DNA of 44,744 nucleotides. Source: Candidatus Amesbacteria bacterium GW2011_GWC1_47_15. GTDB lineage: Bacteria; Patescibacteriota; Microgenomatia; CAZETR01; Amesbacteraceae. Both the position numbers and the translations under genes were made by a program. This document shows positions 1 through 44,744 of the stretch, one piece after another; the stretch's first letter is position 1, and every line of letters starts with the position of its first letter. Below the pieces are notes generated by a model. That model was not told where the DNA came from. It was given only the letters and a program-made list of their open reading frames with translations, and did no database searches. The stretch spans positions 1 to 44,744 of the forward strand of contig LCNU01000001.1 of NCBI GenBank assembly GCA_001001375.1, written 5' to 3'.

Positions 1-1
1 C

Positions 2-208
2 ACTTTGGAAGGCGAACTGGACCTTAAAATCAGACCGGGTACTCAGCCGGGGACTACTGTCCGGCTGTCCGGCAAGGGCATTCCCAAACTGCGCTCATTA
101 CGCGGTGACGAGCGGGGGGATTTTTATATCCGCCTGCAGATAAAGTTCCCGGACCGCCTTACCCGCCGCCAAAAAGAACTCCTGGAAGAATTCCAGAATA
201 TCTCTTGA
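2..208 (+). CDS. dnaJ: DnaJ chaperone, C-terminal end (partial, runs off the 5' edge)
   Basis: LEGELDLKIRPGTQPGTTVRLSGKGIP...RGDFYIRLQIKFPDRLT..QKELLEEF matches the DnaJ C-terminal domain. Confidence 0.9.
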   Translation, partial: TLEGELDLKIRPGTQPGTTVRLSGKGIPKLRSLRGDERGDFYIRLQIKFPDRLTRRQKELLEEFQNIS

Positions 209-334
209 ACTCAGCAAAAAATTGTTTTTTAGATTTTCCTGCCACTAAAGCTGCCCGGAAAGCTTAAGGGGCTTATGAACAATCTTAAATTTGCCCAAAT
301 TGTTTCTGGAAAACTGGCGCCCAGACCCGGCTCC

Positions 335-343
335 TGATATAAT
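335..343 (+). promoter_or_regulatory. Extended -10 promoter element (TGaTATAAT) for nusA-infB
   Basis: Perfect TATAAT at 338-343 with TG at 335-336, 62 nt before the nusA ATG. Confidence 0.65.
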
Positions 344-366
344 CAAGGTTGGATTAGCGGATTTAG

Positions 367-391
367 AGGCGGGGAGAAAACCCGCTTTTTT
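367..391 (+). terminator. Terminator/attenuator hairpin in the nusA 5' leader
   Basis: AGGCGGG (367-373) pairs with CCCGCTT (381-387), followed by a T-run to 391; lies between the promoter and the ATG. Confidence 0.6.
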
Positions 392-405
392 AAAGAAAAA
401 ATATT

Positions 406-1500
406 ATGGCCAGACAAACCCCTACCAGATCAGAATTTGCTACTGCCTTAAATCAGGTGGCGCATGAGCGCAATATTGACCCTTCCGTAGTTATCGATAG
501 TATCCGTCAGGCGATTCTGGCCGCTTTCAAAAAAGATCATCCGGAAAGCTGGAAAGAGGATTTTGCTTATGAAGTGGAACTGGACGCCGGGACGGGTGAA
601 GCCCGGATTTTTGAAATGCAGGGTGAATCATATGAGGAAGACGGCGTGGTCAAGGTCCGTCCTGTTGCCGGCGCTTCCCGTACAGATGTTACCCCACCTG
701 GTTTCGGCCGTATTGCCGCCCAGACTGCCAAGCAGGTAATTATTCAGAAGATCCGTGAAGCCGAAAAGTCGGTCATTGTGGCGGAATATGAAAAACGTTT
801 GGGTACGCTTTTAAACGGAATGATTATCCGTTTTGTCGGCAACGAAATCATCGTCGATATCGGCAAGGCGGAGGGTATCATGCCCCCATCCGAGCAGGTG
901 CATTCCGAAGACTACAGGCTTAATCAACGTCTGACTTTCTATGTGCAGAGCATTCGTGACGGCCTGCGGGGTAAGGAAGTAGTCGTCTCCCGTGTCGACC
1001 CCGGGATTATTCGCGAACTGTTCCGCCGGGAAGTCCCCGAGGTAAACTCTTCCGCTGTTGAGATAAAATGCCTCGCGCGGGATCCAGGTTCCCGCACCAA
1101 AATCGCCGTATATTCCAATCAATCAGGTGTTGATCCGGTAGGGTCCTGCGTCGGCCAGAAAGGTGTCCGTGTCCAGGCTGTTATTGGTGAGTTAAACGGA
1201 GAAAAAATCGATATCGTCCAATTCAGCGATGATCCGGAAAAATTCGTCGTTTCCGCTCTCGCCCCTGCTGCCAATCTGTCGGTCAAAATAAATGCCAAAA
1301 CCAAGGTCGCCCAGGTCACTGCTCCGCCGGACCAATTGCCCCTGGCTATCGGCAGGGACGGCCAAAATGCCCGCTTGGCAGGTAAACTTACCGGATTCCA
1401 TATTGATATCAGCGGTGCACCCGAAGAAGCCGGAACTCATGAGAAAAAAGAAGATTCTGTACCTGACAATGACCAAATCCCAAATCCCAAACCTCAATGA
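406..1500 (+). CDS. nusA: Transcription termination/antitermination factor NusA
   Basis: FGRIAAQTAKQVIIQKIREAE, S1 and KH domains, ARDPGSRTKIAV, VDPVGSCVGQKGVRVQ, LAIGRDGQNARLA. Confidence 0.98.
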   Translation: MARQTPTRSEFATALNQVAHERNIDPSVVIDSIRQAILAAFKKDHPESWKEDFAYEVELDAGTGEARIFEMQGESYEEDGVVKVRPVAGASRTDVTPPGFGRIAAQTAKQVIIQKIREAEKSVIVAEYEKRLGTLLNGMIIRFVGNEIIVDIGKAEGIMPPSEQVHSEDYRLNQRLTFYVQSIRDGLRGKEVVVSRVDPGIIRELFRREVPEVNSSAVEIKCLARDPGSRTKIAVYSNQSGVDPVGSCVGQKGVRVQAVIGELNGEKIDIVQFSDDPEKFVVSALAPAANLSVKINAKTKVAQVTAPPDQLPLAIGRDGQNARLAGKLTGFHIDISGAPEEAGTHEKKEDSVPDNDQIPNPKPQ

Positions 1501-1587
1501 AATTCAAAGTTTTCAAATTGCAATTTGGAATTTAAAACATTGAGGGTTGGAACTTAATTGTGATTTGTGGTTTGGGTATTGGAATTT
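1473..1587. repeat. Nested imperfect palindromic element with CCAAATC-type heptamers between nusA and infB
   Basis: Perfect 14-bp palindrome CAAATTGCAATTTG at 1514-1527; CCAAACCTCAATG (1487-1499) and CATTGAGGGTTGG (1538-1550) are 12/13 inverted; CCAAATC x2 on the left and GATTTGTGGTTTGGGTATTGG on the right. Confidence 0.6.
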
Positions 1588-1590
1588 ATT

Positions 1591-2985
1591 ATGCTTAAAA
1601 ACCGCCCTCCCATCGTTGTCATTCTTGGTCATGTCGATCACGGCAAGACTACTCTTCTGGACTATTTGCGTAAAAGTAATGTCGCCGCCCGTGAGGCTGG
1701 TGGTATCACCCAGCACATAAAGTCGTTTCAACTGACTACCGATAATCGGCAACCGATAACTTTTATAGATACCCCCGGTCATGCCGCTTTTTCTCAAATG
1801 CGTTCCCGGGGTAGTCTGCTGGCTGATATCGCGATATTGGTGGTTGCCGGCGGCGACGGGGTCATGCCTCAGACGAAAGAATCCATTCAATTCATCAAGA
1901 GCGCCGGGATATCTTTTATAGTTGCCATAACCAAATCAGATCTTCCGGGTTTTAATGCAGATCATGTCAAAACCCAGTTAACGGAATCTGATGTTATTGT
2001 CGAAGATCTGGGTGGAGAGGTTCCTGCGGTGTCCGTTTCTGCTAAAAACGGTGAAGGTATAGCCGATTTGCTGGAAACGATCGATTTACTGGCTGGAATG
2101 AACCCCCCTCAAGCTGATCCCCAGGGGGTTTTGGAAGCAGTTGTTCTGGAAAGCCGTCTCGATAATCACAAAGGTCCCCTGGCCGCGGTAGTTGTCCGCA
2201 GCGGACAATTGATTACTGGTAAGCATTTGTATATGGATAAAAATATCGGTAAGGTACGCGCCTTGCTTGACTGGGAAGGCAGGCAGTTGGCTTCTGCCGG
2301 CCCTTCACTGCCGGTCGAAATTCTTGGTTTGTCGACAGTTCCTCCAGTCGGTTCAATTATTTCCGATCATCCTGTCACCGCAGAATCTACCTCCTCTTCA
2401 CTGTCTGCCCCTCTCCCCACAGCTCTTAATCCGCTACTCAATATAGTTCTCAAAACCGATGTCCTGGGATCCCTTGAAGCCCTGTCGTCTGCACTTCCCA
2501 CCGGGGTTAATATGGTGTCTTCAGGCACAGGAGATGTGACAGAAAGCGACGTTTTGCAGGCCAAGGCCTCCTCTGCACGGATTTATGGCTTTAATGTTAA
2601 GACGTCTTCCTCGGTAGTTAAATTGGCCAGTGTGGAGAAAGTTCCTCTGTCTTTACACAGAGTTATTTATGAACTCTTGGAAGATATCGAATCAAGAATC
2701 AGCCCGGTGGTAACCGAGGTTGTCACCGGACGGGCGCAGATTTTGGCCGAATTTAAAATTGACAAAGAGCGGGTGGCCGGCTGTAAATGCACAGAGGGTG
2801 AATTTAACAAGTCCGATTCTCTGCAATTGCTGCGGGGAGGCCAGACCCTGGGCAGTACCAGGTTCAAAAGTTTAAGATCAGGTAAATCTTCAGTGTCCCA
2901 TATCAAAACCGGCGCGGAGTTTGGGGTTGTTTTTAGCCCTTACCTTGACTTTAAACCCGGCGATAATATAATCGCCGTCAAGTAA
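1591..2985 (+). CDS. infB: Translation initiation factor IF-2, short form lacking the N-terminal domain
   Basis: RPPIVVILGHVDHGKTTLLD, EAGGITQHI, FIDTPGHAAF, GVMPQTKE; ATG 1591 preferred over the GTG at 1567 inside the repeat. Confidence 0.96.
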   Translation: MLKNRPPIVVILGHVDHGKTTLLDYLRKSNVAAREAGGITQHIKSFQLTTDNRQPITFIDTPGHAAFSQMRSRGSLLADIAILVVAGGDGVMPQTKESIQFIKSAGISFIVAITKSDLPGFNADHVKTQLTESDVIVEDLGGEVPAVSVSAKNGEGIADLLETIDLLAGMNPPQADPQGVLEAVVLESRLDNHKGPLAAVVVRSGQLITGKHLYMDKNIGKVRALLDWEGRQLASAGPSLPVEILGLSTVPPVGSIISDHPVTAESTSSSLSAPLPTALNPLLNIVLKTDVLGSLEALSSALPTGVNMVSSGTGDVTESDVLQAKASSARIYGFNVKTSSSVVKLASVEKVPLSLHRVIYELLEDIESRISPVVTEVVTGRAQILAEFKIDKERVAGCKCTEGEFNKSDSLQLLRGGQTLGSTRFKSLRSGKSSVSHIKTGAEFGVVFSPYLDFKPGDNIIAVK

Positions 2986-2990
2986 AGAAC

Positions 2991-3959
2991 ATGGCCAATT
3001 TAGACACCTCATCTCTCAAAGCCCTGCTGGATCCGGCCAAAACGGTCACTATATTGTTTCCTGGCAATCCCAACTATGACCACGTAGCCGCCGGATTGGG
3101 TCTAAAATTAGTATTAGAAGCAGGGGCAAAAAGCGTCACTGTTGTTTGTCCCGATCCCATGACCGTCCAATTCAACCGCCTTGTCGGAGTCGAATCGGTC
3201 ACCGATTCTCTGGGTTCCCGCCAGTTATTAATCACTTTTCCAGGCCAGACGGAATACGTGGATAAGGTTGGTTATGATTTGGTAGGTGGGGAATTACAGC
3301 TGGTTATCACCCCGAAGCAGGATTCACCCGATTTGGACCATCATAAACTTCAATTTATCAAAGGTCACGGCAGGACGGATATAGCGATACTGGTAGGTGT
3401 CAATCAACTTTCGGATTTGGGTTCATTGAACGAAGCTGCGGTGCAGTTTTTAAGCGATGCTAAAATAATTGCACTTTCGCATCAGCCCCCGGCGCAGGAT
3501 TATGCCCATCACGTCATATACCATCCGGATGCTTCCTCTGTAAGTGAACTGGTTGTTCACCTGCTTGACTCGCTTGGTATTGACCCGGATGCAGATACCG
3601 CCACCAATCTTCTTTCAGGTATCGAAGACGCTACTGATTATTTCCGCTCCCCCAGAGTCAACGTCAATACTTTTGAAATCGCTGCCTATTTGTTGCGCCG
3701 CGGAGCCCGCCGCCACCAGCCGGTGGATGCCAATCAACTTCCGCCCGGAGCTGTACCTCAGGCGGTTCCGCCAATTCGTAAACCGCTGTTATCTCAAAAA
3801 ACGCCCCCTCCCGCTGCAGTCGCTCCTGTGCCCAGCACCGCTCTCGGGTTCGGCACTGACAGCCAGCAGCCGGAAGAACCCGTGGAAGGCCAGGCCAAAC
3901 CTGCTCCGTCTCCAGATTGGTACGAACCTAAAATTTTCCAGGGCTCCATGCTTCCCTAA
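2991..3959 (+). CDS. Degenerate DHH-family (NrnA-like) protein with Pro-rich C-terminal tail
   Basis: PNYDHVAAGLGL (motif 1-like), SSVSELV, ATNLLSGIEDATDYF; follows infB as nrnA often does; the expected DHH triad position reads LSHQ. Confidence 0.7.
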   Translation: MANLDTSSLKALLDPAKTVTILFPGNPNYDHVAAGLGLKLVLEAGAKSVTVVCPDPMTVQFNRLVGVESVTDSLGSRQLLITFPGQTEYVDKVGYDLVGGELQLVITPKQDSPDLDHHKLQFIKGHGRTDIAILVGVNQLSDLGSLNEAAVQFLSDAKIIALSHQPPAQDYAHHVIYHPDASSVSELVVHLLDSLGIDPDADTATNLLSGIEDATDYFRSPRVNVNTFEIAAYLLRRGARRHQPVDANQLPPGAVPQAVPPIRKPLLSQKTPPPAAVAPVPSTALGFGTDSQQPEEPVEGQAKPAPSPDWYEPKIFQGSMLP

Positions 3960-3992
3960 AATATTAGCCCAAAATCTAGACATTCAACAAAA

Positions 3993-4220
3993 ATGACAGA
4001 GGCAATAAAACAGGAATTTATTAAAAGCGCCAATGGTTTTTTTGAAACAGCCGGATCTGATATCTATAGTCGGATACTTGCAAGCAAGGGATTGGGCAAC
4101 CTTGGAGAAAATGCACAATTTAGGGCAGCCTTAAATCCCGCAGAATTATCAGATGTTGAACTGGAGGAAGTTTTATCCTGTATCAGGGCAACAATAAGTA
4201 AACTCTATCCCTCACTTTGA
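3993..4220 (+). CDS. Small hypothetical protein (75 aa)
   Basis: ATG-started ORF filling the gap between the DHH gene and the rpsO promoter; no recognised motif. Confidence 0.5.
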   Translation: MTEAIKQEFIKSANGFFETAGSDIYSRILASKGLGNLGENAQFRAALNPAELSDVELEEVLSCIRATISKLYPSL

Positions 4221-4252
4221 TAATGGTCCTGATTTCCAAAACAGGATTTTTC

Positions 4253-4261
4253 TGATATACT
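4253..4261 (+). promoter_or_regulatory. Extended -10 element (TGaTATACT) upstream of rpsO
   Basis: TG at 4253-4254, TATACT at 4256-4261. Confidence 0.55.
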
Positions 4262-4273
4262 GAAAGTGTATTG

Positions 4274-4331
4274 AAGAGTTATTAACGGATGCTTGAGTAG
4301 TTTTTACATCTCGCATCCGCCTTATCTCTTG
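4274..4331 (+). promoter_or_regulatory. Structured rpsO leader (candidate S15 autoregulatory RNA)
   Basis: CGGATGC (4286-4292)/GCATCCG (4313-4319), inner GAG/CTC pairing and outer AAGAG/CTCTT, ending just before the ATG at 4340. Confidence 0.45.
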
Positions 4332-4339
4332 ATTTTTTT

Positions 4340-4609
4340 ATGGCTCTAGATACTACCGCCAAGCAGGATATCATCAAAAAATACGCCCAGGGCAAAGGGG
4401 ATACTGGATCTCCCGAGGTCCAGGCGGCCTTGCTTTCTGAAAAAATCACCAAACTTGCCGAGCATCTCAAAATTCATAAAAAAGACAATCACTCCCGCCG
4501 TGGATTGATCAGTATGGTCAGCAAACGCCGCCGCCTGCTTTATTATCTGCAGAAAAAAGATTTGAAGCGTTACAAAGACATTGCCAAGAAATTGGGTTTG
4601 TCAAAATAA
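4340..4609 (+). CDS. rpsO: 30S ribosomal protein S15
   Basis: [43 protein letters not shown]. Confidence 0.98.
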
Positions 4610-4622
4610 AATTATTGTTATA

Positions 4623-4716
4623 AAATATACAGGCTCCGGATAGAATTGAGGGGCGAAAAGTGTGAATTATTCTTCCCACTTTTGACTTCTCAATCTACCC
4701 CGGATGAAGTGTATTT
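4623..4716 (+). promoter_or_regulatory. Long hairpin in the pnp 5' leader
   Basis: Nested pairs AAATATAC/GTGTATTT, TCCGG/CCGGA, TAGAATTGAG/CTCAATCTA, AAAAGTG/CACTTTT. Confidence 0.6.
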
Positions 4717-4729
4717 GCGATTTTTTTAA

Positions 4730-6958
4730 ATGAAAGTGATATCCAAAACCAAAGATATAGCAGGTCGCCCTCTGACTCTTGAAACAGGCCGTCTAGCTCC
4801 GCAGGCCACTGCGTCTGTACTTGCTTCATACGGCCAATCCACAGTCCTTGTGGCTGTCACTCTGGGACAGGAAGATTTGAAAAAGGACTATTTTCCATTG
4901 TCCGTAGAATACCAAGAGAGGCTTTATGCCGGCGGACGTATCAAGGGTTCCCGCTGGGTCAAACGCGAAGGCCGTCCGACCGATGCTGAAACTCTTTCTG
5001 CCCGCCTTATAGATCGATCCATCCGCCCTTTGTTTCCTAAATCTTTCCGCCGCGATGTCCAGGTAATCATTACCGTACTTTCGGTCGATATATTAAATGA
5101 TACAGATATCCTGGCTTCTGTTGCTACATCGGCTGCTCTGTCTATATCACCCATTCCCTGGAACGGACCTATCGGGACGGTTCGCGTCGGTTTGCAGGAA
5201 GGTAGTCCCGTAATTAATCCCACCAACGGAAACGGAGAAGTGATTCCCCTGGATCTGGTTATTTCCTCCACTTCCGATTTGATCACCATGATCGAGGCCG
5301 GCGGCAGGCAGATCCCGGACGAACAGGTCCTGACGGCACTGGAAACAGGTTTTTCTGCCAATCGTGAAGTTATTGCGCTGATAAATGAATTGGTATCGGC
5401 CGTTTCTCCTGGCAAACTGGCTATCCCCGACACCAAGGCCGACGCTGCTTTGGTAAAACAAGTGGAATCCAAAGCCCGCCCTGTAATTGAAAGCATGCTG
5501 GAGCAGTACAGTAAGCAAGAAGGCGGGGGAGTACTTTCTGAAATTAAAAAATCTCTCGCGACGGATTTTCCCGAAGCCGATCCTCTGAGGGTTTTTCAAA
5601 TTGTCGAAGAATTGCTTCATCGCACAATCCGCACCGGTATTCTTGAAAAAAAGCGCCGTCCCGACGGCCGGAAATTGGATGAAATCAGGACGTTACAGGC
5701 AGACGTGGCTGTAATTCCCCGTGTCCACGGTTCTGCCCTATTCCAGCGGGGACAGACTCAGGCCCTCACTATCACTACTCTTGGCGCACCTTCTCTTTCC
5801 CAAAGCCTGGAATCGGCTGAAGGCGAAGAAACCAAAAGATATATGCATCACTACAATTTTCCTCCTTACAGTACCGGCGAAACCGGAAGGGTAGGCTCTC
5901 CCTCCCGCCGGGAAATCGGTCATGGTGCACTTGCGGAAAAAGCCTTGACACCCGTCATCCCGTCCGAAGCGGACTTCCCTTACGCAATCCGTGTTGTTTC
6001 GGAGATTACCAGTTCCAACGGCTCTACCAGCATGGCTTCGGTATGCGGTTCCACCTTGTCTCTGATGGATGCCGGTGTTCCTATTCTGGCACCTGTCGCC
6101 GGAATTTCCACCGGCCTCGTTACCCAGTCGGATTATCCTAAAAAGACCACTGACTACGTTCTTCTGACAGATATCATCGGCCTTGAAGATCATCATGGAG
6201 ATATGGACTTTAAGATTGCCGGGACAAAGGATGGAGTCACAGCTATTCAGTTGGATGTCAAGGTCCCGGGAATTACTTTGGACATTTGCCGCCGGACATT
6301 TGCTGCCTCACAAATCGCCCGCAGTGAGATTTTAAAAACACTGACCAATGCCATTTCCGAACCCAGGAAAGAATTGTCTGCTTTTGCCCCCAAGATCAGC
6401 ACGGTTCAAATTCCTGTAGACAAGATAGGTGAATTGATCGGGCCGGGAGGTAAAGTCATCCGCAAACTAATGGCCGAAACAGAAACCGTCATCGACGTTC
6501 AGGACGACGGCTCAGTCTTTGTCTCGGGACTGAACCAGGAAGGTATGGACAAAGCTTTAAATTGGATTGGTTCTTTGGGTAAGGAAGTTGTTCCCGGTGA
6601 AATTTATGAAGGTACGGTTGCCCGTATCCAGCCGTTCGGTGCTTTCGTCAACATTCTTCCCGGAAAAGACGGCCTTGTCCATGTCTCACAAATGGCTCCT
6701 GGTTTTGTATCTGACCCCGGTCAGATAGTAAACGAAGGGGACATCGTCAAGGTCTGGGTTACCGAAATAGATTCACAAGGTCGTATTAATCTGAGCATGT
6801 TGTTTGACGATACCGGCCAGCCTGTCGCCAAAGCCAGGGACACCTCCGCCCGCCCCATGCGCTCCGAGCATTTCCGTGGACCGGTACGCAGTGGTGGAGG
6901 CCAGGGTGACAGGGATAGAGGACGCCGCCCTCCGGGTCGTTCTGGTGGACGCTACTAA
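4730..6958 (+). CDS. pnp: Polyribonucleotide nucleotidyltransferase (PNPase)
   Basis: FPLSVEYQERLYAGGRI, RLIDRSIRPLF, RREIGHGALAE, SNGSTSMASVC, GDMDFKIAGT, KH and S1 domains; follows rpsO. Confidence 0.98.
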   Translation: MKVISKTKDIAGRPLTLETGRLAPQATASVLASYGQSTVLVAVTLGQEDLKKDYFPLSVEYQERLYAGGRIKGSRWVKREGRPTDAETLSARLIDRSIRPLFPKSFRRDVQVIITVLSVDILNDTDILASVATSAALSISPIPWNGPIGTVRVGLQEGSPVINPTNGNGEVIPLDLVISSTSDLITMIEAGGRQIPDEQVLTALETGFSANREVIALINELVSAVSPGKLAIPDTKADAALVKQVESKARPVIESMLEQYSKQEGGGVLSEIKKSLATDFPEADPLRVFQIVEELLHRTIRTGILEKKRRPDGRKLDEIRTLQADVAVIPRVHGSALFQRGQTQALTITTLGAPSLSQSLESAEGEETKRYMHHYNFPPYSTGETGRVGSPSRREIGHGALAEKALTPVIPSEADFPYAIRVVSEITSSNGSTSMASVCGSTLSLMDAGVPILAPVAGISTGLVTQSDYPKKTTDYVLLTDIIGLEDHHGDMDFKIAGTKDGVTAIQLDVKVPGITLDICRRTFAASQIARSEILKTLTNAISEPRKELSAFAPKISTVQIPVDKIGELIGPGGKVIRKLMAETETVIDVQDDGSVFVSGLNQEGMDKALNWIGSLGKEVVPGEIYEGTVARIQPFGAFVNILPGKDGLVHVSQMAPGFVSDPGQIVNEGDIVKVWVTEIDSQGRINLSMLFDDTGQPVAKARDTSARPMRSEHFRGPVRSGGGQGDRDRGRRPPGRSGGRY

Positions 6959-7009
6959 ATCTTCCTTTTCTTCGCTCCGGCAATAGTCTCCCTGTGATAT
7001 CATAATTTT

Positions 7010-8053
7010 GTGGACGGACAACTTACCACAGATATCACCAGGCTGCAGCAGCTGCTGGAGAAATCAGTCGTTCCTGCGGATCTGCGCGTTAAAACCGAAG
7101 AAATGCTCGGCCGGCTCGAGCGCCAGTCCCGGCACGGCAATTATGTAAACACATACGAACAGATACAGCATTACATAGATTGGATCGTCAATCTTCCCTG
7201 GGACAGGCTCACTCAGGATATCCTTGATTTGGGTCATGTAAAACAGGTTTTGGATAGCCACCATTACGGGTTGGAGGACTTAAAGCAGAGGTTTCTGGAG
7301 TACCTGTCCGTACTGATTCTCAATCAGCGCCAGTCGGAAAAAACTTACCGTGCCCCCATTCTGCTTTTAGTAGGGCTGGTAGGTACGGGAAAGACAACTA
7401 TCGCAAAAAGCCTGGCTGATGCCATCGGTAGGAACTTTGTCCGCATTCCCTTCGGTGGTATGAGTTCTGCTCTGGATTTAAGAGGACAATCCCGCTCTTC
7501 CCCCGATGCCGAGCCCGGGCAAATTATCAAAGGGCTACGCCGCGGCGGCAGCCGAAACCCCGTGGTCCTGCTGGATGAAATCGACCGAGTAGCCGATTCT
7601 GCGCGGGGGGAAATAATGGGTGTTTTAGTGGAACTTCTGGACCCTGAGCAAAACCACGCGTTTACCGACCACTTTATCGATTATCCAATTGATCTCTCGC
7701 AGTCATTATTTATCGCGACAGCCAACAACACTACCCATATCAGCACCGCTGTTATGGACCGCCTGGAACCCTTGCTCATGCCTTCCTACACCGACGACGA
7801 AAAAATCCATATTGCCCGGGACTATGTGCTTCCTTCTGAAATGCGCAAAGCCGCCCTGCCTCCTGATGCTGTCAAAATCCAGGATTCCCTCTGGCCCAAA
7901 GTCGTACGTCCTTTGGGTTTCGATGCCGGTATCCGTACGCTGGAAAGGACAATTCAGGGAGTAGTACGCAAGGTAGCCCGGCAGATAGTAGAAGGCAAGG
8001 GGAAGCAGTTCGTTATTACCGAGGCAAACTTCCGAGACTTCCTTCCCGTATAA
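7010..8053 (+). CDS. Lon-type AAA+ ATPase module only (no N-domain, no Ser-Lys protease domain)
   Basis: YIDWIVNLPW, LDSHHYGLEDLKQRFLEYL, Walker A GLVGTGKTT, Walker B VVLLDEID, LLDPEQN..F.DH, TANN, DRLE; stop codon where the protease domain would begin. Confidence 0.85.
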   Translation: MDGQLTTDITRLQQLLEKSVVPADLRVKTEEMLGRLERQSRHGNYVNTYEQIQHYIDWIVNLPWDRLTQDILDLGHVKQVLDSHHYGLEDLKQRFLEYLSVLILNQRQSEKTYRAPILLLVGLVGTGKTTIAKSLADAIGRNFVRIPFGGMSSALDLRGQSRSSPDAEPGQIIKGLRRGGSRNPVVLLDEIDRVADSARGEIMGVLVELLDPEQNHAFTDHFIDYPIDLSQSLFIATANNTTHISTAVMDRLEPLLMPSYTDDEKIHIARDYVLPSEMRKAALPPDAVKIQDSLWPKVVRPLGFDAGIRTLERTIQGVVRKVARQIVEGKGKQFVITEANFRDFLPV

Positions 8054-8056
8054 ATA

Positions 8057-8566
8057 ATGAAAATAGCAGTCCTTTCGGACATCCACGATAATATTTGGAA
8101 CCTGGAAAAGGCTCTTCAAATAATTAAACAGGAAAATTGCCAAAGTCTGATTTTTTGTGGGGATTTCTGCGCACCGTTTATTGCACCTTATTTCGTAGAG
8201 ACGCATATCCCGGTTTATGCTTGTTTCGGAAACAATGATGAAGATCAGTGGGCGATAGTCGAACGGGCAGGTTCATCAGAATTTAAAACCTGGTCGTTGG
8301 GCAGGGAATTTGCTGAAATCGAATTGGACAAACAAAAAATTGCATTTTGCCATTATCCCAAATTAGGGAAACTTCTTGCTGGGACAGGGGACTATCAGGC
8401 TGTCTTCCACGGTCACACTCATCAGGCCTATCAGGAAAAGGTCAGGGAAACGCTTTTGGCCAATCCCGGAGCTGTTTGCGGTATTATCGGCGGTAAGTCG
8501 GGCTCAGCGTCTTTCGGCATCTACGATTCCGGTACGCGTCAGTTTAAACATATTAACTTATCATGA
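8057..8566 (+). CDS. YfcE/MJ0936-type metallophosphoesterase
   Basis: LSDIHDN, FCGDF, FGNND, FHGHTH, ANPGA calcineurin-like motifs. Confidence 0.9.
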   Translation: MKIAVLSDIHDNIWNLEKALQIIKQENCQSLIFCGDFCAPFIAPYFVETHIPVYACFGNNDEDQWAIVERAGSSEFKTWSLGREFAEIELDKQKIAFCHYPKLGKLLAGTGDYQAVFHGHTHQAYQEKVRETLLANPGAVCGIIGGKSGSASFGIYDSGTRQFKHINLS

Positions 8567-9204
8567 CCCGTGAAGAGAAAATCGAAGCTTTGGAAGAAAT
8601 TGCCCTGGAGGTAAGGGCGTTTAAAGGCTTGGAAATTGCCCGTCACGCTACCAATGCAGTTCCCGGGGAAGGCGATCCGGATGCCGAAATAATGTTCATC
8701 GGGGAGGCTCCCGGTTTCAATGAGGACAAACAAGGCAGACCCTTCGTCGGCCAGGCGGGGAAACTTTTGGAAAAATCTCTGCAGGAATCCTTGGGCATGA
8801 ATCGGGATGACGTTTATATTACCAATATCGTCAAATACCGCCCTCCGGACAACCGCGATCCGTTTCCGGATGAAATTGAAGTTTGTCGGGATTGGCTGGA
8901 CCGCCAGATCCGGGTTATCAGTCCAAAGATCATAGCGACTCTCGGCCGTTTCAGTATGGGTAAGTTTATTGAAGGATTGACCATCTCCCGGGTCCACGGC
9001 CAGCCCAGATTTGTAGACTTTGCAGGATCAAGGTACATCGTATATCCCATGTATCACCCGGCAGCAGCGCTTCGTGCAGGCTCTGTTCTTGAGCAATTCA
9101 GGCAGGATTTTAATAAACTCAAGGCACTGTTTACCTCTGCCTCTTCGCCTGCCACTGCTCCGGATCAGTCACCCTCTGGTCCTTCCCAAGGTTCCCTGTT
9201 TTAA
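8563..9204 (+). CDS. Uracil-DNA glycosylase, family 4
   Basis: VPGEG...AEIMFIGEAPG..ED.QGRPFVGQAGKLL, YITNIVK.RPP.NR.P, YHPAAALR. Confidence 0.92.
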   Translation: MTREEKIEALEEIALEVRAFKGLEIARHATNAVPGEGDPDAEIMFIGEAPGFNEDKQGRPFVGQAGKLLEKSLQESLGMNRDDVYITNIVKYRPPDNRDPFPDEIEVCRDWLDRQIRVISPKIIATLGRFSMGKFIEGLTISRVHGQPRFVDFAGSRYIVYPMYHPAAALRAGSVLEQFRQDFNKLKALFTSASSPATAPDQSPSGPSQGSLF

Positions 9205-9219
9205 TTGTATAATTTATTA

Positions 9220-10878
9220 ATGGACAATAATCTCCGTATCCTTTCGCTTGGTGGATTCGGTAAAGTCACTTCCAACATGTTCGTCTATGAATACGGCGAT
9301 GACATTTTGTTGGTAGATTGCGGGATGGGATTCCCTTCGGAAGATATGCTGGGTGTAGATATTTTAATTCCCGATATCTCATACCTTCTCAGTAAGAAGG
9401 ACAAAATTCGGGGGATGGTAATTACCCATGGTCACGAAGATCACTCCGGTGCTCTCCCGTACATTCTTCCGCAGCTGCCTCATTTCCCGATCTTTTCCAG
9501 TCGTCTCACAGCCCACCTCATAATGGATAAATTGTCCGAATATGAAAATATGCCCCGGCAGGTAAAGGTTCTCTCTCCCGGTGAGTTAATTCAATTAGGT
9601 AAATTCGCGGTAAGGTCCGTCCGTGTATCTCATTCAATTCCCGATGCCACCAATTTGATTATTCAAACTCCGGCGGGGACCATCTATCACGGAAGTGATT
9701 TTAAATTCGATTTTACTCCCGTAGACGGAGTGCTTCCGGATCTGGGGGGGATTGCGGCTGCGGGTAACAACGGAATCCGTCTGCTCCTGTCCGATTGTCT
9801 GGGAAGCGAACGCCGGGGGTATACTCCTTCGGAGAGAACTCTCGAGGATACTTTTGAAAGGGAAATGGACTCTTGCGAAGGGCGTTTTTTTGTCACTTCC
9901 ATGAGCAGTAATATCAGTCGCTGGCAGCAGGCAGCCCAGACGGCTATCCGTCATGGTAGGAAAATTGCGATAGCTGGCAGATCGATAGACAGGAATATTC
10001 AGGTGGCGTCAGAACTTGGTTATCTCAAAATCCCCCGCTCTTCTTTTGTGGATTTAAGAAGGGTGAAAAAGTTAAGGCCCAAGGAAGTTTGCGTACTCAT
10101 TGCGGGTTCCCAGGCCCAGCCGGATTCGGCTTTAGTCCGCCTGGCCACGGTTGGACACCGGGATTTGTCCATATCTCCGTCCGATAAGGTAATTTTCTCT
10201 TCCGATTATATTCCCGGAAACGAAAGTGCAGTCCAGGCTTTGATAGACGCCTTGGCCCGATTGGGAGCGGTGGTAGTATACGCCGCTCTTACTGACAACC
10301 TGCATGTATCCGGACATGGCAGCCAGCAGGATCTCCTTTTAATGATGGCTCTGACCCGGCCGCAGTTCCTTCTTCCCATCGGGGGGACATACCGCCACAT
10401 GGTCCAGTATGCCCATCTGGCGCAAAGTATGGGCTATTCACCGGATAAAATACTTCTGCCTGGATTCAATCATAGTGTGGAGGTATCTCCCACAGGGGTA
10501 CGATTGGGGCAGAAATATCAGATCAAAAATATTATGGTGGACGGTCTGGGAATAGGGGATGTGGGGCATGTAGTTTTGAGGGACCGTCAGCATCTGGCCG
10601 AAGAAGGTATTGTTGTAGCGTTGATAGAAACGGACCAAAACAATCTATCAAACATCTTGAATTTGGAATTAATCAGCCGGGGTTTCGTCTTCGATTCGCA
10701 AAACTCGACTCTCTTCAGTCGGGCTGTATCTCAGGTTAAAAGCGTCATCCAGCAGAAAAAGGGAATCATCGAATCCGATCGTCATCTCCGCCAGATTGTG
10801 GTGGAAGTTCTCGAAAAGTATCTCTTCGCGGAGACTCGTCGCCGGCCGATGATACTTCCGCTTGTGGTCGAGGTTTAG
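9220..10878 (+). CDS. rnj: Ribonuclease J
   Basis: LGGFGKVTSNM, ITHGHEDHSGA, HSIPD, DFKFD, HVSGHG, RRPMILPLVVEV; ATG 9220 preferred over TTG 9205. Confidence 0.95.
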   Translation: MDNNLRILSLGGFGKVTSNMFVYEYGDDILLVDCGMGFPSEDMLGVDILIPDISYLLSKKDKIRGMVITHGHEDHSGALPYILPQLPHFPIFSSRLTAHLIMDKLSEYENMPRQVKVLSPGELIQLGKFAVRSVRVSHSIPDATNLIIQTPAGTIYHGSDFKFDFTPVDGVLPDLGGIAAAGNNGIRLLLSDCLGSERRGYTPSERTLEDTFEREMDSCEGRFFVTSMSSNISRWQQAAQTAIRHGRKIAIAGRSIDRNIQVASELGYLKIPRSSFVDLRRVKKLRPKEVCVLIAGSQAQPDSALVRLATVGHRDLSISPSDKVIFSSDYIPGNESAVQALIDALARLGAVVVYAALTDNLHVSGHGSQQDLLLMMALTRPQFLLPIGGTYRHMVQYAHLAQSMGYSPDKILLPGFNHSVEVSPTGVRLGQKYQIKNIMVDGLGIGDVGHVVLRDRQHLAEEGIVVALIETDQNNLSNILNLELISRGFVFDSQNSTLFSRAVSQVKSVIQQKKGIIESDRHLRQIVVEVLEKYLFAETRRRPMILPLVVEV

Positions 10879-10922
10879 CCAAGGGAGTTATAATGTGATT
10901 GTGATTTACTGCCCGAAATCTT

Positions 10923-13052
10923 ATGTCCCGTAAACGTTCATATTCCGGCCGCAGGAAATATAAGCTCAAACTTAAAAAAACTACCCTGTATTCTATATCT
11001 TCAGTTATGCTTATCGCCGCCGGGATACTTATCTGGATTTCTTTTGTCCGGCAGGGGATTATCTTAACCCGGTTAAACACTATGTTGGTCTCTCAATTAG
11101 GTTTGATTCCTGTCTTTTTTTTACCTTTCCCCCTGATGGTAGGGGGCTTGATGGTCTCAAAAATTAAAACTCCCCTGAGCAGACCGCACGTGTTTCTTGG
11201 CAGTTTGGTGGTCATAACCGCTCTTTCAGGGCTTTCCCGGGGTGGGGCTTTGGGAATGGAATTATGGGATGGTATCGCTATATTTCTTTCTTCTCCGGGT
11301 GCCGCCCTGTTTATGTTGACAGGCTTGTCCATTGGCATGATCATCATGTTTAACATTCCCTTCGAAGACGTCTATTTATGGACAGCAAGATTTTTAGCGG
11401 GTTTGCGCAGATCTTCTGCCGTCCCCAAGGACGATGCCCTTTCGTCCCGCCGGTTGAAACTTACCGGTCTCACAGGGCAGGAAAAATCCGCGCCGATAAA
11501 AACCGGTGGTATGACCGATAGAACCCCTCCCTCCAAAACCCCTGTTCCCGCACCATCTTTGGAAATGTCTTACCGGCTGCCGTCCGTGCCGTCGGCCGCT
11601 ACCGATGCACCGTGGCATTACCCGCCACTTTCTTTGTTATCGGAAAATATCTCCGGTAAGGCTGACAGAGGCAATGTCAACTCAAACGCCGCAATTATCG
11701 AAAAAACCCTGGAGGCCTTCGGTATTATCGCCAAAGTAGTCGAAGTAAATTTGGGACCGGCTGTGACCCAATATGCTCTGGAGGTGGCCATAGGTACAAA
11801 GCTCTCTAAAATCAGTGCTTTGTCCAACGATCTTGCCCTAGCCCTGGCTGCCCCTACCGGCCAAATCCGAATCGAAGCCCCAATCCCCGGCCGCTCCCTG
11901 GTCGGTATCGAACTCCCCAACCGAGCTCCGGAATTTGTCTCTTTGAGAAAGATCCTCGAATCGGACAACATGAAACATCACAAAAGCAAACTGGCTGTTT
12001 CTCTCGGCTTGGACGTCTCAGGTAATGCCGTGGTAGCGGACATCGGCCGCATGCCCCATATTCTGATTGCCGGGGCTACGGGCACGGGTAAATCCGTTTG
12101 TCTCAACGCTTTTATTGGCTCCCTGCTTTACCGCACCAGTCCCCAGGAGTTAAATCTCATCATGGTCGATCCCAAGCGGGTGGAACTGACCAACTACAAC
12201 GGCATTCCGCACCTCCTTACCCCCGTAATCGTAGAACCCGACAAGGTATTGTCCGCACTCAAATGGTCTATGGCCGAAATGGACCGCCGTTACAAGCTTT
12301 TTTCCGAAGTGGGTGTTCGTAATCTGGAAAGCTATAACGAGCTTTCCGGCTTTCAGGCCTTGCCTTATATCGTGATTATCATCGATGAACTGGCGGATAT
12401 CATGTTGTTTGCCCAGATTGAAGTGGAAGACGCGGTAACCAGAATTGCCCAAATGGCCCGTGCCACCGGTATTCATCTGGTCATCGCCACCCAGCGGCCG
12501 TCTGTCGACATTATTACCGGGCTTATCAAAGCAAACATTCCTACACGCATTGCGTTCGCGGTTTCTTCCATGATTGATTCCAAGGTAATTATCGATACTC
12601 CCGGAGCCGAAAAACTTCTTGGCAGGGGGGACATGCTGTATGTTCCTCCCGATCAGGCGAAGCCGACTCGTATCCAGGGGGCGTTTATTTCAGACAAGGA
12701 AATAAAGCAGCTGATCGAATATCTGAAAAAACAGGGGGTAGCGCCTCATTATACAGAGGAAGTTACATCCATGCCCGTGTCCATAAGCCGCCGGGGAGGG
12801 AGGGGATATGTCGTTACGGATAGTGGGGGTGAAAACCGCGATTCGTTGTTTGAAGAAGCCCTCCGCCTAATTGTCCAGCACAATAACGCCTCCGCGTCTT
12901 TTCTTCAGCGCAAACTCAGTATCGGTTATGCTCGGGCGGCTCGGGTTCTGGATGAGCTACAGCAGGCGGGAATTGTCGGTCCTGCTGATGGTGCCAAGCC
13001 CCGGAACATCTTGATTACCGATGTCAATGCCTTCTTAAATCCCCCTCAATGA
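10923..13052 (+). CDS. ftsK: DNA translocase FtsK/SpoIIIE
   Basis: N-terminal TM helices, RIEAPIPGRSLVGIE, PHILIAGATGTGKSV, IIDELADIM, ATQRPSVD, gamma domain SASFLQRKLSIGYARAAR. Confidence 0.97.
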   Translation: MSRKRSYSGRRKYKLKLKKTTLYSISSVMLIAAGILIWISFVRQGIILTRLNTMLVSQLGLIPVFFLPFPLMVGGLMVSKIKTPLSRPHVFLGSLVVITALSGLSRGGALGMELWDGIAIFLSSPGAALFMLTGLSIGMIIMFNIPFEDVYLWTARFLAGLRRSSAVPKDDALSSRRLKLTGLTGQEKSAPIKTGGMTDRTPPSKTPVPAPSLEMSYRLPSVPSAATDAPWHYPPLSLLSENISGKADRGNVNSNAAIIEKTLEAFGIIAKVVEVNLGPAVTQYALEVAIGTKLSKISALSNDLALALAAPTGQIRIEAPIPGRSLVGIELPNRAPEFVSLRKILESDNMKHHKSKLAVSLGLDVSGNAVVADIGRMPHILIAGATGTGKSVCLNAFIGSLLYRTSPQELNLIMVDPKRVELTNYNGIPHLLTPVIVEPDKVLSALKWSMAEMDRRYKLFSEVGVRNLESYNELSGFQALPYIVIIIDELADIMLFAQIEVEDAVTRIAQMARATGIHLVIATQRPSVDIITGLIKANIPTRIAFAVSSMIDSKVIIDTPGAEKLLGRGDMLYVPPDQAKPTRIQGAFISDKEIKQLIEYLKKQGVAPHYTEEVTSMPVSISRRGGRGYVVTDSGGENRDSLFEEALRLIVQHNNASASFLQRKLSIGYARAARVLDELQQAGIVGPADGAKPRNILITDVNAFLNPPQ

Positions 13053-13684
13053 AGACAACCGGACAGATTTTAAAAGAAACCAGGGCTTCAAAAAAGCTGG
13101 ACATAGTCGACATTTCGAGGATTACCAGAATCCGCCCCCGTTTTTTAGAAATGCTTGAGGAAGATGACTACGGCCATCTTCCCAATGCCACCGTTGCCCG
13201 GGGGTTTATCAGGAATTATGGTGAATTTTTAGGTATTAATTCTCATCATCTTTTGGCTGTATTCCGTCGGGATTTCGTGGAAAATCAGCAGGGACGGATT
13301 GTCCCCCGCGGCATGGTCGACCCGGTTAATAAAGTGAGTTTTTGGACTCCCCGGACCACCATTATCGTCGCCGTAACTTTAGTTTTTACTCTTTTCGGGG
13401 TCTATTTATACTACCAATACCGGGTACTTACCGGTCCTCCCCATTTGGAGTTATCGACCCCGACAGACAGGGTAAACATGAATGAAGATACCGTTCAGGT
13501 AGTGGGTCGTACCGATCCGGAAGCATCCCTGTCGGTAAATGGCCATTTGGTTGCCTTGGAAAAAGGCGGCACTTTTTTCTTCCGTATGCCGTTAAATCCC
13601 GGTGAGAATAAAATTACAGTCACTTCTCTGGCCAAATCGGGTAAGACCACCACGGTAATCCGGATTGTAGAATACTCACCCTGA
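13049..13684 (+). CDS. RodZ-like membrane protein (HTH, one TM helix, Ig-like beta domain)
   Basis: GQILKETR..KKL....SRITRI...FLEMLEEDDY..LP....ARGFIRNY; TM IIVAVTLVFTLFGVYLYY; beta-rich tail ending LNPGENKITV; ATGA overlap with ftsK. Confidence 0.8.
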   Translation: MKTTGQILKETRASKKLDIVDISRITRIRPRFLEMLEEDDYGHLPNATVARGFIRNYGEFLGINSHHLLAVFRRDFVENQQGRIVPRGMVDPVNKVSFWTPRTTIIVAVTLVFTLFGVYLYYQYRVLTGPPHLELSTPTDRVNMNEDTVQVVGRTDPEASLSVNGHLVALEKGGTFFFRMPLNPGENKITVTSLAKSGKTTTVIRIVEYSP

Positions 13685-13706
13685 CCATTTCTAATCACCT
13701 TTATGA

Positions 13707-13735
13707 TTGACATCTTGTCCTGGGTTCTTTAACCT
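13707..13735 (+). promoter_or_regulatory. Sigma70-type promoter
   Basis: TTGACA (13707-13712), 17-nt spacer, TAACCT (13730-13735). Confidence 0.55.
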
Positions 13736-13745
13736 AAAGAATAAC

Positions 13746-14084
13746 ATGGCCGTTTTTATCCAGTTACTTTTGGGAATAGTAGTTCTTACACTGTCTTTTC
13801 TCATCGCCTTTGCCGGAATTCAGGTATTTCATATTCTCCACGAATTCCGCCTGACCTTGAAGAAATTAAACCGTATTTTGGATCACACCACCTCCTTGTC
13901 CGAAGCTGCAGCCCGCCCCGTAACTGCTGTCAATGAATTTTATACCGAAGTCAAAGATCTGGTAAACGTCACCCAGGACCAGATTGTTGCAGCCACTCCC
14001 GACCGGGTCATCACTCCCAGGACCGCTCACCGCTCCCCCCGCCGTTTCTTCCGCCGCTCCGGTGCTTCCCTTCGCCCTTCCTGA
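13746..14084 (+). CDS. Hypothetical membrane-anchored protein (N-terminal TM, helical region, basic RRFFRR tail)
   Basis: ATG 13746 lies just after the promoter; hydrophobic N-terminus VFIQLLLGIVVLTLSFLIAFAGI. Confidence 0.7.
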   Translation: MAVFIQLLLGIVVLTLSFLIAFAGIQVFHILHEFRLTLKKLNRILDHTTSLSEAAARPVTAVNEFYTEVKDLVNVTQDQIVAATPDRVITPRTAHRSPRRFFRRSGASLRPS

Positions 14085-14090
14085 TCCTGC

Positions 14091-14119
14091 TTGTCCTTGC
14101 CTCGCTCAAAAGCTAAAAT
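14091..14119 (+). promoter_or_regulatory. Leaderless-type promoter of alaS
   Basis: TTGTCC, 17 nt, TAAAAT (14114-14119), 6 nt, ATG. Confidence 0.55.
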
Positions 14120-14125
14120 TGCCCC

Positions 14126-16015
14126 ATGCTTACTGCTGACCAGATCCGCACCCGTTATTTTGATTTTTATCTAAGTCGAGGTCATAATATTATCCCCTCT
14201 GCCCCCTTGGTGCCCGAAAACGATCCTACAACGCTGTTCACCGGTTCCGGCATGCAGCCCATGGTCTCGTATCTTCTCGGTCAGACTCATCCTTTGGGTA
14301 CTCGTCTGGTAGACTCACAGAAATGTTTTCGCACCCAAGACATCGTAGAGGTTGGGGATAACCGACATGATACGTTTTTTGAAATGCTGGGTAATTGGTC
14401 TTTGGGGGATTACTTCAAGAAAGAACAAATATCATGGCTGTTTAAATTTTTGACAGAACCCAAAGCCGGATTAGGATTGGACCCTTCCCGATTGTACATT
14501 AGTGCCTTTGCCGGTAATTCGGATATTAATATTCCACGCGACGAAGAAACGGTCACATTCTGGCAGGAACAATTTTCCTCCGTGGGAATAGACGCATTGG
14601 CAGTAAAGGATCCGGAAAAAGGCATGCAGAGGGGGCGCATCTTTTATTATGACGATACCAAAAACTGGTGGTCTCGTTCAGGTACTCCTGCGCAAATGCC
14701 TGTTGGAGAACCTGGTGGTCCGGACTCTGAAGTGTTTTTCGATTTCGGGACTCATCATCAACTCCATGAAAATTCTCCGTTCAAAAACCAGCCTTGCCAC
14801 CCCAACTGCGATTGCGGCCGCTTTATCGAACTCGGCAATTCTGTTTTTATGACCTACCTGAAAACTAATACGGGGTTTGTTCCACTGGAAAAGAAAAATA
14901 TCGATTTCGGTGGGGGATTGGAAAGAATAGCCGCTGCTGTTCTCGATACTCCGGATATTTATCGTACAGATTTATATTCACCGATTATTTCCCGACTGGA
15001 GGAAATAACAGGTAAGGCATATTCCCAAGACGAGAAGGCTATGCGGGTTATTGCTGATCATTTAAAGGCCTCTGTATTTCTGATTGTCGACGGTGTCCGA
15101 CCGGGAAATAAGCAACAAGATTACTACCTGCGCCGCTTGCTCCGCCGGGTTGCTGTTAAATCTTACCAACTCAAAGGTCAAATCATTGATCCTTCTGAAT
15201 TTTCAAGTATTACAGATAAAGTCTTGGATATATATAAAAATACTTCATACTTCAATTCCTCTAATAGTCTGCCCCAAGTGAACGATGTTGTACGTGAAGA
15301 AATGATCAAATTTACCCGCTCTCTGGATAAAGGTCTAAAGGAATTTAATAAATACTCTCCAGTTCAATTAGATGCTAAAACTGCCTTCAATCTTTACCAG
15401 ACCCTTGGGTTTCCGGTGGAAATAATAGAAGAACTGTATTTACAGAAGAACGTTAAACTGGATCGGGAGGAGTTTGACCGGATTTTTAAATCCCATCAGG
15501 ACCTTTCCCGCACCGCCTCCGCCGGCATGTTCAAAGGCGGTTTGGCAGACGACTCGCATACAGTCGTCAGATATCACACAGCCACCCATTTATTACATCA
15601 GGCTCTGCGAGATGTATTGGGAAGTCATGTCCAACAGAAGGGGAGCAACATTACGGCTGAAAGACTCAGGTTCGATTTCTCCCACCCGGCCAGACTTACC
15701 CCGGAGGAAACCACGAAAGTTGAATTGATAATGAATCAAAAGATATCCGAAAATCTTACCGTCACCAAAATGGAAATGTCCAAAACACAGGCTCTTTCCC
15801 AAGGAGCTCTGGCCTTCTTTCCGGAAAAGTATCCCGATAATACTTCCGTCTACAAAATAGGGGACTACAGTATGGAACTTTGCGGAGGGCCCCATGTCAA
15901 CTCGACTGGCGAGCTGGGACGTATTAAGATAGTCAAAGAGGAGTCTGCCGGCTCCGGCATTCGGCGTATCTACGCCCGCCTGTCCGATGATAAAAAAATT
16001 CACAATGAACATTGA
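14126..16015 (+). CDS. alaS: Alanine--tRNA ligase, compact form with editing domain and no C-Ala domain
   Basis: ENDPTTLFTGSGMQP, HDTFFEMLGNWSLGDYFK, IDFGGGLER, HTATHLLHQAL, ELCGGPHV, GIRRIYA. Confidence 0.97.
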   Translation: MLTADQIRTRYFDFYLSRGHNIIPSAPLVPENDPTTLFTGSGMQPMVSYLLGQTHPLGTRLVDSQKCFRTQDIVEVGDNRHDTFFEMLGNWSLGDYFKKEQISWLFKFLTEPKAGLGLDPSRLYISAFAGNSDINIPRDEETVTFWQEQFSSVGIDALAVKDPEKGMQRGRIFYYDDTKNWWSRSGTPAQMPVGEPGGPDSEVFFDFGTHHQLHENSPFKNQPCHPNCDCGRFIELGNSVFMTYLKTNTGFVPLEKKNIDFGGGLERIAAAVLDTPDIYRTDLYSPIISRLEEITGKAYSQDEKAMRVIADHLKASVFLIVDGVRPGNKQQDYYLRRLLRRVAVKSYQLKGQIIDPSEFSSITDKVLDIYKNTSYFNSSNSLPQVNDVVREEMIKFTRSLDKGLKEFNKYSPVQLDAKTAFNLYQTLGFPVEIIEELYLQKNVKLDREEFDRIFKSHQDLSRTASAGMFKGGLADDSHTVVRYHTATHLLHQALRDVLGSHVQQKGSNITAERLRFDFSHPARLTPEETTKVELIMNQKISENLTVTKMEMSKTQALSQGALAFFPEKYPDNTSVYKIGDYSMELCGGPHVNSTGELGRIKIVKEESAGSGIRRIYARLSDDKKIHNEH

Positions 16016-16042
16016 ATATTAGACATTGGACATTAATTTAAA

Positions 16043-18199
16043 ATGCCCCTGCCTTTCCTGTCAAAAAAACCAAAACTAGATTCCAGGGAATATCTGTTTG
16101 CTTTGGAGATTGATCACGGCCGGGTAAAAAGTGCCGTTTGGAGTGTTATCAACAACCGGACCCAGGTTTTATCAATAAGTACCCCCGTAAATTGGGATGA
16201 CACTACGGACGATAGCCTGGTCTCAGCCTGCGACCAATCGCTTTCTGATGCCGCTGCCCGTTTGGATGCCGCCGGAAAAATCCAGCCGGAAAAAGTCATT
16301 TTAGGGCTGCCTTCGGATTGGCTTGCCCAGGAAAAAATTGCTCCCGTCAGGCTCAAATCTCTTAAATATCTGTCTCACAAGCTCTCTTTGAAAGCGGTTG
16401 GTTTCGTTGTCACTCCAGAAGCTATGGTTCGTTTCCAGCAGCATACCGAGGGTGTACCTCTGACCGCTATCATGTTGGGTATCTGGACCTCCTTGCTGGA
16501 GATGACGCTTGTCCGGCTGGGAAAAACTGACCGAATTCATCTGATAAAGAGAAGTTCTGCCATTGTCTCTGACGTAGTCGAAGGCCTTTCACGCTACAGT
16601 CATGTGGACATGCTGCCTTCCCGGATCCTGCTTTACGATTCCGGCTTGGACTTGGAGGAAATTCGTCAACAATTATTGGCTCACCCCTGGAAAGCTCCCC
16701 AGACGCGGTTGCCCTTTCTTCACTTTCCAAAAATTGAAATTCTGTCTTCGGATTTTTCCATCCGGGCTATAGCTCTGGCCGGAGGAACAGAAGTGGCTCA
16801 GGCCATTGGTTTAATGTCTCCCGTGCCGGACATTCTTCCTGAAATCGAACCGCAGGAAATTGTTCAGCCGGAAGCCGGCATCGATCTGGGTTTTGTGGCA
16901 GAACAGGATGTAGCCCAATTCTCCCCTCCCCCGGTCATCGAACCGGTCGCGCCGCCGATCTCTCCTGCCCTGAAAAAACTCGCTGTTCGCCGCTTCCCCA
17001 AAATTTCCCTGCGTGCAATTGCTTTTCCTGGACTGCGATTGCCCCGATTTTCGGTAGGGGGTAAGCCGCTTCTTATATTCCTGATTGCCGTGTTATTACT
17101 TGCGGGTTTGTTTGGAGGATATTGGTACCTTCCCTCCTCCACCGTTACTCTTACTGTGGATAAGCGGATTCTCGAGCATCAGTTTGAGCTAGTGGCCGAC
17201 ACTGATGCAGGAGAGGCTGGTGGTGATACCGGTGTTTTCCCCGCGGTTTACTCAGAGACTTCTGTGAGCGATCAGTCGTCTGTTCCCACGACCGGCTCAA
17301 AGCTGGTAGGGGATAAGGCCTCGGGTAGTGTATCGGTGATAAACGGGACTTCTGTCCCCCGGTCCTTTCCTTCTGGTACGGCGATAACTTCCCCGTCAGG
17401 CCTTAAGTTTATGTTTGATTCCGATATCCAAATAGCTTCGGCGTCCGGAACTGCCGATCCTAATTCTTATCAACCCGGTAAGGGCACTGTCAAAGTTACC
17501 GCAGCTCAAATCGGCACTGACAGCAACCTCTCAGCTGGTACTCAATTTAAAATAGGCACCTTTTCCACTCTGGATTTCGTGGCCAAAAACGAGGAAGCCT
17601 TTTCCGGCGGTTCCAGCCGCCAGGCACAAGTTGTATCCAAGGATGATATTTCCAAGCTCCGCCAGTCACTTTCCGCCTCACTCAGGGAGCGGGCGAGAGA
17701 AGATTTGGTCAGCCGTGCATCTGACGACGAAAATGTTATTCCGGAATCAATCTCTCTGGAGACTGAATCGGAAGATTTTAGTCATAAGCTCGATGCAGAA
17801 GCAGCCGAACTGAATCTGAAACTCGAAGTAAAAGCTACCGGCCTGGTCATTTCAAAATCAGAACTCAATTCCCTGGTAGCCGAGCAAATTCAAAGCAGGA
17901 TTCCGGAAGGGTTTACTCAGTTGGGAGATATTTCATATACTTTCGATGTCAAAGAGGCCGGTAAGCAAAAAGTTGCGCTTACCGTCAATGTCTCCGCCCC
18001 TCTCCTGCCCCGCCTGGACAATTCACAAATCATTCGCGATCTTACCGGAAAATCTCCCGGACAGGCCAAAGATTATTTAGCCGGTCTGCCGGGGGTGCTT
18101 CAGGTGGAGTTTACTTTTTCCCCCCGGATGCCTTCCGGGCTTCTCACCCTGCCGCATGTCAGCAGTAAGATTAATTTGGTTGTCACTCCGGCCCCTTAA
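16043..18199 (+). CDS. Bitopic membrane protein: degenerate FtsA/actin-like N-domain, Pro-rich linker, TM, baseplate-J-like C-domain
   Basis: FALEIDHGRVKSAVW, VILGLP, FVVTPEA, MLGIWTSLLEMTLV resemble FtsA/PilM strands; TM LLIFLIAVLLLAGLFGGYWYLP; TTG...GDKASG.V...N, PSGT, GLKF, IGTDSNL.AG, N..AFSGG resemble baseplate J-like domains. Confidence 0.6.
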   Translation: MPLPFLSKKPKLDSREYLFALEIDHGRVKSAVWSVINNRTQVLSISTPVNWDDTTDDSLVSACDQSLSDAAARLDAAGKIQPEKVILGLPSDWLAQEKIAPVRLKSLKYLSHKLSLKAVGFVVTPEAMVRFQQHTEGVPLTAIMLGIWTSLLEMTLVRLGKTDRIHLIKRSSAIVSDVVEGLSRYSHVDMLPSRILLYDSGLDLEEIRQQLLAHPWKAPQTRLPFLHFPKIEILSSDFSIRAIALAGGTEVAQAIGLMSPVPDILPEIEPQEIVQPEAGIDLGFVAEQDVAQFSPPPVIEPVAPPISPALKKLAVRRFPKISLRAIAFPGLRLPRFSVGGKPLLIFLIAVLLLAGLFGGYWYLPSSTVTLTVDKRILEHQFELVADTDAGEAGGDTGVFPAVYSETSVSDQSSVPTTGSKLVGDKASGSVSVINGTSVPRSFPSGTAITSPSGLKFMFDSDIQIASASGTADPNSYQPGKGTVKVTAAQIGTDSNLSAGTQFKIGTFSTLDFVAKNEEAFSGGSSRQAQVVSKDDISKLRQSLSASLRERAREDLVSRASDDENVIPESISLETESEDFSHKLDAEAAELNLKLEVKATGLVISKSELNSLVAEQIQSRIPEGFTQLGDISYTFDVKEAGKQKVALTVNVSAPLLPRLDNSQIIRDLTGKSPGQAKDYLAGLPGVLQVEFTFSPRMPSGLLTLPHVSSKINLVVTPAP

Positions 18200-18219
18200 A
18201 AAGTCCTATTTGTCTTGAG

Positions 18220-18882
18220 ATGAAAAAAATATTTCCCCTTTTTCTGCTCTCTTCTGGAATCCTGCTTCTTTTGAGCGTTGTCCTCCCGATTTCCGCGTCG
18301 TATCTCCTTTTTGCCCTCAACCCGACACCTGAATTGATAGATCCTACCGCCACTTCCGGCCGGCCGGCTGTTTTCGTAGTATCAGCTATCAGCTTTACCA
18401 CAGTTGACTACACGCGGGCGGCAAACTGGTTTCCTTCACTTCCGCAAGCCGCTCCCCCACCCGAAAGTAAAACCCGTTTTTTCAATCTTTCCATTCCTGA
18501 TTTGGAACTGGAAGATGTCCCTGTCGAAATCAACGGCCAGGATTTGACAAAAAATGCTATCCACTACCCCGGTACTTCTGTACCGGGAGAATATGGTAAT
18601 ACAGTTGTTTTCGGACATTCAGCCCTGCCCCAGTTGTATAAGAAGGGTTCGCCCTTGACCATATTCAACCCCTTGCTGAAAATCAAAGTAGGGAATGAAA
18701 TTATAGTTAAATACGACGGGGTCACGTATCGTTATTTTGTCCGTGATACCCGGGAGGTCAAACCCTCTGCGATCCAGGTAATGGAACAGCGCTTCGATCG
18801 TCGTGAAATCACTCTCATTACTTGTACTCCGCTGGGGACCTACTGGCGCCGGTTTGTTGTCCGCGCGGAAATGGTAGACTAG
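18220..18882 (+). CDS. Sortase-family protein
   Basis: N-terminal TM; HYPGTSVPGEYGNTVVFGHS (His), ITLITCTP (Cys), downstream RFVVRAE (Arg). Confidence 0.9.
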   Translation: MKKIFPLFLLSSGILLLLSVVLPISASYLLFALNPTPELIDPTATSGRPAVFVVSAISFTTVDYTRAANWFPSLPQAAPPPESKTRFFNLSIPDLELEDVPVEINGQDLTKNAIHYPGTSVPGEYGNTVVFGHSALPQLYKKGSPLTIFNPLLKIKVGNEIIVKYDGVTYRYFVRDTREVKPSAIQVMEQRFDRREITLITCTPLGTYWRRFVVRAEMVD

Positions 18883-18890
18883 ATTTTTCC

Positions 18891-19271
18891 ATGAACTATC
18901 TCGGCATCGACTATGGCCTGAAAAAAACCGGGCTGGCAATAGCTGATGGTCCCTTGGCCGAACCGCTTGCAATCGTTGATACGGATACCGTCCTCACATA
19001 TCTCACCCATATCATCGAAAAACTCGGAATAGACGAACTGGTCATCGGCCAGCCGGAAGGTGAAATCGCGCCCCAAGTGCGTAAATTTGCGGATGAAAAA
19101 CTTACCGCCCTGCGCCTGCCGGTGCATGTCGTGGACGAAACACTTTCCTCGGCTGATGCCAGGCGGGCACTCCTTCATACCACTCAGTCCAGAAGAAAGG
19201 CCGGGGAACACGCCGTTGCCGCCGCGCTTATACTTCAATCCTGGCTTGACTCGGATAGACGTAAACTGTAA
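18891..19271 (+). CDS. ruvX: YqgF/RuvX RNase H-like nuclease (putative pre-16S rRNA nuclease)
   Basis: YLGIDYGLKKTGLAIAD, LVIGQP, VDETLSS..A, AVAAALILQSWLD; ATG 18891 preferred. Confidence 0.9.
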   Translation: MNYLGIDYGLKKTGLAIADGPLAEPLAIVDTDTVLTYLTHIIEKLGIDELVIGQPEGEIAPQVRKFADEKLTALRLPVHVVDETLSSADARRALLHTTQSRRKAGEHAVAAALILQSWLDSDRRKL

Positions 19272-19292
19272 AGTCTAGCTAACTAAAAAAAT

Positions 19293-19493
19293 ATGTTTAG
19301 AAACGTCATTGCTCCCGTACAAGCCTGGCTGCTTTCCCAGGGGCGTTGCGTCGGCTGTGGGACCGAACTGGAAACCGGTAAAAAAACAAAACACGAGAAA
19401 GGTGAGAAAATTACCTGTTCCAAATGCGGCCGGATATTTATCAAGGAATCTCCATCCGGTAAATACCGCCGGGCCCTCTTTGAAGAAGTGTGA
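19293..19493 (+). CDS. Small zinc-ribbon protein (66 aa)
   Basis: CVGC and CSKC Cys pairs; GTGA overlap with mltG. Confidence 0.75.
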   Translation: MFRNVIAPVQAWLLSQGRCVGCGTELETGKKTKHEKGEKITCSKCGRIFIKESPSGKYRRALFEEV

Positions 19494-20464
19494 GAAAACT
19501 TCTCCTTTTTGTTCTTATCACGTTAATTTCTGTTCTCGTTATTACCAGCGGGGCTTATTTTTGGTGGCGAGGTGCTCTGCAGCCGGTCTCAGGCCAAAAG
19601 TCTTCCGTCTCATTTGTCATAGCTTCCAATGAATCTGCCTCTTCTGTCACTGACCGTCTGCAGACAAGTGGCCTCATCCGTTCTTCAATGGCATCTAAAA
19701 TATACCTAAAGGCCAGGGGATTGGAGTCCAGTCTTCGCCCCGGCGGATATCTCTTGTCACCTTCCGATTCCGCCTCTGTCATTCTTTCCGCTCTCATTTC
19801 CGGTCCGAAAGATATTTGGGTGACAATCCCCGAAGGATGGCGCCGGGAACAAATCGCCCTTCGCCTGTCTGAGTCCCTTTCTTCCGGCCCGGGAAATTTT
19901 TCTTACGAGGATTTTCTCGAGCGGACGGAACAGTTGGAAGGCCGGCTTTTCCCGGATACTTATCTTATTCCCCTTCATGCTGGGACAACCGATATTATCA
20001 AAATGATGACGGACAATTTTGATCTCAAAACAGGTTTGAAAATGCCGGCCGATATGGATATTTTGATTCTCGCCTCGCTTGTTGAACGGGAGGTGAAAAA
20101 AAATGAAGACCGGCCGGTAATTTCCGGGATTCTGTCAAACCGTTTGAGGGCCGGCTGGCCGCTTCAGGTGGATGCCTCGGTCCAATTTACCTCAGACAAT
20201 ATCCGCTGCAGCCTTTCGCCTCACGATTGTGTCTGGTGGCGCCCTGTAGAGTCTACCCGGCTCCCCTCGTTATTCAATACATATCTCCATCTCGGCTTGC
20301 CGCCCGCGCCGATTGCTAACCCTGGTTTGGCCTCAATTACTGCCGCCCGCAGTCCGGCTGTCACTCCATTCTGGTACTATCTCACCGGAAGTGACGGGCA
20401 AATGTATTATGGAAGGACATTGTCAGAGCACAATTCAAATATTGACAAATACCTTCGCCCCTGA
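19490..20464 (+). CDS. mltG: Endolytic transglycosylase MltG (YceG)
   Basis: N-terminal TM, VTIPEGWRREQIA, LEGRLFPDTY, LASLVERE, NRL..GWPLQVDA, FNTY...GLPPAPIANPG. Confidence 0.93.
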   Translation: MRKLLLFVLITLISVLVITSGAYFWWRGALQPVSGQKSSVSFVIASNESASSVTDRLQTSGLIRSSMASKIYLKARGLESSLRPGGYLLSPSDSASVILSALISGPKDIWVTIPEGWRREQIALRLSESLSSGPGNFSYEDFLERTEQLEGRLFPDTYLIPLHAGTTDIIKMMTDNFDLKTGLKMPADMDILILASLVEREVKKNEDRPVISGILSNRLRAGWPLQVDASVQFTSDNIRCSLSPHDCVWWRPVESTRLPSLFNTYLHLGLPPAPIANPGLASITAARSPAVTPFWYYLTGSDGQMYYGRTLSEHNSNIDKYLRP

Positions 20465-20470
20465 TATAAA
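20442..20470 (+). promoter_or_regulatory. Near-consensus promoter of rpoBC
   Basis: TTGACA (20442-20447), 17-nt spacer, TG-extended TATAAA (20465-20470). Confidence 0.7.
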
Positions 20471-20571
20471 AAGGATTAGTTCGAGTAGGCGGTTTAAATA
20501 AGCCGGCAGTTTTTTGCGCCCACAGCGCCTTTTTGTTTTTTCTAGAAATCTCCCGCCCTCACTCTAATCCG

Positions 20572-23500
20572 ATGCCATCGCCCACACGCTTATACTGGGG
20601 TAAAAAATACTCCAACCTTCCCAAACTGCAACTCAACCGGGTTCAACTCGATTCCTGGCAGTGGTTTTTGCAGGTTGGCATACCCGACGCAATTTCAGAA
20701 ATTACTCCCGTCGAAGATTTTACCGGCAAAAATTGGATCCTCGAATTTTCCCGCCACTCGGTGGAAAAGCCCTCTCTCACTCCTCAATACGCCCTGCAAA
20801 AAGGTCTCACTTATGCATCTGCCCTTCGGGTCGCGGCCAAATTGACCAATCGTCAGACTGGTAAAGAGACACAGGGAGAGGTCTTTTTGGGAGATATTCC
20901 CCAAATGACCGATCGCGGTACATTTATTATAAATGGAGTCGAAAGAGCGGTCATTAACCAGATTGTCCGTTCTCCCGGTGTATATTTCGGCGCCGAATTG
21001 GATGCCGCTTCCGGCCGCCTCCTGCACACCGCGGAATTGCGGCCTGTCCGCGGTACGTGGTTGGAATTTGAAATTTCCCGGGGGGATGTCATCTCAGTCC
21101 GCATCGACCGTCGCCGCAAGTTTGTAGTTACCACCCTCCTGCGGGCTGTGGGTTTGGCAGAAAATGACCAGATGCTGCAATTTTTTTCCGAAGCGGATGC
21201 CGACGCCGCGCATCATTATCTTGAGAGCACCTTGGCCAAGGACACCACCCGCACGACTGAAGAAGCCCTGGTGGAGATATACAAAAAAATGCGCCCCGGA
21301 GAACCAATTGTTTTAGAAAATGCCCAAAAGCTGATTTTTGATCTGTTCTTCAACCCCCGCCGCTATGATTTAGGCAAAGTCGGCCGTTATAAATTGAACA
21401 AGCGGCTCGATATGCAGACAGACGCCTCCGTTCTGACACGGGATGATTTAATCTACACCGTCCGCTATCTTATTGGTCTGCAAAACGGCCATGGTCGGAT
21501 AGACGACATCGACCACTTGGGCAACCGCCGTGTCCGGCGTGTGGGAGAACTGGTTACTCAGACTGCTTTTAGAGACGGCCTTTTGCGTCTTGAAAGAGCT
21601 ATCAAGGAAAAGATGAGCCTGGTTTCCACCGAAGATTTGGTTACACCCGGACAATTGGTCAACGCCAGGCCGGTTATCGCTTCAATAAATGAATTTTTCA
21701 GAAGCTCCCAACTGTCACAGATATTGGAACAGACAAATCCTCTGTCGGAAATAGACCACTTGCGCCGGTTAACTGTTATGGGCCGGGGTGGTATCACCAG
21801 GGAACGGGCATCTTTCAGCATCAGGGACGTCAACAGCAGTCAATACGGTCGTATCGACCCCGTTCGGTCTCCGGAAGGAGCCAATATCGGATTGGTTACT
21901 TATCTGTCTTTATATTCCCGCGTCAATGAATACGGTTTCCTGGAAGCGCCTTACCGTAAACTGATCAAGGAAAAATCCGGTGGTAAAACCAGGGTAAAAG
22001 TCAGCGACGAACTGATTTACCTTACCGCGGACGATGAAGAAACGTATCATGTCAGCCATAGCGACATTCACTTGGATGATAAAGGTTATATCGTTGAAAA
22101 CTGGCTCCCGATCCGTTATCAGGGAAATTTTTCCGAAGGACCGGTGGAATCAGTTGATTTGATCGATTCAGTACCTCGCCAGGTAGTGGGCACATCGGCC
22201 TCACTCATTCCCTTCCTGGCCAACGACGCGGCAAACAGGGCCCTGATGGGTGCCAACATGCAGACTCAAGCGGTTCCGCTGCTTAAGGCAGAAAGCCCCG
22301 TTGTTGGTACCGGGATGGAAAAACAGGTGGCAGCTGCTATGGGTTGGTGTGTTTACGCTCGACATTCAGGCACGGTTACTTATGTAGACGGTAAAAAAGT
22401 AGTCATCAAGCTGGATAAAAAGCCGGAGCACGTTGAGCCGGATGAAAATATTACTGTCAAAGGGGATCTCGAAACCTACGCCCTGATTAAGTTCAAACGC
22501 ACATCGCAAAGCTCAAGTTTTAACCAGCAGCCGGTAGTCACACTCGGTCGGAAAGTAGCGGCAGGGGATTTGATTATTGATGGTCCCTCGGCCGAAAATG
22601 GTGAACTAGCTCTCGGGCAAAACTTAGTTATTGCGTACGCTTCCTTCGAAGGACTTGGTTATGAAGACGCCATTGTCATTTCCGACCGTTTGGTTACAGA
22701 CGATCTTCTTACCTCGATCCATATCGAAGAATACGAGGCAGATGTGGTGGATACCAAACTGGGCCCCGAAGAGCTGACCCGCGATATCCCCAATATCGGT
22801 GAAATGTATCTGGCCAATTTAGACTCGGAAGGCATAGTCACTGTGGGGTCTGAGGTGGGTCCTAATGATATCTTGGTAGGAAAGATTGCCCCCAAAGGGG
22901 AGACCGAACTTTCCGCCGAAGAAAGACTGCTGCGTGCGATTTTTGGAGAAAAAGCCCGTGATGTCAGAGATACGTCTCTGCGTATGCCTCACGGAGAACG
23001 GGGAATAGTCGTTGAGATTTCGGTGCTGGATCGGGATGCCGGAGACGAACTGCCGCCTGGTGTAAACAAGCGGGTTACTGTAAAAGTTGCCCAGATCCGC
23101 AAAATCAGCGTAGGAGACAAACTGGCCGGGAGGCATGGAAATAAAGGTGTTATCAGCCGTATTGTACCTGTGGCCGATATGCCTTATCTGCCGGACGGTA
23201 CTCCTATTGATGTCATGATTTCACCCCTGTCTGTCTTGGCGCGTATGAATCTGGGTCAGTTGCTTGAAGCCCGTCTTGGTTGGGCGGAAAAAGTATTGGG
23301 CCGCAAAGTTGCTGTCCCCGTTTTCGAAAAAATTCCGGAAGAACAGATCGCTGCCGAAATGAAATCCGCAGGCTTGCCGGTAAGCGGCAAGATCACTCTC
23401 ACTGATGGCCGCACCGGCCTTCCTTATGAAGAGCCTACCGTGGTTGGTATAGGCTATATTCTCAAGCTGCATCACATGGTGGAGGACAAGACTCACGCCC

Positions 23501-23916
23501 GCTCCACCGGACCTTATTCCTTGGTTACTCAGCAGCCTCTCGGCGGTAAAGCCCAGATGGGTGGACAACGCCTCGGGGAGATGGAAGTGTGGGCGTTGGA
23601 AGCTCATAAGGCAGCTCATACTCTCCAGGAAATGCTGACTATCAAATCGGACGATGTGATAGGCCGTGCAAAAGCCTTCGAAGCAATAGTTAAAGGCACA
23701 GAAATTCCTACCAGTTCTGTTCCCGAGTCGTTTAATGTGTTGGTTAAGGAACTTCAAAGCTTGGGGTTGCAGGTCAACCCCCTTGGTGTTAAGGTCAAAC
23801 CCGCCGATGACGCTGCACTTGCCTCTGCTGCTGCTCCTATCACGGATGATGCGGCTGTCCTGGTTCCTACAGAAGAAACAATTATCAAAGAGGATTTATC
23901 TGAGAGTGAAGTTTAA
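20572..23916 (+). CDS. rpoB: RNA polymerase beta subunit
   Basis: GTFIINGVER, DDIDHLGNRR, GDKLAGRHGNKGV, HARSTGPYSLVTQQPLGGKAQ, GEMEVWALEA; ATG 20572 preferred over TTG 20533. Confidence 0.99.
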   Translation: MPSPTRLYWGKKYSNLPKLQLNRVQLDSWQWFLQVGIPDAISEITPVEDFTGKNWILEFSRHSVEKPSLTPQYALQKGLTYASALRVAAKLTNRQTGKETQGEVFLGDIPQMTDRGTFIINGVERAVINQIVRSPGVYFGAELDAASGRLLHTAELRPVRGTWLEFEISRGDVISVRIDRRRKFVVTTLLRAVGLAENDQMLQFFSEADADAAHHYLESTLAKDTTRTTEEALVEIYKKMRPGEPIVLENAQKLIFDLFFNPRRYDLGKVGRYKLNKRLDMQTDASVLTRDDLIYTVRYLIGLQNGHGRIDDIDHLGNRRVRRVGELVTQTAFRDGLLRLERAIKEKMSLVSTEDLVTPGQLVNARPVIASINEFFRSSQLSQILEQTNPLSEIDHLRRLTVMGRGGITRERASFSIRDVNSSQYGRIDPVRSPEGANIGLVTYLSLYSRVNEYGFLEAPYRKLIKEKSGGKTRVKVSDELIYLTADDEETYHVSHSDIHLDDKGYIVENWLPIRYQGNFSEGPVESVDLIDSVPRQVVGTSASLIPFLANDAANRALMGANMQTQAVPLLKAESPVVGTGMEKQVAAAMGWCVYARHSGTVTYVDGKKVVIKLDKKPEHVEPDENITVKGDLETYALIKFKRTSQSSSFNQQPVVTLGRKVAAGDLIIDGPSAENGELALGQNLVIAYASFEGLGYEDAIVISDRLVTDDLLTSIHIEEYEADVVDTKLGPEELTRDIPNIGEMYLANLDSEGIVTVGSEVGPNDILVGKIAPKGETELSAEERLLRAIFGEKARDVRDTSLRMPHGERGIVVEISVLDRDAGDELPPGVNKRVTVKVAQIRKISVGDKLAGRHGNKGVISRIVPVADMPYLPDGTPIDVMISPLSVLARMNLGQLLEARLGWAEKVLGRKVAVPVFEKIPEEQIAAEMKSAGLPVSGKITLTDGRTGLPYEEPTVVGIGYILKLHHMVEDKTHARSTGPYSLVTQQPLGGKAQMGGQRLGEMEVWALEAHKAAHTLQEMLTIKSDDVIGRAKAFEAIVKGTEIPTSSVPESFNVLVKELQSLGLQVNPLGVKVKPADDAALASAAAPITDDAAVLVPTEETIIKEDLSESEV

Positions 23917-23928
23917 TTTTGAATAATT

Positions 23929-26900
23929 ATGGCCAAAACAGACAACCATCAGGATAATTTTAAAAATATTTTCGACTTTTCTGCCCTGCAGATCAAACTG
24001 GCTTCACCGGATATAATCAAGTCCTGGTCTTACGGTGAAGTCACCAAGCCGGAAACCATCAACTACCGTACGCTTCGTCCCGAAAAGGACGGACTCTTTG
24101 ATGAACGCATATTTGGTCCCGTAAAAGACTGGGAATGTTACTGCGGTAAATACAAAAGGATTCGTTACAAAGGCATTGTTTGTGATAAATGCGGTGTGGA
24201 AGTTACCCATTCCCGGGTTAGGCGTGAACGCATGGGGCATATAACCTTGGCCACTCCGATTTCTCATGTCTGGTTCTTTAAAGGTGCCCCTTCCCGCTTG
24301 TCTTTGCTTTTGGATGTTTCTCCCAAAGCTCTCGAATCGGTTATATATTTTGCCCAGTACATGGTAACGTCAGTTGACGCTCCCGGACAGACCAAGACTC
24401 TGGAACGCCTACGCAAGGAAGCGGTTCAGAAAAAAGAAGCCCTTAAAAACGACTTTTCCGCCCGCCGGTCCGTGATAGAAAAGGAATCGGAACAGGAAAA
24501 ATCAGCTCTGGAGAAACAAAACCTGAGTGAAGATTCCCGGGCATTGGCTCTCGATCAGTTAAATCTCAAGACCAAACAGCAGCTGCAGGCACTTGTCGAC
24601 CAGGAAAATACCGAAACTGAAAAAACAGCCAGTCTATACCAAAAACTCCTTGATATCGCTGAAAATATTCACCCAGCCGCCATTCTGACAGAGGAGGAAT
24701 ACGCCAAATTGTCAGAGTATGACGCTCTGGACTTTGCCTCCGTCGGCATGGGTGCGGAAGCCATCTTAAATGTCATCAAAGAGTTGGATTTGGGCCAGCT
24801 TTGCAGTGATCTGCGTCAGGAAGTATCTACTTCCACCGGTCAGCGGCATATCAAAGCTACTAAGCGCCTGAGGGTGGCGGACGGTCTGCGTCGTTCAAAT
24901 ATAGATCCCGTATGGATGATCCTGAAAATCCTGCCTGTAATTCCTCCGGATCTGCGGCCGATGGTTCAGCTTTCAGGGGGCCGTTTTGCGACTTCGGATC
25001 TGAATGACTTGTACCGCCGGGTGATTAACCGCAACAATCGGTTAAAGCACCTGATAGACTTAGGAGCCCCTGAAATTATCCTCAGGAACGAAAAGCGCAT
25101 GCTGCAGGAGGCGGTGGATGCTCTTATCGACTCCTCCCAGCGAGGGACCAGAACCTCGCGTCTCCCGGCTCAGGCCCACTCAAAATCGCTGTCGGACATT
25201 TTGCGGGGTAAACAAGGCCGGTTCCGCCAAAATTTGTTAGGCAAGCGCGTCGATTACTCAGGGCGGTCGGTAATTGTTGTGGGTCCCGAACTCAAAATCA
25301 ATCAATGCGGTCTTCCCAAAGACATGGCCCTGGAAATGTTTAAGCCATTCGTTCTCCGTCAGATGATCGTCGGAGGTCTGGCTCCCAACGTCAAATCAGC
25401 CAAAAATCTGCTTGAATCTAGACCGCCGGAAGTTTTCGATATTCTGGAAGACATTACCAAAAACCACCCTATTCTTTTAAATCGTGCGCCTACTTTGCAT
25501 AAATTGTCTATCCAGGCGTTTTATCCCTTGCTGATTGAAGGCTCGGCCATCAAGATCCATCCCTGTATCTGCGCCGGCTTCAATGCCGACTTTGATGGAG
25601 ACCAGATGGCGGTGCACGTACCCCTGAGCCAGGAATCCATGGCCGAAGTCAGGGAGTTAATGATGCCGGAAACAAACCTCAGGAAACCCGCGGACGGAAC
25701 TCCGATTTCCATCCCGGCGACCAAGGAAATGGCTTTGGGGAATTACTATCTGACCTCAATTGATCCGCGGTTGGAAGCCTACCCCTCTATATTCGCTTCC
25801 GGTGAAGAAGCTATTCTCGCGTACCACCTCGAACAGCTTAAACTGCGCCAGATCATAAAAGTCCGTCTCGAAGGCCAAATTATCGAATCCTCGGTCGGCC
25901 GCCTGCTGTTTAACGAAATTCTGCCTGTGGAGCTTCGTTTTATTAATGAGCCGATCCGCCGCTCAACCGTGGTCAGTCTCTTCAATAAAGCCTTCAAGCT
26001 TTACGACACGGATGTGATAGTGAAACTAATAGACGACATCAAATCCCTCGGGTTTTGGGCAGGTACCCTTTCTGGCTTGTCAGTCAGCATCACCGACAGT
26101 ATCATCTCCCCCGAAAAAGATGAAATCATTGCTGGTGCCAATCAGCGCGTTGCCGAGCATGAAGCCAATTATTCGATGGGACTTATCACCCTCGAGGAAA
26201 AAAAGCGGTTGGCCCAGGAAGTCTGGCTGGAAACTACCGAAACCCTGGCGGACGCCACCTGGAAATTGTTTGATGCCACCAATCCTATTCGGTTGATCAT
26301 AGACGCCCAGGTCGGAAAAGCCTCCCGTGAACAGGTTCGTCAATTGTCCGCCATGCGGGGGTTGGTAGTCGATCCTCTTGGGCGGATTGTAGACTTGCCC
26401 CTAAAAAGCAACTACCGTCAGGGATTTTCCACTTTTGAATACGTTTCCGCCGCCCGCGGGGAGCGCAAAGGGCTTTCCGATACTGCTATCCGTACTGCCG
26501 ATGCCGGTTATCTGACCCGCCGTCTTGTAGATGTAGCCCACGACGCTATTGTACGTCAAGTTGATTGCGGTACTACCTCCGGCCTGATAATTTCCAAGGC
26601 AGGCCGCAGAGCAAAAGCCTTCTCCGCCCGGATCTTTGGCAGAGTGACTGCCTCTGCGATTAACCTCCCCAAGTCTCATTCCGTACTCTTTCCTGCCGGC
26701 ACTCTACTGGACGAAGAAAAAGTAAATAAAATAATCGAATCGGGTGTGGAAGAAATTACCCTCCGTTCGCCTCTTACCTGTAATGCCAGGTACGGTATTT
26801 GCGCCATTTGTTATGGCTGGAATCTTAGTACCATGTCTATGGCTGTGGTTGGAGATCCGGTAGGCGTCATTGCCGCCCAAAGCATTGGTGAACCCGGTAC

Positions 26901-27663
26901 ACAGATGACCTTGCATGGTAAACGCGGAGGTTTATCAGTAGGCAGCATCGATGTTACCCAGGGATTGCCTCGGGTGGAAGAATTGTTTGAGGCTCGTACC
27001 CCCAAACTCGTCTCTCCGCTCGCAGAAATCTCCGGAAAAGTCGAAGTTGTCGAGACCGACGAAGGTTACAAAGTCAGGATCAGAAACACGACTGTCAAAC
27101 CGGTAGAAGAGCGTGAATACATAATCCCTCTGACCGCTGAGTTGAAAGTCTCAGACGGCGGTCTGGTGACTGCCGGCACTCAGCTGGCCACAGGGTCTCT
27201 GGACATCAAGGAAGTATTAGAAGTCCGGGGATTGCGGGGAGCCCAGGAATATCTCATCGAGGAAATCCAGCTTGTTTACGAGTCCCAGGGTGTTCCTATT
27301 CACGATAAGCACTTTGAGGTTATCGTCCGAAGAATGAGCGACCGGGTTCGTATTCTCTCCCAGGGTGATACCACTCTTCTGCCGGGAGACATAATTGACC
27401 GCAGCGCTTTCGAATCCGAAAACTCCAAAGTCCTGGCAGCGGGTGGTGAACCGGCCTCCGCCCAGGTAGTAGTTTTGGGCATTACCCGGGCGGCTCTCAA
27501 GACCGGTTCCTGGCTGTCAGCCGCTTCCTTTATCGAAACCACTTCCCAGTTGGCGGACGCCGCCGTTGAAGGCCGCATAGATCCGCTTCTGGGTCTTAAG
27601 GAAAACGTGATCATCGGCCGCCTTATACCCACAAGTCCCGACCGTGCCGAAATCAATCTATGA
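23929..27663 (+). CDS. rpoC: RNA polymerase beta' subunit
   Basis: ECYCGKYK...CDKC zinc finger, [43 protein letters not shown]. Confidence 0.99.
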
Positions 27664-27678
27664 TTTGAGGCTAATTTC

Positions 27679-27687
27679 TGGTAAAAT
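27679..27687 (+). promoter_or_regulatory. Extended -10 element (TGgTAAAAT) upstream of rpsL
   Basis: TG at 27679-27680, TAAAAT at 27682-27687, 15 nt before the ATG. Confidence 0.5.
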
Positions 27688-27702
27688 TACTCGTTTGAAC
27701 TT

Positions 27703-28137
27703 ATGCCCACATTAAACCAGCTGATCCGTAAAAAACGCAAAATCAAAGAAAAAAAGGTGAGGGCCACAGCCATGCGCCGGTCATTTAATGCCAAAGACAG
27801 GAACTTTGTGTCAAACAATAATCCCTTCAAGCGGGGAGTGGTTACTCTGGTCCGCACCATGACACCCCGGAAACCAAATTCAGCACTGCGTAAAGTTGCC
27901 CGCGTCCGCCTGTCAAATAAAACGGAAGTTACCGCCTATATTCCGGGAATCGGCCACAACATTGCGGAGCACGCAATCGTTCTGGTCCGTGGTGGTCGGG
28001 TCAAAGATCTCCCCGGTGTCAAATATCATATTGTCCGTGGCAAATATGACGCGTCCGGGGTGGAAAGCCGCCGTCAGGGGCGGTCCCGTTATGGTCGTAA
28101 AGTTACTTCAGGTCCTTCCACTGCCGCAGCCTCCTAA
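27703..28137 (+). CDS. rpsL: 30S ribosomal protein S12
   Basis: [41 protein letters not shown]. Confidence 0.99.
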
Positions 28138-28142
28138 ACTCT

Positions 28143-28619
28143 ATGCGTTCCAAACCCGCTCCCATACGTGCGCTTGACCCGGATCCTGTATACGGCCATT
28201 TACTGGTAACCAAGCTGATCAACCGTTTAATGCGTCACGGTAAAAAGTCTGTAGCTAGAAAGCAGGTTTACCGCGCACTCGAGCTGTTAAAGACCAAGAC
28301 CGGCCAGGAACCCTTACAGGCGTTTTTGACCGCGTTGGACAATATTAGTCCCCAGATGGAAGTCAGGGCCAGAAGGATAGGTGGAGCGGCTTATCAGGTG
28401 CCTTCACCGGTCAGGGGACCGCGCAAGGATTCCCTGGCAATCCGATGGCTGATCGCCGCGGCAGACGCCCGTTCGAATTCCGAATTCCATTCCATGGGTG
28501 AAAAACTAGCCGCGGAATTAACGGAAGCCCTCAACAACTCCGGCGGAGCAATCAAGAAAAAGTTAGATACCCACCGTATGGCTGAAGCCAACAAGGCCTT
28601 CGCCCATTTCAGGTGGTAA
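28143..28619 (+). CDS. rpsG: 30S ribosomal protein S7
   Basis: PDPVY...LVTKLINRLM..GKKSVA, RRIGGAAYQVP, HRMAEANKAFAHFRW. Confidence 0.99.
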   Translation: MRSKPAPIRALDPDPVYGHLLVTKLINRLMRHGKKSVARKQVYRALELLKTKTGQEPLQAFLTALDNISPQMEVRARRIGGAAYQVPSPVRGPRKDSLAIRWLIAAADARSNSEFHSMGEKLAAELTEALNNSGGAIKKKLDTHRMAEANKAFAHFRW

Positions 28620-28695
28620 TAATACTAAGATATATAGGCATTTTATTTCTAACATAATTAAAAAATAAAATTTTCAAATTAAAAATATAAAAAAT

Positions 28696-29295
28696 ATGTC
28701 TCGTTATATCGGTCCCAAAAACAAACTCTCCCGCCGCGAAGGCATGGACCTTTTTGGTAAGGGAAACAAGCTTCGTCGGGCAACCGTCCCACCCGGTCAG
28801 CACGGGCCCAAGGGTTCCCGCCGCCCCTCCGATTATGGCGTGCGATTGCGCGAAAAGCAGAAAACTCGCCGAATTTATGGTACAATTGAAAAGCAGTTTC
28901 GCGGGTACTTTGAAAAAGCCAAAAAGGTTCCGGGCAAGACTGGAGAAGTCCTTCTTCAGCTACTTGAAACCCGGTTGGATAATGTGGTCTACCGCTTGGG
29001 GTTTACCCCGACGCGGTTTATGGCCCGGCAGTTGGTCTCACACGGCCATATCCTGGTAGACGGGAAAAAACTCGACATTCCCTCATACCAGGTAAAAGTC
29101 GGTCAGTTGATTGCTTTATCCGAAAAGGCTCTTTCTATCCCGCAGGTTAAATTGCGCTTGGAAAATCCCGAAATCCTTCCTCCTGCCTGGCTTTCGCGGC
29201 AAGCTCATGTGGGCAAGGTTTCGACACTTCCCAATAGGGAAGCAATAGATACACCCATAAACGAACAGTTAATTGTAGAATTTTATTCCCGATAA
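28696..29295 (+). CDS. rpsD: 30S ribosomal protein S4
   Basis: MSRYIGP...LSRREG, PPGQHG, SDYGVRLREKQK, LETRLDNVVYRLG, LIVEFYSR. Confidence 0.99.
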   Translation: MSRYIGPKNKLSRREGMDLFGKGNKLRRATVPPGQHGPKGSRRPSDYGVRLREKQKTRRIYGTIEKQFRGYFEKAKKVPGKTGEVLLQLLETRLDNVVYRLGFTPTRFMARQLVSHGHILVDGKKLDIPSYQVKVGQLIALSEKALSIPQVKLRLENPEILPPAWLSRQAHVGKVSTLPNREAIDTPINEQLIVEFYSR

Positions 29296-29314
29296 AAAAA
29301 TTCGCTAATAAATC

Positions 29315-30232
29315 ATGGTCCAACCTCAATTTACTATTTCTACCGAAAAAACAGATTCGCCAAATTTCGGCCGGTTTGTCATTGAACCACTGCCTCAGGG
29401 TTATGGGACGACTCTGGGTAATGCCCTGCGGCGGGTTCTTTATACTTCAATTCCGGGTGCAGCCATTACCAGTGTGTATATTCCCGGTGTAAATCATCAG
29501 TTCACCACGATCGATGGGGCGCGCGAAGATGTAGTCCAAATGGTTCTGGCTTTAAAACAGCTTCGGCCGGCATACGCCGGTGACAAGCCGGCCAAAATCA
29601 CCCTCTCGGTTAAAGGCCCTGGGGTCATTACCGCCGGCCAGTTTGAAACCCCTCCGGATGTGAAAATCTCAAATCCGGAACTGGTTATTGCCAATTTGAC
29701 TGATAAAAACACCAAACTGGAAATGGAGGCTACGGTTGAATCGGGCTTTGGGTACTCACCGGCCGAGGAACGAAAAAGTAGTACTCTCGGAGTCATCCCC
29801 ACAGACGCCAGTTTTACTCCCGTCATCAGGGTCAATTATGAAATCCAGGATACCCGGGTAGGCCGCGTTACCAACTTTGACAAATTAATTATGGAAATTC
29901 TTACCGACGGCACCATTACTCCTCAGTCTGCATTGACCTCCGCCTCCCAAACTCTGGTAGATTACTTCTCCGCCGTTGTTACACCCCAGTCTCCCTCAAA
30001 CGCCGCAGGATTGCCTTCCGCTTTTCATCAGGCTGCCGGCAGTAACATTGCCATCGAAGAATTGGATTTGCCCACCCGTATTGCCAACGCATTGCAAAAA
30101 GCCGGCTTCGAATCGGTAGCGGATCTGTTGTCTGTTCCCCGTACCGACCTGGCAAAGGTTAAAAATCTGGGCGGTAAATCTGTCAAAATTATTGAAGCTG
30201 CCCTGTCGGAGCGTGGGTTTGAACTCTCATGA
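29315..30232 (+). CDS. rpoA: RNA polymerase alpha subunit
   Basis: EPLPQGYGTTLGNALRR, DASFTPV.RVNY, alpha-CTD IEELDLPTRIANAL...NLGGKS. Confidence 0.98.
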   Translation: MVQPQFTISTEKTDSPNFGRFVIEPLPQGYGTTLGNALRRVLYTSIPGAAITSVYIPGVNHQFTTIDGAREDVVQMVLALKQLRPAYAGDKPAKITLSVKGPGVITAGQFETPPDVKISNPELVIANLTDKNTKLEMEATVESGFGYSPAEERKSSTLGVIPTDASFTPVIRVNYEIQDTRVGRVTNFDKLIMEILTDGTITPQSALTSASQTLVDYFSAVVTPQSPSNAAGLPSAFHQAAGSNIAIEELDLPTRIANALQKAGFESVADLLSVPRTDLAKVKNLGGKSVKIIEAALSERGFELS

Positions 30233-30238
30233 AAAAAC

Positions 30239-30703
30239 ATGTCAGGAATATTTGGAAAGAAACTTAATCGGGACACCGGACAACGCCAGGCCCTGCTCAA
30301 AGGACTGGCAGGTGCCCTTATCCGGTCTGAAAGTATCGAGACAACTGAAGCCAAAGCTAAAGCAGCAGTAGGACTCATAGAAAAACTTATTACCCAGGCC
30401 AAGCGTGCCCGTCTCAACGACATCCGCCAGATAGAGGCTGTAATTTTGGACAGGTCTCTCGTGGAAAAGCTGGTCCATCAGATTGCCCCCAGGTTTCAGG
30501 ACCGGCCCGGTGGCTACCTGAGGCTGATTAAGCTGGGTAACCGTGCCGGTGATAACGCTCCCATGGTCAGGATGGAACTAGTGGAAAGGCCTGAGGCACC
30601 ACTAGCCGAAACGACCGCTCCCAAGAAATCTTCACCCAAAAAGGTTGTCTCCAAATCTGCCGCCCCCAAACGCTCTCCGCAGCCGGTAATAAAGTCAAAA
30701 TAA
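30239..30703 (+). CDS. rplQ: 50S ribosomal protein L17 with Lys/Pro-rich tail
   Basis: FGKKLNR...QRQALL, IETTEAKAK, RPGGYLR..KLG.R.GDNAPM. Confidence 0.96.
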   Translation: MSGIFGKKLNRDTGQRQALLKGLAGALIRSESIETTEAKAKAAVGLIEKLITQAKRARLNDIRQIEAVILDRSLVEKLVHQIAPRFQDRPGGYLRLIKLGNRAGDNAPMVRMELVERPEAPLAETTAPKKSSPKKVVSKSAAPKRSPQPVIKSK

Positions 30704-30709
30704 TTTAAC

Positions 30710-31144
30710 ATGGAATTCATGAAAACATATTCGCCCAAAGTTAGTACTATTGCCCGAAAGTGGCACCTTTTTGATGCCAGGAATCAGGTTTTAGGCCGCC
30801 TGTCAACCCAAATTGCCAAAATACTCATGGGTAAAGACCGGACTGATTTTTCCCGCCATTTGGATATGGGTGACCATGTAGTAATCATCAATGCCGCCGA
30901 AATAGTCGTCACGGGCAGGAAGGAAAAACAAAAGTTATATCACCGTCATTCCGGCTACCCGGGAGGTATGGTGGTTACCACTTTGTCTCAGGTACGATCG
31001 GCCCATCCCGAGAGGATTCTCATCCACGCTATAACCGGTATGTTGCCGGACAACAAACTAAAAGCTAAAATGCTCACACACCTGCACGTATTCGCAGGTT
31101 CAGATCACCCGTATGGCAAACAATTTAAAAATCCCAATTCCTGA
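30710..31144 (+). CDS. rplM: 50S ribosomal protein L13
   Basis: RKWHLFDA.NQVLGRL, DMGDHVVIINA, HSGYPGG, GMLP.NKL. Confidence 0.98.
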   Translation: MEFMKTYSPKVSTIARKWHLFDARNQVLGRLSTQIAKILMGKDRTDFSRHLDMGDHVVIINAAEIVVTGRKEKQKLYHRHSGYPGGMVVTTLSQVRSAHPERILIHAITGMLPDNKLKAKMLTHLHVFAGSDHPYGKQFKNPNS

Positions 31145-31148
31145 ATAA

Positions 31149-31553
31149 ATGTCAGAATCTAAACCCAAAATAATTTCCAAAGGGATCGGCAGGCGCAAAT
31201 CCGCGATCGCTTCTGTTCGCTTGGTTTCCGGGGATGGCAGACTCCTGGTAAACGATAAGCCTGCAACCGAGTACTTCCCCGGCCTGCTAGCCCAGGGTAA
31301 GTACGAAAAACCTTTTTCTGTTCTTTCCCTTAAAAAATATTCTGCTACTGTCAAGGTCCACGGCGGTGGACCTGCCGGCCAGCTGGACGCTGTTGTGTTG
31401 GGACTTTCCCGGGCGCTTTCCGAAATCAAACCGGATTTTAAGACAGCCCTTCGCCAGGCCGGTCTTCTCACTCGTGACCCCCGCGAACGCCAGCGTCGCA
31501 TGGTCGGCATGGGCGGCAAATCTCGGCGGAAAAAACAATCCCCCAAGCGCTGA
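31149..31553 (+). CDS. rpsI: 30S ribosomal protein S9
   Basis: GRRKSAIASVRL, GGGPAGQ..A...GLSRAL, LLTRDPRERQRR, KQSPKR. Confidence 0.98.
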   Translation: MSESKPKIISKGIGRRKSAIASVRLVSGDGRLLVNDKPATEYFPGLLAQGKYEKPFSVLSLKKYSATVKVHGGGPAGQLDAVVLGLSRALSEIKPDFKTALRQAGLLTRDPRERQRRMVGMGGKSRRKKQSPKR

Positions 31554-31762
31554 AGATCTTCTTTTAGTAGAAAATTTATTAGGTTAAGATTTTGAACCCC
31601 CGGTTCAACTATGCTAATCTATACTTTATGATAGACGACTCCCGCTGATAGTGACCATAAAGGTGAATTCAAAATAGGCAGCTCTTCAAATAGGCAGTGT
31701 CATCGAAGAAGGTTACAATGTATATTGCAATATTCCAATATGCATATACAATTTAATCGTAT

Positions 31763-31981
31763 ATGGGTGCCAGCACGGAATCCGGTCGTTCTTATACTTC
31801 GTATTCCAATTCCAGGTCGCCTTCGCCCGAAGAGTATGCGGAAATGTTAAGGTCAGTATCTGAACAAAAAACAAAAGAGAACAAAAGGGACAGGATTATT
31901 GTTGCAGTAGGAATAATTGCGGGCATGATTGTTTCTCAGTTGGCAAAATACATTTTCAAATCAGAGGTTGGTCGAAGCTAG
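31763..31981 (+). CDS. Small hypothetical protein with C-terminal TM helix
   Basis: Preceded by TTGCAA (31725-31730) and TACAAT (31747-31752); hydrophobic IIVAVGIIAGMIVSQLA. Confidence 0.55.
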   Translation: MGASTESGRSYTSYSNSRSPSPEEYAEMLRSVSEQKTKENKRDRIIVAVGIIAGMIVSQLAKYIFKSEVGRS

Positions 31982-31985
31982 TCCT

Positions 31986-32348
31986 CTAAATTATCCTAAG
32001 TACCAGTACCAGTCCTACCGAAATAGCCAGAGCCGCTGTTGTGGTGTAAATCCACCTAAATTTCTTAGATACCACAAAGTGGCTCACGGTCAAAAATACT
32101 CCCCCGATCCCGCCCCCCAGCACCACCAGGATCAAAAGACCCACCCCCCATAATTGCTCTGTCATTGTGGTAATAACCACGTCAATCAGATAATCAGTAC
32201 CCATTGTGGCATATATCAGGGTCGACAGCCAGAAAATTGCCGAAGGGAAAAGCAAAATAATACTGGCCATCCACCACCGGGAAAGCTGCCATTCCATCTG
32301 CAGGATTTCCTTGACTTCGTAATCTTTATGTTTATAGGTTATTCTCAT
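31986..32348 (-). CDS. Three-TM hypothetical membrane protein (paralog 2)
   Basis: Three hydrophobic segments; shares RW..LL.P...FW.S......GTDY..D.V with the adjacent ORF. Confidence 0.75.
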   Translation of the reverse strand: MRITYKHKDYEVKEILQMEWQLSRWWMASIILLFPSAIFWLSTLIYATMGTDYLIDVVITTMTEQLWGVGLLILVVLGGGIGGVFLTVSHFVVSKKFRWIYTTTAALAISVGLVLVLRII

Positions 32349-32352
32349 TTAT

Positions 32353-32673
32353 TCAGAATTTTTTTAATACCGACCAGAAACCCAGAACCAAAATCAACCC
32401 CGCCGTTATTATAGCTCCGGCGGCACACCGGTTCTTGGTCGTCAGATATACCATGCCGTTGACGGGTATGGCCGCCGCCGGCAATCCTACTACCATGGCA
32501 TTTATGACAACGTTCCCCGCAGGACTCGACCCGATCCGGTAAAACACCGCATCAAACCAGTAATCCGTCCCTAAGGACCACAGCATTATAACCGAAAACC
32601 AGAAACCCAGAGCCGGCAACAGCAGGAATAAATTCAATAAGTACCACCTCATGGGCAGGCGATTTGTACGCAT
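32353..32673 (-). CDS. Three-TM hypothetical membrane protein (paralog 1)
   Basis: ATG at 32673 just outside the tRNA (alternative start 32652); same GTDY motif; 4-nt gap to the next gene. Confidence 0.75.
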   Translation of the reverse strand: MRTNRLPMRWYLLNLFLLLPALGFWFSVIMLWSLGTDYWFDAVFYRIGSSPAGNVVINAMVVGLPAAAIPVNGMVYLTTKNRCAAGAIITAGLILVLGFWSVLKKF

Positions 32674-32677
32674 CCAG

Positions 32678-32748
32678 TCGGGGAGCCGGGAATTGCACCC
32701 GATCCTCACGCACCCCATGCGCGAATTCTACTGTCAAACTCCTCCCCG
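32678..32748 (-). tRNA. tRNA-Pro(GGG), non-canonical, CCA not encoded
   Basis: CGGGGAG GA GTTT GACAGTA GAAT T CGCGC ATGGGGT GCGTG AGGA TCGGG TGCAATT CCCGG CTCCCCG A folds as a 71-nt cloverleaf; C1-G72 and A73 are Pro identity elements; anticodon GGG. Confidence 0.85.
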
Positions 32749-32803
32749 TGTATCAGAGATTGAGTTTGACAGTCAGCGCTAGCGTTCATCAAACTCCTCC
32801 CCG
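32734..32803. repeat. 15-bp direct repeat of the tRNA 5' end flanking a 40-bp TG...CA insert that carries a 12-bp inverted copy
   Basis: TCAAACTCCTCCCCG at 32734-32748 and 32789-32803; GAGTTTGACAGT (32762-32773) is the reverse complement of 32730-32741. Confidence 0.85.
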
Positions 32804-32812
32804 ACACCCTCG

Positions 32813-32818
32813 ATTTTA
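32813..32818 (-). promoter_or_regulatory. -10 box (TAAAAT) for the tRNA-Pro transcript
   Basis: TAAAAT on the minus strand, 9 nt upstream of the outer repeat copy; divergent from the + strand TGcTAAAAT at 32851-32859. Confidence 0.45.
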
Positions 32819-32865
32819 CCTCATTTTCAGCATATCCCCAAGGTCGTTAGTGCTAAAATCACATA

Positions 32866-33648
32866 GTGATCGCCACTTTCAACGAAACCCTATCCACGCT
32901 TCAGAATAAAAATGCCGGTTCCCGCATTATGTCTCTCCCGTTGCGTCATGTTCTCTGGTACTGGGCTAAGTACGTCCTGCTTTTTGCATTTATTCCGATT
33001 ATTCTTCTGATTTACTCGCTTACTTATTATTTGCCTCAACTCCCCCGCGCGATCGACGAAAACTTTCCTAATGCGGTGATTGCATTCAAAGACAATACTC
33101 TTTCCGTCAATCCGCCACAACAATATACCTGGGGTAATCCGGAGTTTTCTTTGAGTCTTGATACCCGGGATATTCCCCAAGATTTTTCGGGTACTACCAC
33201 AGGCATCCTGCTTCTACCCCGGGGAATCGTTATCAAAAGCCCTCACGGAGAAACCCGGACCTTTCCCTACCCTATTCTTCCGGATTTTTCTTTAACTAAA
33301 GATGGACTAAAATCCTTTATCTCAACCAATCAATTCATGATTTGGACGGTGCTGGTGGCGGGTTTGTTGTTTTTGGGTCTGATTGGCGCTTTGGTTTATG
33401 TAATTTTCAAACTTGGCTCTATGATTCTTTGGGCATTAGGTTTTGTTATCGCCGGTAAGGTATTACATCGCCCTCTGACACTCCCTGGAGCTTTCAATCT
33501 GGTGATTTATTCATCAATATTGCCATTGCTCCTGACGGCCGTAATGGCTGTTGCTCCTGGAGATTTTCTGTATTACTTAAGTCTTGGACTTTTTCTGTAT
33601 TTTGCCGCTACCTGGTTTTGGTATTTGCCCTCTTCTGCAACAAAATAA
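32866..33648 (+). CDS. DUF1189-like multi-pass membrane protein
   Basis: One N-terminal TM, a soluble loop (FP...I.FKDN.L), then a C-terminal TM bundle with LVIYSSILP. Confidence 0.6.
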   Translation: MIATFNETLSTLQNKNAGSRIMSLPLRHVLWYWAKYVLLFAFIPIILLIYSLTYYLPQLPRAIDENFPNAVIAFKDNTLSVNPPQQYTWGNPEFSLSLDTRDIPQDFSGTTTGILLLPRGIVIKSPHGETRTFPYPILPDFSLTKDGLKSFISTNQFMIWTVLVAGLLFLGLIGALVYVIFKLGSMILWALGFVIAGKVLHRPLTLPGAFNLVIYSSILPLLLTAVMAVAPGDFLYYLSLGLFLYFAATWFWYLPSSATK

Positions 33649-33690
33649 CCTCTTGCATTTTTTCTCCCGGATTGTATATTGAGGATGGCT

Positions 33691-34728
33691 ATGGCTACTG
33701 ATCAAAAACTACAGGCAATAAAAATTGCCATGGAGCAAATAGAAAAACAGTTCGGTAAAGGGTCTATTATGAAAATGGGGGAAAAAAATGAGAAATATAC
33801 CACTGATGTTATCCCGACCGGCTCAATTGCTTTGGATCTGGCTCTGGGTATCGGAGGTTTCCCCCGCGGCCGGGTAACCGAAATATACGGCCCCGAAGCT
33901 TCCGGAAAGACCACAATCGCTCTCCATTGTATCGCCGAAGCCCAAAAGGCAGGTGGGACCGCCGCATTTGTGGATGCGGAGCACGCCTTAGACCCTATCA
34001 GGGCGGAAAGCATTGGCGTGGATTTGGATAATCTTTACATTTCCCAGCCGGACAGTGGTGAGCAGGCTTTGGAAATAGTAGAGACGCTGATCCGCTCCGG
34101 TGCTATTGATGTGATTGTGATAGATTCCGTGGCCGCGCTCGTTCCTCGGGCTGAGCTGGAAGGGGAGATGGGAGATGCTGTTATGGGTGTTCAGGCCAGA
34201 CTCATGTCACAGGCTTTGAGAAAAATTACCGGTGCAATTTCCAAAAGCCGCTCCGTCGTTATTTTTACCAACCAATTGCGCATGAAAATCGGTGTCATGT
34301 TCGGCAACCCGGAAACAACTAGTGGTGGTATGGCCCTCAAGTTTTACTCTTCCGTTAGAATTGACGCCCGCAAAATTGAGACTCTCAAAGACGGGGACCA
34401 AGTTATCGGTTCCCGCCACCGCGCCCGGATTGTCAAAAACAAATTGGCTCCGCCTTTCCGGGTAGCAGAATTCGATATTTTAAACGTCGGCGGTATTTCC
34501 AAAGTTGGCGGTTTAATTGATGTCGGGTTGGAATTGGGTATACTACACAAAAAAGGTGCCTTCATTTACTTTGGAGAGCAGATTTTGGGCCAGGGCCGTG
34601 AAGCCGCTCGGACTTTTTTGACGGAAAATCCCAAGGTGGCCAAACATATCGAAGACGAAATCAGAAAATCAGTTAAGGACAGCAAGAAGCCCCTCCCCAA
34701 ACAAGTTGGCGAGGCGGTAGCGGAATAA
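33691..34728 (+). CDS. recA: Recombinase RecA
   Basis: [57 protein letters not shown]; start may instead be 33685. Confidence 0.99.
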
Positions 34729-34743
34729 TAGTAAAATATTAAC

Positions 34744-35355
34744 GTGGATCAAAAAGATATAGTCGGACCTGATTTTGAAAATAAAAAGATTATCCGTAGG
34801 GGGATTGTTCCCGTCTTTCTTACTCCTCACAACACCTATCTTTTACTTATTAAAAGCTCCTCCCGCGACGAGTTTGAAATTCCAGGGGGGGAAGCGAAAG
34901 TTGGATCGGGAGATACTCTCAGAGAACTTCAGGAAGAAACAGGGCTGCCATCCAGTATTTTCCATGCCACTCTATTAAATTTGCATCGCATACATAAATT
35001 CCCAATTATCGTTTCAGGAGGCAGTCATAAAAAATTAAATATTCAAAATATATTTTATCAAGCGATAACTAAAGTCAAACAACTCCCGGAAATAATTTTA
35101 TCTAAGGAACATAAAGACTACCTCTTTATAAAGCTTAATCAAACTGATGAACGGGATTATTGGTGGAATCTTAGACTGCAATGTATATCTGAAAAACTTC
35201 TAGTTACCAATACTGATGCACAGAATCATACAGCGGAATTTCGTAATATCGAATCAGAGATCCAAACAAATACTCAGAGAATTCCAATTTCTCAAATTAC
35301 TTCCCAAGCTTTACAATACTGGGCCTCTATCGACAGTTATATGCTCAATGAATAA
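34744..35355 (+). CDS. NUDIX-domain protein (AT-rich, shortened Nudix box)
   Basis: YLLLIK, FEIPGG...RELQEETGL, LSKEH.DY. Confidence 0.7.
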   Translation: MDQKDIVGPDFENKKIIRRGIVPVFLTPHNTYLLLIKSSSRDEFEIPGGEAKVGSGDTLRELQEETGLPSSIFHATLLNLHRIHKFPIIVSGGSHKKLNIQNIFYQAITKVKQLPEIILSKEHKDYLFIKLNQTDERDYWWNLRLQCISEKLLVTNTDAQNHTAEFRNIESEIQTNTQRIPISQITSQALQYWASIDSYMLNE

Positions 35356-35809
35356 TCTCGGATTTGATGAACTGCTCGGTTTGGTTATTAAATACTTAAG
35401 TTATCGTCCGCGTAGTAAAAAAGAAATAGAAAATTATCTTAGCCGCAAAACCTCCGACCAGACCCTGGTTGATCGAGTTATCAGCAAATTAGAGTCCGTC
35501 AAACTATTAGACGATGCCGCTTTTGCCAAATGGCTGGTGGAATCCCGCTCCCGCTCCCGCCCCCGCGGTGCCCGCCTTCTCAAACAGGAACTAAAGTCAA
35601 AAGGTATAACTGTTGACGATGAACAAATAAAGGTCGACGAAGTAGAATTGGCTGCACAGGCTTTGCAAAAGAAACTCAGGCTTTGGCAAAACCTGCCTTT
35701 CAGGGAATTCCGGGTCAAGGCCGGCAGATTCCTGGCTTACCGGGGCTTTTCCTGGTCTGCCATTGAGACAGTCGTTAAAAAAGAGTATAATAATATTAAT
35801 GTTAAATAA
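35348..35809 (+). CDS. recX: Regulatory protein RecX
   Basis: KYLSYRPRSKKEI..YL, LLDDAAFAKWLVESR...RPRG...LKQELKSKGI, FLAYRGFSW; ATG 35348 preferred. Confidence 0.92.
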   Translation: MNNLGFDELLGLVIKYLSYRPRSKKEIENYLSRKTSDQTLVDRVISKLESVKLLDDAAFAKWLVESRSRSRPRGARLLKQELKSKGITVDDEQIKVDEVELAAQALQKKLRLWQNLPFREFRVKAGRFLAYRGFSWSAIETVVKKEYNNINVK

Positions 35810-35829
35810 GTTAAACAGCTCATTTACTC

Positions 35830-37143
35830 ATGCCGTTTTATTCCCCTCCATCGGGTCATAAAGGTCCGTCCCCTTCAAATCAGCCTTCTCCCGGATTGGA
35901 AAAAGTCGAAAAGCTTTTGGACGAGGTCACCGGGAGGCTGGATCAATTGGAAAAACAGAAGGAAAAACTCAACGAGCTTCGCGATCAGTACCTGGAAAAA
36001 CTGGAGAAGGCCTCAGGTCTTTCCCGTCAGGAAGCTCGGGAAATTATTCTGGAGGAAGCCCAAAAGTACTATTCAGCCGATCTGGCTAAAATTATCGAGC
36101 AGACTCATCAGGACTATCAGGCCAGGGGTGACGAGTTAGCCCGGGAAATAATCATTTCTTCAATGCTCCACGGAGCGACAGACTATACCGCCGAATATAC
36201 TGTTTCCACGGTCACCTTGCCCAACGAAGGGGTCAAAGGTAGTATTATTGGTAAAGAAGGCCGCAATATTGCTGCCTTCGAAAAGGCCACCGGGGTGGAG
36301 ATCGAGATTGAGGAAGGCAATACCTTGCGGCTTTCATCATTCGATCCCATCCGACGGGAAATCGCCCGAAGAAGCTTGGAATTCCTCATCAAGGACAGCC
36401 GCATCACTCCTTCTCGTATTGAAGAAATAGTCTCTCAGACCCGAAAGTCTCTTGACAACATTTTGGTAGACGAAGGCCGTAAAATATGTGCCGCTTGCGG
36501 GGTCTATAATTTGCATCCGGATTTGGTAAAGACCATCGGTCGCTATCGTTTTCGTTTCTCATACGGCCAGAATTTAGGGATCCATACTATTGAAGAGACC
36601 AAAATAGGAGTTCAGATTGCTCACGAACTGAGCATGTCCGAGGACCAAATCCAGCTGGTCCGTCTTGGATGTCTCTTACATGATATCGGCAAAGTGGTTA
36701 CTGATGAAGAAGGGACTCACGTCCAGCTCGGTGTCCAGCTGCTAAAAAAATTCGATCTGCCGGATTTGGCTGTCAATGCTGTGGCAGAACATCATGAAGA
36801 TAAGCCATTTTCTTCAAACATCTCCCGCATTGTCTGGGTATCCGATGCTATTTCCGGTTCCCGTCCGGGTGCCCGTTACGAACCCCACGAGGCATACGTC
36901 AAGCGGTTGAAACAAATAGAAGAAATCGGCAGAGCGTTTCCCGAAGTTTCAGAGGTTTACGCTTTTCAGGCTGGCCGTGATGTCCGGGTCCTAGTCAAAC
37001 CGGAAATGATTTCCGATTCAGAACTCACTCTTCTGGTTTCCAAAATCAAACAAAAATTGGAGAAAGAAGCCCAATATGTAGGCCAAATAAAAGTAACGGG
37101 AATCCGGGAAGTCCGCGCCACAGATATCACCAAAGCGAAATAA
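35830..37143 (+). CDS. rny: Ribonuclease Y lacking the N-terminal membrane anchor
   Basis: KH domain KGSIIGKEGRNI..FE..TGVE, LSSFDPIRRE, SYGQN, HD domain LLHDIGK, DAISGSRPGAR, AFQAGRDVRV. Confidence 0.95.
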   Translation: MPFYSPPSGHKGPSPSNQPSPGLEKVEKLLDEVTGRLDQLEKQKEKLNELRDQYLEKLEKASGLSRQEAREIILEEAQKYYSADLAKIIEQTHQDYQARGDELAREIIISSMLHGATDYTAEYTVSTVTLPNEGVKGSIIGKEGRNIAAFEKATGVEIEIEEGNTLRLSSFDPIRREIARRSLEFLIKDSRITPSRIEEIVSQTRKSLDNILVDEGRKICAACGVYNLHPDLVKTIGRYRFRFSYGQNLGIHTIEETKIGVQIAHELSMSEDQIQLVRLGCLLHDIGKVVTDEEGTHVQLGVQLLKKFDLPDLAVNAVAEHHEDKPFSSNISRIVWVSDAISGSRPGARYEPHEAYVKRLKQIEEIGRAFPEVSEVYAFQAGRDVRVLVKPEMISDSELTLLVSKIKQKLEKEAQYVGQIKVTGIREVRATDITKAK

Positions 37144-37214
37144 ATCCCTTTGCTTCTTGACAAGTTTGGCTGGTTATAATAATTTGGCCTTAACAATGGG
37201 AATATTTATTGGAG

Positions 37215-37224
37215 AGGAGGTGAT
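37215..37224 (+). promoter_or_regulatory. Strong Shine-Dalgarno AGGAGGTGAT of the HU gene
   Basis: Full complement of the canonical anti-SD, 6 nt before GTG 37231. Confidence 0.75.
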
Positions 37225-37230
37225 TAGCAA

Positions 37231-37503
37231 GTGACTAAACAGCAGATGTTTGAGATAGTGGCCCGAAAAGCGCATTTGACCAAAAAGGGTGCGCGGGAGG
37301 CGGTGGAAACATTTCTGGACGAAGTAAAAAAAGCTCTTGGAAAAGGTGAAAAAGTCGTCCTGTCCGGTTTTGGAACTTTCAAAGTTACTCAGGTTAAAGA
37401 CAAACCGGTTATTATTCCGCGGACAAAAGAAAGAAAAATTGTCAAAGGCCATCGTGTTGCCCGCTTTACCCCGGGTAAGACTTTGAGAAAAGCCGTAAAA
37501 TAA
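37231..37503 (+). CDS. hup: HU/IHF-family nucleoid DNA-binding protein
   Basis: TK.Q...VA.KA.LTKK.A..AV..F...V..AL.KGEKV.LSGFGTF, ARFTPGK.LR.AVK. Confidence 0.92.
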   Translation: MTKQQMFEIVARKAHLTKKGAREAVETFLDEVKKALGKGEKVVLSGFGTFKVTQVKDKPVIIPRTKERKIVKGHRVARFTPGKTLRKAVK

Positions 37504-37542
37504 CTTTTCTCGGGTTGTTATAGATATTTTTGATTTCGTTCC

Positions 37543-37569
37543 AAAAACGAGGTTCCCGCCTCGTTTTTT
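37543..37569 (+). terminator. Intrinsic terminator after hup (possibly bidirectional)
   Basis: AAAAACGAGG-ttcccg-CCTCGTTTTTT. Confidence 0.8.
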
Positions 37570-37595
37570 GTTTCGTTGCAGATTAAAATCTTTAT

Positions 37596-38387
37596 ATGCG
37601 TAAATACTGGTTTATTATGAAACTGGCCTGGCAAAGCTCCCTGGTATATCGGGGGGAAAGGATTGTCTGGTTGTTACTGGAAATCGCTCCCGCGGTGCTT
37701 ATGATAAATCTTTGGCAGAGTCTGCTTCGCAGTGGGCGGATTGACCAATCACAGTTCAGTTTCTTGTCTGCTTATTACCTCGTCAATGTTTTTATTTCCC
37801 GCGTATCGGGTGTAAATCTGGAAGATAAGCTGATAGACGATATTAAAGACGGTAGGATAAGCAATTACCTGCTCAAACCTCTCTCCCTGCCTCTTTCGCT
37901 TTTTGCCCAGGAAAGTTCCTGGAGGATTACCGCTGCTTTATATCTGCTTCCTCTGATGCCCTTTTTTCTGCCGCTTATCGGTTCCTTTACCGGCCTGGGG
38001 GTTACTCACTGGCAGGGTATATTTTTTGGGCTTTTTATTTTGCTCTCGTTTCTCCAGAAATATTTCGTTGCCTGGATAATTGGTCTTACCGCATTTTGGA
38101 TCGACGAATCCAAATCCCTGGTCCACGCCAGATGGATGGCGGAAGGTATCTTTGGCGGTATCTGGCTGCCTCTAACCTTTTTTCCTGTATGGTGGCAAAA
38201 AATAGCTTCCTTTAGCCCGTTTTATATTTGGTATTATTTCCCGGCCCGTTTGCTTTTGGACCCTTTTCCTATACCACAAATAATAAAAGGAATGACTGTC
38301 GCTATTATATGGACGCTTCTGCTATATCTGTTTGCCCGTTTTATCTGGAGCCGGGCAAAATTTCATTATTCCGCCGTTGGGGGTTAA
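37596..38387 (+). CDS. ABC-2 family (DUF990-type) permease, A-type copy 1
   Basis: About 6 TM; DIKDGRISNYLLKP, AFW, GG..LPL.FFP.W, C-terminal YSAVGG. Confidence 0.88.
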   Translation: MRKYWFIMKLAWQSSLVYRGERIVWLLLEIAPAVLMINLWQSLLRSGRIDQSQFSFLSAYYLVNVFISRVSGVNLEDKLIDDIKDGRISNYLLKPLSLPLSLFAQESSWRITAALYLLPLMPFFLPLIGSFTGLGVTHWQGIFFGLFILLSFLQKYFVAWIIGLTAFWIDESKSLVHARWMAEGIFGGIWLPLTFFPVWWQKIASFSPFYIWYYFPARLLLDPFPIPQIIKGMTVAIIWTLLLYLFARFIWSRAKFHYSAVGG

Positions 38388-39176
38388 ATGATAAAATACT
38401 TTTCCCTTTTCAAAAAATTCCTGGCTGTTTCCTGGATGCTCGCAATGGAATACCGCTCCGACTTTTTCATCTATACAGCCATAGATATAGTTTGGACAAT
38501 TTTAGATGTCGTATTTTTCTCGGTTCTGCTTTCCAATACACAGGTTATCGGTGACTGGAATTACGGCCAGGCGTTGGTCGCATTGGGTATTTTCCGTATT
38601 CTTTCCATATCTGTCTGGAGTTGGCTGTATTCGTCGTTCTCCCAACTTCCTCGGCTTATTTCCGAAGGCCGGCTGGATTTCTATTTGACCAAACCTGTTG
38701 ATTCACAGTTTCTGATTTCGGTTTCTCGTTTTTCTTTCAGCGGCTTAGCCTCGTTTGTCTCCGGAACGTTTATTATTATTGCCGGGTTAAACCGGCTTGG
38801 TCAGCATCTTTCAGTCTGGCAATTGTTTGCTGTCATCTGGTTGGGATTAGTAGCAACGGTTCTCATCTATGCTGTTTACTTCTTTTCTCTTTTCCCGTCA
38901 TTTTTTGCCGAGAGGATCAATAATATTCAACATGTTTTTTCCAATATTTATGATGCTACGAAATATCCTCCGCAAATTTATTCTCCCTTCTGGTCGCGGA
39001 TTCTGACTTCTGTTTTTCCATTAGCCTTAATGATTTCAGTTCCCGCGGATTTTCTCTTTGGCCGGGCTTCCTGGCAGCTATTATTCTGGTTTCATTTATT
39101 GACTCTCGCTTTCTTGTTTGCGGGCCGCTATCTCTGGCTTGCGGGTCTGCGCCGCTACTCCTCCGCCTCCTCCTAA
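38388..39176 (+). CDS. ABC-2 family (DUF990-type) permease, B-type copy 1
   Basis: IGDWNY, ISEGRLDFYLTKPVD, KYPPQIY, C-terminal RRYSSASS. Confidence 0.88.
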   Translation: MIKYFSLFKKFLAVSWMLAMEYRSDFFIYTAIDIVWTILDVVFFSVLLSNTQVIGDWNYGQALVALGIFRILSISVWSWLYSSFSQLPRLISEGRLDFYLTKPVDSQFLISVSRFSFSGLASFVSGTFIIIAGLNRLGQHLSVWQLFAVIWLGLVATVLIYAVYFFSLFPSFFAERINNIQHVFSNIYDATKYPPQIYSPFWSRILTSVFPLALMISVPADFLFGRASWQLLFWFHLLTLAFLFAGRYLWLAGLRRYSSASS

Positions 39177-39266
39177 ACCTCCTATGCAATTTCTACTTCT
39201 TTAAAAGGATACTCCTTTAACGAGTCTCCTTTTTAGCTGTCGGGCAGTATGGCGTAAAATTAACTT

Positions 39267-40055
39267 GTGCACAAAACCCTGGTTCTTATCCGCACCCATC
39301 TTTCCGACGCCCTTTCCTACCGGGGGGATATTTTTCTTTATACCATCGCCAATATAATCCAACCCTTGGTTCTGATAGCTATCTGGCTGGCCATCGGCGC
39401 TTCTGGGGGTAGTCTGCCTCTTCCGCAGGTGCAGCTGGTTCAATATTATCTGCTGGGTATGTTCATCCAGATATTTACCGGAGCCTGGGCTTCGCCTTTT
39501 CTTTCCCGCGATATCCGTCTGGGCGGGCTTTCCCCCTTTCTGGTCAAACCCTTGACCGTCCTGCAGTTCCAGATCGGCCAGAACTTGGCGGAAAAGCTGT
39601 TCAAGACTCTCTACACCCTCCCCGTTATAATCTTTCTTTTCCTGGTTTCCTCCACCACTTTTCCGGCCGCCGGTCCCCTGATTATTTTATTTTTCTTCGC
39701 TGCCATTCTGCTGGCCGGCATATTTTTGTTTTTTGCCGATTTGTGTATCGGACTGTCTGCCTTCTGGTTGGAGGATGCACTTTCGCTGCGGGAATTTTAT
39801 GACTTCACCCGTTATTTGTTCTCCGGGCGTCTATTTCCTCTGGTCGCACTACCCCTGTGGCTCCGGTCGGCGGCTGTCATTCTGCCGTTCCGCTATACCC
39901 ACTCTTTTCCTCTGGAAATTATTTTAAATCAGCTTACTCCCGTTCAGATGGCCATCGGCTTTGGCTATCAGCTCATTTGGGTCATCGCCGTTGTCCTTCT
40001 TTACCATCAGCTTTGGCACCGGGGTTTAAAAGTTTACTCTGCCTCCGGCGCCTGA
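39267..40055 (+). CDS. ABC-2 family (DUF990-type) permease, A-type copy 2
   Basis: DIRLGGLSPFLVKP, AFW, SGRLFPL..LP.W, C-terminal YSASGA. Confidence 0.88.
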   Translation: MHKTLVLIRTHLSDALSYRGDIFLYTIANIIQPLVLIAIWLAIGASGGSLPLPQVQLVQYYLLGMFIQIFTGAWASPFLSRDIRLGGLSPFLVKPLTVLQFQIGQNLAEKLFKTLYTLPVIIFLFLVSSTTFPAAGPLIILFFFAAILLAGIFLFFADLCIGLSAFWLEDALSLREFYDFTRYLFSGRLFPLVALPLWLRSAAVILPFRYTHSFPLEIILNQLTPVQMAIGFGYQLIWVIAVVLLYHQLWHRGLKVYSASGA

Positions 40056-40059
40056 AACC

Positions 40060-40848
40060 ATGCGCAGGTATTTCAGACTTCTATATTTCTTGGCCAAAAA
40101 TAATCTGGCCCGTGAATTCGAATTCCGCAGTTACCTGGTCATCAGGTGGCTGACGGATCTTATCTGGGTCGCCCTGCAGTTGATCTTGATCGTGGTCTTC
40201 TTCTCCTTCTCTCCCCAGATCCTGGGCTGGAACAGATACGAAATATTTATGTTTACCGGCCTGTTCCGCGTCATCAAAGGCGTTTTCGACACCTTTGCCA
40301 GAAGAAATATTCATTATCTGCCGGAAAATATCAATCGGGGAGATCTGGATTATGCTCTCACCCGCCCGGTCAACTCTCTGTTCCTCATGAGTTTCCGCTA
40401 TCATGCCCTGGGTGAGACCTCCTCCGTCGTTTCCGGTTTTATTATCTTTATATGGGCTTTTTCCCAATTGGGATCCGGGATCGGTTTAATCCAAATCGTC
40501 TCCCTGCTGGTCCTGATCATTACCGGAGTCATTATCCTGTATTGTCTGGTATTGGGATTTGCCATTCTCTCCTTTTTCACCACCCGCCTTACCGCCTTGA
40601 GTTCTTACTATGAGGTCCTTTCAAACACTTTGCGCTTTCCCACCGATATTTATCACCGCTACCACCCGTTGTTGGATGTGATTTTGTTGCCTCTGGTATT
40701 TGCCGTCACCTTCCCCACAAAAATATTTCTCAACCGGCTCCCGGCTGCGTTTCTGTTTCTGCAAATACTTGCCGCCGCGATCACTCTATTTTTGGTTTAC
40801 CGTTTCTGGCATTTCGCCCTCCGCCATTATTCCTCCGCCTCCTCCTGA
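40060..40848 (+). CDS. ABC-2 family (DUF990-type) permease, B-type copy 2
   Basis: ILGWNRYE, INRGDLDYALTRPVN, RFPTDIY, C-terminal RHYSSASS. Confidence 0.88.
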   Translation: MRRYFRLLYFLAKNNLAREFEFRSYLVIRWLTDLIWVALQLILIVVFFSFSPQILGWNRYEIFMFTGLFRVIKGVFDTFARRNIHYLPENINRGDLDYALTRPVNSLFLMSFRYHALGETSSVVSGFIIFIWAFSQLGSGIGLIQIVSLLVLIITGVIILYCLVLGFAILSFFTTRLTALSSYYEVLSNTLRFPTDIYHRYHPLLDVILLPLVFAVTFPTKIFLNRLPAAFLFLQILAAAITLFLVYRFWHFALRHYSSASS

Positions 40849-40865
40849 AACGGTACAATCAACAG

Positions 40866-41636
40866 GTGAAGAAATACCTGGTCCTCTTTTCCCAGCAATT
40901 TTCGGAATTCTCTGCCTATCGCGCTCATCTACTGATAACTCTCGTGGAGGGTTTTATTACCCCCTTGTTTTTGATTGTTGCCCTTTCATTTGCCCGCCCT
41001 ACTTCGGGCATTACTGCCGCCTCTCTTGTCCCCTATTTCCTGCTTATCGCCTTTATTTACCCTCTGATCCGCTCCCGTGTAGACGAACAGATAGACGAAA
41101 TGACCCTATCTGGAGAAGTCAACAACTTTCTTGTCCGCCCTCTCTCCTTTTATAAGTTTATGCTAACCCGTGAGTTTTCATGGAAGCTGGTCACGCTGGC
41201 TGTCGTCTTCCCTTTCCTTTTGCTGGCATTGATGTACTTTTCCCCCTCCGGGGAAATCAGTCTCTCTCTGGTTTCAGTAGCTTATGCAGTAATCGCTTCA
41301 TTTACAGCTTTTTTCCTTGCCTTTAACTTTAGTTATCTAATTGGCTTGACTGCTTTTTGGGTAGATGAATTTTGGGCGCTCCACAATATCAAACATGTCG
41401 TCTTCAATTTATTAAGCGGTGTTATCCTGCCGTATTCTTTTTTCCCGGACTGGTTCCAAAATACCCTTAAGTATTCGCCATTTTATTATATGACCAACTG
41501 GCCGGTGCGCATTCTCCAGGGGCAGGGGAGTGTCCAGCAGCTGATCCCTGCTCTAATTTGGACTGCCTTCTTGGGTGTTCTGGTTCAGTTGGTACAAAAC
41601 GCAGCTATTAATAAATACTCCTTTACCGGAGGATGA
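40866..41636 (+). CDS. ABC-2 family (DUF990-type) permease, A-type copy 3
   Basis: SGEVNNFLVRP, AFWVDE, SGVILPYSFFPDW, C-terminal YSFTGG. Confidence 0.88.
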   Translation: MKKYLVLFSQQFSEFSAYRAHLLITLVEGFITPLFLIVALSFARPTSGITAASLVPYFLLIAFIYPLIRSRVDEQIDEMTLSGEVNNFLVRPLSFYKFMLTREFSWKLVTLAVVFPFLLLALMYFSPSGEISLSLVSVAYAVIASFTAFFLAFNFSYLIGLTAFWVDEFWALHNIKHVVFNLLSGVILPYSFFPDWFQNTLKYSPFYYMTNWPVRILQGQGSVQQLIPALIWTAFLGVLVQLVQNAAINKYSFTGG

Positions 41637-42439
41637 ATATGCTCAAGGATTTGAAAAAATATTCGCGCATTTTCCTGGCGTTTCAAACCGCCGGACTGGC
41701 TAAGGATTTGAGCTTGCGCTTTAATCTCCTGATTTCCCTTTCCGGGTCGCTCTGTTTTTTCTATCTGCACCTCATCACTTTCGCATTGGTAATCAACCGT
41801 TTTAATTTTCCCGGCTGGTCGCAAGGGGAAATCTGGGTTATGCTGTTTACCTTCCAGGTATTTACTTATTTGTGTTTTTACTTGTTTTGGCGCGGTTTGG
41901 TCCATACTCCCCGGGATATTAGAAGTGGCACTTTCGATGTTATTCTTTCCAAACCTGTCAATTCCCGCTTTCTATCATTGATTAGAAACGGCAGTGCCCA
42001 TAACTGGATATCAGCCCTTTTGAGCATTATTTATTTGATTCTCTCCGTTAGCCGTTACCATCTTGATGTCACTCCTGTGGGCGTAATATTATTTGTTGTT
42101 TTCCTTTTATTCAGTCTCTGGTTGTTCCACTGTTTTTCTTCGCTGTTAATCACTCTCAATTTTAAATACGGCTTTCTCCCCGGTACTTCCGCCGCCGCTT
42201 TTGAGATCCAGGAAGTATTTAAATATCCCGCCGGCATCTTCTCCACCCGCTCTCTCTGGATCTGGTTGTTGGTAATTCCTTTTTCCCTACTTACCACTCT
42301 GCCAGCTTCTGCTCTCCTTCTCAAGCCTTTGTCTGCCAACCTGCTTATATTTTATGTGTTTATATTGGCTTTTTTTACTTTCGCCGCGGATCAAGCCTGG
42401 AACTCATCACTGCGTCATTATTCATCTGCCAGTTCATGA
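41633..42439 (+). CDS. ABC-2 family (DUF990-type) permease, B-type copy 3
   Basis: FPGWSQGE, IRSGTFDVILSKPVN, KYPAGIF, C-terminal RHYSSASS; ATGA overlap with A3. Confidence 0.88.
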   Translation: MNMLKDLKKYSRIFLAFQTAGLAKDLSLRFNLLISLSGSLCFFYLHLITFALVINRFNFPGWSQGEIWVMLFTFQVFTYLCFYLFWRGLVHTPRDIRSGTFDVILSKPVNSRFLSLIRNGSAHNWISALLSIIYLILSVSRYHLDVTPVGVILFVVFLLFSLWLFHCFSSLLITLNFKYGFLPGTSAAAFEIQEVFKYPAGIFSTRSLWIWLLVIPFSLLTTLPASALLLKPLSANLLIFYVFILAFFTFAADQAWNSSLRHYSSASS

Positions 42440-42469
42440 GTATTTAATGATAGAATTTAGTTATTCACT

Positions 42470-43453
42470 ATGCCCGTTATCCAGGTCCAAAATCTCAAAA
42501 AATACTACAAGGTCCATCAGAAGGAACCAGGACTTTCCGGCTCCATTCGCTCTCTTTTCAGTCGCAAATATTATGATGCCAAGGCTGTAGATGGCGTATC
42601 TTTTGATATCGGCGAAGGTGAGCTGGTAGGCTTTATCGGCCCAAACGGCGCTGGCAAGACTACGACCCTCAAGGTCCTTTCGGGCCTCCTCTATCCCACA
42701 TCAGGCACAGTATCTGTCTTGGGCTTCACTCCCTGGGACCGCAAGCCCGAGTTCCAAAAGCAGTTTTCTTTGGTCATGGGTCAGAAAAATCAGCTCTGGT
42801 GGGATTTACCCGCTATGGAGTCATTTATTCTCAACAAGGAAATCTACGAAGTACCTGACGCTCAATTCAAACAGACTTTGGATGAACTTGTTGAACTCTT
42901 GGAAGTAAAGGATTTTCTCAAAGTCCAGGTTAGGAAGCTTTCTCTGGGTCAGCGCATGAAAATGGAGCTCATCGCCGCTCTTATCCATTCCCCCAGGATT
43001 CTCTTTTTGGACGAGCCCACCATTGGCCTGGACGTGGTTATGCAGAAAAAAATGCGCGATTTTATCAAAGAGTACAACCAGCGCTTCAACTCTACTATAA
43101 TTCTCACCTCCCATTACATGGACGATGTCAAGGAACTCTGCGAGCGGGTAATTATTATCGACAAGGGCAGACTTCTCTTCGACGGGGCCTTGGCCGAGAT
43201 TATTAAAAAGTTTGCCAATCACAAACTCCTGACCGCCGTTTTCAGCGAAGAAGTTAATCGGGAAGATCTGGAAAAAATCGGCCAGGTCAAGGAATTCGAT
43301 TACCCCCGTGCGGTAATATCCGTCAAGCGCACTGTGGCTTCCCAAGCTGCCGCTCAACTGCTGCAGAACTTTCCGGTGGCCGATCTCAATATCGAAGAAC
43401 CGCAGATCGAGGACATCATTCGTGAAGTCTTTACGGGTAAAGACTTGGCGTAG
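42470..43453 (+). CDS. ABC transporter ATP-binding subunit
   Basis: Walker A GPNGAGKTT, GQKNQLWWDLPA, signature LSLGQR, Walker B LFLDEPTIGLD, H-loop TSHYM. Confidence 0.96.
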   Translation: MPVIQVQNLKKYYKVHQKEPGLSGSIRSLFSRKYYDAKAVDGVSFDIGEGELVGFIGPNGAGKTTTLKVLSGLLYPTSGTVSVLGFTPWDRKPEFQKQFSLVMGQKNQLWWDLPAMESFILNKEIYEVPDAQFKQTLDELVELLEVKDFLKVQVRKLSLGQRMKMELIAALIHSPRILFLDEPTIGLDVVMQKKMRDFIKEYNQRFNSTIILTSHYMDDVKELCERVIIIDKGRLLFDGALAEIIKKFANHKLLTAVFSEEVNREDLEKIGQVKEFDYPRAVISVKRTVASQAAAQLLQNFPVADLNIEEPQIEDIIREVFTGKDLA

Positions 43454-43462
43454 AATAAGCTA

Positions 43463-44263
43463 ATGCGCAAGTACCGGCTGATCTTCTCCCTTGCCTTTCA
43501 GAACGAGTTCATTTACCGCCTAAATTTCGTCCTCTGGCGCTTCAGAAATGTTCTGCGCGTCCTGCTCGCCTTCTTCCTTTGGAGTGTGGTCTTCACTGGC
43601 CGCGATACTGCCTTTGGCTATACCCGCCCCCAGATGCTGGGTTATGTCCTCTTCGTTCTCGTCATCCAGACGCTGGTCATGTCCGCCCCTTCAAACGACA
43701 ATGTTGGGGGTGAGATTGCCAATGGGGACCTAAGCAACTACCTGCTCAAGCCCGTCAGCTACCTCAAGTTCTGGTTCACCCGGGATCTGGCCAGTAAACT
43801 CCTGAATATTCTCTTTTCCGTCGGGGAAATCGTCCTTCTCTGGCTGTTGCTGCGCCCGGAAATTTACCTCTCCTTCCACCCCGTTTCCCTGCTCTTGGGA
43901 TTACTGTTATGGATTAGCGGCGTACTGATTTACTTCTTTCTCACCAAAATTGCCGTTTTTGCCGCTTTCTGGACACCGGAAAACACCTGGGGTTTTATGT
44001 TCGTAATTCTGGTTTTCATGGAAGTCCTCTCCGGCGCTATTTTTCCCCTGGACGTCCTGCCCGGTTGGGTGCAGTCCGCCCTGCAGTTCACCCCCTTTCC
44101 TTATCTGATTTATTACCCCATCGGCATTTTCGTGGACCGCTTCAGCCACGCCCATGCTTTGCGCCTTTTGGCCCAGTCTCTCATCTGGCTGGGTATAAGC
44201 ATCTGGCTTTCTTTGCGTGTCTGGCGTGCCGGGCTCAAAAATTATTCCGCCACCGGCCGTTGA
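43463..44263 (+). CDS. ABC-2 family (DUF990-type) permease, A-type copy 4
   Basis: EIANGDLSNYLLKP, AFW, SGAIFPLDVLP.W, C-terminal YSATGR. Confidence 0.88.
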   Translation: MRKYRLIFSLAFQNEFIYRLNFVLWRFRNVLRVLLAFFLWSVVFTGRDTAFGYTRPQMLGYVLFVLVIQTLVMSAPSNDNVGGEIANGDLSNYLLKPVSYLKFWFTRDLASKLLNILFSVGEIVLLWLLLRPEIYLSFHPVSLLLGLLLWISGVLIYFFLTKIAVFAAFWTPENTWGFMFVILVFMEVLSGAIFPLDVLPGWVQSALQFTPFPYLIYYPIGIFVDRFSHAHALRLLAQSLIWLGISIWLSLRVWRAGLKNYSATGR

Positions 44264-44264
44264 T

Positions 44265-44744
44265 ATGAAAATTCTCAAAATTATTTATCTCTACGCCTCC
44301 CCCGTCGTCTTCGTCATGTTTTTCCTCTCCAAGATTTTCCGCTTCGGCTTGTTTATCGTTTTTCTCTACTTTTTGGGCAGCAGCCTGGTTTCGGTGGGGG
44401 ATTACTCTGTTTCCCAGTTGCTGCTGTTTTATCTGATTTTCAATCTGGTAGATACTGCCGCCCAGATGCTCTTCCGGGAAGTCTATCGTTTCCGCCCTCT
44501 GATCATCTCCGGCGGTTTCGATCTGGTCCTCACCAAGCCCTTCCCGACTCTCCTGAGGGTTCTGGTTGGAGGCCCTGATTTTATCGATCTGGGTATTTTG
44601 CTCGTCCTGTTGGCAGTCATTGCCTATACCCTGGCCGTGCATGTCCGTCCGGACCCGGTCAGCCTGCTTATTTTCATTCTCCTGCTTATTAACTCTCTCA
44701 TTCTGGCCGCCGCTTTCCATATCTTTGTCCTTGGATTCGGCATT
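44265..44744 (+). CDS. ABC-2 family (DUF990-type) permease, B-type copy 4 (partial, runs off the 3' edge; not in the ORF track)
   Basis: Hand translation MKILKIIYLYASPVVFVMFFLSKIFRFG...LFREVYRFRPLIISGGFDLVLTKPF...HIFVLGFGI stays open to the window end. Confidence 0.85.
   Translation, partial: MKILKIIYLYASPVVFVMFFLSKIFRFGLFIVFLYFLGSSLVSVGDYSVSQLLLFYLIFNLVDTAAQMLFREVYRFRPLIISGGFDLVLTKPFPTLLRVLVGGPDFIDLGILLVLLAVIAYTLAVHVRPDPVSLLIFILLLINSLILAAAFHIFVLGFGI

Follow-up and report, generated by a model that had tools for sequence, protein, structure and literature searches.

The 44,744-nt stretch of DNA analysed here (the window), from a tiny Amesbacteria-like genome of the Patescibacteria, ends in an array of nine genes. 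Our best explanation of this array (probability about 0.6) is that four alternative heterodimeric exporters of type V share one ATPase dimer. The locus would represent an ABC export system of the EVE family (PF06182, TCDB 3.A.1.141) with one ATPase gene and four membrane modules, each of them built from six-helix type V (ABC-2) permeases as a fixed A-B heterodimer. The homodimer of the single ATPase may bind where a conserved cytoplasmic loop joins transmembrane helices two and three, through the putative docking motifs G..L..YL.KP (A) and G.LD..L.KP (B), and would power whichever pair is bound. We infer that the ATPase binds to every pair and that transport is directed outward; the outcome would be four transporters with distinct substrate pockets and one motor.

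The nine open reading frames (ORFs) lie on the forward strand within positions 37596-44744, in the order A1-B1, A2-B2, A3-B3, ATPase, A4-B4. A1 (37596-38387, 263 aa, Pfam score of 57 bits) is followed directly by B1 (38388-39176, 262 aa, 136 bits) and, after a gap of 90 nt, by A2 (39267-40055, 262 aa), which has a GTG start. B2 (40060-40848, 262 aa, 137 bits), A3 (40866-41636, 256 aa) and B3 (41633-42439, 268 aa, with a 4-nt overlap with A3) precede the gene for the cognate ABC ATPase (42470-43453, 327 aa); both A3 and B3 match PF06182. The next gene, A4 (43463-44263, 266 aa, 91.5 bits), belongs to the 'core' pair, which is located 3' of the ATPase in most relatives. Its partner B4 starts with an ATG at 44265, and its first 160 codons reach the window end at 44744; the A4/B4 junction (44261-44267) reads TGA, T, ATG. 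Spacing within pairs 1-4 is 0, 4, -4 and 1 nt, and gaps across the array range from -4 to 90 nt. This ORF map bears out the gene order, the strict A/B alternation and the within-pair gaps that an earlier, sequence-only reading of the DNA had described.

That reading had counted at least four pairs, leaving the downstream end of the array undefined. The window is the entire contig C1. Contig C37 begins with an exact copy of its terminal 99 nt, and B4 is therefore completed on C37 to a protein of 250 aa. Downstream of B4, C37 carries a 152-aa ORF without a Pfam match and a miaA-like ORF. With B4 complete and no fifth pair after it, the four pairs stand, and the number at this locus becomes exactly four. 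On the other side of the array, a terminator-like hairpin (37543-37568, forward strand; 11 pairs followed by a T run, a pattern match only) is found 3' of an HU-like gene and probably delimits the transporter operon on its upstream side. This hairpin aside, promoter and terminator scans of the region yielded site totals at the level of shuffled sequence. The ppGpp-riboswitch-controlled operons of some Firmicutes include the DUF990-type C-M-M layout, according to the available part of PMC6003355; an Rfam scan of the window gave no match, and hence no ppGpp or other riboswitch upstream of the array.

All eight permeases match PF06182 (DUF990, TCDB 3.A.1.141, the EvrABC/EVE family), with scores of 42-137 bits (cut-off 22 bits) and E-values of 1e-10 to 1e-39. 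The ATPase, which displays the Walker A motif GPNGAGKT, the signature LSLGQ and a DrrA-like C-terminal extension, matches PF00005; its closest model is TIGR01188 drrA (216 bits), and its scores against the ECF ATPase models fall well short of their cut-offs. Expected Pfam matches were obtained for nine of the nine proteins, far beyond chance, and the proposed family assignment (DUF990 permeases with a DrrA-like LSLGQ ATPase) was upheld by Pfam and TIGR01188. Alignments also confirmed the two motif sets proposed for the A and B subunits. A-type proteins share G..(L/I/V)..(Y/F)L.(K/R)P, AFW, G...P....P and a C-terminal YS..G., and B-type proteins share G.(L/F)D..L.(K/R)P, (Y/F)P..I(Y/F) and a C-terminal YSSASS, in place of which the completed B4 ends in HYQSASS. 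Invariant residues are Y60, G86, P95, G188, P192 and P208 in the 51-row A alignment, and G94, P103, P194, P211, P219, Y257 and A260 in the 51-row B alignment. The loop motif is kept in every copy, with G86 and P95 in all A rows and G94 and P103 in all B rows. In the B1 model, this motif with its invariant G and P falls between helices 59-84 and 119-137, a location consistent with the docking site that we propose.

Structure prediction with AF2 gave models of high confidence for A1 (pLDDT 93.2) and B1 (pLDDT 94.4), and the permeases are predicted to adopt the type V (ABC-2) exporter fold, with six helices and an N-terminal interface helix. A fold search with the B1 model retrieved Wzm (Z 13.7 and 13.2), KpsM (Z 12.7) and TarG (Z 12.3), aligned over 242-246 of the 262 residues, followed by ABCG, ABCA and other ABC-2 permeases. 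Foldseek placed the correct fold class on top as well, with TM-scores of 0.40-0.58 and weak E-values (0.05 or more). Although Wzm-Wzt, KpsMT and TarGH are the closest solved folds to B1, their sequence identity to it is only 7-13%, and neither B1 nor A4 found a relative when the PDB was searched by sequence. These systems also have homodimeric permeases that move lipid-linked polymers, whereas A-B heterodimers are proposed here. When A1, B1 and two copies of the ATPase (residues 3-239) were predicted as a complex, the score was 0.61-0.64; a control with an unrelated chain 1 scored 0.53, and the prediction was given no weight on either side of the binding question.

The source assembly comprises 52 contigs and is 88% complete. 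No PF06182 gene was found in it beyond the array (including the B4 end on C37), and the genome-wide ATPase count, a check named in the sequence-only reading, returned a single copy of the cognate ATPase; there are thus fewer ATPase genes than permease sets, one against four pairs. Three other ABC ATPases are present, with 27-32% identity to the cognate one; the copy at 32% is encoded on contig C12. At this completeness and fragmentation, a second cognate ATPase could sit in the missing part of the genome, and an alternative, which we consider unlikely, is that only the adjacent A4-B4 pair uses the cognate ATPase, while pairs 1-3 rely on an unassembled ATPase or on another of the three. The position of the pair-4 type fits this alternative, since it follows the ATPase in 15 genomes of the trees and forms the largest cluster, and a second ATPase exists in some relatives. 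Nevertheless, each of the other ATPases adjoins a different permease class (an ABC-2 PF01061 permease, FtsX, and HlyD with a MacB-type permease), and all nine genes of the array lie closely spaced on the same strand.

Counts in relatives likewise argue against use of the cognate ATPase by A4-B4 only. PF06182 is present in 34 of 41 genomes (G000 included), with more than two matches in 25 of the 34 and a maximum of 10. The cognate ATPase was found at 48% identity or more in 33 of these 34 genomes, and 32 have exactly one copy, including genomes that are 95-100% complete and contain 4-9 permease matches. In one relative (G004), three pairs precede the ATPase and none follows it. Elsewhere, pairs are separated from the motor altogether: an orphan pair of G007 lies between ftsW and murG, at a distance of 245 kb from the one cognate ATPase of that genome, and G030 has orphan pairs on three contigs, none of which carries its single cognate ATPase. 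The multi-pair array is widespread in Microgenomates, occurs also in other Patescibacteria and is not unique to the source genome. Three genomes of the same bacterial family, 92-100% complete, gave no PF06182 match, and two of them also lack any ATPase exceeding 35% identity, which makes the system dispensable in those bacteria.

Within the phylum there are also cases in which a module has its own ATPase, and these count against sharing. A divergent pair of G023 adjoins its own ATPase (35% identity), two ATPases of the cognate type occur in G014, and in another bacterial family (G059, G086) two ATPase paralogues are found inside one array. Outside the phylum, three of three plasmid loci (Bacillus, Chloroflexota and Bradyrhizobium) showed the plain layout of an ATPase plus two permeases. 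Together with the available parts of PMC5417439 and PMC6003355, these loci agree with the earlier statement that one ATPase and two permeases is the usual arrangement of the family.

We also compared levels of divergence. Across the bacterial family of the source genome, ATPase identity is 78-88%, similar to that of RecA (79-89%), while orthologous permeases are 40-62% identical. Of 24 family genomes, only 5 were found to contain the other ABC-2 ATPase of the assembly, at 49-65% identity. RecA-level conservation of the ATPase alongside more divergent permeases would fit a motor constrained by several partners, although other causes could account for high conservation. For an arrangement of one motor with several modules, we thus see comparative support in the single ATPase next to 2-10 permease matches, in this conservation and in the orphan pairs.

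The permeases of the window are only 20-32% identical to one another, and phylogenetic trees place each pair in a separate old orthogroup. A1 groups in the A tree with orthologues from 5 further genomes (a clade of 6 rows; best identity 48%), and B1 belongs to a clade of 7 rows in the B tree (support 100). Clades of 4 rows contain A2 (support 99) and B2 (support 95), with the same genomes in both, and also A3 and B3 (support 100 each), again with matching genomes; A4 and B4 each fall in a clade of 15 rows (support 98 and 99). Clustering at 36% identity produced recurrent groups, 12 for A and 10 for B; the four window pairs are in four separate groups, and the pair-4 cluster is by far the largest (78 A and 67 B sequences). 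Recent tandem duplication was rejected, because the paralogues are so divergent and orthologues of every one of them occur in further genera.

These trees bear on a further alternative, which we regard as quite unlikely, namely that there are no four fixed heterodimers and that A/B mixing, homodimers or a larger assembly make the number of transporters other than four. One motif set common to all A and another common to all B subunits might render the interfaces compatible, and in another family the gene order, as assigned by A/B profiles, is ATPase-B-A-B-B-B. However, the tree of A subunits agrees with that of B subunits, with identical sets of genomes in the A and B orthogroups of all four window pairs, which implies that pairs are inherited as fixed units and argues against mixing. 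The strict alternation and tight within-pair spacing of the array point in the same direction, as do the permeases of the examined relatives, orphans included, which are arranged as adjacent A-B pairs. The suggestion that free mixing could yield up to sixteen transporters is for these reasons disfavoured.

That the extra pairs work without ATP hydrolysis (as scaffolds, sensors or passive carriers) or are being lost is very unlikely: orphan pairs do lie far from any ATPase, and pair content varies between genera, which points to turnover, but none of the eight frames is broken, the invariant residues of the loop and of the C-terminus are kept, orthologues at 40-62% identity persist across genera, and we know of no ATPase-free role for the type V exporter fold. 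Gene decay of the extra pairs, which the sequence-only reading had listed as an outcome that would refute it, was rejected on the same grounds of intact frames and retained family-invariant residues. These served in place of dN/dS, because at 40-62% identity between orthologues synonymous sites are saturated.

Among the closest characterised systems is EvrABC of Synechocystis, whose original description is reportedly a 2009 paper. All eight permeases of the array belong to the same Pfam family as this EVE/DUF990 system (COG4587 and COG3694 permeases with a NatA/DrrA-like ATPase), and they share with it the arrangement of two unlike permease genes adjoining a DrrA/NatA-like ATPase. They depart from the usual one ATPase plus two permeases in that eight permease genes accompany one ATPase. 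In the available part of PMC5417439, Bacillus cereus BC0513-0515 is listed with the C-M-M layout of the DUF990 family, and in that of PMC13366656 EvrABC is described as a viologen exporter.

For the one-to-many relationship itself, the sequence-only reading had invoked group II ECF transporters, in which an energising module serves several membrane specificity modules. This holds as an analogy, and MsmX, MsiK and FhuC offer the same one, with one energising module common to several membrane modules; the likeness is of logic, not descent, as these ECF- and MsmX-type systems are importers with other folds whereas type V exporters are concerned here. Pfam searches found no match to EcfT or S-component families among the array proteins, whose membrane subunits are all PF06182. 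PMC7658222 and PMC10147376 reportedly deal with MsmX and FhuC as multitask ATPases. MceG is a closer comparison than group II ECF; it is one ATPase for the four permease pairs YrbE1-4A/B, and an EExDA cytoplasmic loop common to these permeases is its proposed docking site (PMC9947336, available part). Nonetheless, Mce permeases differ in fold and direction, as parts of MlaE-like systems that import lipids with the help of Mce periplasmic proteins; the gene for MceG lies away from the operons, and an Mce1 permease reached only Z 6.8 in the fold search with the B1 model.

By analogy with EvrABC and with family members located within natural-product gene clusters, the cargo is likely to consist of small amphipathic or cationic molecules. 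Envelope precursors are a possible second option. The closest folds to B1 (Wzm, KpsM and TarG) carry lipid-linked polymers, not drugs, an observation that counts against a drug cargo.

More broadly, and tentatively, at somewhat under even odds, the data may describe a modular type V ABC export platform of Microgenomates, in which a single ATPase conserved at the RecA level occupies a fixed chromosomal site (recA-recX-rny-hup) and teams up with a repertoire of ten or more ancient A-B cassettes that are exchangeable, present as subsets by genus and including some dispersed orphan pairs. Among importers (MsmX/MsiK, FhuC and group II ECF) and in Mce systems, it is established that one ATPase can be shared by several permease sets. 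Our literature search found no description of ATPase sharing for ABC-2 exporters or the DUF990 family, and the platform, if true, would be, as far as such searches show, the first case of ABC-2 exporters with a shared motor. The system is practical to study, with nine small genes and confident models of A1 and B1, and the locus lends itself to asking how many different membrane partners can be recognised by a single nucleotide-binding domain, and which compounds these uncultured bacteria export. Genomes in this group are about 0.9 Mb in size, and the source genome devotes about 7.4 kb (0.8%) to the eight permeases; this outlay and the RecA-level conservation of the motor point to an important function. 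If the reading is true, the platform could be a main interface, for small molecules or the envelope, of these reduced bacteria, which probably depend on a host.

On the + strand, nine ORFs run from 37596 to the end of the window in the order A1, B1, A2, B2, A3, B3, ATPase, A4, B4, where A and B denote two permease types. The spacing within pairs 1-4 is 0, 4, -4 and 1 nt, and that between the units of the array is 90, 17, 30 and 9 nt. All eight membrane proteins matched the Pfam model PF06182 (ABC2_membrane_6, formerly DUF990) above its cut-off, with 87-137 bits for the complete B types and 50-91 bits for the A types. The 327-aa ABC ATPase matched PF00005, and its nearest model was drrA (TIGR01188), at a score under the TIGR01188 cut-off. 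The ORFs, their spacing and these profile matches bear out the gene order proposed in the sequence-only reading, and the translations contain the A-type and B-type motifs and the C-termini named there. That reading had also counted "at least four" pairs. The last 99 nt of the window (44646-44744 of contig C1) are identical to positions 1-99 of contig C37, so the two contigs abut and the assembly break lies inside B4. Across this join B4 is complete (250 aa, C-terminus HYQSASS). Thus, four pairs are present, and the array as extended onto C37 holds no fifth pair 3' of B4, where a 152-aa ORF without a Pfam match is followed by a miaA-like ORF. On the 5' side, recA and NUDIX-like, recX-like, RNase Y-like and HU-like ORFs, identified from the translated sequence rather than by Pfam scan, occupy 33679-37503, and a terminator-like hairpin (37543-37568) lies between the HU-like ORF and the array. 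From 38001 to 42000, across the permease genes, AT skew takes strongly negative values (-0.29 to -0.36) and GC skew also falls below zero, probably reflecting the T-rich codons of + strand membrane proteins.

The assembly (914 kb, 52 contigs) is estimated to be 88% complete. A six-frame search of it found no PF06182 match beyond the eight array genes, the ninth match being the end of B4 on C37, and no paralogue of the ATPase above 32% identity was found in it. Its three other ABC ATPases each adjoin a different partner: an ABC-2 PF01061 permease on contig C12, FtsX with a PcsB-like protein on C10, and HlyD plus a MacB-type permease on C4. The genome-wide count of cognate ATPases, which the sequence-only reading had called for, therefore came to one in this 88%-complete assembly.

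The array pattern is lineage-wide. We compared 41 genomes, namely this one and 40 relatives from its family, order or class. PF06182 was found in 34 of them, with more than two matches in 25, two in eight and one in a single genome (maximum 10), matches differing from gene counts because split genes are counted twice. With the window ATPase as query, a copy of at least 48% identity was present in 33 of the 34 PF06182-positive genomes, and exactly one in 32. Genome G014 has two cognate-type ATPases; no copy was found in G024, where one of the two permease-bearing contigs starts within a permease gene. A second ATPase, of 35% identity, adjoins a divergent permease pair in G023. The system is not universal in the family, since three members that are 92-100% complete (G010, G013 and G019) had no PF06182 match; nor did any ATPase match reach E 1e-30 in G010 or G019, and the sole one in G013 had 35% identity.

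The 20 regions that we mapped follow the scheme [A-B]n, ATPase, A-B, where n ranges from 0 to 3 and A alternates strictly with B. Layouts among 80 public ATPase-centred loci, at least 11 of which are the same contigs as these regions so that the two sets are not independent, were ATPase-AB, AB-ATPase-AB, ABAB-ATPase-AB and ATPase-ABAB. Among the 32 loci whose flanks each span 8 kb or more, one permease gene was found in one locus, two in 13, three in two, four in 10, six in four, seven in two and eight in none, and the window array is the largest contiguous one seen within its class. The public loci closest to it are labelled Candidatus Amesbacteria, and the next ones other Microgenomates and Patescibacteria. 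In the rest of the phylum, an even sample of 100 genomes at least 85% complete contained the family in 18, six of these with at least four matches. Two genomes of another Patescibacteria family, G059 (contig C23, locus L124) and G086 (C12, L125), carry a profile-assigned order of ATPase-A-B-ATPase-B-A-B-B-B, that is, two ATPase paralogues and seven permease genes without strict alternation. By its coordinates, recA lies a few kb from the array in several relatives (e.g. G012, G015, G016 and G007), indicating that the site is syntenic while its pair content varies in place. In some relatives, an ORF of 448-486 aa with a weak ABC/AAA-like match (55-68 bits, ATPase profile) is inserted in the opposite orientation, separating the upstream pairs from the ATPase (locus L031, 4312-5772, +; L043, 4420-5766, -; marked n' in L047 and L056).

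Family copies of the ATPase share 78-88% identity with the one in the window; for RecA in these genomes the figure is 79-89%. The other ABC-2-type ATPase was detected in only five of 24 family genomes, at 49-65% identity. Orthologous permeases share 40-62% identity, and paralogous permeases within the window 20-32%. In trees of 46 B and 45 A rows (quick IQ-TREE method, SH-aLRT support only; rows under 200 aa left out, which removed one truncated A), the clades comprised seven B and six A rows for pair 1 (support 100 and 98), four and four for pair 2 (95 and 99), four and four for pair 3 (100 and 100), and 15 and 15 for pair 4 (99 and 98), the last being the pair 3' of the ATPase in nearly all genomes. 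Once the dropped row is allowed for, the A and B clades of each pair comprise one and the same set of genomes. When the unique sequences (144 A, 141 B) were clustered by single linkage at 36% identity across 200 residues, 28 A and 21 B groups resulted, 12 and 10 of them with at least two members, and the window pairs fell into four different groups for each type. The pairs are thus ancient, separate cassettes that have been passed on as A-B units. Free mixing of A and B, from which up to sixteen transporters had been envisaged, is disfavoured by the shared genomes of every pair, and this sequence pattern argues for four fixed heterodimers.

Permease pairs also occur away from the ATPase. In G007 (95% complete, one cognate ATPase), an orphan A-B pair (L027, 3151-4730; G007 contig C1, about 348.6-350.2 kb) lies on the opposite strand, 245 kb from the sole cognate ATPase, between ftsW and murG within a mraY(-like)-ftsW-murG-ftsA division/cell-wall cluster; another pair lies 3.7 kb downstream of the array. 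G030 has one cognate ATPase and five pairs over four contigs. The four pairs not adjoining the ATPase have unrelated neighbours; except for the C-terminal fragment of an ABC_tran sequence at the locus edge, 2.5 kb off and beyond other genes, these include no ABC-type sequence.

AF2 models built from 51-row alignments had a mean pLDDT of 94.4 for B1 and 93.2 for A1. Superposed over 242-246 of 262 residues, the B1 model matched Wzm (Z 13.7 and 13.2), KpsM (12.7) and TarG (12.3), scores only moderately above background for helical bundles, although the top of the list is all one class. Next came the transmembrane domains of ABCG and ABCA, then PmtCD, CcmB and NosY. The B1 model thus has the type V exporter fold. 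The coupling helix of type V transporters is located between the second and third helices. In both models the invariant loop residues, G94 and P103 of B and G86 and P95 of A, map to the stretch that separates long helix 2 from long helix 3. We propose that a dimer of the single ATPase would dock on this conserved loop of whichever A-B heterodimer it encounters, and put the probability that one dimer serves all four in this way at roughly 0.6. A similar logic, one ATPase and a loop motif common to eight permeases, is seen in MceG and YrbE1-4A/B, where the motif is EExDA (PMC9947336). Doubt about a shared ATPase comes from the incomplete assembly (88%) and from the second ATPases of some lineages (G014 and G023; G059 and G086).

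Elsewhere, a B. cereus member of the family consists of one C gene and two M genes (PMC5417439), evrABC is by description a viologen exporter (PMC13366656), and three-gene natA-COG3694-COG4587 operons are preceded by ppGpp riboswitches (PMC6003355). Three plasmid loci that we inspected, from B. cereus, Bradyrhizobium and Chloroflexota, have the order ATPase-permease-permease; these canonical loci thus combine one ATPase with two permeases, whereas the window combines one with eight. The B. cereus triple (NZ_PP277075.1, 40192-42769; L131) sits among queC, queD, queE, folE and genes for a glycosyltransferase, a carbamoyltransferase, a deacetylase and a methyltransferase, in a setting that resembles a 7-deazapurine natural-product cluster accompanied by its exporter. 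The Bradyrhizobium triple adjoins NRPS genes, and the Chloroflexota one has no telling context. Small natural products are one candidate cargo, suggested by these gene contexts; envelope precursors are another, suggested by the fold neighbours and by the orphan pair between ftsW and murG.

In the accessible literature, supplements and subscription papers aside, we found neither multiplied DUF990 permease pairs nor an ATPase common to several ABC-2 exporters described; the one Patescibacteria paper naming ABC-2 gives, in the part available, KEGG names only (PMC8672522). It is the combination and scale at this locus that we did not find described, the family and the principle of ATPase sharing being already known. 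If the proposed docking holds, the result would be four exporters of differing specificity with one motor.
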